A stretch of DNA of 42,322 nt from a virus. How positions within the stretch are numbered: the first letter of the stretch is position 1; every line of letters starts with the position of its first letter. This document shows, piece after piece, positions 1 through 42,322 of the stretch. Made by a program: the position numbers and the translations under genes. The notes beneath the pieces were generated by a model, which did no database searches, was not told where the DNA came from, and saw only the letters and a program-made list of their open reading frames with translations. Location: the UHGV virus genome UHGV-0136707. One strand, given 5' to 3'.

Positions 1-318
1 GATTGCTTTCTGGCGTTCTAGCTCCTTATAAATCTGCATTGCCTCAATTAGTACCGGCCTGCCGTTCATGAAGGGATCGCGCAACCTTACACGCTGGCCA
101 ACTCGACCAGTAATAAAGCTGTTTTCCTCTTCCACCAGCACGATAAAACCCTTTTCCTCTTTTTCTCGCAATTCGCGCAGCAGCTGGAGTTCCATGTCGC
201 GGCGGCGTTCAGGGTAGCTGGTCCGCTCAGCCATTATCAGCTCGTTATTGATCCATGCAGCAGTCATTGACGCCGGTTTGCCGACGCTCATCGAAACAAC
301 GCATATTTTCTTATCCAT
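1..318 (-). CDS. mat: N-terminal part of a Mat-like protein (gene runs off the window edge)
   Basis: Minus-strand reading frame from ATG at 316-318, open to position 1 (about 106 codons, MDKKICVVSMSVGKPASMTAAWINNELIMAERTSYPERRRDMELQLL...). Position beside ref matches the P1 order cre-cra-ref-mat as I recall it. No recognisable domain. Confidence 0.35.
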   Translation of the reverse strand, partial: MDKKICVVSMSVGKPASMTAAWINNELIMAERTSYPERRRDMELQLLRELREKEEKGFIVLVEEENSFITGRVGQRVRLRDPFMNGRPVLIEAMQIYKELERQKAI

Positions 319-507
319 AGCGCCCCCTACAAAAAAGAAAAGCCACCAGCGGCGGCTTAGCAATACAACTGAAGGTAGCGCCCGGTACTCAGACTGTGCC
401 GTCCATGGAATATTTGAAAAGGGATCCATCCGTACCGGGCGTGTGATGATTCTGACTGAAGTCACTTGTCAGTTGTCAATCATTTATCATTAAAAATAAT
501 ATATTTA

Positions 508-1068
508 TTAGTGCATGATGTTTGCCATCTCATAGGCGTCAGCCAGTAACTCCATCTCTGACTTGTTCAGCAGGGTGAATTCTTTCTTGCCTCCAACCAC
601 ACCATCGGCATGAACAGGGACCAGCCAGGGGTATTTTGCTCTTACTTCAGCCGGTGCTGCATGCTGGTGGTGCCATCTACAAAGTGGCAATTGCTTTTTA
701 TGACAACCCGGCGCGGTACGACCGGCGATATGGTGCAGAGACACCTCATTAGATATTACTCCATGCATATAGCAGGCAATGCAGGGGAGAGCGCCAAGAG
801 CATTGGCGATGCGCCGTTCCTCCGCCGTTGGTGTTCTCCCCTTCAAGCCACGAGATTTTATTTTTACCGCGCTTTTCCGCGTTTTGCTGGCTGGTGGGCG
901 TTCTTTCTGTTTAGCGATACGGCGGTCGATAGTATCCCGCATTTTCTGATATTGAGATTCTCGCCAGACCGGATCAGCCAACTTCTCCCGTTGCCGAGCG
1001 ATCGCTCGTTCTCTGGCTGCCTTCTGCCACTTGCGGCACTGTTCAATTTTTTGTTCGATTGTTTTCAT
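508..1068 (-). CDS. ref: Ref, recombination enhancement function (HNH-like nuclease)
   Basis: 186-aa ORF. N-terminus MKTIEQKIEQCRKWQ and the Cys/His-rich core (CIACYMHG...HHIAGR...CHKK...CRWHH) match my memory of P1 Ref. Lies next to cra/cre. Confidence 0.85.
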   Translation of the reverse strand: MKTIEQKIEQCRKWQKAARERAIARQREKLADPVWRESQYQKMRDTIDRRIAKQKERPPASKTRKSAVKIKSRGLKGRTPTAEERRIANALGALPCIACYMHGVISNEVSLHHIAGRTAPGCHKKQLPLCRWHHQHAAPAEVRAKYPWLVPVHADGVVGGKKEFTLLNKSEMELLADAYEMANIMH

Positions 1069-1074
1069 ATGGTC

Positions 1075-1100
1075 AAAAAAAAGGCGGCCTAATGGCCGCC
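1075..1100 (-). terminator. hairpin plus U8 tract in the ref leader
   Basis: Minus-strand GGCGGCC-ATTA-GGCCGCC followed by TTTTTTTT, ending 6 nt before the ref ATG. Confidence 0.5.
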
Positions 1101-1167
1101 AATGATGTCAAGGAGTGAAGTAATGGCAACGTCTTCGTAGTTGACAAAAACTGCGGCTCAATTATAG

Positions 1168-1184
1168 CAATCAATTAGAGCAAT
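1168..1184 (-). promoter_or_regulatory. C1-operator-like site upstream of ref
   Basis: 14/17 match to the operator consensus ATTGCTCTAATAAATTT (recalled from literature), in reverse orientation. Overlaps a plus-strand TTGACA-N16-TATAGC promoter-like element at 1141-1168. Confidence 0.4.
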
Positions 1185-1291
1185 GGTAGATATTTTGTTT
1201 ATCGCGAATCACATTTTTTCACTTCAGTACCTGTGTGCTATACTCCTTCTTGATTGATTGGATGCGGAATACAAACCCGCTCTTTTGTGCA

Positions 1292-1318
1292 GCCTGGCTC
1301 CTTGCCAGGCTTTTTTTT
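1292..1318 (+). terminator. intrinsic terminator, plus orientation
   Basis: GCCTGGC-TCCTT-GCCAGGC followed by T8. The T-run is only on the plus side. Confidence 0.6.
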
Positions 1319-1628
1319 ATTTCATCATGGAAGCTGTTAATGCTTTGGACCTTGCTGAACTGATTGAGAGGGCTTTGTCAACGTGCCCCAAAAATTCGCC
1401 AAACTCAGACATCACTCTGGCAAAACCGCGCCGTGCTTCTTCCTCGGTGGCATTCATCACGAAATGTTCAGCACTACGCATACTTTTGACAGGGAACGCA
1501 ACGGATATTGAGTCAATATCAGGCATTCTATCGCTCAGCTTTACAGTGACAATGACGGCTGGCGACTGAATATTAGTGCTTACAGACAGCACTACATATT
1601 TTCCGTCGATGTTGAAATCCTTTCTCAT
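1317..1628 (-). CDS. cra: small protein between ref and cre (cra-like)
   Basis: 103-aa ORF in the position of P1 cra. No recognisable domain. An operator-like 17-mer sits just upstream at 1645-1661. Confidence 0.45.
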   Translation of the reverse strand: MRKDFNIDGKYVVLSVSTNIQSPAVIVTVKLSDRMPDIDSISVAFPVKSMRSAEHFVMNATEEEARRGFARVMSEFGEFLGHVDKALSISSARSKALTASMMK

Positions 1629-1644
1629 ATGCCACCATAAATAT

Positions 1645-1661
1645 CAAATAATTAGAGCAAT
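1645..1661 (-). promoter_or_regulatory. C1-operator-like site between cre and cra
   Basis: 14/17 match, reverse orientation. Confidence 0.4.
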
Positions 1662-1678
1662 TTATTGTACATTGACGG

Positions 1679-2710
1679 CTAATCACCATCTTCCAGCAGG
1701 CGCACCATTGCCCCCGTTTCACTATCCAGATTACGGATATAGTTCATGACAATATTTACGTTGGTCCAGCCACCAGCTTGCATGATCTCCGGTATTGAAA
1801 CTCCGGCGCGGGCCATATCTCGCGCGGCTCCGACACGGGCACTGTGTCCAGACCAGGCCAGGTACCTCTGACCAGAGTCATCCTTAGCCCCGTAAATCAA
1901 TCGGTGAGTTGCTTCAAAAATCCCTTCCAGGGCGCGAGTTGATAGCTGGCTGGTGGATGATGGCGAGGCAACACCATTTTTTCTGACCCGGCAAAACAAG
2001 TAGTTATTCGGATCATCAGCCACACCAGAGACAGAAATCCATCGCTCGACCAGTTTAGTTACCCCCAGGCTAAGTGCCTTCTCTACACCTGCGGTGCTAA
2101 CCAGCGTTTTCGTTCTGCCAATATGGATTAACATTCTCCCACCGTCAGTACGTGAGATATCTTTAACCCTGATCCTGGCAATTTCGGCTATACGTAACAG
2201 GGTGTTATAAGCAATCCCCAGAAATGCCAGATTACGTATATCCTGGCAGCGATCGCTATTTTCCATGAGTGAACGAACCTGGTCGAAATCAGTGCGTTCG
2301 AACGCTAGTGCCTGTTTTGCACGTTCACCGGCATCAACGTTTTCTTTTCGGATCCTCCGCATGACCAGTGAAACAGCATTGCTGTCACTTGGTCGTGGCA
2401 GCCCGGACCGACGATGAAGCATGTTTAGCTGGCCCAAATGTTGCTGGATAGTTTTTACTGCCAGACCGCGCGCCTGAAGATATAGAAGATAATCGCGGAC
2501 ATCTTCAGGTTCTGCGGGAAACCATTTCCGGTTATTCAACTTGCACCATGCCGCCCATGACCGACAAACGGACAGAAGCATTTTCCAGGTATGCTCAGAA
2601 AACGCCTGGCGATCCCTGAACATATCCATCAGGTTCTTGCGAACCTCATCACTCGTTGCATCGACCGGCAATGCAGGCAAATTTTGGTGTACGGTCAGTA
2701 AATTGGACAT
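1679..2710 (-). CDS. cre: Cre tyrosine site-specific recombinase
   Basis: 343-aa ORF whose sequence I recognise as Cre (MSNLLTVHQNLPALPVDATSDEVRKNLMDMFRDRQAFSEHTWKMLLSVCRSWAAWCKLNNRKWFPAEPEDVRDYLLYLQARGLAVKTIQQH... and C-terminal catalytic region GHSARVGAARDMARAGVSIPEIMQAGGWTNVNIVMNYIRNLDSE). Canonical loxP lies 419 bp upstream. Confidence 0.98.
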   Translation of the reverse strand: MSNLLTVHQNLPALPVDATSDEVRKNLMDMFRDRQAFSEHTWKMLLSVCRSWAAWCKLNNRKWFPAEPEDVRDYLLYLQARGLAVKTIQQHLGQLNMLHRRSGLPRPSDSNAVSLVMRRIRKENVDAGERAKQALAFERTDFDQVRSLMENSDRCQDIRNLAFLGIAYNTLLRIAEIARIRVKDISRTDGGRMLIHIGRTKTLVSTAGVEKALSLGVTKLVERWISVSGVADDPNNYLFCRVRKNGVASPSSTSQLSTRALEGIFEATHRLIYGAKDDSGQRYLAWSGHSARVGAARDMARAGVSIPEIMQAGGWTNVNIVMNYIRNLDSETGAMVRLLEDGD

Positions 2711-2717
2711 TTAACAC

Positions 2718-2939
2718 TCAGATAATGGTTTTAAGTAAAGTGTACAGGATCGGCTCTGCCTTTACCTGTTTATGGTTCTCGTCATAGAAACGCCAGCGAC
2801 CGCGCGTGCGTTCTATCTTTTCTTCACCGCGCGATAATGACAGTTGGCAACTATCACGGTCAAACCCTTTTGCCCGCCAGTAACCACGATTTTTCTCAAG
2901 CTCAAGATGAGTGGACACTTTAGCAGCTGAATATCCCAT
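2718..2939 (-). CDS. hypothetical small protein in the cre leader
   Basis: 73-aa ORF with a GAGGTG Shine-Dalgarno 4 nt before its ATG (2937-2939). Its stop is 8 nt from the cre start. I do not recall a P1 gene here, so it may be spurious. Confidence 0.3.
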   Translation of the reverse strand: MGYSAAKVSTHLELEKNRGYWRAKGFDRDSCQLSLSRGEEKIERTRGRWRFYDENHKQVKAEPILYTLLKTII

Positions 2940-3036
2940 TTTTCACCTCTGATTGATTGGTGGTGCTAAGTGCGCTACGCGAAATCTGGAGCACTAACAC
3001 TGCCAACATTTCGCAGATTTTACGTAGCGCAACCTT

Positions 3037-3056
3037 GATCAAATGATCAAGTGATC
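3037..3056. promoter_or_regulatory. cluster of three GATC (Dam) sites in the cre upstream region
   Basis: GATCAAATGATCAAGTGATC: three GATC at 8-bp spacing, ~330 bp upstream of cre. Consistent with Dam-sensitive cre promoters described for P1. Confidence 0.4.
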
Positions 3057-3128
3057 ACTATTTGACCTGATAAGGTATTGAACTGTATGGATTTACAGGT
3101 AAATTGATCATGTTCAATAACCCTTAAG

Positions 3129-3162
3129 ATAACTTCGTATAATGTATGCTATACGAAGTTAT
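3129..3162 (+). other. loxP: loxP recombination site
   Basis: Exact ATAACTTCGTATA-ATGTATGC-TATACGAAGTTAT: 13-bp inverted repeats around the 8-bp asymmetric spacer. Confidence 0.98.
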
Positions 3163-3205
3163 TAGGTCCGAAGAGGAGTTTACGTCCAGCTGCGCATAAA
3201 AATCA

Positions 3206-3222
3206 AGAATTATTAGAGCAAT
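3206..3222 (-). promoter_or_regulatory. C1-operator-like site (immC region)
   Basis: 15/17 match, reverse orientation, 44 bp right of loxP. Confidence 0.55.
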
Positions 3223-3282
3223 AAATTTTGAGAGAAAAATCCCACTCCACCAGCCAAAAACTGGATTGTTTTTCATAGTTGT

Positions 3283-3309
3283 TTGACAATTGCTCTAATA
3301 AATTATAGT
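3283..3309 (+). promoter_or_regulatory. promoter overlapped by a C1 operator (immC, drives coi/c1 direction)
   Basis: -35 TTGACA (3283-3288), operator ATTGCTCTAATAAATTA (3289-3305, 16/17), -10 TATAGT (3304-3309). Confidence 0.65.
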
Positions 3310-3543
3310 TTTGCCGCCGTTTCGTAATACGACTTTGGATTCACTATTTAATGTGTCTTCAGCGTTGTAGAGCGGCTCAGAAGGAAATGAGCAAACAGGG
3401 AAACCTTATACAACGGCATTACAGCTATGCATTGCTCATCTTACACACAGCGCAATGTTGTTAGATTACCCCAGCATGGATCATGGGTGAAACAGTAGGT
3501 CAGAGCTTCAGGCTCTGTGTTGTCAATACAGTGAGGCATAATT

Positions 3544-3753
3544 ATGGCTTTCATTCCACCAACCATCGACGACGTTAGACATTGCTCTAACGCTTTATCT
3601 GTAGACCCCGCCGAAACCGACGCTGCCCGCGCCATTGCTGAACACTACTCAAAGATATCCAATCAGGAGTACCGCATCACCCAAGACGACCTGGATGATC
3701 TCACTGACACAATCGAATATCTCATGGCCACTAACCAGCCAGACTCACAATAA
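3544..3753 (+). CDS. coi: Coi, C1-inactivator protein
   Basis: 69-aa ORF immediately upstream of c1 on the same strand. Size and position match P1 coi. Operator-like sites flank it. Confidence 0.75.
   Translation: MAFIPPTIDDVRHCSNALSVDPAETDAARAIAEHYSKISNQEYRITQDDLDDLTDTIEYLMATNQPDSQ
3581..3597 (+). promoter_or_regulatory. weak C1-operator-like site inside coi
   Basis: 13/17 match (ATTGCTCTAACGCTTTA). Confidence 0.3.
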
Positions 3754-3769
3754 ATGCACTAATAAATCT
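3753..3769 (+). promoter_or_regulatory. C1-operator-like site between coi and c1
   Basis: 14/17 match (AATGCACTAATAAATCT), starting at the coi stop. Confidence 0.4.
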
Positions 3770-3863
3770 ATTATTTTCGTTGGATCCTTCTATAATGGTG
3801 GCCAACAACTCCCAGTGTAATCCGCTGTGAGTTGTTGGCCATGTCAATTCTGGAGGAGGATCA

Positions 3864-4715
3864 ATGATAAATTATGTCTACGGCGAACAACTGTACCAGG
3901 AGTTCGTCAGCTTCAGGGATCTCTTTCTAAAAAAAGCTGTTGCACGCGCCCAACACGTTGATGCCGCCAGCGACGGTCGTCCTGTACGCCCGGTTGTCGT
4001 TCTGCCGTTCAAAGAAACGGACAGCATTCAGGCTGAAATTGATAAATGGACTTTAATGGCGCGGGAACTGGAACAGTACCCAGACCTCAATATCCCAAAG
4101 ACTATTTTATATCCAGTGCCTAACATCCTTCGCGGTGTGCGTAAGGTTACAACTTATCAGACAGAAGCTGTGAACAGCGTCAACATGACCGCTGGCCGCA
4201 TTATTCATCTGATTGATAAGGACATTCGCATCCAGAAAAGCGCGGGGATCAATGAGCACAGTGCGAAATACATAGAGAACCTGGAAGCAACAAAAGAGCT
4301 AATGAAGCAGTACCCGGAGGATGAAAAATTCCGTATGCGTGTACACGGCTTTAGCGAAACAATGCTGCGCGTCCATTACATTTCCAGTAGCCCTAACTAC
4401 AATGATGGTAAATCAGTTAGTTACCATGTGCCGCTGTGTGGTGTGTTTATCTGCGATGAAACTCTCCGTGATGGAATCATCATCAACGGTGAATTCGAGA
4501 AAGCAAAATTTAGCCTTTATGACTCTATAGAACCGATCATCTGCGACCGCTGGCCGCAGGCAAAAATATATCGCCTGGCAGATATTGAAAATGTAAAAAA
4601 ACAAATTGCCATCACTCGCGAAGAGAAAAAGGTCAAATCAGCCGCATCAGTTACGCGCAGCCGTAAAACTAAGAAGGGGCAGCCAGTAAACGACAACCCC
4701 GAAAGCGCGCAATAG
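3864..4715 (+). CDS. c1: C1 repressor of lysogeny
   Basis: 283-aa ORF (MINYVYGEQLYQEFVSFRDLFLKKAV...). Length and N-terminus match my memory of P1 C1. Several ATTGCTCTAATAAATTT-like operators lie upstream. Confidence 0.93.
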   Translation: MINYVYGEQLYQEFVSFRDLFLKKAVARAQHVDAASDGRPVRPVVVLPFKETDSIQAEIDKWTLMARELEQYPDLNIPKTILYPVPNILRGVRKVTTYQTEAVNSVNMTAGRIIHLIDKDIRIQKSAGINEHSAKYIENLEATKELMKQYPEDEKFRMRVHGFSETMLRVHYISSSPNYNDGKSVSYHVPLCGVFICDETLRDGIIINGEFEKAKFSLYDSIEPIICDRWPQAKIYRLADIENVKKQIAITREEKKVKSAASVTRSRKTKKGQPVNDNPESAQ

Positions 4716-4739
4716 TTTCTATCCGGCATGGTCAATGAG

Positions 4740-6224
4740 TTATTCATTAAGCCATGCCAGAGCTTCATCAACCTGCGCTTCGTCTTCGACGCTAAGCACT
4801 TCATCCTGGGGAACATAATCAGCCAGCATAGCGAAACAATATGTATCCCAATGGTCTGGTGAGTGCAGGTTGAGTTTTTTCTTCATATCCTCCTTACTCA
4901 TCACCTTCCATTGACCTGCGGAGTTAATCCCTACAGGGATTTTCGACGCTTCCTCAATAGTTTCATTACCCTTATCCAGTCTCATACGACCAGATTTTAC
5001 GGCCTCTGCGGCTTGAACGTTGGCATAAGCACGTTTATCAAAGTACAGGCTCTTATCTTCACGGCTATGCATCTTTTTACCCCAGCGTATACGCTGTACG
5101 GTAATACCATAATACTCGTACATCAGATCCGCCGTTGCTTTACCCAGGCCATCGCCGTCTATCGCTATGGTGATATTTGGGAATCGCTCAGGATTACATT
5201 CTGCGAAAATTTTGGCGGCAAGCTGCGTTTCTGTAACGTCTGTGTATTCCAGCATTCGATAGTTGATTACACGGCGTTTATTTCGCTGGCCGGACACCAT
5301 CATGATATTGATAACGGACTTATCCCGTCCCGTACCACCAGCAACGTCCACACATGCAAGCCAGCCCCATCCTTTGGCAATCTTGACTTTCCGCCGCGTT
5401 GCACGTTCAACCTCATCACGTCCAAGAAGGAAGCCATCCTGTGATTTAGGGAATAGGCCGCGTACCTTAATCATGTACATAGGGTTATCACGCCCGCCGT
5501 ACTCCGCCAGCTTCATTTTGATAAATGCTGGCGTTACCAGCGGTGATTCCTCACTGTTAAGCGTGATCGCCGTATAAACGCCATCAGGGTTACCAGGACG
5601 CTTGGCCAGTTTATGGTGAGTATCGTAGAAATAGCCGCTTGGGCGTGTAGGCTGTGACAGCAATAAGATGCGGTTATCCTGTCCGGTAAGAGCACCGGTG
5701 ATGATACCGAAAGCTCTATCACTGACACCGGAGGCTTCATCGATAATATACAGAAGATGATCTGCGTGTTCACCTGCGAGAGCTTCTTCACTTCCCAGAC
5801 GAAAGCCCTTCGGTACTACAGTCCATACACCTTTACCAGTAACTTCATAAAAAGCGGTTTCTGTCAGAACAAAATAATCAGCAAGCCATGGAAAACGGCT
5901 GGTGGCCGTAGCCCAGTTTATCTTGATGTACTTGAATATACCGGTCATTACCTGCTGAATTTTGTTCGCAACGATAATGGCACGGGCACCGGGATACATG
6001 ATTATGAACAACATGATCATGATAGAAGTCATGTCTGATTTCCCGGTACCGTGACCAGACGAAACAGATGTCTTGCTACCCTGTTCCTGCACAGACTCAA
6101 TAATCAGATCCTGCTGCCAGGTAGGTGTTTTGCCGAACAAAACATCAGCGGCCGCAATCCAGTCATAACGATATAGCGCCACCAGCTCGCGCCAACGTGG
6201 ATCCGTTACGCAACTTCTGGCCAT
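4740..6224 (-). CDS. pacB: PacB, terminase large subunit
   Basis: 494-aa ORF coupled to pacA by a 1-nt overlap at 6224. Walker-A-like GHGTGKSD and a nuclease-like C-terminal half. Convergent with c1 as in P1. Confidence 0.9.
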
Positions 6225-7417
6225 TAATCATCATCCCCGTATAGCTTGCGGGTAACTTCTTCGTCTTCCTCCTCGTCTTCGTCCAGGTCTTGTTCCAGCC
6301 ATGGTTCGTTTGATACACCTTCAGTATCAACATCTCCATAACCGCCTGTATCAACGATATCGGCGATTTCTTCCCTACGTTGCTCAATCCACAATGCAGC
6401 ATCGGCGCGGCGGTTGGCGGCCCGTTCTCGCGCAACTTTGTCCAGATCTTCAAGAGAAGGGCCACCGACGGCAGTTTGCCTTTCCTCATCATCGGTATTT
6501 GTCTTAGGAGCACGCAGATCGGCTTTGATTTGTTCCAGCATCAGGGGCGGCACTTTCCCTCCATGCGCCTCGATGAATTCAGCCGCTTCCAGCACTGACC
6601 AGTTATTTTCACGCTTTCGTTCGTATGCCAGCTTAACAATGCCAGCTTGCCCCATAGATAAAGCGTGCTTTTCCGCCTCCCGGCTTTCTTTTCGATAGTT
6701 ATTCCGGATGCTGTAAATGGTGTTGATCAGGCTGCTTATCTGCGCGGAACAGCTGTTTAGCATGCTCGCGATACGGTATTCAGGCGGAGTACCTTCATCA
6801 TCGGCTTTTTGCTGATCGCGCATTTCCTGCACCAAGCGAATACACGTATCCCTGGCGTTCTCCAGCATAAGGAGATGAGAAAGAGACTTTTCAAGAAGAG
6901 TGGTTTCCAGAACATCGGCCCCGGACCGACGCAACATAGCGCGCGCGGCCTTCCGCGCTTCAACGTTATCTATCAGGTAATCGCCAGCTTCGAATTCAAA
7001 GCGTTCACCATCATCATCCAGGGTGTCGCGTTCCAGGCGATCACGTAAGGTCCGGTGGGCGCGGGTGATCACGTCATGATCATCTGAACGATCATTTATG
7101 CGCTTATTTTGGCGCTTCGCATTCTCTACTGCGGCACTGACAACGGCATTAACTCTTTGTTTTTCCGCTATTTCCGCCGCAATGTGATCACCTGAATGTT
7201 GATCATTAGAGTGATCAATGATCATGCTTTTTAGTGGCTTCCTGACTGGCTTATTTGGCTTGCGGCTGTCCGCTGTCCTGGTGTCTTCTTTGAAGGCACG
7301 GAGATAACGACGTGCGGTATTAGGGTTAAGATTAAACTCGGCGGCATACTGTGCGATGGTGTAACCACCATCTCGCGCCAGGCGAGCAAAATTCTTCTTG
7401 TGATCGTCCCAGGTCAC
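6224..7417 (-). CDS. pacA: PacA, terminase small subunit (contains the pac site)
   Basis: 397-aa ORF starting with GTG. HTH-like N-terminus ([22 protein letters not shown]). The GATC-hexamer pac cluster at 7039-7226 lies inside it, as in P1. Confidence 0.9.
7039..7226. other. pac: pac packaging site (two clusters of TGATCA hexamers)
   Basis: Four GATC-containing hexamers at 7039-7096 and four at 7185-7225, separated by ~90 bp, all inside pacA. Matches the P1 pac architecture. Confidence 0.85.
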
Positions 7418-7502
7418 TTATGCTTCCTTTCGTAAAAACTCTTTTTGACGCGAGGGTAACGAAAGTCACATGTCAAAAGGCCCGGAACGGGCAAGCAATC
7501 AA

Positions 7503-7955
7503 TCAGATACGTGCGGATGTGGCATTACCGTAATTACGGTGCTGACGGGCCACCTTATTGAAAAGTTGACGCGCCATTACCCAAGGCTGGTGCTCCCGGC
7601 GTTCCTTTTCGTCCTGCGTCATATAGAGTTCGTTCTGGAGTTTTTCATCAAACCGGCGCGGTGCGCGGCTGCGGCGAAAGAATTCAGGGTTCAGAGAGTG
7701 GATCTGAAATCTACGTGGGCGTGTACTGTCATCAATCAAAACAGACGAATACTTAGACACAGCGATAGCCTTTAAGCGCAGATAAACGTCGCGCTTATCG
7801 ACATCCAGATGCGGGTATTCCTTTTCAAGGATTGCTGCGAGTTCTTTCGCTGATAGAAGAGATTTAGTGCGGATCATGTAATCCGCAATCTCATACGATG
7901 TTATTCGTGAGTGATTTATTTCCATGAAGTGGCGTCCCTGCCAGTTAAGTAACAT
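7503..7955 (-). CDS. lpa: Lpa, late promoter activator
   Basis: 150-aa ORF directly upstream of pacA with an AGGTGA Shine-Dalgarno. Size and position match P1 lpa (gene 10). An operator-like site lies upstream at 8026-8042. Confidence 0.75.
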   Translation of the reverse strand: MLLNWQGRHFMEINHSRITSYEIADYMIRTKSLLSAKELAAILEKEYPHLDVDKRDVYLRLKAIAVSKYSSVLIDDSTRPRRFQIHSLNPEFFRRSRAPRRFDEKLQNELYMTQDEKERREHQPWVMARQLFNKVARQHRNYGNATSARI

Positions 7956-8025
7956 CCTGTCACCTACTGATTAGCCCATGTCAACTAATCAACGTGGAAT
8001 ATAATACCCTCGATTAAAGAAATAG

Positions 8026-8042
8026 CAACACATTAGAGCAAT
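8026..8042 (-). promoter_or_regulatory. C1-operator-like site upstream of lpa
   Basis: 13/17 match in the 88-bp gap upstream of lpa. P1 lpa is known to be C1-controlled. Confidence 0.4.
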
Positions 8043-8043
8043 T

Positions 8044-9087
8044 TTATCTAACGCTCGACGAATGACTTGTGATAGCGCCGACTCCAAGCGCGTAATCAAA
8101 GAACAATCGTTGATGCATCGCCAGCCTGCCGTGTGTTTTCTCCCAATTATCGCGGTCACGCTCAATATCACGCTGGCATGACTGGCACAGAGGAATCGCA
8201 TAAATGTCATGCGCGCATAATCGACTATGACGAACGATATAAGGCGTAATGTGAGCGCCAGCTCCCGCAGCTCCACACCCACAGCATGGACGGGAAGCAA
8301 CAAAGTCCATGTACTCAGGTAATTTTAGCGATTGCAGTTTTGGTATTTTGAAATGCGCCATGCCAGGGTCGGAGTCAACATCCACAGGGCATACTTTTGC
8401 TCGCATCGGCGCGGCGCGTTCTTCCATCATCTGAACATATGCTGTAGCGCGATCGTCATACGGGCGAATATCCGCCTCTTTCAGAGGTCCGCTATCCTGC
8501 GTTGCTGCCTTAATCTTATTTATTGATATACGGCAGACTTCTTCCGGCATAAGGTGCATCATGTCGCGCATGAAAGCCCACCAGCACAGTTCCTGAATAC
8601 TTAAATCATGGCCATCTGAAAGCCCCATTTCCTGACGGGCGACATCCAGTATCCAGTTAACGCGATTATTATGCAGCGTTTCTTTCAGCTCATTAAAACC
8701 ACGCATCCTGTAATGGTTATCGTGATGCCAGCACAACAACACCGCGCTATTGTCTCGTTCTGCGTGGACAATATGGTTGTCACACCAGCTACGATCTGCG
8801 GCCTGGCATTGCCCCTCTTTCCTGCGCAACCACGCCACCAGCGCGTCAATTCCACCAATACGGCGAAACAGTTCATCGCTGTTAAAAAACGGCTGCAACG
8901 CCTCATTTGTTGCCATAGTTTGCTCGGAAACAACGAGGCCGTCGTCCATGTGCTCGATTAACTCACGCGGCACCGGCTCCATAATAAATTTACGGCCAGC
9001 CTCCACCAGCTTTCTGACTTCCTGATCCACTTTGAATGTGGCGACGCCAAGCTCTTTTTGTACAAAGGGAGTAATTACGGCTTTCAC
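8044..9087 (-). CDS. Cys/His-rich protein, possible zinc-binding nuclease-like domain
   Basis: 347-aa ORF starting with GTG. Motifs CWHHDNHY and RPCCGCG...H...C...CQSC. Sits between doc and lpa. Confidence 0.6.
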
Positions 9088-9298
9088 ATCACACCTTTCA
9101 TCACTGATTGGGCTTTATCTGCTGCCCGGCATTCTCTGTTTAAGCACAACCATTTCCTGACGGCATAACACAGCAATAGCAGTCCTGGCTCCAATTTGCT
9201 TACCAACCAGGTATTGCTTTACCTTGCGGCGACTCACGCCATCAAGAAGCATCTTTAACGCTTCACGGGACAATTTGTTGTATTTACGTGCCATTAAT

Positions 9299-9574
9299 CT
9301 ACTCCGCGGAACCATACAATCTACGTAGCGTGGTAGCAGTAGATGCAGATATCGCCCTTAAAATCTCCTCCTTACTTACATCACTGCGGGAGAGGAGTTC
9401 AGAAAGCGATATTTCCTTTAACGACTTTTGCTTCTCTTTGCAGTTCTCGACCAGTTCCGCAGGAATAACAAACCTACTATCAATCGGCACAAGTTCATCA
9501 AGCGTTTGTTTGGGTACGTTAAACGTAGGATTCTTGAACACCGCAGATTCGGTCCTTAAGTTAATTTTCGACAT
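9299..9574 (-). CDS. hypothetical protein downstream of doc
   Basis: 91-aa ORF 20 bp after the doc stop, same strand. Confidence 0.45.
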   Translation of the reverse strand: MSKINLRTESAVFKNPTFNVPKQTLDELVPIDSRFVIPAELVENCKEKQKSLKEISLSELLSRSDVSKEEILRAISASTATTLRRLYGSAE

Positions 9575-9593
9575 TGTTTCGTAACTCCACTAC

Positions 9594-9974
9594 TCAGGTC
9601 TTGGAACCATATAGTTCACGTAGCTTTTCTGCGACTGAAGATACGGCGATTTCACCAGTTGCAGCCCCTACGGTAAGGTCTACCAGTTCAGGTGAGTCAA
9701 ATACCTGCACCCCGTTACGGCGTAGGAATAGCAGCGCACTGTTTAGCGCGGTACGCTTATTGGCATCATTGAATATATGCCCTCTCGCAGTAGCCACCAG
9801 GTAGGTTGCGGAGACTTCGAAAAGGTCGGTAATCTCTTCGTACACAACTCTGGCCTGGACTCTCCCGATAATGGCCTCTGCCCTGCCCGGATCTGACATA
9901 CCAGGCAGGCCGCCGTAGCGGCTTATATTCGCATCATGAAGCGCTATCAGTTCTTCCGGTGATATATGCCTCAT
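9594..9974 (-). CDS. doc: Doc toxin (Fic-fold kinase) of the phd-doc addiction module
   Basis: 126-aa ORF ([43 protein letters not shown]...) recognisable as P1 Doc. Overlaps the phd stop by 1 nt. Confidence 0.96.
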
Positions 9975-10195
9975 TATCGGTTAACCAGTTCCTTGTTGGT
10001 GGAGTCCAGGGTGTCAAACAGGGATGCAAATTCAGCATCCAGCGCCGCTTTTTTGTAGGCTTCGAAAGTAGCCTTGCTGACAATTACTGCTGGCTCACGG
10101 CCTCTGCGGGTGATTTCAACCTCTTCCCCGGCTTCAACATTGTTGAGCACTTCAGAAAGGTTGCCGCGCGCGGTACGGAAGTTAATGGATTGCAT
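9974..10195 (-). CDS. phd: Phd antitoxin
   Basis: 73 aa from ATG at 10195 ([56 protein letters not shown]...), recognisable as P1 Phd. The ORF track extends it 2 codons to an upstream GTG. GAGGTG Shine-Dalgarno. Confidence 0.95.
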
Positions 10196-10203
10196 AAACA
10201 CCT

Positions 10204-10226
10204 CGTGTACTCGTTATGTGTACACA
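10204..10226. promoter_or_regulatory. palindromic repeats in the phd-doc promoter region
   Basis: GTGTAC...GTGTACAC palindromic elements just upstream of the phd Shine-Dalgarno. P1 phd-doc is autoregulated through palindromic operator sites. Confidence 0.4.
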
Positions 10227-10267
10227 ATTATAAACTTCACAGGCATAAAGCACCAGCACTTTGCAGC

Positions 10268-10657
10268 TTAAATCACCGGACAATCATCAAATTCCCCACT
10301 TCGGGCATCATTGATGACATGAGTGATCACACCAAAAACAGCATTACTACCCGTGTAACCATCGTCATCTACTGGTAACGCCTCTTTCTTCCCGGTGCTT
10401 AAATCCTCCAGGTGCTGGCGCGGATACTTTCGGTATCTCTTTATGCGATATTCACCCTCCATAGCGCAGACAAGCAGCGAACCATCAACCGGAGTAAGCG
10501 AGGAATCAACCACCAGCAAAGCACCCTGCAATATTCCCTCACGGTGATGGCTGTCTGCCGCCCGCATGAAGTAGGTCGCTGATGGATGCCTGATTAGTTG
10601 CTGATCAAGAGAAATTCGGCTTTCAACATAATCCGCCGCAGGAGAAGGGAAGCCCAT
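10268..10657 (-). CDS. humD: HumD, UmuD-like S24 peptidase (SOS mutagenesis homologue)
   Basis: 129-aa ORF with an S24/LexA-like peptidase fold (..LLVVDSSLTPVDGSLLVCAMEGEYRIKR..). A perfect LexA box lies 22 nt upstream. Confidence 0.88.
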   Translation of the reverse strand: MGFPSPAADYVESRISLDQQLIRHPSATYFMRAADSHHREGILQGALLVVDSSLTPVDGSLLVCAMEGEYRIKRYRKYPRQHLEDLSTGKKEALPVDDDGYTGSNAVFGVITHVINDARSGEFDDCPVI

Positions 10658-10678
10658 AGCGTTTTCACCTCAACAATA

Positions 10679-10694
10679 CTGTTCATTTATACAG
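10679..10694. promoter_or_regulatory. LexA box (SOS operator) upstream of humD
   Basis: CTGTTCATTTATACAG matches CTGT-N8-ACAG exactly, 22 nt upstream of the humD ATG. Confidence 0.8.
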
Positions 10695-10831
10695 TATACA
10701 TTAAAGAGACACCTTTGGTGCAAACGCGTTACGTACATCAACCACCGCTGATGATTTTGTGCGCTTTGCTACTATTCATCACCAACGGATCAGCGTAACC
10801 TCGTTGCCAATCAGTTAATAAGGAATTAGCT

Positions 10832-11413
10832 ATGCCTGCCCGCATTCCTCTCGATCCTGTATTGCCCAAAAATTTTGACTGCACTCCTAACGAGAAACGC
10901 TCTAAAGCTCAGCTGGACGTCTGGTGGGACCATCCCTATGGGGTTACACAACCTGACGGGAAAATTGTTGTTTATTGTCTGAATGGTGGCGCGTGGGACC
11001 GTCCATCCGTGCTTGGTTTGGCAAATAACTATGATGAAGCCTGTGAACTTGCCGAAGGGCAGCAGGCTAGATGGGTGAAAACACGGTCACAGCCGACATT
11101 CATGTTTTCAAAAGAACCGCCATTTATACTGGCGAGGATGCCGCAGCGACCGGATCATCAACAAGAAATTGTTGCTGAATTTTCCTCAAGGGATGAGATG
11201 AATCTCTTCTCATTAAAGCAGGAAGAAAGGGAGCGCGTCGACGTGTCTCCAACTCTCGACCACAACCGGATGAACCTGGCCCAACTCGCCTGGTACAGCA
11301 AAGAATTAGAGATGTCTATTGCCCGACTTGAAAACGAAAAAGCCGCTATCCAAGCCCAGCATGAAGTAGTTCTGAACCGGATTAGAGAAATGCAAAACGA
11401 TAATAGAGGCTAA
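10832..11413 (+). CDS. hypothetical protein divergent from humD
   Basis: 193-aa ORF with an AAGGA Shine-Dalgarno. It shares the intergenic region holding the LexA box, so it might be the P1 lxr equivalent; that is a guess. Confidence 0.55.
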   Translation: MPARIPLDPVLPKNFDCTPNEKRSKAQLDVWWDHPYGVTQPDGKIVVYCLNGGAWDRPSVLGLANNYDEACELAEGQQARWVKTRSQPTFMFSKEPPFILARMPQRPDHQQEIVAEFSSRDEMNLFSLKQEERERVDVSPTLDHNRMNLAQLAWYSKELEMSIARLENEKAAIQAQHEVVLNRIREMQNDNRG

Positions 11414-11473
11414 ATCGAGGTAGAAAACACATTGTTTAAGGCCACTAATTGTGGCCTCAAAGGGGAGAGATGC

Positions 11474-12025
11474 TTATTTGCTATGGCTAAAAATCAAATG
11501 AGACACTTCATGTGGTTGTAGCTCGTCAAGATCCGGGGCCACAAAACCTTTTCCGAAAGACTTCACAAGTAATTTACCAGCCGCATCATTGTCACCTATT
11601 ACACGAAAGTCATACGGCAGCATCGCAAGTTGACGGCGTAATCCTGCGGAGAAAGTCGAACCTAACAGCGCCCACGAATTGCCGCCCGCATTGTGTACAG
11701 CTGCGCTCTTAAAAATAGACTCAGTTATCCATATTGGGCCATCTTTTAAAGGAAGATAGGTTCCCCAAAGTAACTGTCTGCCGTGTGATCGCGTGAAATA
11801 CCGGGCCATCTTCGGATTGCTATGCTGCTTAGGAGCACCTGGTCTATATGTCTGATACCCAGCCAACATCCCATCAAACCTGTATAGAGGGAATGTAACT
11901 ACTCCTTCGCTTTCATCGATCCACTGTCTATATGGGTGTATATCATGGCGGTAGTTACGAGTTAGCAAATGAGCTTCCAGCTTTCCAAATTTTGTCATAT
12001 TCCGTTCTTCCTGCATACTGGGCAT
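11474..12025 (-). CDS. hypothetical protein with possible Toprim-like motif
   Basis: 183-aa ORF. The stretch VIGDNDAAGK resembles a Toprim DxD motif; weak, unverified. Confidence 0.55.
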   Translation of the reverse strand: MPSMQEERNMTKFGKLEAHLLTRNYRHDIHPYRQWIDESEGVVTFPLYRFDGMLAGYQTYRPGAPKQHSNPKMARYFTRSHGRQLLWGTYLPLKDGPIWITESIFKSAAVHNAGGNSWALLGSTFSAGLRRQLAMLPYDFRVIGDNDAAGKLLVKSFGKGFVAPDLDELQPHEVSHLIFSHSK

Positions 12026-12300
12026 GTGTTCTCTGTGAAATATGGGAAACTATTATCCAGCTCATCTACCCACTGTTTATGGTCGAAGCAGAAAAATATC
12101 TCCCACGGCATTCCATATTCTTCCATCCATAGGCGGATCTGCATTTCTATTGGAATCGGCGGTATTGCAGACACCATATCAACAGGATAACAGTTCAGAC
12201 GACGTTCCAGTTCTTCTACTCTCTTCTGGAGATGAAATATCCGATCCAGATGCACACGCCGCTCCCGTGCCATTTTAAAATAAAGCTCGCCGGTCATCAT
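11995..12300 (-). CDS. small coiled-coil protein with C-terminal Cys/His motif (paralog A)
   Basis: 101-aa ORF. C-terminus PWEIFFCFDHKQWVDELDNSFPYFTENTCPVCR is clearly paralogous to the next gene. Confidence 0.55.
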   Translation of the reverse strand: MMTGELYFKMARERRVHLDRIFHLQKRVEELERRLNCYPVDMVSAIPPIPIEMQIRLWMEEYGMPWEIFFCFDHKQWVDELDNSFPYFTENTCPVCRKNGI

Positions 12301-12596
12301 TAACTCCTACATTCAGGGCAAGAGTTCCCTTCCGCAAAATAGGGGAAACTGCTATCAAGCTCATCACACCATCTGCGATGGTCGTAGCACCAAAACGCCT
12401 CCCACGGTGCACGGAAATACTTCATCCACCAGGACACTCGATCAGGTATATCTGCTGGTGGCAGCTCTTCTGGCAATAATTTGCCTGATAATTCCCTTTC
12501 CGCCCGCGCCAGCATTCCTTTTAGACTCGCATTCTCTTTTTCAAGAATCTCTATGCGCGCCTGTAACTCAGCTTTCGTTGGCATGGTCCGCCTCAT
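12300..12596 (-). CDS. small coiled-coil protein with C-terminal Cys/His motif (paralog B)
   Basis: C-terminus PWEAFWCYDHRRWCDELDSSFPYFAEGNSCPECRS. Start set at an internal ATG (12596; 12584 also possible), because the track's start at 12665 overlaps the upstream gene by 98 nt. Confidence 0.5.
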   Translation of the reverse strand: MRRTMPTKAELQARIEILEKENASLKGMLARAERELSGKLLPEELPPADIPDRVSWWMKYFRAPWEAFWCYDHRRWCDELDSSFPYFAEGNSCPECRS

Positions 12597-13248
12597 GCTT
12601 TTCAGCCACCAGCGGCAATAAAGCCCTGGCCATCTTATGAACCAATAGTGCATCAATAATGCCAAGCGTATGCCCCGGCTTAATGTTTAATGCCGCCTCA
12701 AGGTGACACCTTTCCAAGCCACTTTTCTCGGCTTGTTTATGATGATCTGGCGTAATAACGTCGCCCAAAACACGGCTAATTCTTTCTCGTAATTGCTGGG
12801 TGCCAGCACACTTGATCGCTGTATCGTGGAGACGGTTAACCAGTTCGCGATAAACATGCGGCTTAATGCGGATACGTCCACCGGTGACGCCCTTTCCTGG
12901 CGCTGACACCGAACTATCCGGAATATCCGGATAGTTGCCAGCCTCGTAAGCTACCCGCAGCCAGTGCATGAATGTTTCAGTGGACACACAACCACAGTCC
13001 ACATCGATTTTTCCGCGTTGCTGTTCCAGCCACTGCTCAAAATTCAATCTACACGTATTACTTTCATGTTGCTCTTTTTGTCTCAAGGCCAGTACCTGTT
13101 GGGCCAGTTCCAGAACGATACCGGGTGACGCTAACCTCTCAAATTCCAATAAATAGTTTGTGTCAGGATGACAAGTAGCCTCGCCTGCAAAAAATACCAA
13201 TTGCTGTAAGTATGCTGTCGTTAGAGTAGTCATTTCTTTTTGCGCCAT
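12568..13248 (-). CDS. hypothetical protein
   Basis: 226-aa ORF in the same minus-strand run. No recognisable domain. Confidence 0.55.
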   Translation of the reverse strand: MAQKEMTTLTTAYLQQLVFFAGEATCHPDTNYLLEFERLASPGIVLELAQQVLALRQKEQHESNTCRLNFEQWLEQQRGKIDVDCGCVSTETFMHWLRVAYEAGNYPDIPDSSVSAPGKGVTGGRIRIKPHVYRELVNRLHDTAIKCAGTQQLRERISRVLGDVITPDHHKQAEKSGLERCHLEAALNIKPGHTLGIIDALLVHKMARALLPLVAEKHEADHANES

Positions 13249-13604
13249 TTCTTTTCACATTCCTTAGTCCATTTTTCAATGTTCATTTTGGCAATATCAG
13301 TCATTCCGTCACCCAAGAAATACTTTTTCCGGTATGTCTTGCACTTAAACCACACTACAACAGCCACCAGCCAGAAAATAAAAGGCCATACAGCAATGCC
13401 AACGACAGCCGCGATAAAGCCCAATAGCCATAAATGAAGCTCTCCAACTTCTGTTTCCGGCAATATTCTTAAAGAATTAAACAGCAGGGTGAACGAATGG
13501 TCGTATGCATTGGCAGTATAAGACATGCAATCCATATAATTAAAGTCATAGCCTGCGGCTGCCGCCCATAATGGGCGGTCAAGAAAATGTTTTAGTGTCA
13601 TCAT
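13230..13604 (-). CDS. hypothetical membrane protein
   Basis: 124-aa ORF with a hydrophobic segment (LWLLGFIAAVVGIAVWPFIFWLVAVVVWF) and a Lys-rich tail. Confidence 0.5.
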   Translation of the reverse strand: MMTLKHFLDRPLWAAAAGYDFNYMDCMSYTANAYDHSFTLLFNSLRILPETEVGELHLWLLGFIAAVVGIAVWPFIFWLVAVVVWFKCKTYRKKYFLGDGMTDIAKMNIEKWTKECEKKWRKKK

Positions 13605-13610
13605 ATAAAT

Positions 13611-14000
13611 TTAAGGTTCAGACCAGTTATCTTCAATAGCAATGCTTAATCTTTGTAGCCATTCTGCTAATTTCAGCATTGCTTCTCTTTCGCTTAAACC
13701 ACGAGGAAAATCATCAAGCGAAATTGTTGGCTTGAAGCCCCCGTAATTATCCATTTCAACTGTCAGATTTTGTTCCAGCACGGTATTTCTTACACGGCTA
13801 TTGTGCCGGAGCAAATATACTGAGCGTGATTTATTGGTTTTGTGGTCGAGCTGATATTCGGTAAGTATCATCTGGCTTTTGCCATGACTATTACCTCTCC
13901 ACATACTTACCTCACTTAATAAAACAACTCCATGCGTAGTTGATGATTTTTTCCCACGTAATATAAATCTGCACTCCGGCAGTAAAACCAAAGCCAACAA
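13611..14000 (-). CDS. hypothetical protein
   Basis: 129-aa ORF. Its N-terminal part overlaps an alternative 40-codon hydrophobic ORF (start near 14034), so the true start is uncertain. Confidence 0.4.
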   Translation of the reverse strand: MLALVLLPECRFILRGKKSSTTHGVVLLSEVSMWRGNSHGKSQMILTEYQLDHKTNKSRSVYLLRHNSRVRNTVLEQNLTVEMDNYGGFKPTISLDDFPRGLSEREAMLKLAEWLQRLSIAIEDNWSEP

Positions 14001-14082
14001 TTGCTGAAAAAATCAAAACATTTACTTTTGACATTATAAATTTTCTCTCGGTGTCGTAGGTGATAGCACCATAATTTCTAAT

Positions 14083-14334
14083 TTAGTGAGTTAGCAGTTC
14101 CATTTTTTGGATGATTTCCGCATGAGCATCATCGTTGTCAACACTTAACTCGTTTAATGCCTCTCGCACTACATCAACTTCTTCTGGTTGGAAGAAGTCA
14201 TCTCGGTAGTCACCAAATAGAACCGAAACAAGCCTGCCACCAGCAACATCAAGATTGGCGCTAACAGGTGGCTCTTTACCATCCTCAAATTCGACTACAA
14301 AAGTTAATTTCCCCATCGTTACCACCAGCGACAA
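14083..14334 (-). CDS. hypothetical acidic small protein
   Basis: 83-aa ORF in the operon run. Confidence 0.45.
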   Translation of the reverse strand: MSLVVTMGKLTFVVEFEDGKEPPVSANLDVAGGRLVSVLFGDYRDDFFQPEEVDVVREALNELSVDNDDAHAEIIQKMELLTH

Positions 14335-14398
14335 ATTGAATACAAACCCAGCGCTGCCGCCATCACAATTCCTACCGTGGTGAATGCTTCAGGCCAGC

Positions 14399-14974
14399 TC
14401 ATGGATTCACCTCCTGCGGCGGTTCTGGTAGCGGCATCCAGTACAAGGCGTTCCCTAACCACGATAAAGTGCCGTCGCTCAACTCCACGTATTCCCCTTG
14501 TACCTGTCCTGCCATATACTCGCCGTGCTTTGAATAAATTAAAATCCAATCATCTTGAGCGGGCATTCGCTCACTACAGCTTATCCAACCATCCGGAGTT
14601 ACCGGATAGTTGCCCGACAGCTCGTTCAACTTGTAAGTTTGGCTTACAGGTTCGGCTTCCAGTTCTGCAATGCGCTTCTCTGCAGCTTCCAGCTCAACGC
14701 GCAGCTTCCCTACCGTTAGCGCAATTTCCTCGTTCTCCTGGTCGCGGCGTTTGATGTATTGCTGGTTTCTTTCCCGTTCATCCAGCAGCGCCAGCACGGT
14801 TTCTGGTCCGGTCAGAAATTTGAAGGCGTTGAGCGCATCAATATCCACACCGTAATCCTTAAGTTCCTGTTCACTTAACAAATCATCATCAACTGGCAAC
14901 ATTAACAGGCGTTCCATTGCCGGAATTGCACGTTCTGCCGCCTCACGCAGTGCCTGATAGTTAATTTTGGTCAT
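14399..14974 (-). CDS. Ead/Ea22-like protein
   Basis: 191-aa ORF with coiled-coil middle and DUF551-like C-terminus. N-terminus (MTKINYQALREAAERA) parallels the ORF at 15272-15961. Confidence 0.65.
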   Translation of the reverse strand: MTKINYQALREAAERAIPAMERLLMLPVDDDLLSEQELKDYGVDIDALNAFKFLTGPETVLALLDERERNQQYIKRRDQENEEIALTVGKLRVELEAAEKRIAELEAEPVSQTYKLNELSGNYPVTPDGWISCSERMPAQDDWILIYSKHGEYMAGQVQGEYVELSDGTLSWLGNALYWMPLPEPPQEVNP

Positions 14975-14975
14975 A

Positions 14976-15275
14976 TCACATCCCCCTGAAGCCGTTGCAT
15001 TTACGTAAAAAATCGCAGATATAGCCCTTCATTTTTTCGTGCCAATCTCGATCATTCCCATTGCACCAACCATCAGGTGGAGTCCAGTTTTCTATCAGAG
15101 CAGCCATTTTCTTTGCTTTCGCCGGAGTAGCTGTTGCGGTATCGCAGTAATGACGAGTGTCAACCAACGTATCCATACCATCGATATCAAGTACGCAAAA
15201 CCATGTGTGATTCGGCATTTCAACAGATGGTATTTGTTGCCCACGTCGACGTTTATCAATAAGACATACAGTCAC
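14976..15275 (-). CDS. hypothetical protein
   Basis: 99-aa ORF coupled between the two Ea22-like genes. Confidence 0.45.
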   Translation of the reverse strand: MTVCLIDKRRRGQQIPSVEMPNHTWFCVLDIDGMDTLVDTRHYCDTATATPAKAKKMAALIENWTPPDGWCNGNDRDWHEKMKGYICDFLRKCNGFRGM

Positions 15276-15961
15276 TGGTTGCCTCCTTTGCGAAGCTGGG
15301 CAGCAAAGTCAACTAACCACTCAGTCATTTCAACCTTCCCTACCAGGTCTGAACCAGGGTGCATACAGCAATCACTCTGCGCCGCTTTGAAATCCTTATA
15401 CTCATATTCTTGGGCCACCAGATTTTTTGCAGCTTCTATAGCAGCATCCACCCCCTGCGCCCGCACTTCAGACAGGAAAGCATCAGTGGCTGGAATGGGC
15501 TTTTGTGGTGATATAGCAATGCGAATTGTCTCAAGGTCTGGATCTGTTTCCGCTGCTGGCACCTTGATATAACCCATCTGCACCCCATTCATGATGAATC
15601 TGCGACGGTCATCACATATCGCCTTTAGCCCCGCATTCTCCGCCACCAGCGCCGCGAGATTAGTCTCAAGCTCTGCAATTCGACACATAGCATCAATATT
15701 TGTGTCCTCCAGGCACTTAATTTCACCAAGCAGCTCCAGTGCAACCTTTGGGTTGAACGCGGCAACATGACGAGCGTTGTTCTCTGCATTTTTCTGTCCA
15801 TCAAAGCCGGTCCATTTGATAACGTCTTCACATCGTTCATCACCGGGCGTGTGCACCGCATAAGTACCAGTATCCGTCGAAATAAATGCGACCCATTCGT
15901 CTGGTGTTGCCTTTTCTGCCGCCTCACGCAGTACCTGATAGTCAATTGTCATTCTCGCCAT
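15272..15961 (-). CDS. Ead/Ea22-like protein
   Basis: 229-aa ORF. N-terminus (MARMTIDYQVLREAAEKA) is paralogous to 14399-14974. Confidence 0.65.
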   Translation of the reverse strand: MARMTIDYQVLREAAEKATPDEWVAFISTDTGTYAVHTPGDERCEDVIKWTGFDGQKNAENNARHVAAFNPKVALELLGEIKCLEDTNIDAMCRIAELETNLAALVAENAGLKAICDDRRRFIMNGVQMGYIKVPAAETDPDLETIRIAISPQKPIPATDAFLSEVRAQGVDAAIEAAKNLVAQEYEYKDFKAAQSDCCMHPGSDLVGKVEMTEWLVDFAAQLRKGGNQ

Positions 15962-16593
15962 CCTTCACAGTTGTAATCACTACAGCCTTCAAAATCATAT
16001 GGGCTGTACTGCCAGGTTATTTTTCCGCAATGCGGACAATTCCAACGCACCTTCCCGCTTCGCGACTTCTTTCTTCTGTTCTGCTCTTTCAACCAGTCAG
16101 GCATGACCAAACCTGCGCCCTGAACCATTGTTCTGCGGTTAAAGTTATTGATATTGAACGTCCGGCGCTTTGCTGCATCAGCAATGGAAAATGGCAACCA
16201 AACTATTCCTGGTTCGTTTTTGTTGGCGACGCTAAAGATGGTCGCTTTACTGAAGTCATCTGTTGGCAATCCACCGTGTTGAAGCCAGTAAACATCGTTG
16301 CCGTTCCAGCTACCTTTTTTGTAGGCCACATACTCAGTGCAATCTGACTCAATCAGGCTTTCTGTAGGGATGTACTGGCAATCAACGTGCCACACAGCCA
16401 TTGCATCCACACTATCGGCACAAACAGGCTGATCGATATCTCGCCCACAATTCCAGGCTTTTTGGGCTTCTTCCAGCGTGTAAACATGAGCGCGATCGAT
16501 ATCAGAACTGTAACCATTGCCGTTATGGCAATGGAATGAGGCGTTATTACCCACAGTTTCACGCAAGCACATCATGTAAAAACGGTTACTCAC
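15949..16593 (-). CDS. hypothetical protein with C-terminal zinc-ribbon-like motif
   Basis: 214-aa ORF with C-terminal CPHCGK...CSDYNCEG. Confidence 0.55.
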   Translation of the reverse strand: MSNRFYMMCLRETVGNNASFHCHNGNGYSSDIDRAHVYTLEEAQKAWNCGRDIDQPVCADSVDAMAVWHVDCQYIPTESLIESDCTEYVAYKKGSWNGNDVYWLQHGGLPTDDFSKATIFSVANKNEPGIVWLPFSIADAAKRRTFNINNFNRRTMVQGAGLVMPDWLKEQNRRKKSRSGKVRWNCPHCGKITWQYSPYDFEGCSDYNCEGWRE

Positions 16594-16801
16594 TGGATGC
16601 CTCCCAGCAAATTTGTCTTATATAAGAACTGTTAACGCGCTTTACTTTCCCGTCGAACTCCAGTTTCTTTAGACGACGCAAAACGTATGCCGTTTTGAGT
16701 GTGCGATATTTATCCCTAAGCCAGTTGGTCACGACGTAAGTCATACAGCGCCCGTGTTCTTCCAACACCCGAACTATTTCTTCGTCGGTTGGCTTGCTCA
16801 T
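16586..16801 (-). CDS. hypothetical small protein
   Basis: 71-aa ORF coupled to its neighbours. Confidence 0.4.
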   Translation of the reverse strand: MSKPTDEEIVRVLEEHGRCMTYVVTNWLRDKYRTLKTAYVLRRLKKLEFDGKVKRVNSSYIRQICWEASSE

Positions 16802-17019
16802 TTTGTCGCTCCTTCAGCTTTCTCTACTTTCGCTGCCATGATTTCCAGCTTTTGTGCTGCCGATGCCGCTAACCTGTGAAATTCTTCATCTGTTTCAACT
16901 GGAATTGGTACAAACCTGACACCAATTTGAGCAAGGCTATGCGCCATTTCGAGACTTGTTCTTAACTCTGCTGGGGATGCTTTATTCAGGCCGACTTCCT
17001 CACAAATAACTGATTGCAT
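16798..17019 (-). CDS. hypothetical small protein
   Basis: 73-aa ORF coupled to its neighbours. Confidence 0.4.
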   Translation of the reverse strand: MQSVICEEVGLNKASPAELRTSLEMAHSLAQIGVRFVPIPVETDEEFHRLAASAAQKLEIMAAKVEKAEGATK

Positions 17020-17028
17020 ACGCTCGCC

Positions 17029-17754
17029 CTACTGAATACGCTCAAACTCGATTACCCAAACCCAGGGATTAGCACTCCAGCTTTCTTCGCCGTAGATGGA
17101 TTCCCACAGGCGCTGGAACGCAACCTTGGCCATTGCGAAATCCCCCTTGGGAGTAAGGAATGTTCCCGGGTGATCAGGAAGCAAACTTCCAGCAGGCGGA
17201 ACGCCCTCATCCCTTGCATCGCATTCGCTGATATCGTTCAACCGCTCAACGCGCACGTTGGTAATTTCCAACAGGATGCGTGATGCCCATCGCGGCATGT
17301 GAATTGATGGACGCCACCCACCATCAAACTTTTCATTCACAGTGTGAGGTTTCCAGTCGGCATCATCGGGTATCGACCATAAGCCGTAATCACCAGGTTT
17401 TTGCTCGCAACTGGCCCGATAAATCCTTGCTGCGTTCTTCTCATCGCCACGACAAAGGTTGTCGTTCCAGTCCACACTGCAACCATCCTCATTGCCTAAT
17501 ATCGCCCATGTTTCACGAACCCAAATTCGATCGCCGACGATACCAAAGGGGCAATTGAAAACACTGCTTACACCATCAGCCCCGTACCACTGAAAACCTG
17601 CACCAATTTTTCTAACCATCACTGGTGCTTCTGGACCAACTTCCGCAGGCTGATTTTTCATTATCCGCCGCGTCTGCGTTTTCCTTCCTTCGAGGATGGC
17701 CCGGACCATCTCATCGTTGAAAATCATGCCGCGCTCTTTCACTTCGCCTTTCAT
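17029..17754 (-). CDS. ASCH-domain-like protein
   Basis: 241-aa ORF. The MIFNDEMVRAILEGRKTQTRR motif is typical of phage ASCH-domain proteins. Strong AAGGGGGA Shine-Dalgarno. Confidence 0.6.
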   Translation of the reverse strand: MKGEVKERGMIFNDEMVRAILEGRKTQTRRIMKNQPAEVGPEAPVMVRKIGAGFQWYGADGVSSVFNCPFGIVGDRIWVRETWAILGNEDGCSVDWNDNLCRGDEKNAARIYRASCEQKPGDYGLWSIPDDADWKPHTVNEKFDGGWRPSIHMPRWASRILLEITNVRVERLNDISECDARDEGVPPAGSLLPDHPGTFLTPKGDFAMAKVAFQRLWESIYGEESWSANPWVWVIEFERIQ

Positions 17755-17763
17755 GCATCCCCC

Positions 17764-17850
17764 TTACCCATGTGCGACGATGCCGCCAAAAGTGATAGAG
17801 AACAGCCAGAAATAGATCGCGGCCATAATGATTTTGAATGCCGTGTTCAT
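17764..17850 (-). CDS. 28-aa hydrophobic peptide (possible leader peptide)
   Basis: Hand-found ORF, MNTAFKIIMAAIYFWLFSITFGGIVAHG, with a CAGGAG Shine-Dalgarno. Its stop lies inside the Shine-Dalgarno of the ASCH gene. Confidence 0.3.
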   Translation of the reverse strand: MNTAFKIIMAAIYFWLFSITFGGIVAHG

Positions 17851-17879
17851 ATTTTCAGCTCCTGTGATTGATTGGATAC

Positions 17880-17909
17880 ATGCCGCGCCTTGCGGCATGT
17901 TTTTATTTT
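17880..17909 (+). terminator. intrinsic terminator-like hairpin, plus orientation
   Basis: ATGCCGC-loop-GCGGCAT followed by TTTTTATTTT, 5 bp after a GATTGATTGG motif copy. Confidence 0.5.
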
Positions 17910-17932
17910 CACTTTCTCTGTTTTAAAAATCA

Positions 17933-17949
17933 AGATTTATTAGAGCAAT
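17933..17949 (-). promoter_or_regulatory. C1-operator-like site
   Basis: 16/17 match (AGATTTATTAGAGCAAT reverse) in the gap upstream of the ASCH gene. Confidence 0.6.
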
Positions 17950-18455
17950 TATTGTTGATGAAGAAGCGCGTTTTCATACTCCCTGACCATTAACGTAAGT
18001 ACACCGTGACTTCTGAAAACACGCGCCACTTCAATCTTATCTTCCAGCGCGAACGCGATTTTACTTAGACCAATTTTCTTAAGGAGATCAATCTTTGCTG
18101 GGCCGTCATTTCTGTCATCGGTGGCAGGACGCATAGATAGCAAAGGCTCAGCCCCGTTTGTTACGTACTTCCGCAGCCAGGCTCGTGTTTTATCCCTTGC
18201 GATCTCACAGCGCCCGGTTACAAACCAGACCGTGTAAACGTTAAATAACTGGCGCACCATATCAATAACTGGAGTGATGGGAGTATCGGTGTCACAGGCA
18301 AGGTTAAACTCGTTCCAGTGCTCTGTTAATGCACCTTTGCCAGGTGGTGGAAGCAAATGCAGCCTGTCTTCCGTTGCCTCTGATATCGTCCCATCAATAT
18401 CTACTATGACGATGTACGGACGTTCCTGGTGTGCGTGTTTATTGAAAATACTCAA
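17949..18455 (-). CDS. HAD-superfamily phosphatase (PNK 3'-phosphatase-like)
   Basis: 168-aa ORF with the HAD motif I (IVIVDIDGT). Confidence 0.65.
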   Translation of the reverse strand: MSIFNKHAHQERPYIVIVDIDGTISEATEDRLHLLPPPGKGALTEHWNEFNLACDTDTPITPVIDMVRQLFNVYTVWFVTGRCEIARDKTRAWLRKYVTNGAEPLLSMRPATDDRNDGPAKIDLLKKIGLSKIAFALEDKIEVARVFRSHGVLTLMVREYENALLHQQ

Positions 18456-18528
18456 ATGCCCTCCTCATTGGACGAAAAAAATGCTGGTGGGACGCACTCC
18501 ACCAGCATTAAAAGTGACACTGTAACTA

Positions 18529-31420: not shown

Positions 31421-31584
31421 CACTGATCCTTCGAGGCTGGTTTAAATATCGGCCATACCAATGTTACAGCTACTGCTACCAACGCCCCGTCGGATAAAAC
31501 CGACAGGATTGTGCTGGTGAAATCCACCAGCACAGATAGCACGAGAAAAACCAAAGCCAGAATTAGACGTGCTTTTATAACCAT
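31420..31584 (-). CDS. tciB: 54-aa hydrophobic peptide (tciB-like)
   Basis: Hand-translated MVIKARLILALVFLVLSVLVDFTSTILSVLSDGALVAVAVTLVWPIFKPASKDQ. Its ATG overlaps the tciA stop by 1 nt. Confidence 0.4.
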   Translation of the reverse strand: MVIKARLILALVFLVLSVLVDFTSTILSVLSDGALVAVAVTLVWPIFKPASKDQ

Positions 31585-32009
31585 CAGATATACTGTTCCA
31601 GTGGCAATTGAAGAGCCTGGGCAATTTTCTTCAATTGCTCCTGCTCTTCTGCCCCAATGCCATCCTGGTCAGCAATATCAATGCATAGGCACAGAACATC
31701 TACCGCATCATTAGTTCCAGACACGTCAGCCAGTTCACGTAAAGCCTGGGCATTCGCTCGGCGCGGCGAGGCTTCATATTGAGCGCGAATATTGGCGCTC
31801 ATCTGGGCAATTTCACCGGAGAACGGCGCAAAGGCAGGAAGTGCTGCAATGGTTTTTTCCAATACTGCAATTTCTTTCGCATCGCAGGTGCCGTCAGAGT
31901 ATGCAATGGAATATGCGCCCCAGACAGTCGCTTCCACCGCATCACGGTTTTCCATCTTCTTGACTCCGCCAGCCGCTTTGCGGAATTTCTTTTTGAGAAT
32001 GCCGAGCAT
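31584..32009 (-). CDS. tciA: TerB-like protein
   Basis: 141-aa ORF with TerB-type features (DG..D..E). First of three translationally coupled genes between the tRNA region and tRNA-CAU/ban. Confidence 0.7.
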   Translation of the reverse strand: MLGILKKKFRKAAGGVKKMENRDAVEATVWGAYSIAYSDGTCDAKEIAVLEKTIAALPAFAPFSGEIAQMSANIRAQYEASPRRANAQALRELADVSGTNDAVDVLCLCIDIADQDGIGAEEQEQLKKIAQALQLPLEQYI

Positions 32010-32189
32010 TTATTAACCTCATTACTGGTTGGGAAATAAGGTTGCGGTGCCGGGTGCCTCCCGGTGTCCTTTGGCTGGTTATCCACCGTGGACGGGGAAA
32101 TAAGGAGAAATAATGGACAGATATAACCATTTCCCCGCGTGCGCTTAGCCGCATTCACCGCAACGGAAAGAGCATTCCTGGTGGACCTG

Positions 32190-32935
32190 TAGATTGGGAT
32201 ATGAACCCGTTACAGGAGAATGCTCTTACCTGTTACGTGCTCCGTTTCGTGGAGCTAACGGCGGGTGATCGGGCCGCACCAGACTGGACTTATTTCAGCG
32301 TTATGCTCATGCCAGAGAATCAAACTGTGATGGTCGGTGCTGAACTCCGACACAGGGTTGTAGCAAGCCCCGCAAAGCGCGCACTACTGTAGTTGCGGCA
32401 CATCAGCCTGTGCATTCACCACAATGTTGAGAACACTGGTTGTCACGCTGCAACGCAACATTTATTCGTAGATTGGGATATGACCCCGTTACGCCAGTGT
32501 TCTCAACGTTGTAGTGCCGGTTACGGTTCCGGCCAGGCCTCTTCCTCAACGGGGTGTTCTCCATACGGACTACCGTTTATTGGTCGTTCCTGCGGTTTAT
32601 GTTGTGAAGCCAGATGCTTATCTTCTGGTTGCTTCAAAGAGCTGCACTTCATCACAACGGTAAGAGAACTCGATGCATTTAAGCCAAGCCCCATAAGGGA
32701 GAATGCCCTTACCTGTTGTGTTGTGATGACCGGTGCTGATCTCCGGCTTGCGGTTATTTCAGACTCTCACGGGCGTTTAATTGCCCCGCCGAACAGCTCT
32801 TTTCCGCAATAGCTGCAATGTCTTTCGCGCATCAGCCTGCGCATTCATCACAACGGTAAGGGTACTTCGTAGGGATTCGAACCCTCTGCCAAGCACGGCG
32901 ATCTCCGACGTCGCAAAATACCCTTACCTGTTGTG
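32190..32935. repeat. tRNA-like degenerate repeat region inside the tRNA-ban operon
   Basis: Direct repeats GTAGATTGGGATATGA(A/C)CCCGTTAC at about 32196 and 32468; CCCTTACCTGTTGTG-like copies at about 32226, 32707, 32921 (and 33364); CATCAGCCTG(T/C)GCATTCA(C/T)CACAA at 32402 and 32829; a T-arm-like GGGTTCGAATCCC on the minus strand at about 32865. Confidence 0.5.
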
Positions 32936-32936
32936 T

Positions 32937-33012
32937 TGGTGCCGATTAACGGACTCGAACCGCTGACATCCTGCTTACAAGGCAGGCGCTCTACCAACTG
33001 AGCTAAACCGGC
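32937..33012 (-). tRNA. tRNA-Thr (UGU)
   Basis: Hand-folded 76-nt cloverleaf: acceptor GCCGGTT/AATCGGC, anticodon arm CCTGC-CTTGTAA-GCAGG, T-loop GGTTCGAGTCC, 3' CCA encoded. Confidence 0.85.
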
Positions 33013-33014
33013 AT

Positions 33015-33090
33015 TGGCGATGGCGGATGGATTTGAACCATCGACCCGTTGATTAACAGTCAACCGCTCTAACCGCTGAGCTACACCATC
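33015..33090 (-). tRNA. tRNA-Asn (GUU)
   Basis: Hand-folded 76-nt cloverleaf: acceptor GATGGTG/CGCCATC, anticodon arm GTTGA-CTGTTAA-TCAAC, T-arm GATGG-TTCAAAT-CCATC, 3' GCCA encoded. Separated from tRNA-Thr by 2 nt. Confidence 0.85.
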
Positions 33091-33744
33091 ACTTGCCGGG
33101 TACGTCTCCGGCGAGGGCTTCCACCTCCGTATGCTTTTCGGCGCACCGCGCCCTGGCTGCAATTCGGTAACAGGGGATGCACAACCCTGGCTTCCAGCGT
33201 GATTAGCGCCTTCAGCATGACGGGATATACCCGTAAATTCGTGGAACTGTACCCAAAGTGCTGTTAAGCACCGCTGTTACGCTGAAAAGAAGACGCAACA
33301 GGAAAGGACGCTGACCAACAGATGGCCCCTTCTCGTTCATCTGGTTAATCACACCAGCGCCCTTACCTGTTGTGCCTCCCCGTTCCCTAATACACAGACG
33401 GGGACACTCTGCGGTCGATTTTTTGACGGGGGACGACTCATACCCCGTGGCGTCTGGCTTCTTAGGCCGCTACCATCATCAGATCATCGTTTGCATTTAC
33501 TTTAATGGTCAGTTTCTAAACCGCCGCAAAGTCGCTAACCATGACGAAAACCCTGAAAAAAACGCCCACCCGAAGATGGGCAAACTGGAAGCTCGTAACG
33601 CACTTCGGCGTTGCCACTTAGGCGCATGGTCAACCTGGCAACTCGGTGGTTTGTCTGGGAGGACTAGGCCCAGCCATGCTTACCGCCGCGCCTGTCGCGG
33701 CTAACAGCTAAATCGCTCTATAAATCACGATTCATTGAGGCGAT

Positions 33745-33772
33745 ATTACACTAATAAATTTATTAGAGCAAT
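33745..33772. promoter_or_regulatory. bipartite overlapping C1 operator upstream of the tRNA-tci-ban operon
   Basis: Perfect 17/17 operator in reverse orientation (33756-33772) overlapping a 15/17 forward copy (33745-33761). Sits at the dmt stop, upstream of the tRNA/ban transcription unit; P1 ban is known to be C1-controlled. Confidence 0.7.
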
Positions 33773-36027
33773 ATACCTAAAACGTCATGAGCAACACCTC
33801 GAGTGTCCCCCTTACAAGACACAGAACGTCTGGCAAAAAGAGGCTCCACTCTGAAGCCATTGTCATGATAAAGCTCTCTGATGTTTGGCGCGCCACTGTT
33901 AGTAATGAGAACCTTTGCACCTCGGCGATGAGCATCCGTCAACAGAGACACCAGGCGTTTTTGCTCTTCAAACTTAAAGTCATGACCGGAATAGTTCGTG
34001 AATCCCTCTGTATTTGGAAGCGGTTCATACGGCGGATCACAGAAGATGACATCTCCTTCTCCGGCAGCTTCAATCACCGCAGCAAAATCACCACATACAA
34101 ACTCAGAACACCCTTCCGCACCGAGGAAGGCTTCCATCTCCTGTAATGGGAAATACGGAGTTTTATACTTCCCATAACCGACATTGAACTCACCGGCCTG
34201 GTTGTAACGCGTCAATCCGTTAAAACAATGTCGGTTCAGGAACAAAAACGCCGCTGCGCGATGTAAATCATCATAGACTTGTTTGTTAAACGCATTCCGT
34301 ACTGCCAGGTATCCTTCCTGTGTGTTGTAGTCCTGGAAAAACCGACGCGCCAGTGTGATAAGTGAATGCGCCTCGCGTTGCAGAGTCTTGTAAAAGTTAA
34401 TCAGGTCAGCATTCACATCATTTAGCAGATTTTCCTGGTATCCGGCATTCGTGAAGACAGCTCCGCCACCGACAAAAGGTTCGATCAGGCGCTTCCCTTC
34501 TGGCAAATAGCGAAAGATTTGTTCCAGAACACCAAATTTTCCACCAGCCCATTTGAATATGGACCGTTCGAATTCTGCCGCTGGTTTAACTTTTCGCTCT
34601 TTTGTTTCACGCCCTTCATTCTGCCGACATGCAGCCTTGGTAATCCGCTCGCCAATCCAGCGCATTACTGGTATCGCCATACTATTGCCGATCGCTTTGT
34701 AACGCGGTCCGTCAGCTGCAAGCATCGCGGCCTCTTCTTCGCTTAAATCTGGATAGTGATTGCGCAGATATGCCAGTTCATCTGAATTAACTTTTTTACG
34801 CTTTTCCGTAGGGATCAACGTATGTCCATCAGGAAAACCTTGAAGTCTCTCACATTCGACAGGGGTAAGACGGCGGACAGCTACTTCTTCGTTTCTTACT
34901 TCATAGCAAACAGCAGTTGGATTTTGAGCCATTAGAGATGGTGAAGTATTCTTAGTTGCTGCATGTTGTGTACCACTCATACGCTCAGGAAAAGCCAATG
35001 TAACAAGATGCTCATGGCTTTCTTGCTCACGCGCCCGCAATGTACCATGCCCTTCTGACCAAAAACCTGCTCCAGTGCTGCTAAAAACGGCAAGGTCAGT
35101 GGCATCTTTAAAGTCTCTTGCCTTTACTGTCGATGCGGTTTCATCGTCAATATATTCCCCAAATGCCGCCATCCTGAAACCGTTTACGGCTTTCGTCGAT
35201 TTCATATCGGGGGACATGCCAGCGTGTAGGCATGGATTTAGGCTTTCGCCACTGATTGCAGCGCCATTTGCAGTAATGGCGGAAGCGATTTCCTTCTTTT
35301 TTCGGCTCGGCGCAATATTCCGGCGCACGCCTTCGAACTCAAAAAGTACCGTTGCGGGATCGAGGTCTGTTCGAGCACTTGCGACAACAAACACGCGTCG
35401 GCGTCGTTGTGCCACTCCGAAGTATTGGGCATCAAGGATTCTCCAGGCCACCTTTCGCTGCGGTCCATAAATACAACCACACTGCGGCCACTTTGGAGTA
35501 TGGCAACCGGTTTTGACATCCCACCGCCAGAACGTGTTACTTTTTCGTGATTCAGGTCGATCACCAGGTTCGAATGGCGCATCTTCTCCAGCCAATCCGG
35601 CAAGGAAACATCCGAACGCGTTGTCTGCTGATGACAGGACTCCTGGGACATTTTCCCAGACGATAACTGTCGGTTTGAGGAAGGACTCAGACCGTTTGTC
35701 GTCAATTGCATTTGCAAGCTCCACATACTTCAAAGTTAGCGCGCCGCGTTCATCATCAAGCCCACCACGTAAGCCCGCGATACTGAATGCCTGACAAGGC
35801 GTACCCCCGACGAGCACATCAGGGGCTTCAATTTCTCCGGTCTGGACTTTTTGGGCGAGTTTTGTCATGTCGCCAAGGTTCGCGACATGGGGCCAGCGGT
35901 GCGCAAGAACGGCAGATGGAAAAGACTCGATTTCAGCAAACCACGCCGGACGCATACCCAACGGTTCCCAGGCAATACTCGCGGCTTCAATTCCACTGCA
36001 AACAGATCCATAGCACAGCTCTTTCAC
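33763..36027 (-). CDS. dmt: Dmt, bifunctional DNA methyltransferase (C5-cytosine and N6-adenine)
   Basis: 754-aa ORF starting with GTG. N-terminal half has C5-MTase motifs (..[12 protein letters not shown].. with catalytic PC, and ENV); C-terminal half has an N6-MTase DPPY motif (FCDPPYEP). Confidence 0.88.
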
Positions 36028-36929
36028 TGCTTAGCCTCTCCACCAAGGGCATTTACCAGAGCATCAACCAGGCACGAAATTTCACTGGTCAACAGGAAGA
36101 AATCTGCGTCCAGTCGCTGCGCAACATCTTCACTATCAATATCAGAGTTCTGCTCAAGCAATTCATCCGCAAATTTGACGCTGGTAAGGCTGAAGTTATG
36201 GTCCAGTGTAAATTTAATGCGGTTCTGCCAGTCGAGTGCCAACTTAGTGACGAGCTTGCCAGCTTCCAGGTGTGTGGAAATTTCATCGCTTCCCAAATCC
36301 TGCTTTTTCACTCGGGCAATACCGCCATCCTCAAGCACTGCCTTAAGTTCTGCCGCATCCCCCATTTGAAATCCCTGTGGAGCACTACCATCACGTACCC
36401 AGTCGGTCAGCGTTAATTCAATGGGATTTTCAACACTCAGGGGAACAACAGGAAGAGAACCCAGAGACTTACGCATAAGCGCGAGCATATCCTCAGCCTG
36501 CCGCGCGCTGGCATTGATATAGATACGTTTAGTTGAACCGTCGTAGATCGCCTGGATAACAGAAAACTTTGAAAAAGCCCGTGGCAGAAGAGAATGCAGA
36601 ACTTCGTCTTTCAGGGAGTCCTTCTCTGTTTTCTTCAGTTTACGCGCTTGTTCTTGCTCAAGTTTTTCAATTTTTTCTTGAATAGCTCGCTGGATAACCG
36701 GCGGGGGAAGAATTTTTGTTTCGCGCTTTGCTTCAACAAGGATAAAACCATTTCCATGCATAGCGATAACTTCGGAATTATCACCAAATGGCGATACAAA
36801 ACCGAACTTGGCCATATCCTGACTACCGCATGGCGTGAAAAGGATCATTTTCTTTTTATCTTCTAAGTCGGTCAGATCCGCCTCACGAGAAAGTTTATAA
36901 ATAGTAATGTTTTTCCAGTGCTTAAACAT
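36024..36929 (-). CDS. hrdC: RdgC-like recombination-associated protein
   Basis: N-terminus [13 protein letters not shown] resembles RdgC. Start placed at the internal ATG (36929), 5 nt after the uhr stop; the track ORF extends to a TTG at 37043 in a frame overlapping uhr. Stop overlaps the dmt GTG start. Confidence 0.75.
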
Positions 36930-37278
36930 GTTGTAACCCTTGAATATCAACCACAGAAAGCTCGTCTTTGTAGAAAAAGGCCAGGTTGTGGCACCCCCTC
37001 GTTTGAGCGTATGAGCTGGGACCAATTTCGTTCTTCCAGACAAATGGCTTCAAATCCGTACGGCGAAGCATAAAAACGCGATTTGTTCCGCTCTGATTCC
37101 CAATGAGGCAAAAGCCTTCTTTCACCTTGATAGCCTGCAAGTTGTCGAGTTCACCGCTGGTTACACGGCTATCGAACTCCTTGCGGCTTATTAGCTCCAT
37201 CTGCATCTGACGACTCCAAACAAATGCCCATTGAAGGGCGATGGCTGAATGGTACCGAAAACACGACATAAAAAACAA
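36922..37278 (-). CDS. uhr: hypothetical protein upstream of hrdC
   Basis: 118-aa ORF (start may be internal). An operator-like 17-mer lies at its 5' end. Confidence 0.45.
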
Positions 37279-37294
37279 TATTTATTAGAGCAAT
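37278..37294 (-). promoter_or_regulatory. C1-operator-like site between uhr and the PAAR operon
   Basis: 16/17 match (ATATTTATTAGAGCAAT reverse) in the divergent region. Confidence 0.6.
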
Positions 37295-37375
37295 TTTATA
37301 ATAAGTAAACGCCATGCAGACCACAAACAACCTAAGTTAAAATAACGAAAATCAGAGCAAATCATTGGTGATAAC

Positions 37376-37660
37376 GTGGCAAGTATTGCAACAAAAGACA
37401 GCATTTGTTCGGGGCACGGAGGATTCCCATCCAGGCCTCCTGTAGAGAGTGAACCATTACTTAAAGTCAACGGAGTAGAAGTGTTAGTTGATGGTAAGCA
37501 ATATGCACAGCATACCGATGGAAACAGTACGCACGGTGGGCAAGCTATATCAACCAGGGCATGGTTTACCGTCAATGGTAAAGGGGTCGTATGCGTTGGT
37601 GACCCTGTTTCATGCGGCTCTACCGTAGCATCAGGAGACGGCCTAGTTCAGGTAAGTTAG
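37376..37660 (+). CDS. upfC: PAAR-like spike-tip protein
   Basis: 94-aa ORF starting with GTG. Gly/Val-rich beta-repeat pattern with conserved Cys/His (CSGHGG...THGG...CVGDPVSCGSTVASGDG) typical of PAAR domains. Symbol from remembered P1 order. Confidence 0.5.
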   Translation: MASIATKDSICSGHGGFPSRPPVESEPLLKVNGVEVLVDGKQYAQHTDGNSTHGGQAISTRAWFTVNGKGVVCVGDPVSCGSTVASGDGLVQVS

Positions 37661-37668
37661 GAGATATC

Positions 37669-38457
37669 ATGCTGGAAAAAGACTACCAGTTATCCGCATA
37701 TAAAAAATTGGCCGCCGCCGGTGGGATGAAAACACCTGGTGCCATAACATCGGCACGAAACAGTGCTAACACGGCAAAACAGCTTGCAGAAGAATTGACC
37801 GGATTAATTTTGGATACAATTGTCTATCCCGACACTATTACCAGCTATGTTTCGACGATCAGAACAACCATAACCGGCTTAACGAACATTGGAGAACTGG
37901 CAACTAAGCACGCGGACCTGTTGGCTGGTTATGCAGATCTGTCAATGCTGCTTCAACTCGATATTGGTTGGGATGTTTACTGCCGTGCTAATGAGCGAGA
38001 AGTATCAGAACTGCCGATCTCTATTGCCATTGGTGATGTGAATATTACTAAATCGCTTGAGGACGCTGTTAACGCGCTTAATACATCAAGTTTAGTCGCT
38101 GCTATGGGGGAGATTAACCAGACCCTTAACACTGGCTCAGGAAGCTCGTCAGACTCTGGTTCAGGCGGCGGAACTGCCACTCCCCCACCAGCACTAACAG
38201 AAGAACAAATTGAATCTCTGAAAGTAGCAACTGAACAGTTTGGGGTTGTTTTCAACCGGACAACAGCGCCCACAACTGCGTTACAACAGCAGTATGAACG
38301 AGCGAATGAAAGCGCCAACGTAGCCATAACTGCTTATAACCATGCTATCGGTACTGCGCTTGCGGAAGCATCAGCAAATAAGGCCAGCACAGCCAGCGCA
38401 GTCGCCGCTTTGGTTCCTGATTCTGTTCTTGATGAATTAAACAAAGCGGCACAGTAA
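37669..38457 (+). CDS. upfB: hypothetical protein with Ser/Gly-rich linker
   Basis: Start at ATG 37669 with a GGAGAT Shine-Dalgarno (the track ORF starts earlier and overlaps the PAAR gene). Central GSGSSSDSGSGGG linker. Confidence 0.5.
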   Translation: MLEKDYQLSAYKKLAAAGGMKTPGAITSARNSANTAKQLAEELTGLILDTIVYPDTITSYVSTIRTTITGLTNIGELATKHADLLAGYADLSMLLQLDIGWDVYCRANEREVSELPISIAIGDVNITKSLEDAVNALNTSSLVAAMGEINQTLNTGSGSSSDSGSGGGTATPPPALTEEQIESLKVATEQFGVVFNRTTAPTTALQQQYERANESANVAITAYNHAIGTALAEASANKASTASAVAALVPDSVLDELNKAAQ

Positions 38458-38496
38458 CAAAGGACTTCATTGATAATTTTTCTTCAGGAGGAAGAC

Positions 38497-38919
38497 ATGT
38501 CATTCTTTTCTACGTTAAAAACAGCTTTGTCTTTGAAGGAGAAACTTGCTGCTACTGGTGTTCTTGTTCTGATTTGCGCACTTGTTGGTGCTGGGTTTGC
38601 ATGGGAACGTCATCAGCTAAAGCAAGCCATGGAGAAAATTGGCAGTCTTGATCAGGCTGTTAAGGAACGTGATAAGTCCATAATGGATCTTAACCAGACC
38701 ATTGAGACGATGAACAAAGCAGAGCAACATTTTCACAGCCAGGAAGTGAAAAATGAATCAGAACAAGCCAAGTATGCTGACAGGCAAATGGAACGAAAAG
38801 CAGAAGTTCAGAAACAACTGGTTGCGGCGGGTAATGTTCGCCAGCGCATTCCTGCTGACACTCAGCGGTTGCTCCGGGAGTCGATCAGCGAATTTAACGC
38901 CGACGCCGACAAAGGTTAA
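38497..38919 (+). CDS. ppfA: i-spanin-like protein (N-terminal TM plus periplasmic coiled coil)
   Basis: Start at ATG 38497 with an AGGAGGAAG Shine-Dalgarno. Single N-terminal TM segment (LAATGVLVLICALVGAGFAW) then a coiled-coil-prone region. Confidence 0.5.
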   Translation: MSFFSTLKTALSLKEKLAATGVLVLICALVGAGFAWERHQLKQAMEKIGSLDQAVKERDKSIMDLNQTIETMNKAEQHFHSQEVKNESEQAKYADRQMERKAEVQKQLVAAGNVRQRIPADTQRLLRESISEFNADADKG

Positions 38920-39085
38920 CCACCCTGCCCCCAAAAGTGCGTTTATGTGCAGGATGCCAGAGTTTAGCAGTGAATATTTTGATGATCTGCCAGCGTATAT
39001 CCTCGATACAGAAACGATGCTGATGGGGATTAACAGGAAGAATCGCAACGTTAATGATTACAACCGCGCTATCAGCGGTAACTAA
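38753..39085 (+). CDS. mlp: lipoprotein (o-spanin-like), overlapping ppfA in another frame
   Basis: Lipobox LTLSGC preceded by a hydrophobic stretch. The ORF starts inside ppfA and runs 166 nt past its stop. True start is uncertain (ATG at 38753, 38774 or 38834). Confidence 0.5.
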   Translation: MNQNKPSMLTGKWNEKQKFRNNWLRRVMFASAFLLTLSGCSGSRSANLTPTPTKVNHPAPKSAFMCRMPEFSSEYFDDLPAYILDTETMLMGINRKNRNVNDYNRAISGN

Positions 39086-39096
39086 AAGGGATTTTT

Positions 39097-39489
39097 ATGT
39101 CTGATAAAGTAACAGTAAAGCAAACTATCAACAAAGCGACTTCAATCTACAAAATTGAGCACATCACTGTTGGCAAGCCAGGATCTGAACAATACCGTCA
39201 TGCTTTCGAGCTTGCCGATCAGCTTGGTTTAAAACACCCGGATTGCATCGAGCATGTATTTCCGATCTATGCTGATGAGCAATGTACTCATGTTCTTACC
39301 GAAGAGGATTTTTTCAGTACTGAAGAACGAGAAGGCGTTGATCGCTGCATTGGTGTGATTTGCTCTTCAGTGAGTTATGAGTTATTCCCTAATGTCCATG
39401 AAAATGGTGGTATTGGATACCAATTCCTGTACGAAGGCGATGAGCTTAAATGTTATGAACATGGCCTTCTCATCGAAAGCGTAGAATAA
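39097..39489 (+). CDS. upfA: hypothetical protein
   Basis: 130-aa ORF, last gene of the operon, followed by an intrinsic terminator and then oriR. Confidence 0.5.
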   Translation: MSDKVTVKQTINKATSIYKIEHITVGKPGSEQYRHAFELADQLGLKHPDCIEHVFPIYADEQCTHVLTEEDFFSTEEREGVDRCIGVICSSVSYELFPNVHENGGIGYQFLYEGDELKCYEHGLLIESVE

Positions 39490-39503
39490 TACGGCTTCCT
39501 TCC

Positions 39504-39527
39504 AACCGGCTTTGTTGGCCGGTTTTT
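39504..39527 (+). terminator. intrinsic terminator after the upfA operon
   Basis: AACCGGC-loop-GCCGGTT followed by a T-run, 15 bp after the upfA stop. Confidence 0.6.
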
Positions 39528-39530
39528 CAC

Positions 39531-39610
39531 TTATCCACATTATCCACTGGATAGATCCAATAATTAGGTCCATACAGATCCCAATTAGATCCATATAGAT
39601 CCCTGATCGT
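39531..39610. other. oriR: oriR replication origin core: DnaA boxes and GATC heptamer repeats
   Basis: Tandem DnaA boxes TTATCCACA and TTATCCACT (39531-39548) followed by five GATC sites within about 55 bp (39554-39608). A third DnaA-like box CTATCCACA lies at 39781-39789. Confidence 0.8.
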
Positions 39611-39647
39611 TGCAGGCCGCGCCACGTCTGGCTTAGAAGTGTATCAC

Positions 39648-39750
39648 GATGTGTGCTGGAGGGAAAACGATGTGTGCTGGAGGGATAAAAATGTGTGCTG
39701 ACGGGTTGCTAATGTGTGCTGGCGGGATATAGGATGTGTGCTGACGGGAA
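39648..39750 (+). repeat. incC: incC: five direct 19-bp RepA iterons
   Basis: GATGTGTGCTGGAGGGAAA-like copies starting at 39648, 39669, 39690, 39711 and 39732 (21-bp periodicity), directly upstream of repA. Confidence 0.9.
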
Positions 39751-39807
39751 AGCCTGGGTAGTTATCACCGCTTATAAAAACTATCCACATAATTCGGAAA
39801 AAGTAAT

Positions 39808-40668
39808 ATGAATCAATCTTTTATCTCCGATATTCTTTACGCAGACATTGAAAGTAAGGCAAAAGAATTAACAGTTAATTCAAACAACACTGTGCAGCCT
39901 GTAGCGTTGATGCGCTTGGGGGTATTCGTGCCGAAGCCATCAAAGAGCAAAGGAGAAAGTAAAGAGATTGATGCCACCAAAGCGTTTTCCCAGCTGGAGA
40001 TAGCTAAAGCAGAAGGTTACGATGACATTAAAATCACCGGTCCTCGACTCGATATGGATACTGATTTCAAAACGTGGATCGGTGTTATCTACGCGTTCAG
40101 CAAATACGGCTTGTCCTCAAACACCATCCAGTTATCGTTTCAGGAATTCGCTAAAGCCTGCGGTTTCCCCTCAAAACGTCTGGATGCGAAACTGCGTTTA
40201 ACCATTCATGAATCACTTGGCCGCTTGCGTAACAAGGGTATCGCTTTTAAGCGTGGTAAAGATGCTAAAGGTGGCTACCAGACTGGTCTGTTGAAGGTCG
40301 GACGTTTCGATGCTGACCTCGATCTGATCGAGCTGGAAGCCGACTCGAAGCTGTGGGAGCTGTTCCAGCTTGATTATCGCGTCCTGTTGCAGCACCACGC
40401 CTTGCGTGCCCTTCCGAAGAAAGAAGCTGCACAAGCCATTTACACTTTTATCGAAAGCCTTCCGCAGAATCCGTTGCCGCTATCGTTCGCGCGAATCCGT
40501 GAGCGCCTGGCTTTGCAGTCAGCTGTTGGCGAGCAAAACCGTATCATTAAGAAAGCGATAGAACAGCTTAAAACAATCGGCTATCTCGACTGTTCAATTG
40601 AGAAGAAAGGCCGGGAAAGTTTTGTAATCGTCCATTCTCGCAATCCAAAGCTGAAACTCCCCGAATAA
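39808..40668 (+). CDS. repA: RepA, iteron-binding plasmid replication initiator
   Basis: 286-aa ORF flanked upstream by five 19-bp iterons and downstream by nine; the classic P1 R-replicon arrangement. Confidence 0.92.
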   Translation: MNQSFISDILYADIESKAKELTVNSNNTVQPVALMRLGVFVPKPSKSKGESKEIDATKAFSQLEIAKAEGYDDIKITGPRLDMDTDFKTWIGVIYAFSKYGLSSNTIQLSFQEFAKACGFPSKRLDAKLRLTIHESLGRLRNKGIAFKRGKDAKGGYQTGLLKVGRFDADLDLIELEADSKLWELFQLDYRVLLQHHALRALPKKEAAQAIYTFIESLPQNPLPLSFARIRERLALQSAVGEQNRIIKKAIEQLKTIGYLDCSIEKKGRESFVIVHSRNPKLKLPE

Positions 40669-40953
40669 GTGTGTGCTGGAGGGCAGCTGCATTCAAAAAA
40701 TGTGTGCTGCCGGGAAGGCTTGTCCAATTTCCCGTTTTTGATGTGCGCTGGAGGGGGACGCCCCGCAGTTTGCTCAGACTTTCCCTCCAGCACACATCTG
40801 TACATCCGTTTTTCCCTCCAGTGCACATGTAATTCTCTGTCTTTCCCTCCAGCACACATATTTGATACCAGTGATCCCTCCACAGCACATAATTCAATGC
40901 GACTTCCCTCTATCGCACATCTTAAACTTTTATTCTCCCTCCAGCACACATCG
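40668..40953. repeat. incA: incA: nine RepA iterons in two orientations
   Basis: Three forward copies (about 40669, 40700, 40740) and six reverse copies TCCCTCCAGCACACAT (about 40782, 40813, 40844, 40875, 40905, 40936) after the repA stop. Confidence 0.9.
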
Positions 40954-41164
40954 AAGCTGCCGGGCAAGCCGTTCTCACCAGTTGATAGAGAGTGAAGCCT
41001 GGCTGCCCGTTGAAGCAGGAAATCACCAAAATGATTCAGGCTACAACCTGAACGTAGAAGAAATCCGCGTCCTTTATGCGTGGAGGATGCCAAAGCATGT
41101 TGTGACACACCTTGCAAAGGAGTAAGCATGCAGAGAATGCTATGTACAAGCATCTACGCATACA

Positions 41165-41215
41165 TTATTATTTTATGCAGCATTTTTAATTAAATTCAAA
41201 AATACAGCATAAAGG
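41165..41215 (+). promoter_or_regulatory. par promoter region with imperfect palindrome
   Basis: ATGCAGCATTTTTAATTAAATTCAAAAATACAGCAT is an AT-rich imperfect inverted repeat just upstream of the parA Shine-Dalgarno. Confidence 0.4.
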
Positions 41216-41225
41216 ATGACTTTCG

Positions 41226-42322
41226 ATGAGTGATTCCAGCCAGCTTCACAAGGTTGCTCAAAGAGCAAACAGAATGCTCAATGTTCTGACTGAACAAGTA
41301 CAGTTGCAAAAGGATGAGCTACACGCGAACGAGTTTTACCAGGTCTATGCGAAAGCGGCACTGGCAAAATTGCCTCTACTGACTCGAGCGAACGTTGACT
41401 ATGCCGTAAGTGAAATGGAAGAAAAGGGTTATGTTTTCGATAAACGCCCTGCTGGCTCTTCAATGAAATATGCGATGTCAATTCAGAACATCATTGACAT
41501 ATATGAACATCGCGGAGTGCCAAAATACCGGGATCGCTACAGCGAAGCGTATGTGATTTTCATCTCCAATCTTAAAGGCGGTGTGTCAAAAACTGTATCG
41601 ACGGTTTCTCTGGCGCATGCAATGCGTGCCCACCCTCATCTTCTGATGGAAGATTTAAGGATTCTGGTTATTGACCTTGATCCGCAATCTTCAGCAACGA
41701 TGTTTTTAAGCCATAAACACTCTATTGGTATCGTAAACGCAACATCTGCACAGGCTATGTTGCAGAATGTAAGCCGTGAAGAGCTGTTAGAGGAGTTTAT
41801 TGTTCCTTCTGTTGTACCTGGGGTTGACGTTATGCCTGCGTCGATTGACGATGCCTTTATTGCATCCGATTGGAGAGAGCTGTGCAATGAGCATCTACCG
41901 GGTCAGAACATCCATGCTGTCCTGAAAGAAAATGTGATTGATAAGCTGAAGAGCGATTATGACTTTATCCTCGTTGATAGTGGTCCTCACCTTGACGCCT
42001 TCCTGAAAAATGCTTTGGCCTCGGCCAATATACTGTTTACACCTCTGCCGCCAGCAACTGTCGATTTCCACTCATCGCTTAAATACGTTGCCCGCCTTCC
42101 TGAGTTGGTAAAACTCATTTCGGATGAAGGCTGCGAGTGCCAGCTTGCGACTAACATTGGTTTTATGTCCAAGTTGAGTAACAAGGCAGATCATAAGTAT
42201 TGCCATAGCCTGGCTAAAGAAGTGTTCGGTGGGGATATGCTCGATGTCGTCCTCCCTCGCCTTGACGGTTTTGAACGTTGCGGCGAGTCTTTTGACACTG
42301 TTATTTCAGCTAACCCGGCAAC
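41226..42322 (+). CDS. parA: ParA partition ATPase, N-terminal ~365 codons (runs off window end)
   Basis: Hand-translated from ATG 41226 (AAGGA Shine-Dalgarno): MSDSSQLHKVAQRANRMLNVLTEQVQL... with the deviant Walker A ISNLKGGVSKTVSTVSLA. No stop before the window end, which is why it is absent from the ORF track. Confidence 0.92.
   Translation, partial: MSDSSQLHKVAQRANRMLNVLTEQVQLQKDELHANEFYQVYAKAALAKLPLLTRANVDYAVSEMEEKGYVFDKRPAGSSMKYAMSIQNIIDIYEHRGVPKYRDRYSEAYVIFISNLKGGVSKTVSTVSLAHAMRAHPHLLMEDLRILVIDLDPQSSATMFLSHKHSIGIVNATSAQAMLQNVSREELLEEFIVPSVVPGVDVMPASIDDAFIASDWRELCNEHLPGQNIHAVLKENVIDKLKSDYDFILVDSGPHLDAFLKNALASANILFTPLPPATVDFHSSLKYVARLPELVKLISDEGCECQLATNIGFMSKLSNKADHKYCHSLAKEVFGGDMLDVVLPRLDGFERCGESFDTVISANPA

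Follow-up and report, generated by a model that had tools for sequence, protein, structure and literature searches.

Bacteriophage P1 is heavily used and annotated, through Cre-lox, transduction and the classic work on C1 and c4 immunity. Its c4 RNA is an antisense RNA from the immI region of P1 and P7, which is processed from the transcript that it regulates and has two sites in a single operon, icd-ant. The satellite phage P4 has CI, a processed immunity RNA that causes premature transcription termination. Here we describe a locus of a P1-like phage-plasmid that very likely encodes a further small RNA, of about 67 nt. Within P1 its nearest relative in function is c4, which likewise comes from this family of phages, is small and has short complementarity to phage ribosome-binding regions, and with CI it would share a short sequence complementary to repeated sites in phage transcripts. 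Unlike c4, the ~67-nt RNA is predicted to have its own promoter, its own terminator and a 5′ seed, and its sites are distributed over three operons or more, at distances of up to 18 kb; unlike those of CI, its sites lie at start codons, which indicates translational rather than transcriptional control.

In layout the predicted RNA resembles RybB, OmrA/OmrB and the MicC-type sRNAs: it would have its own promoter, a conserved single-stranded seed at the 5′ end, a small hairpin inside, U-rich sequence ahead of the terminator, a long U tail and several complementary sites of 10–14 bp at ribosome-binding regions. Nucleotides 10–18 of OmrA are even identical to nucleotides 2–10 of the P1-type RNA (AUUGAUUGG). 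The likeness ends with these 9 seed nucleotides: OmrA-B (RF00079) gave no match in this region of the window even at E ≤ 10, whereas a genuine OmrA locus scored 96.6 bits with the same model. A link to the regulation of ppc by OmrA was considered and rejected, since the OmrA-ppc pairing uses nucleotides 1–6 and 43–52 and not the common 9-mer. Unlike the enterobacterial Hfq sRNAs, the P1 RNA is encoded on a phage-plasmid and the targets that we recognise are the phage's own genes; dependence on Hfq is predicted.

A third comparison is with the antitoxins of type I systems such as IstR-1/tisB and OhsC/shoB. As there, the predicted targets include small hydrophobic ORFs with structured 5′ leaders, namely the ORF of 28–46 amino acids that leads the pmgT operon and orf50. 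Unlike these antitoxins, the RNA would also target ordinary genes, cra and pmgS, and its gene is not adjacent to the small ORF in the window, from which it lies 16.6 kb away (1252 versus 17850).

For this putative phage-encoded base-pairing sRNA we found no entry in Rfam, in genome annotation or in the literature searched. Positions 1–4000, searched with Rfam at E ≤ 10, gave no match at gathering level (the best was SorX with 22.6 bits versus 46.6 required); at the gathering threshold the whole window gave three tRNAs only, C4 not being matched; and the loci of distant relatives gave no matches. The P1 record, with its 535 features, has no annotation at the site, nor did the RefSeq records of E. 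coli, among the matches listed, carry an ncRNA feature beneath the element. A literature search found no description of the ~67-nt RNA; an earlier mention in older P1 papers is possible. The element is present in 697 plasmids of PLSDB and, among 5,426 complete genomes of E. coli, in 615 (~11%).

The interval between ref and c8

The window is the whole stretch of DNA that was analysed, 42,322 nucleotides of the virus genome UHGV-0136707. Its left end corresponds, in reversed orientation, to that end of a P1/P7-like phage-plasmid where cre lies, and positions 1060–1700 are 97% identical to P7 and 96% to P1. All genes at this end lie on the minus strand: the end of mat to the left of ref, ref itself (508–1068), c8 (1317–1628), cre (1679–2710) and, upstream of cre, cra (2718–2939). 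An earlier, sequence-only reading of this DNA had placed the element between ref and cra; its right-hand neighbour is c8.

That reading proposed a small plus-strand RNA of about 140 nt, starting near 1175 from the promoter TTGACA-N16-TATAGC (1141–1168), repressed by C1 and ending at the strong plus-oriented terminator before c8. The elements that it listed are exact. TTGACA lies at 1141–1146 and TATAGC at 1163–1168, with a spacer of 16 nt; the 17-mer CAATCAATTAGAGCAAT is found at 1168–1184, and a copy of TGATTGATTGG at 1251–1261, where it belongs to the predicted small RNA and would form its 5′ seed. It is also correct that the interval holds no plausible plus-strand ORF.

The operator-like nature of the 17-mer was borne out, on the minus strand. 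A scan with the C1 operator consensus finds it there with 3 mismatches, and the window contains 12 sites of this type versus 0.2 expected. In the annotation of P1 and P7 (AF234172, AF503408) the site is Oref (formerly Op2a), a monovalent C1 operator controlling ref, which reads ATTGCTCTAATTGATTG on the minus strand and overlaps the promoter P2ref. P2ref and Oref together occupy 1161–1189 (minus strand), where the −10 element of P2ref, TGcTATAAT, is the reverse complement of 1161–1169 and a perfect extended −10, the −35 element lying near 1184–1189. The alternative that had been offered, that the operator simply belongs to the promoter of ref, is right for the operator, but it does not do away with the RNA.

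The plus-strand promoter TTGACA-N16-TATAGC fared less well. In its favour are a perfect −35 hexamer at a spacing of 16 nt, the retention of TTGACA or TTGACT in the P1-type homologues, the anti-Shine-Dalgarno sequence CUCCUUCU that a transcript from it would carry directly 5′ of the seed, and the fold of the 146-nt version, which is modestly more stable than that of shuffled sequences (z = −2.1). Against it, our promoter scan did not report it, because TATAGC has no T at the last position of the −10 hexamer, which is nearly invariant; asked for A at position 2, T at position 6 and the correct spacing, the hexamer fails in that it ends in C. TATAGC is the mirror image of the extended −10 of P2ref on the minus strand, and its only frequently variable base among the homologues, G1167, is the free n of TGnTATAAT, which shows that selection acts on the minus-strand promoter. 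Since furthermore the stretch 1141–1235 evolves about 5–9 times faster than 1236–1311, and since lineages and insertion variants described below keep the RNA gene without this promoter, we consider a C1-repressed transcript of ~140 nt quite improbable.

Control of the plus-strand transcript by the operator was not upheld either. Oref is annotated to ref, and distant lineages keep the RNA gene without operator or ref. Oref is situated ~70–85 bp upstream of where the RNA likely starts, and these lineages lack it; the ~67-nt RNA is therefore probably outside the control of C1.

A probable conserved transcription unit of about 67 nt

What stood of the earlier proposal is its end. A non-coding plus-strand RNA that ends at the terminator 1291–1318 is very probable; the start and the length of ~140 nt had to be revised, since both the conservation of the locus and its distant homologues point to a promoter at 1236–1244 and a start near 1252. 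On these grounds we think it very likely that 1252–1318 encodes a functional plus-strand RNA of ~67 nt.

The promoter scan reports on the plus strand TTTTCA-17-TGcTATACT (1216–1244), which the earlier reading had missed. It comprises an extended −10 at 1236–1244 (TG at 1236–1237, c, and TATACT at 1239–1244), in which one of nine columns is variable among 51 unique homologues, and a weak −35-like TTTTCA at 1216–1221; for the strength of the promoter this poor −35 element counts against the RNA model. A discriminator of 7 nt follows (1245–1251), fixed in length and variable in sequence (ccttctt, cctttct, cattcgc, cgttcgc, catccgc), and from the spacing to the −10 element we infer that the RNA starts with G1252. 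The first ten nucleotides (1252–1261) are the seed GAUUGAUUGG, invariant in four lineages and unchanged in 76 of 80 P1-type loci from IMG/VR. The seed is predicted to be single-stranded over nucleotides 1–7 or 1–9, nucleotides 1–7 being unpaired in 8 of 11 predicted folds; prediction and alignment together thus give the conserved, accessible seed that is expected of a base-pairing sRNA. RNAfold of the 11 variants places hairpin 1, GCGG-aatacaaac-CCGC, at 1264–1280. The U-rich linker UCUUUUGUGC (1281–1290), whose GUGC is invariant across the lineages in the alignment, may serve as an Hfq-binding module.

The RNA would end with the intrinsic terminator at 1291–1318 (stem AGCCUGGC/GCCAGGCU, loop UCCUU, U8). 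That a strong plus-oriented terminator lies here was confirmed by a terminator scan, which gave a hairpin of 8 pairs, 6 of them G-C, at 1291–1311 and T8 at 1311–1318. The terminator adjoins the stop codon of c8 (1317–1319, minus strand). In the minus-strand reading no T-run but GCACAAAAG comes after the hairpin. The fold of the 70 nt from 1251 to 1320 is more stable than that of shuffled sequences with z = −3.2. A peptide encoded by the RNA was considered and rejected, since the positions of AUG and the reading frames differ between the lineages.

Conservation within the P1 type was assessed with 80 loci from IMG/VR, collected through C8, which gave 51 unique sequences. The most conserved part of the locus is 1236–1311 with a nucleotide diversity (π) of 0.008–0.016. 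Taken singly, π is 0.0085 for the extended −10 (1236–1244), 0.008 for the seed (1252–1261) and 0.0085 for the body of the RNA (1262–1310), versus 0.074 for P2ref/Oref and the spacer (1141–1235), 0.072 for the coding sequence of c8 and 0.135 for its third codon positions. The low diversity from 1236 onward means that the conserved block begins at the extended −10 and not at TTGACA-N16-TATAGC. Two natural insertions of Tn3-family elements (at ~1228 and ~1232) draw the same border: they cut off the upstream DNA, deleting the promoter proposed earlier, and leave the block of the short gene intact. In three IMG/VR variants a change of G10 to A in the seed and a broken TG motif occur together; hence the RNA gene can decay, which counts against the model.

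Distant relatives were obtained by tblastn among plasmids with C8, which gave CP053320, a plasmid of Salmonella arizonae whose C8 is 46% identical to that of the window, and from IMG/VR, which gave two more lineages, L208 and L209, whose C8 is 58–76% identical to that of CP053320. Four lineages could thus be compared, the P1 type, CP053320/L085, L209 and L208. In the distant ones TGTGaTATACT-N7-GATTGATTGG, a hairpin, GUGC, a terminator hairpin and a T-run are all kept, in this order and on the strand that corresponds to the plus strand of the window, and the distance from TGTGnTATACT to the seed is 7 nt in all four lineages while the flanks diverge. The −35 region, the discriminator and the sequence of hairpin 1 differ: at the place of the P1-type stem stand the unrelated UGCAUGG/CCUUGCA, GUAG/CUAC and UGCAGG/CCUUGCA. 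The downstream gene is not ref, and both the operator and the TTGACA/TATAGC pair are absent. The distant terminator is AGCCCGG-cgaaag-CUGGGCU, followed by the T-run. Across the 11 variants, 100% of the alignment cells in the terminator helix are paired, with one compensatory change of U-A to C-G and one change of G-C to G-U; the independent evolutionary contrasts are few, because the four lineages are all P1-like and three of them have the same terminator sequence. Judged by alignment, the conserved entity is a strand-specific transcription unit with invariant first ten bases and, as expected of an independent sRNA gene, with its own promoter and a terminator on the same strand in all four lineages.

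A scan of viral sequences with GATTGATTGG-N12-40-GTGCAGCC and a scan of metagenomes with a 22-base pattern gave no lineage beyond these four, all 47 of the 47 metagenome matches being of P1-type length, from which the family appears to be confined to P1-like elements. A scan of a genome collection with TATACT-N7-GATTGATTGG was unspecific: among ~120 matches the element was found in two Escherichia contigs only (L143, L163), and the other matches examined had neither hairpin nor T-run.

The locus could also be explained by the terminator as such, whose role might be to keep stray antisense transcription out of c8 and cre or to shield c8 from ref; 1236–1290 would then be conserved as upstream control DNA for the promoters of ref, such as a 5′ region bound by H-NS. 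Indeed H-NS binds ref's 5′ regulatory region in lysogens (PMC4713147), and the hairpin adjoins the c8 stop codon. Yet the block is retained where no ref lies beside it, in lineages as well as in variants with transposon insertions, and AT-rich H-NS sites need no invariant 10-mer that recurs at start codons in other parts of the genome. We therefore hold this explanation to be very improbable.

Seed-complementary sites in phage mRNAs

The complement of the seed is overrepresented in the phage genomes. Counted on both strands and compared with dinucleotide shuffles, exact copies of CCAATCAATC number 5 in the window (0.17 expected), 5 in P1 (0.39 expected) and 4 in CP053320 (0.26 expected). Among all 10-mers of the RNA, only the one at the 5′ end has complements that recur in P1-type and in distant genomes. 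Extra copies of GCTCTTTTGT are same-strand, T-rich matches and were taken as chance.

In the window three sites CCAAUCAAUC, all on the minus strand, are predicted targets, and P1 has sites at the same three places. The first (2951–2960) lies directly 5′ of GAGGUG, the Shine-Dalgarno sequence of cra (ATG at 2939); the duplex has a predicted energy of −15 to −18 kcal/mol, and the site is present in 68 of the 68 P1-type loci, out of 80, in which the start region of cra could be located. The second (17866–17875) lies 2 nt 5′ of the GGAG of an unannotated hydrophobic ORF of 28 amino acids (ATG at 17850), which opens the C1-controlled pmgT operon as a leader. Here the duplex is predicted to comprise 14 bp with −22.4 kcal/mol, and the site is kept in the four lineages and exact in 70 of 80 P1-type loci. 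The third (19762–19771) covers codons 7–10 of pmgS (ATG at 19791). This 10-mer is invariant in the four lineages, including its synonymous positions, while the neighbouring N-terminal codons differ, and it is exact in 76 of 80 P1-type loci. At +21 to +30 it lies farther downstream than sites that directly occlude the ribosome usually do, which counts against the model.

Besides its own seed, CP053320 has three exact sites, each at a start codon or close to one on the coding strand; they precede pmgS, orf50 (a hydrophobic ORF of 50 amino acids) and the gene that comes first in the cra-cre operon; the 9-mer UCAAUCAAUC precedes its homologue of the pmgT-leader ORF. The sites at pmgS and at the leader ORF recur in L297 and L298, which are the same contigs as L209 and L208. 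(An alignment of PmgS as query retrieved only relatives of 99–100% identity; a single distant protein as query worked.) Seed-complementary sites are thus both frequent and conserved in the putative target mRNAs.

Two further matches in the window were set aside. The exact site at 28715 (plus strand), found in P1 as well, is antisense to dbn, not near any start codon and absent from CP053320, and is probably due to chance; as an exact site without a start codon it counts against the model. At 17866 the plus strand shows the seed and a plus-oriented hairpin with a T-run, as if a sibling RNA were encoded there. No promoter was found for it and the T-run is missing in CP053320, so we treat this locus as a target site only.

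All copies have the same orientation relative to the coding strand, and this could also mean that no functional plus-strand RNA exists and that CCAAUCAAUC is a motif of the minus-strand mRNA that a protein or the ribosome reads, for instance a translational operator or enhancer beside Shine-Dalgarno sequences. The copy at 1252–1261 would then be another such site in a c8-ref read-through mRNA, and the hairpins would be structures of the 3′-UTR or insulators. Consistent with this, several of the sites are preceded by mRNA hairpins; in the distant lineages a covarying inverted repeat around the −10 element could form a hairpin in the would-be minus-strand mRNA; and the P1-type copy is followed on the minus strand by the strong Shine-Dalgarno-like AGAAGGAG. 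This CCAATCAATC-AGAAGGAG arrangement resembles a true start region without having an ORF, which the RNA model leaves unexplained; AGAAGGAG is not conserved in the distant lineages. A minus-strand motif in turn leaves unexplained why TGnTATACT is conserved at a constant distance of 7 nt from it, why a T-run follows the hairpin on the plus strand only, in every lineage, and why there is Watson-Crick tracking between the target mRNAs and the base beside the copy at 1252.

The last point concerns nucleotide 11 of the RNA, the first after the invariant seed. The P1 type has A here, the CP053320 and L209 types have U and the L208 type has C. Opposite to it, the leader ORF has U in the P1 type, A in CP053320 and L209, and G in L208. 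pmgS has A in the P1 type (unpaired), A in CP053320 and L209, and again G in L208. orf50, absent from the P1 type, has A in CP053320 and G in L208. In the cra-cre operon the first gene has A in CP053320, as does cra in the P1 type, there unpaired. Nucleotide 11 therefore pairs at 10 of 12 sites with three types of pair, and all three targets of the L208 lineage have G opposite C11; in the P1 type it pairs with neither cra nor pmgS, which counts against the model. Such covariation would be hard to explain unless RNA and mRNAs pair in the cell. It is the strongest argument against a motif read by a protein or the ribosome, an explanation that we regard as unlikely.

Proposed action and its meaning for P1-like phage-plasmids

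From these findings we propose, as the probable reading of the alignments and predictions, that a ~67-nt RNA acts by pairing of its seed at ribosome-binding regions. A σ70 promoter of the extended −10 type (1236–1244), with no C1 operator overlapping it, would drive the gene, for which reason expression is predicted both in lysogens and during lytic growth. The transcript would run from G1252 to the intrinsic terminator (1291–1311) and its U8, and would consist of the single-stranded 5′ seed GAUUGAUUGG, a small hairpin, the U-rich linker, the terminator hairpin and the U tail. The seed would pair with CCAAUCAAUC in the mRNAs of cra and of the pmgT-leader ORF and within the first ten codons of pmgS, with duplex energies across the targets predicted at −15 to −22 kcal/mol. 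Repression is what one would most expect, given that the sites border on Shine-Dalgarno sequences: pairing would most likely block binding of the 30S subunit and promote decay of the mRNA, a post-transcriptional damping of the targets. In lysogens the RNA could shut down transcripts that leak from C1-controlled operons and adjust the cre operon. With any transcript that reads through from c8 to ref it also has full complementarity. The gene signals, the structure, the surplus and placement of the sites and the covariation are seen in the sequences and their comparison; from the genomes compared here we infer that the RNA exists, begins at G1252, requires Hfq and represses its targets by pairing.

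Circumstantial support comes from a Δhfq host infected with P1vir, in which pmgS and pap were over-induced and the upstream pmgQ and pmgR reduced (preprint 10.64898/2025.12.28.696737), so that the switch from decrease to increase falls at the pmgS site. In the same data cra and pmgT went down, not up, which counts against the model.

If the model is true, the regulon would comprise the leader of the cre operon, pmgS and small hydrophobic leader peptides. The RNA would be constitutive, because its promoter has no operator, and it could act on incoming relatives, because seed and sites are identical across heteroimmune lineages. The 'c8' function in the establishment of lysogeny is defined genetically and only tentatively assigned to the ORF beside the RNA gene. 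We see a somewhat better than even chance that P1-like phages have a second regulatory RNA of this kind, constitutive, with a regulon of ribosome-binding sites, able to act on relatives and perhaps the place to which the 'c8' function maps. The new RNA could add a layer of RNA control to repression by C1; as a trans-acting RNA that reaches the leader of the cre operon and lytic operons under C1, it would bring post-transcriptional control into the circuitry of lysis-lysogeny and plasmid maintenance, and it would be a concrete candidate for the effects of Hfq on the development of P1. Hundreds of P1-like plasmids in E. coli, Salmonella and Klebsiella of clinical and veterinary origin would contain it, and resistance genes are found on many of these plasmids.

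The promoter region of the predicted RNA gene

In three distant P1-like lineages (L208, L209 and L085, the last being the Salmonella arizonae plasmid CP053320) an inverted repeat brackets the −10 element of the predicted plus-strand small RNA, located on the minus strand of the locus at 3040-3065 of L085 and at the equivalent position of L208 and L209. The arms of the repeat covary across the three lineages (GCGAATG/CATTCGC, GCGAAC/GTTCGC and CGGATG/CATCCG); the P1 type, comprising the window and its close relatives, has no inverted repeat around the −10. The repeat would be an operator of the RNA promoter or else form a hairpin in the opposite-strand 5′ UTR of the gene that lies downstream. 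Between c8 and the RNA terminator the distant lineages harbor a 53-aa membrane ORF (MRRIAVALVGLVIGWHIWKVF..., plus strand, about 2815-2975 of L085), whose stop codon lies inside the A-run complementary to the U tail of the RNA.

Two independent Tn3-family transposon ends were found just upstream of the extended −10 in the P1-type loci L072 and L039 (equivalent to window positions of about 1228 and about 1232). These insertions part the RNA gene from ref and from Oref, the C1 operator of the ref promoter P2ref, and beside them the RNA gene is essentially intact (100% identity in L072 and 98% in L039). Three IMG/VR variants (L028, L034 and L038) carry a TG to TA exchange in the extended −10 together with a G10 to A exchange in the seed (equivalent to window 1237 and 1261), the cra target site being unaltered; their RNA gene may be a decaying copy.

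The seed and its complements

Nucleotides 2-10 of the RNA (AUUGAUUGG; window 1253-1261, plus strand) are identical to nucleotides 10-18 of the host RNA OmrA (L494 510-518). In principle, the phage sites predicted for the RNA could also be bound by host OmrA, and some of the OmrA targets by the phage RNA; the pairing of OmrA with ppc involves nucleotides other than the shared 10-18.

Downstream of Op88/PpmgT, the pmgT operon leader contains an unannotated ORF for 28 hydrophobic amino acids (MNTAFKIIMAAIYFWLFSITFGGIVAHG; window 17764-17850, minus strand) with a good Shine-Dalgarno sequence. CP053320 encodes a 46-aa homologue, and in SJ46 a "membrane protein" is annotated under the same 301-bp match. 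On the plus strand, the copy of the seed motif at this locus is directly followed by a 10-bp hairpin with a T-run (17878-17900), for which no plus-strand promoter was found and whose equivalent in CP053320 is missing the T-run; read on the minus strand, the hairpin gives the pmgT operon mRNA a stem-loop at its 5′ end.

About 176 nt downstream of gene 5, and antisense to dbn, there is a fifth exact copy of the seed complement CCAATCAATC (28715-28724, plus strand); it has no start codon nearby and is not conserved in CP053320. On the minus strand of the P1-type RNA gene the arrangement CCAATCAATC-AGAAGGAG, in which AGAAGGAG (1243-1250) is strongly Shine-Dalgarno-like without a start codon after it, resembles a relic start region; the distant lineages do not conserve this arrangement.

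Possible control elements of the neighboring genes ref and c8

The stretch from the ref promoters to the ref ATG (1068) contains, on the minus strand, a strong hairpin, GGCGGCC/GGCCGCC, followed by T8 (1083-1100). It looks like an attenuator in the ref leader, which agrees with the title of the 1988 paper by Windle et al.

The space separating the cre stop from the c8 start contains a C1-operator-like 17-mer (ATTGCTCTAATTATTTG; 1645-1661, minus strand). In P1 the equivalent position reads ATTGCTATAATTATTTG, which the P1 record leaves without operator annotation. In the P7-like element of the window, c8 may therefore be subject to control by C1.

What the first reader, a model, noticed from the sequence alone, without database searches (positions are those of the whole stretch)
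11474..13248. Tandem paralogous small coiled-coil proteins with a conserved Cys/His C-terminal motif
The adjacent ORFs at 11995-12300 and 12300-12596 share a conserved C-terminal block (PWE(I/A)F(F/W)C(F/Y)DH(K/R)(Q/R)W(V/C)DELD(N/S)SFPYF(T/A)E..CP(V/E)CR) after heptad-like N-termini. The conserved C, H and CPxC suggest a zinc-binding module. They are flanked by a 183-aa protein with a possible Toprim-like motif and a 226-aa hypothetical. Duplicated small zinc-binding proteins in a phage accessory operon are candidates for anti-defence or host-takeover factors.
Basis: seen in the sequence. Interest (0 to 1): 0.55.

Follow-up and report, generated by a model that had tools for sequence, protein, structure and literature searches.

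The report
Tandem coiled-coil zinc-finger accessory phage proteins
Two neighbouring small genes in a variable, non-essential region of a P1-like phage-plasmid are real, old duplicates that encode a coiled-coil helix plus an uncatalogued four-ligand (Cys/His) probable zinc-binding domain; what they do is unknown, and they are probably dispensable early-gene add-ons.

Summary
ORFs 11995-12300 (A, 101 aa) and 12300-12584/12596 (B, 94/98 aa), both on the minus strand, share a 54-residue C-terminal block (52% identity, E=4e-22). Both have heptad N-termini.

Both belong to PHROG 3797 (function unknown). This is a small family: 37 clusters at 50% identity among 1.84 billion proteins. C-x2-H-x18/19-C-x2-C is nearly invariant, and the His is replaced by Cys in one subfamily, as expected of a metal ligand.

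No Pfam, NCBIfam or PADLOC model covers the domain. A confident AlphaFold model (pLDDT 93.6) has no PDB neighbour. The domain is acidic and rich in aromatic residues, which fits protein binding better than nucleic-acid binding.

B alleles show dN/dS of 0.15-0.29, yet B is frameshifted in D6-type elements. A tandem B-like/A-like pair also occurs in a divergent phage, and B/A chimeras exist.

The genes sit near the end of a C1-operator-controlled operon, in the published variable region 8 of P1-like phage-plasmids. There B takes the place of pmgV. Elsewhere the family lies in nin or pre-integrase early regions.

The neighbouring 174-aa Toprim protein belongs to the T5.076 family and is not a conserved partner, so I reject a split-primase reading. 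An anti-defence or host-takeover role is plausible but untested. Interest is modest.

The parts
12300..12584 (-). Paralogue B, 94 aa (an alternative upstream ATG at 12596 gives 98 aa). It is the common resident allele of this slot in P1-like phage-plasmids. RefSeq WP_001142392.1.
   Evidence: ORF. PHROG 3797 E=1.1e-57. A GAGG lies 6 nt before the ATG at 12584, and the start overlaps the pmgU-like stop by 17 nt. RefSeq CDS. Present in 141 PLSDB plasmids at 80-100% identity. dN/dS 0.15-0.29.
11995..12300 (-). Paralogue A, 101 aa, RefSeq WP_000988220.1. It is the rarer add-on copy.
   Evidence: ORF. PHROG 3797 E=1.6e-36. Its start overlaps B's stop as TAATG, with AGGAG upstream. Found in only 14 PLSDB plasmids, all at least 99.7% identical and all with the Toprim gene. 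It is 61-72% identical to A-type proteins of prophages.
12486..12575 (-). B N-terminal heptad (coiled-coil) segment, residues 4-33. Core positions are L7, I11, L14, N18, L21, L25, A28 and L32.
   Evidence: Read from the sequence. Heptad score 0.75, shuffle p=0.012. Only weak, sub-threshold bZIP and TolA_bind_tri matches.
12303..12464 (-). B C-terminal CHCC domain, residues 41-94. Putative ligands are C66, H69, C89 and C92.
12193..12294 (-). A N-terminal helix / heptad segment, residues 3-36.
   Evidence: AlphaFold helix H3-36. Heptad score 0.75, shuffle p=0.018. L24, L31 and L35 are invariant among close relatives.
11998..12165 (-). A C-terminal CHCC domain, residues 46-101. Putative ligands are C71 (12088-12090), H74 (12079-12081), C93 (12022-12024) and C96 (12013-12015).
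   Evidence: Family alignment. AlphaFold domain model with pLDDT 93.6: C71 lies at the end of a short strand, H74 in the turn that follows, and C93/C96 at the start of the last helix. No PDB neighbour.
11474..11998 (-). Stand-alone Toprim (primase-core-like) protein, 174 aa. It is translationally coupled to A by an ATGA overlap. It belongs to the phage T5 gene T5.076 family and is an independent module.
   Evidence: PHROG 849 'DNA primase', positions 143-333 of 435, E=1e-53. All homologues are 159-185 aa. 42.5% identical to T5.076, which is 172 aa. Present in 489 phage records. Genes upstream of distant homologues are not CHCC proteins.
12568..13248 (-). PmgU-like protein, 226 aa. The mosaic junction with P1 lies at its 3' end: P1 continues into pmgV, whereas this element continues into B.
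   Evidence: Residues 114-214 are 92% identical to P1 PmgU. P1 gene map. The RCS47 and D6 matches start at window ~12306.
17933..17977 (-). C1 repressor operator (17933-17949, one mismatch to the consensus) overlapping a sigma-70-like promoter (17977-17948). It is the equivalent of P1 Op88/PpmgT and is the probable start of the operon that ends with B, A and Toprim.
   Evidence: Operator search, promoter scan, P1 annotation of OpmgT between pap and pmgT, and the same pap/pmgT order in the window. Read-through over 6.4 kb is inferred, not shown.
11435..11461 (-). Terminator-like hairpin after the Toprim gene, shared with the convergent lxr gene. It is the probable operon end.
   Evidence: sequence.
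12391..12422 (-). Protospacer inside B (codons for YFRAPWEAFW). It is identical to a 32-nt type I-E CRISPR spacer in the chromosome of E. coli LI60C3 and is preceded by ATG on the crRNA-sense strand.

Best explanation
A and B are two anciently diverged members of one small family of accessory proteins of temperate enterobacterial phages (PHROG 3797).

Each protein is a roughly 30-residue leucine-zipper-like helix that probably dimerises or oligomerises, possibly also as an A/B pair. A proline-rich linker follows. The last ~50 residues form an acidic, aromatic-rich domain that is probably held together by one zinc ion. The proposed ligands are Cys-x2-His from a short hairpin and Cys-x2-Cys at the start of the last helix, which is a treble-clef-like arrangement.

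In this element the genes are the second- and third-from-last cistrons of the C1-repressed pmgT operon. They are translationally coupled in the order pmgU-like -> B -> A -> Toprim. They would therefore be made when repression is lifted, that is, on infection or induction.

The most likely mode of action is as a small multivalent protein-binding adaptor or inhibitor that sequesters or modulates a host (or competing-element) protein. The domain is unlikely to be an enzyme or a DNA binder.

Shown here: paralogy, coding status, ligand-like conservation, a confident fold prediction, patchy accessory distribution and operon position. Inferred: zinc binding, oligomerisation, timing of expression and protein-target binding. 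The target is unknown.
For: - Paralogy: E=4e-22.
- Family membership and size: PHROG 3797; 37 clusters at 50% identity among 1.84 billion proteins, almost all 90-115 aa.
- Ligand behaviour: C71 is invariant; H74, C93 and C96 are conserved in at least 90% of members. His is replaced by Cys in P0038, P0042 and the P22-like SE1 copy.
- Fold: the C-domain model has pLDDT 93.6, with C-x2-H at a strand/turn and C-x2-C at a helix N-terminus.
- Heptads and helix.
- Composition: the C-domain has median net charge -4.5, median pI 4.8 and about 10 aromatic residues out of about 52. This argues against nucleic-acid binding.
- Selection: dN/dS 0.15-0.29 among B alleles.
- Dispensability: B is frameshifted in D6, pN17S0016-2 and pZ1323CEC0010-3. 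The slot is a published variable region, and the P1 genes there are non-essential.
- Accessory early-region contexts in unrelated phages: just upstream of integrase genes, between ninF and ninG in P22-like SE1, and after the replication genes in Proteus phage Brookers.
- Old, retained duplication: a divergent contig (L010) also carries a tandem B-like then A-like pair, at 62% and 61% identity.
- Operon: C1 operator plus promoter at 17933-17977, a terminator at 11435-11461, and overlapping start/stop codons.
Against: - No metal binding, oligomerisation, expression or partner has been measured.
- No known family or solved structure resembles the domain, so the function cannot be transferred.
- I could not inspect the model coordinates, so the ligand geometry is inferred from secondary structure only.
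- No conserved neighbour gene points to a pathway.
- The acidic composition would also fit a structural or scaffolding role.
- One member (P0052) lacks the last two cysteines.
Confidence: 0.45

Rival explanations
1. Split primase. The CHCC domain would be a detached DnaG-type CHC2 zinc-binding domain that supplies template recognition in trans to the adjacent Toprim protein, which lacks a zinc-binding domain.
For: - The ligand pattern C-x2-H-x18-C-x2-C resembles DnaG C-x2-H-x17-C-x2-C (my own knowledge of DnaG; sequence).
- A is translationally coupled to a 174-aa primase-core-like protein that matches only positions 143-333 of a 435-position primase profile.
- A always co-occurs with Toprim in the 14 plasmids that have it.
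Against: - No PF01807 hit in any of 34 members, even at E<=1.
- The family occurs without any Toprim gene in RCS47, D6, prophages and P22-like phages.
- Toprim homologues are found in 489 phage records, against 17 for the CHCC family.
- Genes upstream of distant Toprim homologues are unrelated to the CHCC family.
Confidence: 0.04
2. Nucleic-acid-binding regulator. The protein would be a dimeric zipper plus zinc finger that binds DNA or RNA to control phage or host genes.
For: - Weak bZIP and leucine-zipper similarities in four members, best E=0.006, all below the Pfam cut-offs.
- A has a basic stretch (KMARERR) ahead of its zipper.
- Zinc fingers often bind nucleic acids (general knowledge).
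Against: - The conserved domain is acidic (median net charge -4.5, pI 4.8). Its conserved residues are W, F, Y, E, D, P and L, with no conserved basic residues.
- B and most other members have no basic region before the zipper.
- No helix-turn-helix or known DNA-binding family is matched.
Confidence: 0.13
3. DksA/TraR-like binder of the RNA polymerase secondary channel: a coiled coil followed by a four-ligand zinc finger, as in TraR and lambda Orf73.
For: - The overall layout, a helix followed by a four-ligand zinc site with 17-19 residue spacing, recalls zf-dskA_traR.
- TraR-like genes occur in the same kind of phage early-left region (both points from my own knowledge, not tested here).
Against: - No PF01258 hit in 34 members.
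- No conserved acidic tip motif at the N-terminus.
- The zinc site is at the extreme C-terminus, with no helix following it.
Confidence: 0.05
4. Virion-morphogenesis accessory factor that functionally replaces PmgV, which occupies the same slot in P1 and is also a short coiled-coil protein.
For: - B sits exactly where pmgV sits in P1, overlapping the end of pmgU.
- PmgV is a 120-aa coiled-coil protein annotated 'putative morphogenetic function'.
Against: - There is no homology to PmgV (hhalign probability 0.14%).
- pmgT, pmgU and pmgV are non-essential in P1.
- The family occurs in nin and pre-integrase early regions of siphoviruses and podoviruses with unrelated virions.
- B is a pseudogene in phage D6.
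Confidence: 0.08
5. Antitoxin of a toxin-antitoxin pair, as the RefSeq name 'antitoxin PHD' on some B alleles suggests.
For: Some B alleles (for example WP_221582548.1) are named 'antitoxin PHD' in RefSeq/PLSDB.
Against: - No PhdYeFM (PF02604) or any other antitoxin family is matched.
- The true phd/doc pair lies 2 kb away, at 9594-10201.
- There is no conserved downstream toxin partner: the downstream gene is A, Toprim, an opposite-strand ORF or an integrase, depending on the element.
- The name looks like an annotation artefact.
Confidence: 0.02

Closest known systems
PHROG 3797 (phage protein family of unknown function) / RefSeq hypothetical proteins WP_000988220.1 and WP_001142392.1
   Same: Both window proteins match the profile end to end (E=1.6e-36 and 1.1e-57) and are identical to these RefSeq entries.
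   Different: The family carries no functional, structural or domain description. The CHCC ligand pattern, the A/B subfamilies and the tandem arrangement are described here, not in the source databases.
Treble-clef zinc fingers (a structural class: a zinc knuckle plus the N-terminus of a helix)
   Same: The predicted placement of ligands fits: Cys-x2-His at a short hairpin, and Cys-x2-Cys at the start of the C-terminal helix. The class definition is from my own knowledge.
DnaG-type CHC2 zinc-binding domain (Pfam PF01807)
   Same: The same ligand types in the same order with nearly the same spacing, and adjacency to a primase-type Toprim gene in this window.
   Different: No profile, profile-profile or fold similarity. 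The gene linkage is not conserved.
P1 PmgV (gp097)
   Same: It occupies the same genomic slot, directly after and overlapping pmgU. It is of similar size, has a coiled-coil N-terminus, and is non-essential.
   Different: The sequences are unrelated, and PmgV has no Cys/His domain. They are alternative cassettes, not homologues.
DksA/TraR family (Pfam PF01258; e.g. F-plasmid TraR and lambda Orf73)
   Same: Small proteins of mobile elements with a helical arm plus a four-ligand zinc site of similar spacing (my own knowledge).
   Different: No sequence or fold match. The domain order at the C-terminus differs, and there is no acidic tip.

Membership tests
PHROG 3797 | Significant full-length match to the family profile | tested here: met
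   A: E=1.6e-36 over profile positions 1-94 of 94. B: E=1.1e-57 over 1-94 of 94.
DnaG-type zf-CHC2 (PF01807) | Cys-x2-His ... Cys-x2-Cys ligand set with about 17-residue spacing | tested here: met
   The spacing is x18 in A and x19 in B. Pattern only.
DnaG-type zf-CHC2 (PF01807) | Match to the family profile | tested here: not met
   No PF01807 hit at E<=1 for A, B or any of 34 relatives. hhalign against the E. coli DnaG N-terminus gives probability 0.5%.
DnaG-type zf-CHC2 (PF01807) | Zinc-ribbon fold | tested here: not met
DnaG-type zf-CHC2 (PF01807) | Conserved fusion or linkage to a Toprim primase core | tested here: not met
   The linkage is seen only in 14 near-identical plasmids. It is absent from the other contexts examined and from the neighbourhoods of distant Toprim homologues.
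DksA/TraR zinc finger (PF01258) | Profile match; C4 finger followed by a C-terminal helix; acidic coiled-coil tip | tested here: not met
   No Pfam hit, no structural match, and no conserved acidic N-terminal motif.
Phd/YefM antitoxin (PF02604) | Profile match and a cognate downstream toxin | tested here: not met
   No hit. The downstream genes vary between elements.
bZIP transcription factors (PF00170 / PF07716) | Score above the gathering threshold, and a conserved basic region N-terminal to the zipper | tested here: not met
   Best E=0.006, with 11-13 bits against cut-offs of 22-28 bits. The basic region is not conserved in the family.
Treble-clef zinc finger (structural class) | Two ligands from a knuckle or hairpin and two from the first turn of a helix, around one zinc ion | tested here: inconclusive
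   The positions of the ligands relative to predicted secondary structure fit. Coordinates could not be inspected, no metal was modelled, and there is no structural hit.
Zinc-binding protein (general) | Stoichiometric bound zinc | not testable with these tools
   Only conservation and the His-to-Cys exchange at a ligand position support it.
Known anti-phage defence proteins (PADLOC-DB 2.0) | Match to any model | tested here: not met
   No hit for A, B, Toprim, PmgU-like or three neighbouring proteins.
Toprim domain (for the flanking 174-aa protein) | Conserved Glu and DxD motifs, and similarity to primase Toprim cores | tested here: met
   ...ITESIF... and ...GDNDAAG... are in the sequence. 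PHROG 849 E=1e-53. Homologue P0024 carries PF13155. 42.5% identical to T5.076. Pfam itself gave no hit for the window protein.

The most novel reading that the evidence does not exclude
The ~50-residue C-terminal module would be a previously undescribed zinc-stabilised fold: no Pfam model and no PDB neighbour. On a dimerising zipper, it would act as a dedicated inhibitor of a host protein, for example a defence or DNA-metabolism factor. The retained A and B subfamilies, and their recombinant chimeras, would reflect diversification against variant targets.
Probability: 0.2. Interest if true: 0.6.

Novelty: new variant of a known kind. Interest (0 to 1): 0.3.

Why it matters
If the domain is a true zinc module with a host target, it would add one more family to the catalogue of small phage effectors. 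It would also give a handle on what variable region 8 of the clinically widespread P1-like phage-plasmids contributes. About 140 of 5,426 complete E. coli genomes carry B.

As it stands, the practical value is in annotation:
- a domain definition (CHCC, treble-clef-like);
- corrected start codons;
- a flag that 'antitoxin PHD' on B alleles is a misnomer;
- removal of the tempting 'split primase' reading.

It does not open a long-standing question. Uncharacterised small Cys/His proteins are common in phage accessory regions.

Tried and rejected
1. Split-primase zinc-binding-domain hypothesis. I raised it from the CHC2-like spacing and the coupling to a Toprim protein that lacks a zinc domain. 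I rejected it on Pfam, hhalign, fold and non-conserved linkage.

4. Sequence and profile searches of PDB chains. Only coiled-coil noise.

5. Pfam, NCBIfam and PADLOC scans. No family for the domain.

6. Guilt by association. I read seven contexts of family members and three of Toprim homologues. There is no conserved neighbour. A weak 'MARALL' similarity between the tail of PmgU and the gene upstream of a B-type homologue (E=0.5) is too weak to use.

7. Homology to PmgV, the gene in the same slot in P1. None.

8. Literature. No paper mentions the accessions or the PHROG. The P1 phage-plasmid surveys do not treat these genes.

I could not run multimer prediction or inspect model coordinates.
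Full report
**What the window is.** The region around the finding carries phd/doc (9594-10201), humD (10268-10657) and lxr (10832-11413). It matches P1-like phages and phage-plasmids at 92-100% identity. It is 99.9% identical to E. coli plasmid pKFu022_2 over 11400-12700.

**How this slot compares with P1.** In reference P1, the stretch between pmgU and lxr holds pmgV-upfM-upfN-upfO-hot. In this window the same stretch holds four minus-strand genes, in order of transcription:
- a long PmgU-like gene (12568-13248);
- paralogue B (12300-12584);
- paralogue A (11995-12300);
- a Toprim gene (11474-11998).

PmgU-like residues 114-214 are 92% identical to P1 PmgU, and the similarity ends just before the stop codon. 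The mosaic junction is therefore at the 3' end of pmgU, and B is an alternative cassette to pmgV. PmgV and the family are not homologous (hhalign probability 0.14%).

**Check of the observation.** A and B align over 54 C-terminal residues at 52% identity, E=4e-22.

Both N-termini have a heptad pattern. The a/d positions are 75% L/I/V/M, with shuffle p=0.018 for A and 0.012 for B, and 17 of 33 family members reach p<=0.05. AlphaFold predicts a single helix over A residues 3-36.

The sequence shows translational coupling throughout:
- the B start at 12584 overlaps the pmgU-like stop by 17 nt and has GAGG 6 nt upstream;
- the A start overlaps the B stop (TAATG) behind an AGGAG;
- the Toprim start at 11998 overlaps the A stop (ATGA).

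RefSeq uses these same starts: B is 94 aa and Toprim is 174 aa.

**Are they genes?** Yes.
- B alleles from four plasmids/phages differ by up to 13% in DNA and give dN/dS of 0.15-0.29.
- Proteins of the family are recognisable down to about 25-40% identity in other phages.
- B is dispensable. It carries a 10-bp deletion in phage D6 and in pN17S0016-2, and a 1-bp deletion in pZ1323CEC0010-3.

**The family.** Both proteins match PHROG 3797, function unknown, end to end. A profile search of 1.84 billion representative proteins found only 37 clusters, nearly all 90-115 aa. Word-indexed searches of 5.8 billion proteins found 14 and 19.

The consensus of the conserved part is (V/I)P-x-(R)V-x2-WM-x-EY-x-LPWE-x-F-x-C-x-EH-x2-W-x2-ELDS-x-FPY-x6-C-x2-C. 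C71 is invariant. H74, C93 and C96 are conserved in at least 90% of members.

In P0038, P0042 and the copy in P22-like Salmonella phage SE1, the His is a Cys. SE1 reads CPECRGW...CRCKC. A His/Cys exchange at one position, with the other three positions kept, is what a metal ligand does. I take this as the best available evidence for zinc binding, which remains unmeasured.

**Structure.** The full-length model is moderate (pLDDT 75.8). The domain alone (A residues 46-101), predicted with a 35-sequence alignment, is confident (pLDDT 93.6, pTM 0.75). It has:
- a helix;
- a short helix;
- a two-residue strand ending at C71;
- a turn holding H74;
- a return bridge;
- a 16-residue coil (ELDNSFPYF...);
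- a final helix that starts at C93-x2-C96.

Two ligands from a knuckle and two from a helix N-terminus is the treble-clef arrangement. That class definition is from my own knowledge, and I could not inspect the coordinates.

No Pfam-A, NCBIfam or PADLOC model covers the domain, whether scanned with A and B or with 34 relatives at E<=1.

**Composition.** Across the family the C-domain has median net charge -4.5, median pI 4.8, and about 10 aromatic residues in about 52. The conserved residues are aromatic, acidic or proline. None is basic. This points away from nucleic-acid binding and towards a protein-protein interface.

**Genomic contexts.**

In PLSDB:
- B occurs in 141 plasmids at 80-100% identity.
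- A occurs in 14 plasmids, all at least 99.7% identical and all with the Toprim gene.
- The Toprim end of the query (positions 1-600) matched many plasmids with no A or B; 387 plasmid records matched some part of the 1.3-kb query.

Among 5,426 complete E. coli genomes, 146 have a match and 24 have both genes, almost all on plasmids.

RCS47 has B alone, followed by an unrelated opposite-strand ORF and hot.

Outside P1-like elements the family lies in early accessory regions:
- a few genes, or one gene, upstream of the integrase in prophage contigs (L007, L011, L012, L028);
- next to a phd/Fic pair and an RNase T gene (L009);
- between ninF and ninG in P22-like SE1;
- right after the replication genes in Proteus phage Brookers;
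- in Klebsiella phage LASTA;
- before the terminase genes (L029).

No neighbour is conserved.

One divergent contig (L010) has a B-type gene followed by an overlapping A-type gene, at 62% and 61% identity to the window proteins. The duplication is therefore old and the tandem order recurs. This hints at cooperation, for example a heteromeric zipper, or at split roles.

Recombinants exist: P0002, P0013 and P0014 join a B N-terminus to an A C-terminus, and P0035 fuses PmgU to B.

**Regulation.** A C1 operator with one mismatch lies at 17933-17949 and overlaps a promoter-like site at 17977-17948, between pap and pmgT. That is where P1 has Op88/PpmgT. All genes from 17754 down to 11474 are on the minus strand. 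The best terminator-like hairpin is at 11461-11435. I infer a C1-repressed operon of about 6.4 kb, so A and B would be made on derepression. This is not shown.

**The published setting.** pmgT-humD is one of eight highly variable regions of P1-like phage-plasmids (PMC9603915). pmgT, pmgU, pmgV, upfN, upfO, hot and lxr are non-essential in P1 by CRISPRi (PMC10695390). A 2025 survey of defence and anti-defence systems in P1/D6 elements lists Dar/Ddr, Tad2, Rad, Abc2 and Mom, but nothing corresponding to this family.

**The Toprim neighbour and the split-primase idea.** The 174-aa protein matches only the middle of a 435-position primase profile (PHROG 849 positions 143-333, E=1e-53). It has the Toprim Glu and DxD motifs.

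Because C-x2-H-x18-C-x2-C resembles the DnaG CHC2 finger, I tested whether A or B is a detached primase zinc domain. All tests were negative:
- no PF01807 hit;
- hhalign probability 0.5% against the E. coli DnaG N-terminus;

The Toprim protein also belongs to a widespread family of stand-alone proteins. All homologues found are 159-185 aa. It is 42.5% identical to phage T5 gene T5.076, which is 172 aa, and the family occurs in 489 phage records. The upstream genes of distant members are unrelated to the CHCC family. The adjacency here is local.

**Most likely mechanism.** I commit to the following: small, oligomeric, zinc-stabilised protein-binding factors made early from a repressor-controlled operon. 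They act on a host or competitor protein, and the phage can do without them.

- Steps shown: paralogy, selection, ligand-like conservation, a confident fold, acidic and aromatic composition, and accessory distribution.
- Steps inferred: zinc, oligomerisation, timing and protein target.

I give this 0.45. Rivals are scored in their own section: DNA/RNA-binding regulator 0.13, morphogenetic factor 0.08, DksA/TraR-like 0.05, split primase 0.04, antitoxin 0.02. The remainder is 'something else'.

**Novelty and score.** The genes are already in databases as hypothetical proteins and as a PHROG of unknown function. New here are:
- the domain definition and its probable metal site;
- the absence of any curated family or structural neighbour;
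- the A/B subfamilies with a recurring tandem order and chimeras.

This is a new variant of a known kind: small Cys/His proteins in phage accessory regions. It is not a surprise to a specialist, and no function follows yet. Interest 0.3.

Noticed in passing
window 12391-12422 (inside paralogue B); L030 1504-1535: A 32-nt spacer in the type I-E CRISPR array next to cas2e/cas1e of the E. coli LI60C3 chromosome is 100% identical to the B coding sequence (YFRAPWEAFW). On the crRNA-sense strand the protospacer is preceded by ATG, which is a functional I-E PAM to my knowledge. Seven chromosomal places matched in all; I looked at only this one.
   Followed up: partly
window 11474-11998 (-); L026 1489-2007; L027 1477-1992: The flanking Toprim protein belongs to a widespread family of stand-alone primase-core proteins with no zinc-binding or helicase-binding domain (all homologues found are 159-185 aa). 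It is 42.5% identical to T5.076 ('DNA primase', in the T5 tRNA region), and the family occurs in 489 phage records. In Kagunavirus Golestan the gene overlaps the end of a helicase gene. Its function appears untested.
   Followed up: partly
L022 1795-2079; RefSeq WP_221582548.1 and other B alleles: Some B alleles are named 'antitoxin PHD' in RefSeq/PLSDB. They have no Phd/YefM similarity and no toxin partner, so this is probably a propagated misannotation.
   Followed up: partly
P0002, P0013, P0014, P0035 (metagenome/Logan proteins): Natural recombinants exist. A B-type N-terminal zipper is joined to an A-type C-domain in P0002, P0013 and P0014. P0035 (285 aa) is an in-frame PmgU::B fusion.
   Followed up: no
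L005 2995-3350 (phage D6); L024; L025: B is a pseudogene in D6-type elements (a 10-bp or a 1-bp deletion). D6 'orf105' is a fragment of it.
   Followed up: yes
L023 896-1485 (plasmid of E. coli O45:H2 FWSEC0003): In this plasmid A is 100% identical to the window but the adjacent B is only 87% identical. Recombination break-points therefore fall at the A/B boundary.
   Followed up: no
window 13230-17754 (-): Between pmgT (truncated relative to P1: 241 aa against 309 aa) and the pmgU-like gene, the operon carries a run of lambdoid 'ea'-type genes absent from P1. These include two Ead/Ea22-like proteins with related N-termini (14399-14974 and 15272-15961), a 214-aa Cys-rich protein (15949-16593), and a 124-aa protein with hydrophobic stretches that look membrane-spanning (13230-13604, PHROG 2638).
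   Followed up: no
window, 12 sites (e.g. 3206-3305, 20026-20091, 33745-33772, 37278-37294): The 17-nt P1 C1 operator consensus matches 12 times with up to 3 mismatches (0.2 expected by chance), including paired or overlapping sites.
   Followed up: no
L028 3799-4017 vs window 12568-12650: The gene upstream of a B-type homologue in a prophage contig also overlaps it by 17 nt. It ends with a 'KLMARALL' motif resembling the PmgU tail 'HKMARALLPLV' (BLASTP E=0.5 only). This may be a remnant of a conserved junction or may be chance.
   Followed up: partly
L004 2660-3010 (+), L005 2660-3010 (+): In RCS47 and D6, lxr is replaced by an unrelated 116-aa plus-strand ORF whose 3' end overlaps the 3' end of B by about 16 nt, so the two genes converge.
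   Followed up: no

Follow-up and report, generated by a model that had tools for sequence, protein, structure and literature searches.

The 0.9-kb interval between tRNA-Thr and tciA of this P1-like phage probably consists of a conserved non-coding RNA element with base-paired structure, repeated four times in tandem, and the element of this array is common to many enterobacterial phages, including lambda, in which it lies just past the late terminator. Each unit joins a hairpin (H) to a multi-helix domain (M), and we conclude that the H-M array very probably represents a structured RNA family under selection. Our analysis was performed on a stretch of 42,322 nucleotides (the window), which is 99.5% identical to the P1-like phage JL22 and has the same gene order as the P1 annotation. 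Structure, covariation, strand specificity and distribution are established here for the element, as are its linkage to tRNA genes and the gain and loss of units as modules.

The original prediction described positions 32040-32936 as a repeat-rich region with no convincing ORF on the minus (operon) strand, and this description holds: the longest minus-strand ORFs encode 57, 53 and 39 amino acids with no match in Pfam or PHROGs, and 12 direct-repeat families and 9 inverted pairs are present in 31900-33500. A structured-RNA signal is also present, as the 906-nt minus-strand RNA folds at -341.8 kcal/mol compared with -292.3 +/- 6.2 kcal/mol for shuffled sequences (z -7.95). On the operon strand the interval is non-coding, and covariation in both H and M indicates that selection maintains base pairing in its RNA modules. 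Exact copies of the junction motif TTGYGRTGAA number five in the window, four of them on the minus strand (32154, 32415, 32648, and 32844). No sigma-70-like promoter was detected on either strand between 31200 and 33900, and no terminator-like site was detected on the minus strand inside the array.

Read along the minus strand, on which all modules described here lie, the order is H0, tRNA-Asn, tRNA-Thr, H1-M1, H2-M2, X, H3-M3, S, H4-M4, and tciA. H is a hairpin of ~20 bp with the conserved base CACAAC-(A)-GG…CC-GUUGUG, which clamps a variable insert of 31-102 nt, while a 9-bp helix (GUUGUGGUG/CACCACAAC) closes the M domain, in which hairpins P2 and P3 flank another variable insert (~30-130 nt). 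The sequence and fold of H are found in H0 to H4 (z -4.3 to -8.0), and those of M in M1 and M3 (type A), M4 (type B), and M2 (a minimal form).

H0 (33294-33374) is a fifth copy of the hairpin, located upstream of tRNA-Asn, with 5' arm CACAACAGGUAAGGGCGCUG and 3' arm CAGCGUCCUUUCCUGUUGCG (fold -43.2 kcal/mol, z -5.63; repeat family D3), and it explains the fourth copy of GCCCTTACCTGTTGTG listed in the original prediction. It is followed by two genuine tRNA genes called by ARAGORN, tRNA-Asn(GUU) at 33015-33090 (72.3 bits with the Rfam tRNA model), predicted to be co-transcribed with the array, and tRNA-Thr(UGU) at 32937-33012 (72.9 bits). With default settings ARAGORN called only these two and tRNA-Met across the window, and nothing further at -ps80.

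The first unit begins 2 nt from the 3' end of tRNA-Thr. H1 (32849-32935; arms CACAAC-A-GGUAAGGGUA / UACCCUUACC-GUUGUG; z -4.98) is a member of our H-arm alignment A1 and has relatives at 87-89% identity in two non-P1 contigs. Its variable insert contains the T-arm-like GGGUUCGAAUCCC (32884-32872); as originally predicted, this sequence, there given as GGGTTCGAATCCC, lies between the complementary arms GGTAAGGG (32928-32921) and CCCTTACC (32862-32855). M1 (32720-32854) is a type A domain composed of P1 (GUUGUGAUG/CAUCACAAC), P2 (GCGCA-GGCUGA-UGCGC), a variable insert, and P3 (GCCGG-AGAUCAGCA-CCGGU), and its loops GCUGA and UCAGC are complementary. Its minimum-energy fold contains P1, P2 and P3, it matches covariance model R2 (E 2e-8 and 3e-3), and it forms part of the RNAalifold alignment A4. 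M1 is 98-100% identical in mEp460, Stx2 phages and Klebsiella phage IME207.

In the second unit, H2 (32653-32720; ACAAC-A-GGUAAGGGCAUUCUC… / …GAGUUCUCUUACC-GUUGUG; z -4.26), also an A1 member, matches covariance model R1 (E 0.001), and is joined to the minimal 58-nt domain M2 (32601-32658; GUUGUGAUGAAG … CCAGAAGAUAAGCAUCUGG CUUCACAAC). M2 matches R2 over the whole model (26.9 bits, E 1.3e-4), and on its own folds no better than shuffled sequences (z -0.70). The spacer module X (32517-32600), assigned from its sequence, carries a terminal orphan P3-like hairpin (CCGGAACCGUAACCGG) and is found at 98% identity in two non-P1 contigs; the CACUACAAC strand that follows it (32516-32508) was assigned to H3.

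H3 (32420-32516; ACAAC-GUUGAGAACACUGG / CCAGUGUUCUCAAC-AUUGUG) is a variant that lacks the bulged A and in which GG/CC is replaced by UU/AA; it has compensatory UA pairs at A1 columns 12/41. It corresponds to inverted repeat I1, its insert contains GGGGUCAUAUCCC, and it folds at -48.1 kcal/mol (z -8.03). The type A domain M3 (32324-32425) has P1 AUUGUGGUG/CAUCACAGU, P2 GCACA-GGCUGA-UGUGC and P3 GUCGG-AGUUCAGCA-CCGAC, with compensatory changes relative to M1 in both P2 and P3. Its minimum-energy fold contains all three helices, R2 matches it twice (E 1e-6 and 7e-3), and three contigs contain it at 87-98% identity.

The spacer module S (32241-32323), present in 15 distinct versions across contigs, has two hairpins, GGUGCGG…CCGCC and CUCCACGAAACGGAG. 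Judged by eye, the first of these covaries (GCGG/CCGC, CCAG/CUGG, CUGG/CCAG, GCAUAAC/GUUAUGC). The last unit comprises H4 (32159-32237; CGUAAC-A-GGUAAGAGCAUUC / GAAUGCUCUUUCC-GUUGCG; z -5.42), an A1 member whose insert contains GGGUUCAUAUCCC, and M4 (32041-32164; GUUGCGGUGAAUGCGGCUAAGCGCACGCGG … CACCGGGAGGCACCCGG CACCGCAAC; z -3.86), a type B domain similar to STnc100/PasD. The minimum-energy fold of M4 contains the P1, P2 and P3 helices, and the domain stops 31 nt short of the tciA start codon.

Selection on these structures is supported by covariation. In alignment A1, which contains 72 distinct H-arm pairs, 92.3% of cells are paired, and 12 of 20 pairs have changed on both sides (98 such cells). 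None of 500 shuffles reached these values, and slid controls were 35-60% paired. It should be noted that A1 and A2 were trimmed, with the variable inserts replaced by an AAAA linker, and that the arms were picked by maximal pairing, which favours the proposed helices. An RNAalifold analysis of 16 untrimmed natural units, including H1-M1 of the window, recovered H, P1, P2 and P3 de novo, with compensatory changes in 9 of 31 pairs. G.U pairs make up 130 of the 1439 H-stem cells (9%); since these are mismatches on the opposite strand, the H structure is strand-specific. As a control for the pairing score, six chance 17-mer matches reached a score of 16 among the 120 unrelated genome loci listed, and none of these six has a CACAACAGG arm. 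The 17-mer scan of genome contigs behind this control gave mostly chance matches in unrelated phyla, with a CACAACAGG-type H arm in 3 of the 120 loci listed; it carries little information on host range but provides a negative control for the hairpin score.

For type A M domains (36 distinct sequences), 96.5% of cells are paired and 8 of 24 pairs show double changes; no shuffle in 500 was as high on four of five measures, and one in 500 was on the fifth (further pair types). The P2 and P3 loops (GCUGA/UCAGC) are complementary in 95.6% of cells, and one allele, found in two contigs, carries the double compensation GUCGA/UCGAC, which counts as a single evolutionary event. From this complementarity, it is predicted that the two loops of type A M can kiss. 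Taken alone, M1-M3 fold little better than shuffled sequences (z -0.7 to -1.9). Significant matches to R1 and R2 are confined to 32324-32854 on the minus strand; built from trimmed alignments, both models are poor detectors, and the long inserts cause them to break real units into a 5' half and a 3' half.

The element is widespread. The H-M junction motif was found in more than 120 IMG/VR viral contigs (a lower bound), a lambda-type H in 122 phage records, with Klebsiella (55) and Escherichia (37) as the most frequent names, and matches to parts of the interval in 1338 of 5426 complete E. coli genomes, although these counts are not independent events because many contigs are related. A tRNA gene lies within 600 nt of the element in 33 of 90 cases, on the same strand in all 33, and at least 12 different tRNA sets are involved. 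Units are also gained and lost as modules: P1 lacks M1 and H2, P7 and Ro157c2YLVW lack H1 and M1, and in one contig tRNA-Thr is directly joined to H4-M4. Single modules recur at 87-100% identity in unrelated phages, and a 66-nt cargo is identical at 65 of 66 positions between lambda, where it lies inside M, and P7, where it lies inside an H-type hairpin. No Rfam family covers H or the common (type A) M. In the literature on the lambda late leader, tRNA-linked phage RNAs and the P1 transcriptome, we found no specific description of the element, which may be included in a catalogue of ~10,000 candidate viral RNAs (2023, PMC10690425).

How such a family might act can be proposed from its position. 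A read-through transcript from Pban on the minus strand would probably contain, in order, Pban, a short terminated leader, H0, tRNA-Asn, tRNA-Thr, the array, tciABC, a tRNA gene, and ban. The modules, like the neighbouring tRNAs, would probably be cut from this polycistronic RNA into stable small RNAs, and the ~20-bp H stems have the length expected for RNase III substrates. Selection acts on the scaffold helices, and the inserts behave like exchangeable cargo, such as the T-arm-like GGGUUCGAAUCCC of H1. We consider the chance that discrete processed RNAs are the functional product to be slightly short of even. The "tRNA-like processing structures" of the original prediction would be compatible with the strict co-orientation with tRNA genes, and the strict linkage to phage tRNA genes suggests a joint role with phage tRNAs, which have been tied to escape from tRNA-cleaving defences, e.g., P2 OLD (bioRxiv 10.64898/2026.07.10.737580). 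A more far-reaching and rather unlikely version of this proposal is that temperate Enterobacterales phages, including lambda and P1, share an unrecognised clamp-and-cargo RNA system, in which a ~20-bp hairpin and a kissing-loop domain would hold and display swappable cargos of 30-130 nt, some of them tRNA-like. These scaffolds would be co-expressed with phage tRNAs and exchanged among phages as cassettes. The cargos would be the active part in phage-host conflict, for instance as decoys or regulators against tRNA-targeting defences or host sRNAs, and the STnc100/PasD 5' domain would be a specialised offshoot.

Families of sRNAs usually conserve their seed; in H-M, the scaffold is conserved and the inserts are variable, a pattern that a cis or protein-binding role fits equally well. 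A cis role in an untranslated leader is nearly as likely as cutting into stable RNAs. In the specific form that we weighed, which we regard as possible but less than likely, the modules would act in cis as a leader, keeping the untranslated tRNA and array stretch structured and blocking Rho loading, or recruiting Nus factors through a boxA-like 3' arm; or they would provide processing or stability signals for the tciABC-ban message, and the inserts would be tolerated filler. Consistent with this, the elements sit in untranslated leaders, with the next downstream ORF on the element's strand in 61 of 82 cases, and often directly follow a terminator: tR' in lambda, the isrJ terminator in one contig, and at least seven other cases. 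In the window, a terminator-like hairpin (33582-33563) is followed by H0. A simple terminator detector applied upstream of H was positive in 7 of 76 contexts, but is too strict, since several more are visible by eye. In addition, the conserved part is the scaffold and not the insert, type A modules lack promoters and terminators of their own, and 44 of 72 distinct H 3' arms contain YGCUCUU(U/A), which is the boxA core of rrn operons (UGCUCUUUAACAA, rrnH leader). However, boxA acts single-stranded, while the boxA-like word of H lies in a helix; the word is absent from 27 of 72 H arms in which pairing is still kept, and within the window only H4 carries it. Furthermore, individual inserts are 98-100% conserved across unrelated phages (e.g., M1 and the lambda/P7 cargo), which argues against filler, and a type B scaffold is also present in PasD, a stable sRNA that acts in trans (PMC8550237).

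The P1 annotation places two genes in the interval, upl and plp, and it is very improbable that it encodes the corresponding plus-strand proteins, Upl (63 aa) and the putative lipoprotein Plp. The original prediction could not support these genes, and we agree; it had, however, sought them on the minus strand, and the P1 annotation places them on the plus strand, antisense to the operon. In the window they correspond to an ORF at 32201-32392 (63 aa, plus strand), which we judge probably not a gene, and to a plp-like ORF at 32393-32812 (139 aa, plus strand, TTG start), which we judge spurious. In favour of the annotation, both genes appear in the records of P1 and JL22, Upl has matches in PHROGs (14500 and 7444), and the upl codon score (+0.16 per codon, a borderline value from only 63 codons) is at the lower edge of the real genes of the window. 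However, the PHROG matches of Upl derive from the same P1-like DNA, and plp has no Pfam or PHROG match and a codon score (-0.08) like those of spurious ORFs. The length and ends of plp vary (125 aa in P1, where it overlaps tRNA-Thr, 110 aa in JL22, and 139 aa in the window), and no CDS is annotated at its position in P7 and D6. The upl ATG (32201, plus strand) falls within the H4 insert, part of which is deleted in Ro157c2YLVW together with this ATG, and S is antisense to the middle of the ORF. All amino-acid differences among the P1-like copies of upl are non-synonymous changes, and in 8 of 12 non-P1-like versions its frame has stops or frameshifts beside nucleotides conserved in the RNA. No conservation of upl extends beyond the RNA scaffold, no protein-coding signal is conserved across relatives for either ORF, and both are intact only in near-identical DNA. 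PGAP calls nothing there in RefSeq P1-like plasmids, and the plus strand has no promoter-like site. CRISPRi targeting of plp and upl caused no plating defect, and both are non-essential (PMC10695390).

A DNA-level role, with the scaffolds serving as short homology linkers or cruciforms for recombinational shuffling of cassettes (tRNAs, morons) and the RNA structure being incidental, is highly improbable. Whole modules are indeed gained, lost and swapped exactly at repeated junctions, module boundaries of relatives contain inserted tRNA genes and a small ORF, and one cargo is found in different clamps (lambda M and the P7 H-type hairpin). Nevertheless, compensatory changes maintain pairing while the sequence alters, so that homology is destroyed and structure kept; the G.U content of the H stems points to a structure of one strand, and the co-orientation with tRNA genes is strict (33/33). 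Repeats would be expected to recombine simply because they are repeated, and recombination need not be their function.

Finally, the main reading of the original prediction, in which the units would be tRNA pseudogenes, the decayed remnants of a larger phage tRNA array, is already largely refuted and extremely improbable: despite a canonical T-loop hairpin (AGGGUUCGAAUCCCU) within the H1 insert, T-arm-like hairpins in 7 of 74 distinct H inserts (0.15 expected from shuffles, none on the reverse strand), and extra real or odd tRNAs at module boundaries of relatives (tRNA-Ser(UGA) in P7 and D6, tRNA-Tyr in Ro157c2YLVW), no tRNA is called in the interval by ARAGORN relaxed to -ps80 or by the Rfam tRNA model (E<=10), in line with the predicted lack of a cloverleaf, ~90% of family members have inserts without a T-arm, the conserved covarying parts are the long H stem and the M helices rather than tRNA arms, the same scaffold recurs across phages with quite different inserts, and pseudogenes are not expected to keep compensatory pairing over dozens of phages. 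In H1, ACGAAG lies between AGGG-UUCGAAU-CCCU and the long H stem, and this T-arm is absent from the minimum-energy fold; the H3 and H4 inserts carry UCAUAU-type loops instead of a T loop.

Reading the array as a selected RNA family has consequences for annotation. The P1 stretch is annotated as two hypothetical genes and its lambda counterpart partly as orf-64, although these phages are among the best studied. If the family is confirmed, calls of the upl, plp and orf-64 type, including similar ones in mEp460 and other phages, should become RNA features. It would also mean that many E. coli, Klebsiella and Salmonella prophages of the lambdoid and P1-like kinds contain a structured RNA class without an Rfam family, and the origin of the virulence-associated sRNAs PasD and STnc100 would become clearer, as a shared scaffold that gained a seed and a terminator.

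Several known systems resemble the array in part. RtT RNA (E. coli repeats distal to tyrT, RF00391) and "species 1 and 2" of the T4 tRNA cluster are structured RNAs other than tRNAs that share transcripts with tRNA genes, contain tRNA-like fragments and are set free by tRNA-type processing. They offer a possible parallel; however, the RtT repeats, unlike H-M, do not combine a clamp with a variable insert, and RtT gave no match in our Rfam search (E<=10). Leaders of rRNA operons, with boxA and RNase III processing stalks, share with H the long flanking helices that enclose an RNA in untranslated operons that also hold tRNAs, but in H-M the boxA-like word is base-paired and there is no boxB/boxC arrangement. 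GOLLD and ROOL often lie beside tRNA genes and are not known to have a function. Like H-M, they are structured non-coding RNAs of phages and prophages (PMC12286853), an analogy of setting only, as they are much larger, belong to other bacterial lineages and have no Rfam match in the interval. Integron attC sites, box C/D k-turns, hammerhead cores, Y RNA (YrlA), retron msr/msd and the HK022 put RNAs were rejected because their consensus words did not fit, a partner protein was missing, or there was no Rfam match.

In lambda, a single H-M copy is located at ~44,790-44,930, directly after tR', in the leader between the end of the 6S RNA and gene S that is partly annotated as orf-64. Its H is 99% identical to the common H allele, and an M-like domain with the closing helix GUUGUGCUG/CAGCACAAC comes next. 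Like the P1 array, this leader is non-coding and follows a short terminated RNA, and its 66-nt cargo recurs in the P7 version of the interval; unlike the array, it has one copy and no adjacent tRNA genes. We found no function described for this copy in the literature.

The comparison with STnc100 and PasD (PasD1 and PasD2), which are related prophage sRNAs (bioRxiv 10.64898/2026.05.13.724894) found in Salmonella and pathogenic E. coli, concerns M4. M4 matches the Rfam STnc100 model (RF02076) over positions 31-147 of 206, with 39.2 bits (E 3e-6), below the gathering cut-off of 47, and PasD1 scores 37.7 bits on the same model. With the STnc100/PasD 5' domain M4 shares the closing helix GGUG…CACC, the GGUGAAU junction, the internal hairpins and the CCGGGAGGCACCCGG (GGGAGGCACCC) hairpin, and its minimum-energy fold (32165-32041; z -3.86) has the same helices as that of STnc100; with PasD1 it has the scaffold GGUGAAU…GGGAGGC…CACC in common. 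Both are phage-borne, PasD1 adjoining a DUF3927 (tciB-like) gene and M4 adjoining tciA-tciB. In contrast to STnc100/PasD, M4 leaves the seed region and Rho-independent terminator (model positions 148-206) unmatched and leads directly into the tciA ribosome-binding site, and H-M units are tandem repeats inside an operon rather than a stand-alone gene. Unlike M4, the H hairpins, the type A domains (M1 and M3) and S have no Rfam match at all. PasD1 is a Northern-validated, Hfq-dependent sRNA, and both the Hfq-dependent accumulation of PasD and its mRNA targets have been described by Northern blot and RIL-seq (PMC8550237). Since M4 is homologous to the 5' domain of these Hfq-dependent RNAs, at least some modules of the array may act in trans.

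Our analysis resolved the repeats on the minus (operon) strand of 32040-32936, between tRNA-Thr and tciA, into two kinds of module, each with conserved helices (the scaffold) around variable inserts (the cargo). The first, H, is a long hairpin with the base CACAAC-A-GG … CC-GUUGUG, followed by about 12 more pairs of upper stem that enclose a variable insert. The second, M, starts at the GUUGUG of H and has a closing helix (P1) formed by GUUGUGGUG with a downstream CACCACAAC; this helix encloses hairpin P2 on its 5' side and hairpin P3 on its 3' side, with a variable insert between them. Along the minus strand, the order is H0, tRNA-Asn, tRNA-Thr, H1, M1, H2, M2, X, H3, M3, S, H4, M4 and tciA, where X and S are spacer modules; M2 is a minimal version of 58 nt, and M4 ends 31 nt from tciA. 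H0 (33374-33294, minus strand), upstream of tRNA-Asn, contains the fourth copy of GCCCTTACCTGTTGTG that had been noticed upstream of the tRNAs. Each of H0-H4 folds with a z-score between -4.3 and -8.0, the minimum-energy folds of M1, M3 and M4 all include the closing helix and both hairpins, and the minus-strand RNA of the interval as a whole scores 8 SD better than dinucleotide shuffles, in line with the structured-RNA signal that a folding check was to reveal. Every feature listed in the original prediction is present in the sequence: its repeat families were recovered, and we likewise found no convincing minus-strand ORF in the interval (the longest encode 57, 53 and 39 amino acids, with no Pfam or PHROGs matches).

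The array is a strand-specific, covarying, modular RNA structure that is co-oriented with tRNA genes. In an alignment of 72 distinct pairs of H arms, with a linker in place of the inserts, 92.3% of cells are paired and both partners have changed in 12 of the 20 pairs (98 cells), including GGAGAGAGCA/UGCUCUCCCC, GGUAAGCCAAAUCG/CGAUUUGGCUUUCC and, in H3, UU/AA for GG/CC; none of 500 shuffles reached any of the measures, and sliding the partner reduced pairing to 35-60%. For type A M domains (36 distinct sequences), 96.5% of cells are paired, with double changes at 8 of 24 pairs, and no shuffle out of 500 reached the observed value on four of five measures (1/500 on the fifth, further pair types). 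In this type, the P2 loop GCUGA and the P3 loop UCAGC are complementary in 95.6% of cells, and one allele (L074/L102) has both altered, to GUCGA/UCGAC; this double compensation, from a single event, is suggestive of loop-loop pairing. Because the arms in the H-stem and M alignments had been chosen by maximising pairing, which favours these helices, RNAalifold was applied to 16 untrimmed natural units, including H1-M1 of the window. Its de novo structure again had the H stem and the helices P1, P2 and P3, and 9 of 31 pairs had compensatory changes. As a negative control, 120 genome loci of other phyla carrying the same 17-mer, mostly by chance, gave only 6 chance matches at a pairing score of 16, all 6 lacking the CACAACAGG arm. 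Strand specificity is seen in the G.U pairs, which make up 9% of H-stem cells (130/1439) and become mismatches when read on the opposite strand. Among the viral loci listed, a tRNA gene lies no more than 600 nt from 33 of 90 elements and shares the element's strand in all 33, and the nearest downstream ORF is on the element's strand in 61 of 82; at least 12 different co-oriented tRNA sets lie near elements, with Arg-UCU, Met/Ile-CAU, Thr-UGU, Asn-GUU, Tyr-GUA and Ser-GCU.

Mapping the window's modules on relatives revealed that entire units are gained or lost at repeated junctions. Phage P1 is without M1 and H2, P7 and Ro157c2YLVW are without H1 and M1, one contig has tRNA-Thr fused directly to H4-M4, and another is without H3-M3-S. 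Extra tRNAs and a small ORF are located at module boundaries in relatives: Ro157c2YLVW has a 42-amino acid ORF with a GGAG Shine-Dalgarno sequence between X and H3 (L003 1963-2091) and a tRNA-Tyr between tRNA-Asn and tRNA-Thr (L003 2408-2494), and an unusual tRNA-Ser(UGA) separates an M from an H in P7 and D6 (L005/L004 1638-1724). Individual modules are 87-100% identical in unrelated phages. A 66-nt insert, AAUUAAGCGAAU[A/G]CCGGAAGCAGAACCGG…GGCGUCAUCGCCGCCCAGC, is identical at 65 of 66 positions between lambda (L129 470-545) and P7 (L005 ~1640-1545, minus strand), clamped by an M closing helix in the former and by an H-type hairpin in the latter.

Beyond phage P1, the H-M junction CCGTTGYGRTGAATGCR matched at least 120 loci in viral contigs. 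Nearly all flanks listed share a common plan with the conserved arms CACAACAGGTAAGAGCATTG … CAGTGCTCTTTCCGTTGTGGTGAATGCGCAGGCTGATGCGC … AAGCCGGAGATCAGCACCGGCCACCACAAC, and among these matches the two inserts between the arms are wholly different from contig to contig. M domains are either type A, marked by GCGCAGGCUGAUGCGC and GCCGGAGAUCAGCACCGGC, or type B, marked by GCGGCUAAGCGCACGCGG and CACCGGGAGGCACCCGGCACC. Lambda-type H modules occur in 122 records of isolated phages, mostly of Klebsiella, Escherichia and Salmonella, with some of Enterobacter, Erwinia and Shigella. Lambda itself has one H and an M-like domain straight after the tR' terminator of 6S RNA, upstream of gene S, and this copy overlaps the end of "orf-64" (J02459 44621-44815). 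In sense orientation, M1 is found in the leftward early leader of mEp460 and Stx2 phages, beside the repressor gene, and the mEp460 ORFs gp36/gp37 (L006 2378-2931) are called over RNA modules on the antisense strand. Klebsiella phage IME207 (L008 ~2900-2010, minus strand) harbors a self-contained cassette antisense within its tail-gene cluster, ordered as a promoter-like site (TTGACA-N17-TAGATT), H, an M1 100% identical to that of the window, a hairpin, tRNA-Ser(GCU), tRNA-Arg(UCU) and a terminator.

The 1.2 kb around the interval shares 99.5% identity with the P1-like phage JL22 and, an indel aside, about 99% with P1. Parts of the interval have matches in 1338 of 5426 complete E. coli genomes. 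On the window's minus strand, the P1 operon runs dmt, the C1-controlled promoter Pban, a "dicF-like region", tRNA-Asn, tRNA-Thr, the interval, tciA, tciB, tciC, a CAU-anticodon tRNA and ban. The CAU-anticodon tRNA (31234-31309) is a tRNA-Met according to ARAGORN and the JL22 record and tRNA-Ile2 in the P1 record (ileX-like, a tRNA that decodes Ile after lysidine modification). According to a 2026 preprint, host tRNAs, Thr(UGU) among them, are cleaved by the defence protein OLD of P2, and a phage-encoded tRNA-Thr(UGU) partially rescues phages sensitive to it (bioRxiv 10.64898/2026.07.10.737580). The tRNA-Thr(UGU) of P1 (32937-33012 in the window) adjoins the array, a hint that the locus as a whole has to do with anti-defence.

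The array has no transcription signals of its own inside the operon. Downstream of Pban, within 33546-33647 and inside the "dicF-like region" of the P1 record, the minus strand carries a strong terminator-like hairpin (33563-33582; GCCCAUCUUCGGGUGGGC, then seven consecutive U), which precedes H0 by about 190 nt; Rfam DicF had no match at E<=10. By analogy with 6S RNA, made from lambda PR' ahead of its H-M copy, the Pban product may be a short terminated RNA. The array would then be transcribed by read-through beyond this hairpin and its RNA cut into stable pieces, as the adjacent tRNAs are, and part of the modules may act in trans, like the sRNA PasD. The ~20-bp H stems are as long as RNase III substrates and may be cut by this enzyme; rRNA processing stalks would be comparable in that they surround mature RNAs as H stems surround their inserts.

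Nearly as likely is a role in cis, in which an untranslated leader is kept structured against Rho or the downstream message is stabilised. This role is favoured by the conservation of the scaffold and by a boxA-like word, YGCUCUU(U/A), the core of the rRNA-operon boxA (UGCUCUUUAACAA in the rrnH leader), which is present in 44 of 72 distinct H 3' arms, in the window only in H4 (~32174-32165, minus strand). The word is base-paired, and 27 arms are without it but still pair. Its presence may be coincidental or may point to antitermination by Nus factors. The changed levels of tciA, tciB/C, trnA and ban that one P1vir study reports for an hfq mutant (10.64898/2025.12.28.696737) are compatible with both views.

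Protein-coding genes are an unlikely alternative. In the P1 record, upl and plp are plus-strand genes that lie antisense to the operon; the original prediction could not support them, and the evidence is still mostly against both. Despite its borderline codon score, upl is probably not a gene: its ATG lies within the H4 insert and is deleted in Ro157c2YLVW, and every difference between P1-like copies alters the amino acid sequence. Among 15 versions of the S-H junction, the upl frame is open in the 3 P1-like ones and interrupted by stops or frameshifts in 8 of the 12 from other phages, just past RNA-conserved nucleotides, and the S hairpin beneath the ORF covaries. As for plp, it has no Pfam or PHROGs family match, a codon score as in spurious ORFs, a TTG start in the window and a length that varies from genome to genome. 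No plus-strand promoter-like site was found, PGAP calls neither ORF and places no feature beneath full-length matches in complete E. coli genomes, the P7 record has no annotation across the interval, and both genes are dispensable by CRISPRi (PMC10695390). Lambda orf-64 and mEp460 gp36/gp37 are, like upl and plp, probably annotation artefacts.

The proposal that the interval holds non-coding structured RNA thus stands, while its reading as decayed tRNA genes is rejected, given that the scaffold is not tRNA and T-arm-like hairpins (UUCRANY loops on stems of 4 bp or more) are found in only 7 of 74 distinct H inserts. The noted T-arm-like GGGTTCGAATCCC is at 32884-32872, flanked by GGTAAGGG and CCCTTACC, and no standard cloverleaf forms: ARAGORN returned only the three known tRNAs, also at -ps80, and Rfam tRNA had no hit in the interval at E<=10. 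The GGGUUCGAAUCCC of H1 is a real but minority insert feature, since 7/74 compares with 0.15 in shuffles and none was found on the reverse strand of the 74 inserts; it does not define the family.

The interval is a member of a widespread phage RNA family, known only in part through STnc100/PasD. Our literature searches found no description of H, type A M or S, and these had no Rfam match at gathering thresholds (15 loci) or at E<=1 (lambda). Rfam gave a single signal in the interval, from the STnc100 model on M4 (39.2 bits, cut-off 47; model positions 31-147). PasD1 of EPEC, a 173-nt, Hfq-dependent sRNA validated by Northern blot (PMC8550237), opens with the same domain as M4, GGUGAAU…GGGAGGC…CACC, and scores 37.7 bits on the STnc100 model; a common origin of PasD and STnc100 was concluded in a 2026 preprint (10.64898/2026.05.13.724894). 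In E. coli E2348/69 (NC_011601; L130 762-1136), PasD1 directly follows a DUF3927 (tciB-like) gene and precedes the holin gene, an arrangement that echoes the M4-tciA-tciB neighbourhood of P1. From the STnc100 match and the like domain and score of PasD1, we conclude that M4 has the structured 5' domain of STnc100/PasD in common with these sRNAs, without their seed and terminator.

Follow-up and report, generated by a model that had tools for sequence, protein, structure and literature searches.

The five-gene unit upfC-upfB-ppfA-mlp-upfA of a P1-like phage-plasmid very probably joins tail-tip entry and spanin exit functions, both of which act at the cell envelope. The unit lies in the window, the whole stretch of 42,322 nucleotides that was analysed (UHGV virus genome UHGV-0136707), together with a spike gene, an operator and a terminator:

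27907..28539, plus strand: gene 5 homologue, a 210-aa ORF named from the P1 annotation; trimeric beta-helical spike capped by UpfC
37278..37294, minus strand: C1 repressor operator, homologue of P1 Odmt/Op68; the 17-mer ATTGCTCTAATAAATAT matches ATTGCTCTAATAAATTT at 16/17 positions
37297..37302, plus strand: TATAAT hexamer, tentative candidate for the -10 of upfC, 2 nt past the operator
37376..37660, plus strand: upfC, GTG start, 94 aa; PAAR/T4 gp5.4-type tip of the central tail spike
37669..38457, plus strand: upfB, 262 aa, ATG behind AGGAG; the P1 annotation has 37612 and 281 aa
38497..38919, plus strand: ppfA, 140 aa; predicted i-spanin with N-terminal TM segment 17-35
38753..39085, plus strand: mlp, 110 aa, +1 frame; predicted o-spanin, lipoprotein precursor
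39097..39489, plus strand: upfA, 130 aa; accessory, mixed alpha/beta predicted fold
39504..39524, plus strand: intrinsic terminator, a stem of 8 bp, 5 of them GC, and then TTTTTCACTT

Sequence comparison identifies the window as a P1-like phage-plasmid and the five plus-strand ORFs as upfC, upfB, ppfA, mlp and upfA, the names that an earlier sequence-only reading of this DNA had given and that match the P1 annotation. Nucleotide identity to P1 across the five-gene stretch is 95.9%, and positions 20000-42322 are collinear, in reverse orientation, with P1 60117-82243. Gene content and order are identical to those of the P1/P7 cluster (NC_005856 62950-65063), which likewise lies between oriR/repA and Odmt/uhr. 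The proteins differ from their P1 counterparts by two (UpfC), one (PpfA), two (Mlp) and six (UpfA) amino-acid changes, compared with 26 in UpfB. The upfC-upfB segment has a pS of ∼0.18 against P1, far above that of uhr (0.017) and ppfA (0.033), and because of this excess divergence the sequence points to replacement of the tail-tip pair by recombination.

The same reading took the five genes to be annotated as unknown, which no longer holds, as RefSeq already names a PAAR motif and an Rz-like spanin. UpfC and UpfB are assigned in Gonzales 2022 and in the 2026 cryo-EM paper (PMC12810830), and the cluster is already described in the literature in all respects save the role of UpfA. Listings of ppfA/mlp as the spanin of P1 go back to 2007/2018.

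The genes are closely spaced, with intergenic gaps of 8 nt between upfC and upfB (taking upfB from 37669), 39 nt between upfB and ppfA, and 11 nt between mlp and upfA. The terminator lies directly 3' of upfA, ahead of oriR, and is the sole plus-strand terminator-like site in the unit. Since the gaps are short and the terminator is single, the five genes are probably co-transcribed as one unit that ends before oriR.

The C1 operator consensus is a 17-bp asymmetric site, and a scan of the window that allowed up to 3 mismatches returned 12 operator-like sites against 0.2 expected by chance. The claim that the operon sits behind a 16/17 operator-like site holds as far as the site is concerned, but the P1 annotation assigns the operator at the equivalent position, Odmt/Op68, to the divergent dmt operon, where it overlaps the -35 of Pdmt (minus strand, uhr-hrdC-dmt). 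It is possible, although we lean against it, that the operator gates a plus-strand upfC promoter as well as Pdmt, in which case the genes would be C1-repressed and sigma-70-dependent rather than Lpa-dependent late genes. The upstream neighbours are all on the opposite strand, so the promoter must be inside the 169-nt intergenic region, where a perfect TATAAT follows the operator; the hexamer at this position is TGCAAT in P1 and TATGAT in JK004. The Lpa -22 box, defined from four annotated P1 late promoters as a 9-bp inverted repeat resembling AAGTNACTT followed by a -10 hexamer, is absent upstream of upfC in the window, P1 and JK004 at up to 2 mismatches, and the same scan does recover the homologue of LPpac at another place in the window. 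C1 operators (O26, OpmgR and OpmgT) are present in several further morphogenetic operons of P1. Against C1 gating of upfC, the P1 annotation gives the operator to Pdmt alone and lists no upfC promoter, and a consensus sigma-70 scan upstream of upfC called nothing, with no acceptable -35 or extended -10 near the TATAAT. In L010, a distant lineage, the PAAR gene has genes of its own strand ahead of it and no such intergenic region, and no transcript data for an upfC promoter were found.

PpfA and Mlp are predicted from sequence to be an overlapped two-component spanin, the outer-membrane breaker of P1 at lysis. PpfA has a single hydrophobic segment, which covers residues 17-35 (Kyte-Doolittle 2.35), and its periplasmic part consists of 61% helix-favouring residues with 1 Pro. 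A 3.5-residue hydrophobic periodicity is strong at residues 37-80 (z = 6.0) and lower at residues 81-140 (z = 2.5), in keeping with the N-terminal TM segment and coiled coil ascribed to this protein beforehand. A C-terminal motif, P-x-D-x-x-R...I-x-x-F-N-A, is conserved in an alignment of four lineages. Mlp has the lipobox L-S-G-C with Cys40 as the predicted lipidation site and Ser, not Asp, at +2; its n-region is unusually long at 27 aa, and the mature protein of 71 aa contains 6 Pro. The lipobox, Ser+2 and a second cysteine (Cys66) are invariant in the four lineages.

The mlp gene starts 256 nt inside ppfA and overlaps it by 167 nt in the +1 frame, so the lipoprotein ORF beginning inside the previous gene in another frame was correctly read. 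Both frames of the overlap are conserved against JK004, with a nucleotide identity of 0.754 in the overlap versus 0.621 and 0.699 in the single-coding parts. Of the codon changes in mlp outside the overlap, 19 are synonymous and 14 non-synonymous. The overlapped pair is also kept in L004, L010 and L011.

PHROG profiles relate both proteins to spanins. PpfA matches PHROG 89, an Rz-like spanin family, at E 1.2e-25, and Mlp matches the Rz-like spanin families PHROG 30284 and 456 at E 3e-77 and E 4e-5. The program hhalign shows homology between the Mlp family and P2 LysC (94.7%, E 5.7e-8), the alignment running from the lipobox Cys to a conserved C-x-M-P motif, while the PpfA profile gives no significant match to P2 LysB (5.9%), nor does the similarity reach significance outside the TM region. 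The NCBIfam equivalog cut-offs for the P2 proteins are unreached, at 14.4 bits for Mlp against P2_Rz1 (cut-off 27) and a weak 19 bits for PpfA against LysB TIGR03495 (cut-off 92.75). These weak matches agree with one another in pointing to the P2 pair, PpfA to LysB and Mlp to LysC. Neither protein matches any spanin family of Pfam, the lambda Rz and Rz1 families included, at E up to 1. The similarity to PAAR and spanin profiles proposed as a check was recovered through PHROG, whereas Pfam gave nothing for Rz/Rz1 and a PAAR score just below its cut-off. The topology, lipobox, overlap, PHROG matches and LysC homology, along with Table S1 of Kongari 2018, where P1 ppfA/mlp is entered as a two-component spanin of the overlapped type (SpaninDB row P1 gp064), uphold the i-spanin/o-spanin (Rz/Rz1) architecture first proposed for the pair.

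Comparison with well-studied pairs reveals both shared and divergent features. In P2 LysB/LysC, as in PpfA/Mlp, the o-spanin gene starts in the +1 frame within the i-spanin gene and extends beyond its end, with an overlap of 146 nt in P2 and 167 nt here. Lambda Rz/Rz1 and PpfA/Mlp both combine a type-II inner-membrane coiled-coil protein with a small, Pro-containing outer-membrane lipoprotein in the +1 frame; the lambda genes, however, are embedded and ppfA/mlp overlapped. Mature Mlp is longer than mature lambda Rz1, which has 40 aa. Most two-component spanins carry cysteines in the periplasm through which intermolecular disulfides can form. The sole Cys of PpfA falls in the TM segment, leaving its periplasmic domain with none, unlike that of the lambda i-spanin Rz; the L010 i-spanin does have a periplasmic Cys. 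Linkage to holin and endolysin genes is usual for spanins but, as we read the class, not required. The P2 pair stands at the end of the holin-endolysin cassette, whereas PpfA/Mlp lies outside the lysis cassette, behind the tail-tip genes, the P1 lysis genes being elsewhere. The literature names ppfA/mlp as the spanin of P1 and puts the two genes in an operon that has no linkage to lyz and lydA/lydB (PMC9025707), and from this and the collinearity with P1 we infer that endolysin and holin genes are absent from the window.

This unusual position, next to a plasmid replicon, is the first argument for an envelope pair with a role other than lysis, in prophage-expressed superinfection exclusion, in lysogenic conversion or linked to the tail tip, a reading we regard as distinctly improbable. 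It would also accord with the missing periplasmic Cys, with the sigma-70 promoters P1ppfA (unchanged in the window) and P2ppfA that the P1 annotation predicts in the 3' end of upfB, with the linkage to PAAR and UpfB genes that distant lineages keep, and with the PpfA homologues found, all of them in P1-like elements and hence none in a canonical lysis cassette. CRISPRi knock-down of ppfA or mlp in P1 causes no plaque defect, and both genes were scored nonessential. However, spanin mutants usually have no plaque defect under standard conditions, and shaken cultures can do without spanins (PMC9025707). The homologue of Mlp, P2 LysC, belongs to a holin-endolysin cassette, the PHROG 89 match is strong, the pair has the spanin features that can be tested by sequence, and Kongari 2018 gives it as the spanin of P1. 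The spanin assignment is thus preferred over a non-lysis role.

Dispensability for plaque formation extends to all five genes, deletion or knock-down of UpfC and UpfB in P1 likewise causing no plaque defect (PMC9024508, CRISPRi). Such an outcome is expected for spanins and gp5.4-type tips in laboratory conditions. Of the lysis or virion phenotype by which the sequence-only reading wished to be judged, a virion location has been demonstrated, whereas the knock-outs and knock-downs are without plaque defect.

That location concerns the first two genes. UpfC matches the structures of T4 gp5.4 (5iv5 and 4ku0, E 6.5e-8 and 9e-8), the T6SS PAAR protein 4jiv_D (E 2.9e-4) and, over its full length, PHROG 281 'PAAR motif' (E 2.2e-30); the Pfam family PAAR_motif (PF05488) scores 26.5 bits, slightly below its 27-bit cut-off. 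In HMMER alignments, His14, His46, His53 and Cys80 align with the conserved His/His/His/Cys of gp5.4 and 4jiv_D. Such a conserved quartet near the PAAR apex was reportedly recognized as a metal site by Shneider in 2013. Like the T4 gp5.4 and T6SS PAAR proteins (4KU0, 5IV5, 4JIV), UpfC is a single domain of ∼95 aa with a D-P-[VI]-S-C-G motif that caps a trimeric beta-helical spike, although the sequence similarity is distant (E ∼1e-7). HHpred had earlier matched UpfC to gp5.4 (PMC9024508), and cryo-EM of P1 shows one UpfC capping the trimeric gp5 spike (PMC12810830). The protein of the window is identical at 92/94 residues to the P1 'UpfC' of PDB 9vyi chain A (E 2.5e-60). These data substantiate the proposal of a 94-aa PAAR-like protein. 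Its gene is 8.8 kb downstream of the gene 5 homologue, close to the 9 kb first estimated from the spike-like gene at 27907, while for the T4 gp5.4 and T6SS PAAR proteins the tip gene is near the spike gene. T4 gp5 has a lysozyme domain that P1 gp5 does not.

A 'moron' or T6SS-type PAAR protein working inside the host and outside the virion is scarcely credible: the category label of PHROG 281 ('moron, auxiliary metabolic gene and host takeover'), the best NCBIfam match (T6SS_PAAR_dom) and the failure of virion mass spectrometry to detect UpfC (PMC9024508) might suggest one, but that match, at 36 bits, is below its cut-off of 124, the protein is only 94 aa long and lacks an effector extension, its presence in one copy per virion accounts for its escape from mass spectrometry (PMC9024508), and the solved structure, in which UpfC is modelled into the P1 baseplate as seen by cryo-EM (PDB 9vyi_A; PMC12810830), rules such a role out.

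The start of upfB is most likely the ATG at 37669, judging from the sequence context and the homologues. An AGGAG Shine-Dalgarno lies 6 nt ahead of it, the PHROG 1559 alignment begins at its Met, full-length UpfB homologues have 255-262 aa, and upfB of JK004 begins past the upfC stop. The protein expected beforehand, of 263 aa with a Ser/Gly linker, is correct as to the linker (NTGSGSSSDSGSGGG) and one residue too long. The AF2 model of UpfB (pLDDT 82) has helices throughout, with residues 158-169 disordered. Cryo-EM of P1 locates UpfB at the tail tip as a 'tripod', a component absent from T4 (PMC12810830). UpfB homologues are confined to P1-like contigs of ∼90-100 kb.

Distant P1-like lineages, in which UpfB identity falls to as little as 44%, still carry the module of PAAR, tripod and spanin genes. 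Neither UpfA nor the replicon-adjacent position is conserved in these lineages, and the conservation of the module without them is the addition of the present analysis to what was described. The ORF at 39097-39489 is confirmed as the 130-aa hypothetical protein reported earlier; its family is small, and its predicted structure is confident and has no known structural neighbour. UpfA is a nonessential accessory gene, probably added to the module on the branch that leads to P1. A coupling, functional or regulatory, between the devices for crossing membranes at entry and exit, for example through a shared C1-gated, Lpa-independent promoter, with UpfA as a new envelope-related or anti-defence factor, is an unlikely explanation of the linkage.

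In the proposed model, UpfC is a cone, a single PAAR/gp5.4-type domain present in one copy on the blunt end of the gp5 beta-helix, which it sharpens. The all-helical UpfB forms trimers, the 'tripod', attached to the spike tip on the entry side. At the end of the cycle, PpfA would act as a type-II inner-membrane i-spanin with a coiled-coil periplasmic domain and Mlp, from the +1 frame, as a small outer-membrane lipoprotein o-spanin. If the analogy to lambda Rz/Rz1 and P2 LysB/LysC holds, their C-terminal regions would bind each other and span the periplasm. Once the SAR-endolysin Lyz removes the peptidoglycan, the pair would bring about fusion of the inner membrane with the outer, the last step of lysis.

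The operon mixes virion and lysis genes, and its spanin pair is unusual in being away from the lysis genes and in having an i-spanin without periplasmic Cys. Escherichia coli genetics relies heavily on P1, and resistance genes are spread by P1-like phage-plasmids, for which reasons clean functional assignments are useful for the annotation of these elements.

The segment at 37000-39800 is 95.9% identical to Escherichia phage P1 (NC_005856, 62639-65439, reverse strand) and 95-98% identical to P7 and other P1-like phage-plasmids, with collinearity extending from 20000 to 42322 of the window (P1 60117-82243). The stretch from the C1-repressor operator Odmt to oriR is annotated in both P1 and P7 with the same five plus-strand genes, and the names given in the sequence-only reading (upfC, upfB, ppfA, mlp, and upfA) are therefore correct. 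All five open reading frames lie where that reading placed them:

27907-28539: homologue of spike gene 5, 8.8 kb upstream
37278-37294, minus strand: C1 operator, reads ATTGCTCTAATAAATAT, 16/17 match
37297-37302, plus strand: perfect TATAAT, 2 nt past the C1 operator
37376-37660, plus strand: upfC, GTG start, 94 aa
37612-38457, plus strand: upfB in its P1-annotated form, 281 aa
37669, plus strand: likelier ATG start of upfB, 262 aa
38497-38919, plus strand: ppfA, 140 aa
38753-39085, plus strand: mlp, 110 aa
39097-39489, plus strand: upfA, 130 aa
39504-39524, plus strand: terminator-like hairpin directly 3' of upfA

The gaps between the operon genes are 8, 39, and 11 nt, and a scan of the unit returned the hairpin as the sole plus-strand terminator-like site. 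The spike-like gene at 27907, described as about 9 kb from the PAAR-like gene, is the gene 5 homologue. An Rfam search of 36800-39900 gave zero matches. The region is nothing new in kind, consisting of a PAAR tip that is solved, a tripod that is described, and a spanin pair that is catalogued; the original observation is confirmed and its interpretation supported, except for the regulatory detail.

Identification of the 94-aa protein UpfC as PAAR-like is supported by matches to profiles and structures. UpfC matches PHROG 281, 'PAAR motif', with an E-value of 2e-30, scores 26.5 bits against the Pfam PAAR_motif cut-off of 27, and is identical at 92 of 94 positions to PDB chain 9vyi_A, itself named UpfC. 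A PDB sequence search also revealed significant similarity to T4 gp5.4 (5iv5, 4ku0; E about 1e-7) and to the type VI secretion PAAR protein 4jiv_D (E 3e-4), with His14, His46, His53, and Cys80 of UpfC aligned to conserved positions in both. HHpred placed UpfC as a gp5.4 spike tip in the study of Gonzales et al. 2022, in which its deletion caused no plaque defect and mass spectrometry missed the protein (PMC9024508). By 2026 cryo-EM, a UpfC monomer caps the trimeric spike protein gp5 (PMC12810830).

The same cryo-EM study describes UpfB as three trimers that form a 'tripod' anchored at the tail tip; AlphaFold3 was used to model it into density of medium resolution (PMC12810830). AF2 predicts an all-helical fold for UpfB (pLDDT 82), in which the Ser/Gly linker, residues 158-169, is disordered, and homologues were found only on P1-like elements, Enterobacterales contigs of roughly 90-100 kb. 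The open reading frame is present as stated, and its length is most likely 262 aa. The P1 and RefSeq start, ATG 37612, overlaps upfC by 49 nt and is probably wrong. The likeliest start is ATG 37669, because an AGGAG Shine-Dalgarno sequence lies 6 nt before it, the PHROG 1559 profile starts at its Met, full-length homologues are 255-262 aa (262 aa in the largest homologue cluster), and upfB of Cronobacter phage JK004 begins past the upfC stop.

PpfA and Mlp show those features of a two-component spanin that can be tested from sequence, and are predicted to be the inner-membrane (i-spanin) and outer-membrane (o-spanin) partners. PpfA has a single strongly hydrophobic segment at residues 17-35, an N-terminal transmembrane (TM) anchor, followed by a periplasmic domain that lacks cysteine, is rich in helix formers, and shows a strong 3.5-residue hydrophobic periodicity (z = 6.0, residues 37-80). 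The mlp gene is read in the +1 frame from a start 256 nt inside ppfA, and the two genes share 167 nt. In Mlp, an L-S-G-C lipobox with Cys40 is followed by Ser at +2; the 71-aa mature protein contains six prolines and a second Cys. Among the PHROGs, PpfA matches the Rz-like spanin family phrog_89 (E 1.2e-25), and Mlp matches phrog_30284 and phrog_456, both Rz-like spanin families. The NCBIfam matches of PpfA to P2 LysB (E 1.3e-3) and of Mlp to P2 LysC (E 0.033) are weak and under the curated cut-offs, but agree in naming both members of a single reference pair. Neither protein matched the lambda Rz/Rz1 Pfam models. The anchor, lipobox, +1 overlap, and PHROG matches agree with the i-spanin/o-spanin architecture noted for the pair in the sequence-only reading. 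A second spanin-like pair, upl/plp, was considered and rejected, for lack of a TM segment in Upl and of a clear lipobox in Plp.

The ppfA/mlp pair lies outside any lysis cassette, and tblastn and profile searches for PpfA homologues in canonical lysis cassettes returned P1-like elements only. Spanin mutants usually have no plaque defect on plates. CRISPRi knock-down of ppfA/mlp leaves plaques unaffected. In a direct comparison with P2, LysC aligned to the four-lineage Mlp alignment with an hhalign probability of 94.7% (E 5.7e-8), from the lipobox Cys to a conserved C-x-M-P motif, whereas the match of LysB to PpfA was insignificant. The P2 lysB/lysC layout is likewise overlapped in the +1 frame.

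Both overlapping frames are real, as shown by comparison with JK004, in which PpfA is 59% identical, and by retention of the pair in two more distant P1-like lineages, with the lipobox, Ser +2, and second Cys invariant. Nucleotide identity to JK004 is 0.754 in the overlap, higher than in the mlp-only part (0.699) and the ppfA-only part (0.621). Within the overlap, PpfA is under the stronger constraint, with 12 synonymous and 19 non-synonymous codon changes in its frame compared with 3 synonymous and 27 non-synonymous ones for Mlp. Outside the overlap, mlp differs by 19 synonymous and 14 non-synonymous changes.

The Mlp n-region that precedes the signal sequence (38753-38833) is unusually long, with 27 aa and 7 Lys/Arg; its sequence is poorly conserved, yet the open reading frame is retained in all four lineages. 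JK004 Mlp has no internal Met ahead of the lipobox, so the far-upstream mlp start seems to be used. In the deposited JK004 record (MZ188976; L004 in our numbering), only a 44-aa gene_24 (4861-4995) is annotated at the mlp locus, and the 110-aa lipoprotein frame that begins within the ppfA homologue (4663-4995) was missed, a typical o-spanin annotation error according to Kongari 2018.

The pair is already filed in the literature as the predicted P1 spanin. In Table S1 of Kongari et al. 2018, P1 has the entry 'ovl', and gp064 is given as its overlapped i-spanin; Bednarek et al. 2022 attribute the prediction to Summer et al. 2007 (PMC9025707). Bednarek et al. name ppfA the o-spanin and mlp the i-spanin, the opposite of the sequence features, which place the TM anchor in PpfA and the lipobox in Mlp.

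The last gene, upfA, belongs to a small family: among 1.8 billion clusters, about 15 representatives, all divergent, were counted. Its AF2 model is confident (pLDDT 88.6, pTM 0.80). Searches of Pfam, NCBIfam, and PDB sequences gave no matches, and a structure search of BFVD found a family member only. Two large repeat proteins among the matches, P0080 and P0087, were judged spurious. In other phages, homologues are encoded by free-standing genes of accessory regions, such as phiKO2 gp63, whose neighbours encode an HNH endonuclease and soluble proteins, and P0082 of a metagenomic phage, flanked by KilA-N and RelB/ParE genes. Homologue contexts were uninformative, with three further ones on contigs of about 1 kb. 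A spanin linkage of UpfA in other phages is contradicted by the phiKO2 neighbours and by its absence from the module of the two distant P1-like lineages, L010 and L011. As UpfA is free-standing elsewhere, missing from these modules, and nonessential, it is regarded as an accessory addition to the module.

The regulatory reading fared differently. The 16/17 operator-like site is present ahead of the operon, one of 12 C1-operator-like 17-mers in the window compared with 0.2 expected by chance. An overlapping opposite-strand pair at 33745-33772 is the counterpart of the P1 bivalent Oban operator, with ten other sites across the window. The proposal that the site governs the plus-strand operon is not upheld by the P1 annotation, in which Odmt (formerly Op68) overlaps the -35 of Pdmt, the promoter of the divergent uhr-hrdC-dmt operon, and zero promoters are listed for upfC. 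The upstream neighbours are all on the other strand, so the operon promoter must fall in the 169-nt gap. A scan for an Lpa-type -22 box, derived from four annotated P1 late promoters, gave no match ahead of upfC in any of the window, P1, and JK004, but did pick up the LPpac homologue at another place in the window. A sigma-70 scan upstream of upfC called zero plus-strand promoters. The TATAAT at 37297-37302, which reads TGCAAT in P1 and TATGAT in JK004 and has no credible -35 upstream, is a possible -10 for an upfC promoter that is missing from the annotation. Such a divergent promoter sharing the C1 operator with Pdmt is plausible, though on balance less likely than not.

The four-gene order is retained in distant P1-like plasmids of Salmonella and others, in which UpfB is 44-48% identical (44-59% including JK004). 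The PAAR-UpfB-i-spanin-o-spanin module is located as follows:

L010, 6713-8407
L011, 6680-8428
L004 (JK004), 3295-4995

In the distant lineages, a PAAR protein of 94 aa, UpfB of about 260 aa, and an i-spanin of 149-151 aa are followed by an overlapped o-spanin of 109-112 aa. In place of upfA and the replicon, the major capsid gene (in L010) or unrelated genes come next. The L010 module also lies on the same strand as gp6/gp5-like and hrdC/dam-like genes. Compared with P1 (window 37376-38457 against L001 3377-4458), synonymous divergence (pS) is about 0.18-0.19 in the upfC-upfB segment, 0.017 in uhr, and 0.033 in ppfA, which suggests that the tail-tip pair was swapped as a unit by recombination in a mosaic region. 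UpfB differs from P1 by 26 amino-acid changes (pN/pS 0.24), suggesting that the exposed tripod protein evolves faster. With gene order retained at 44-48% UpfB identity and different flanks, the linkage of tail tip and predicted spanin is old, and the position next to the replicon is specific to the P1 branch.
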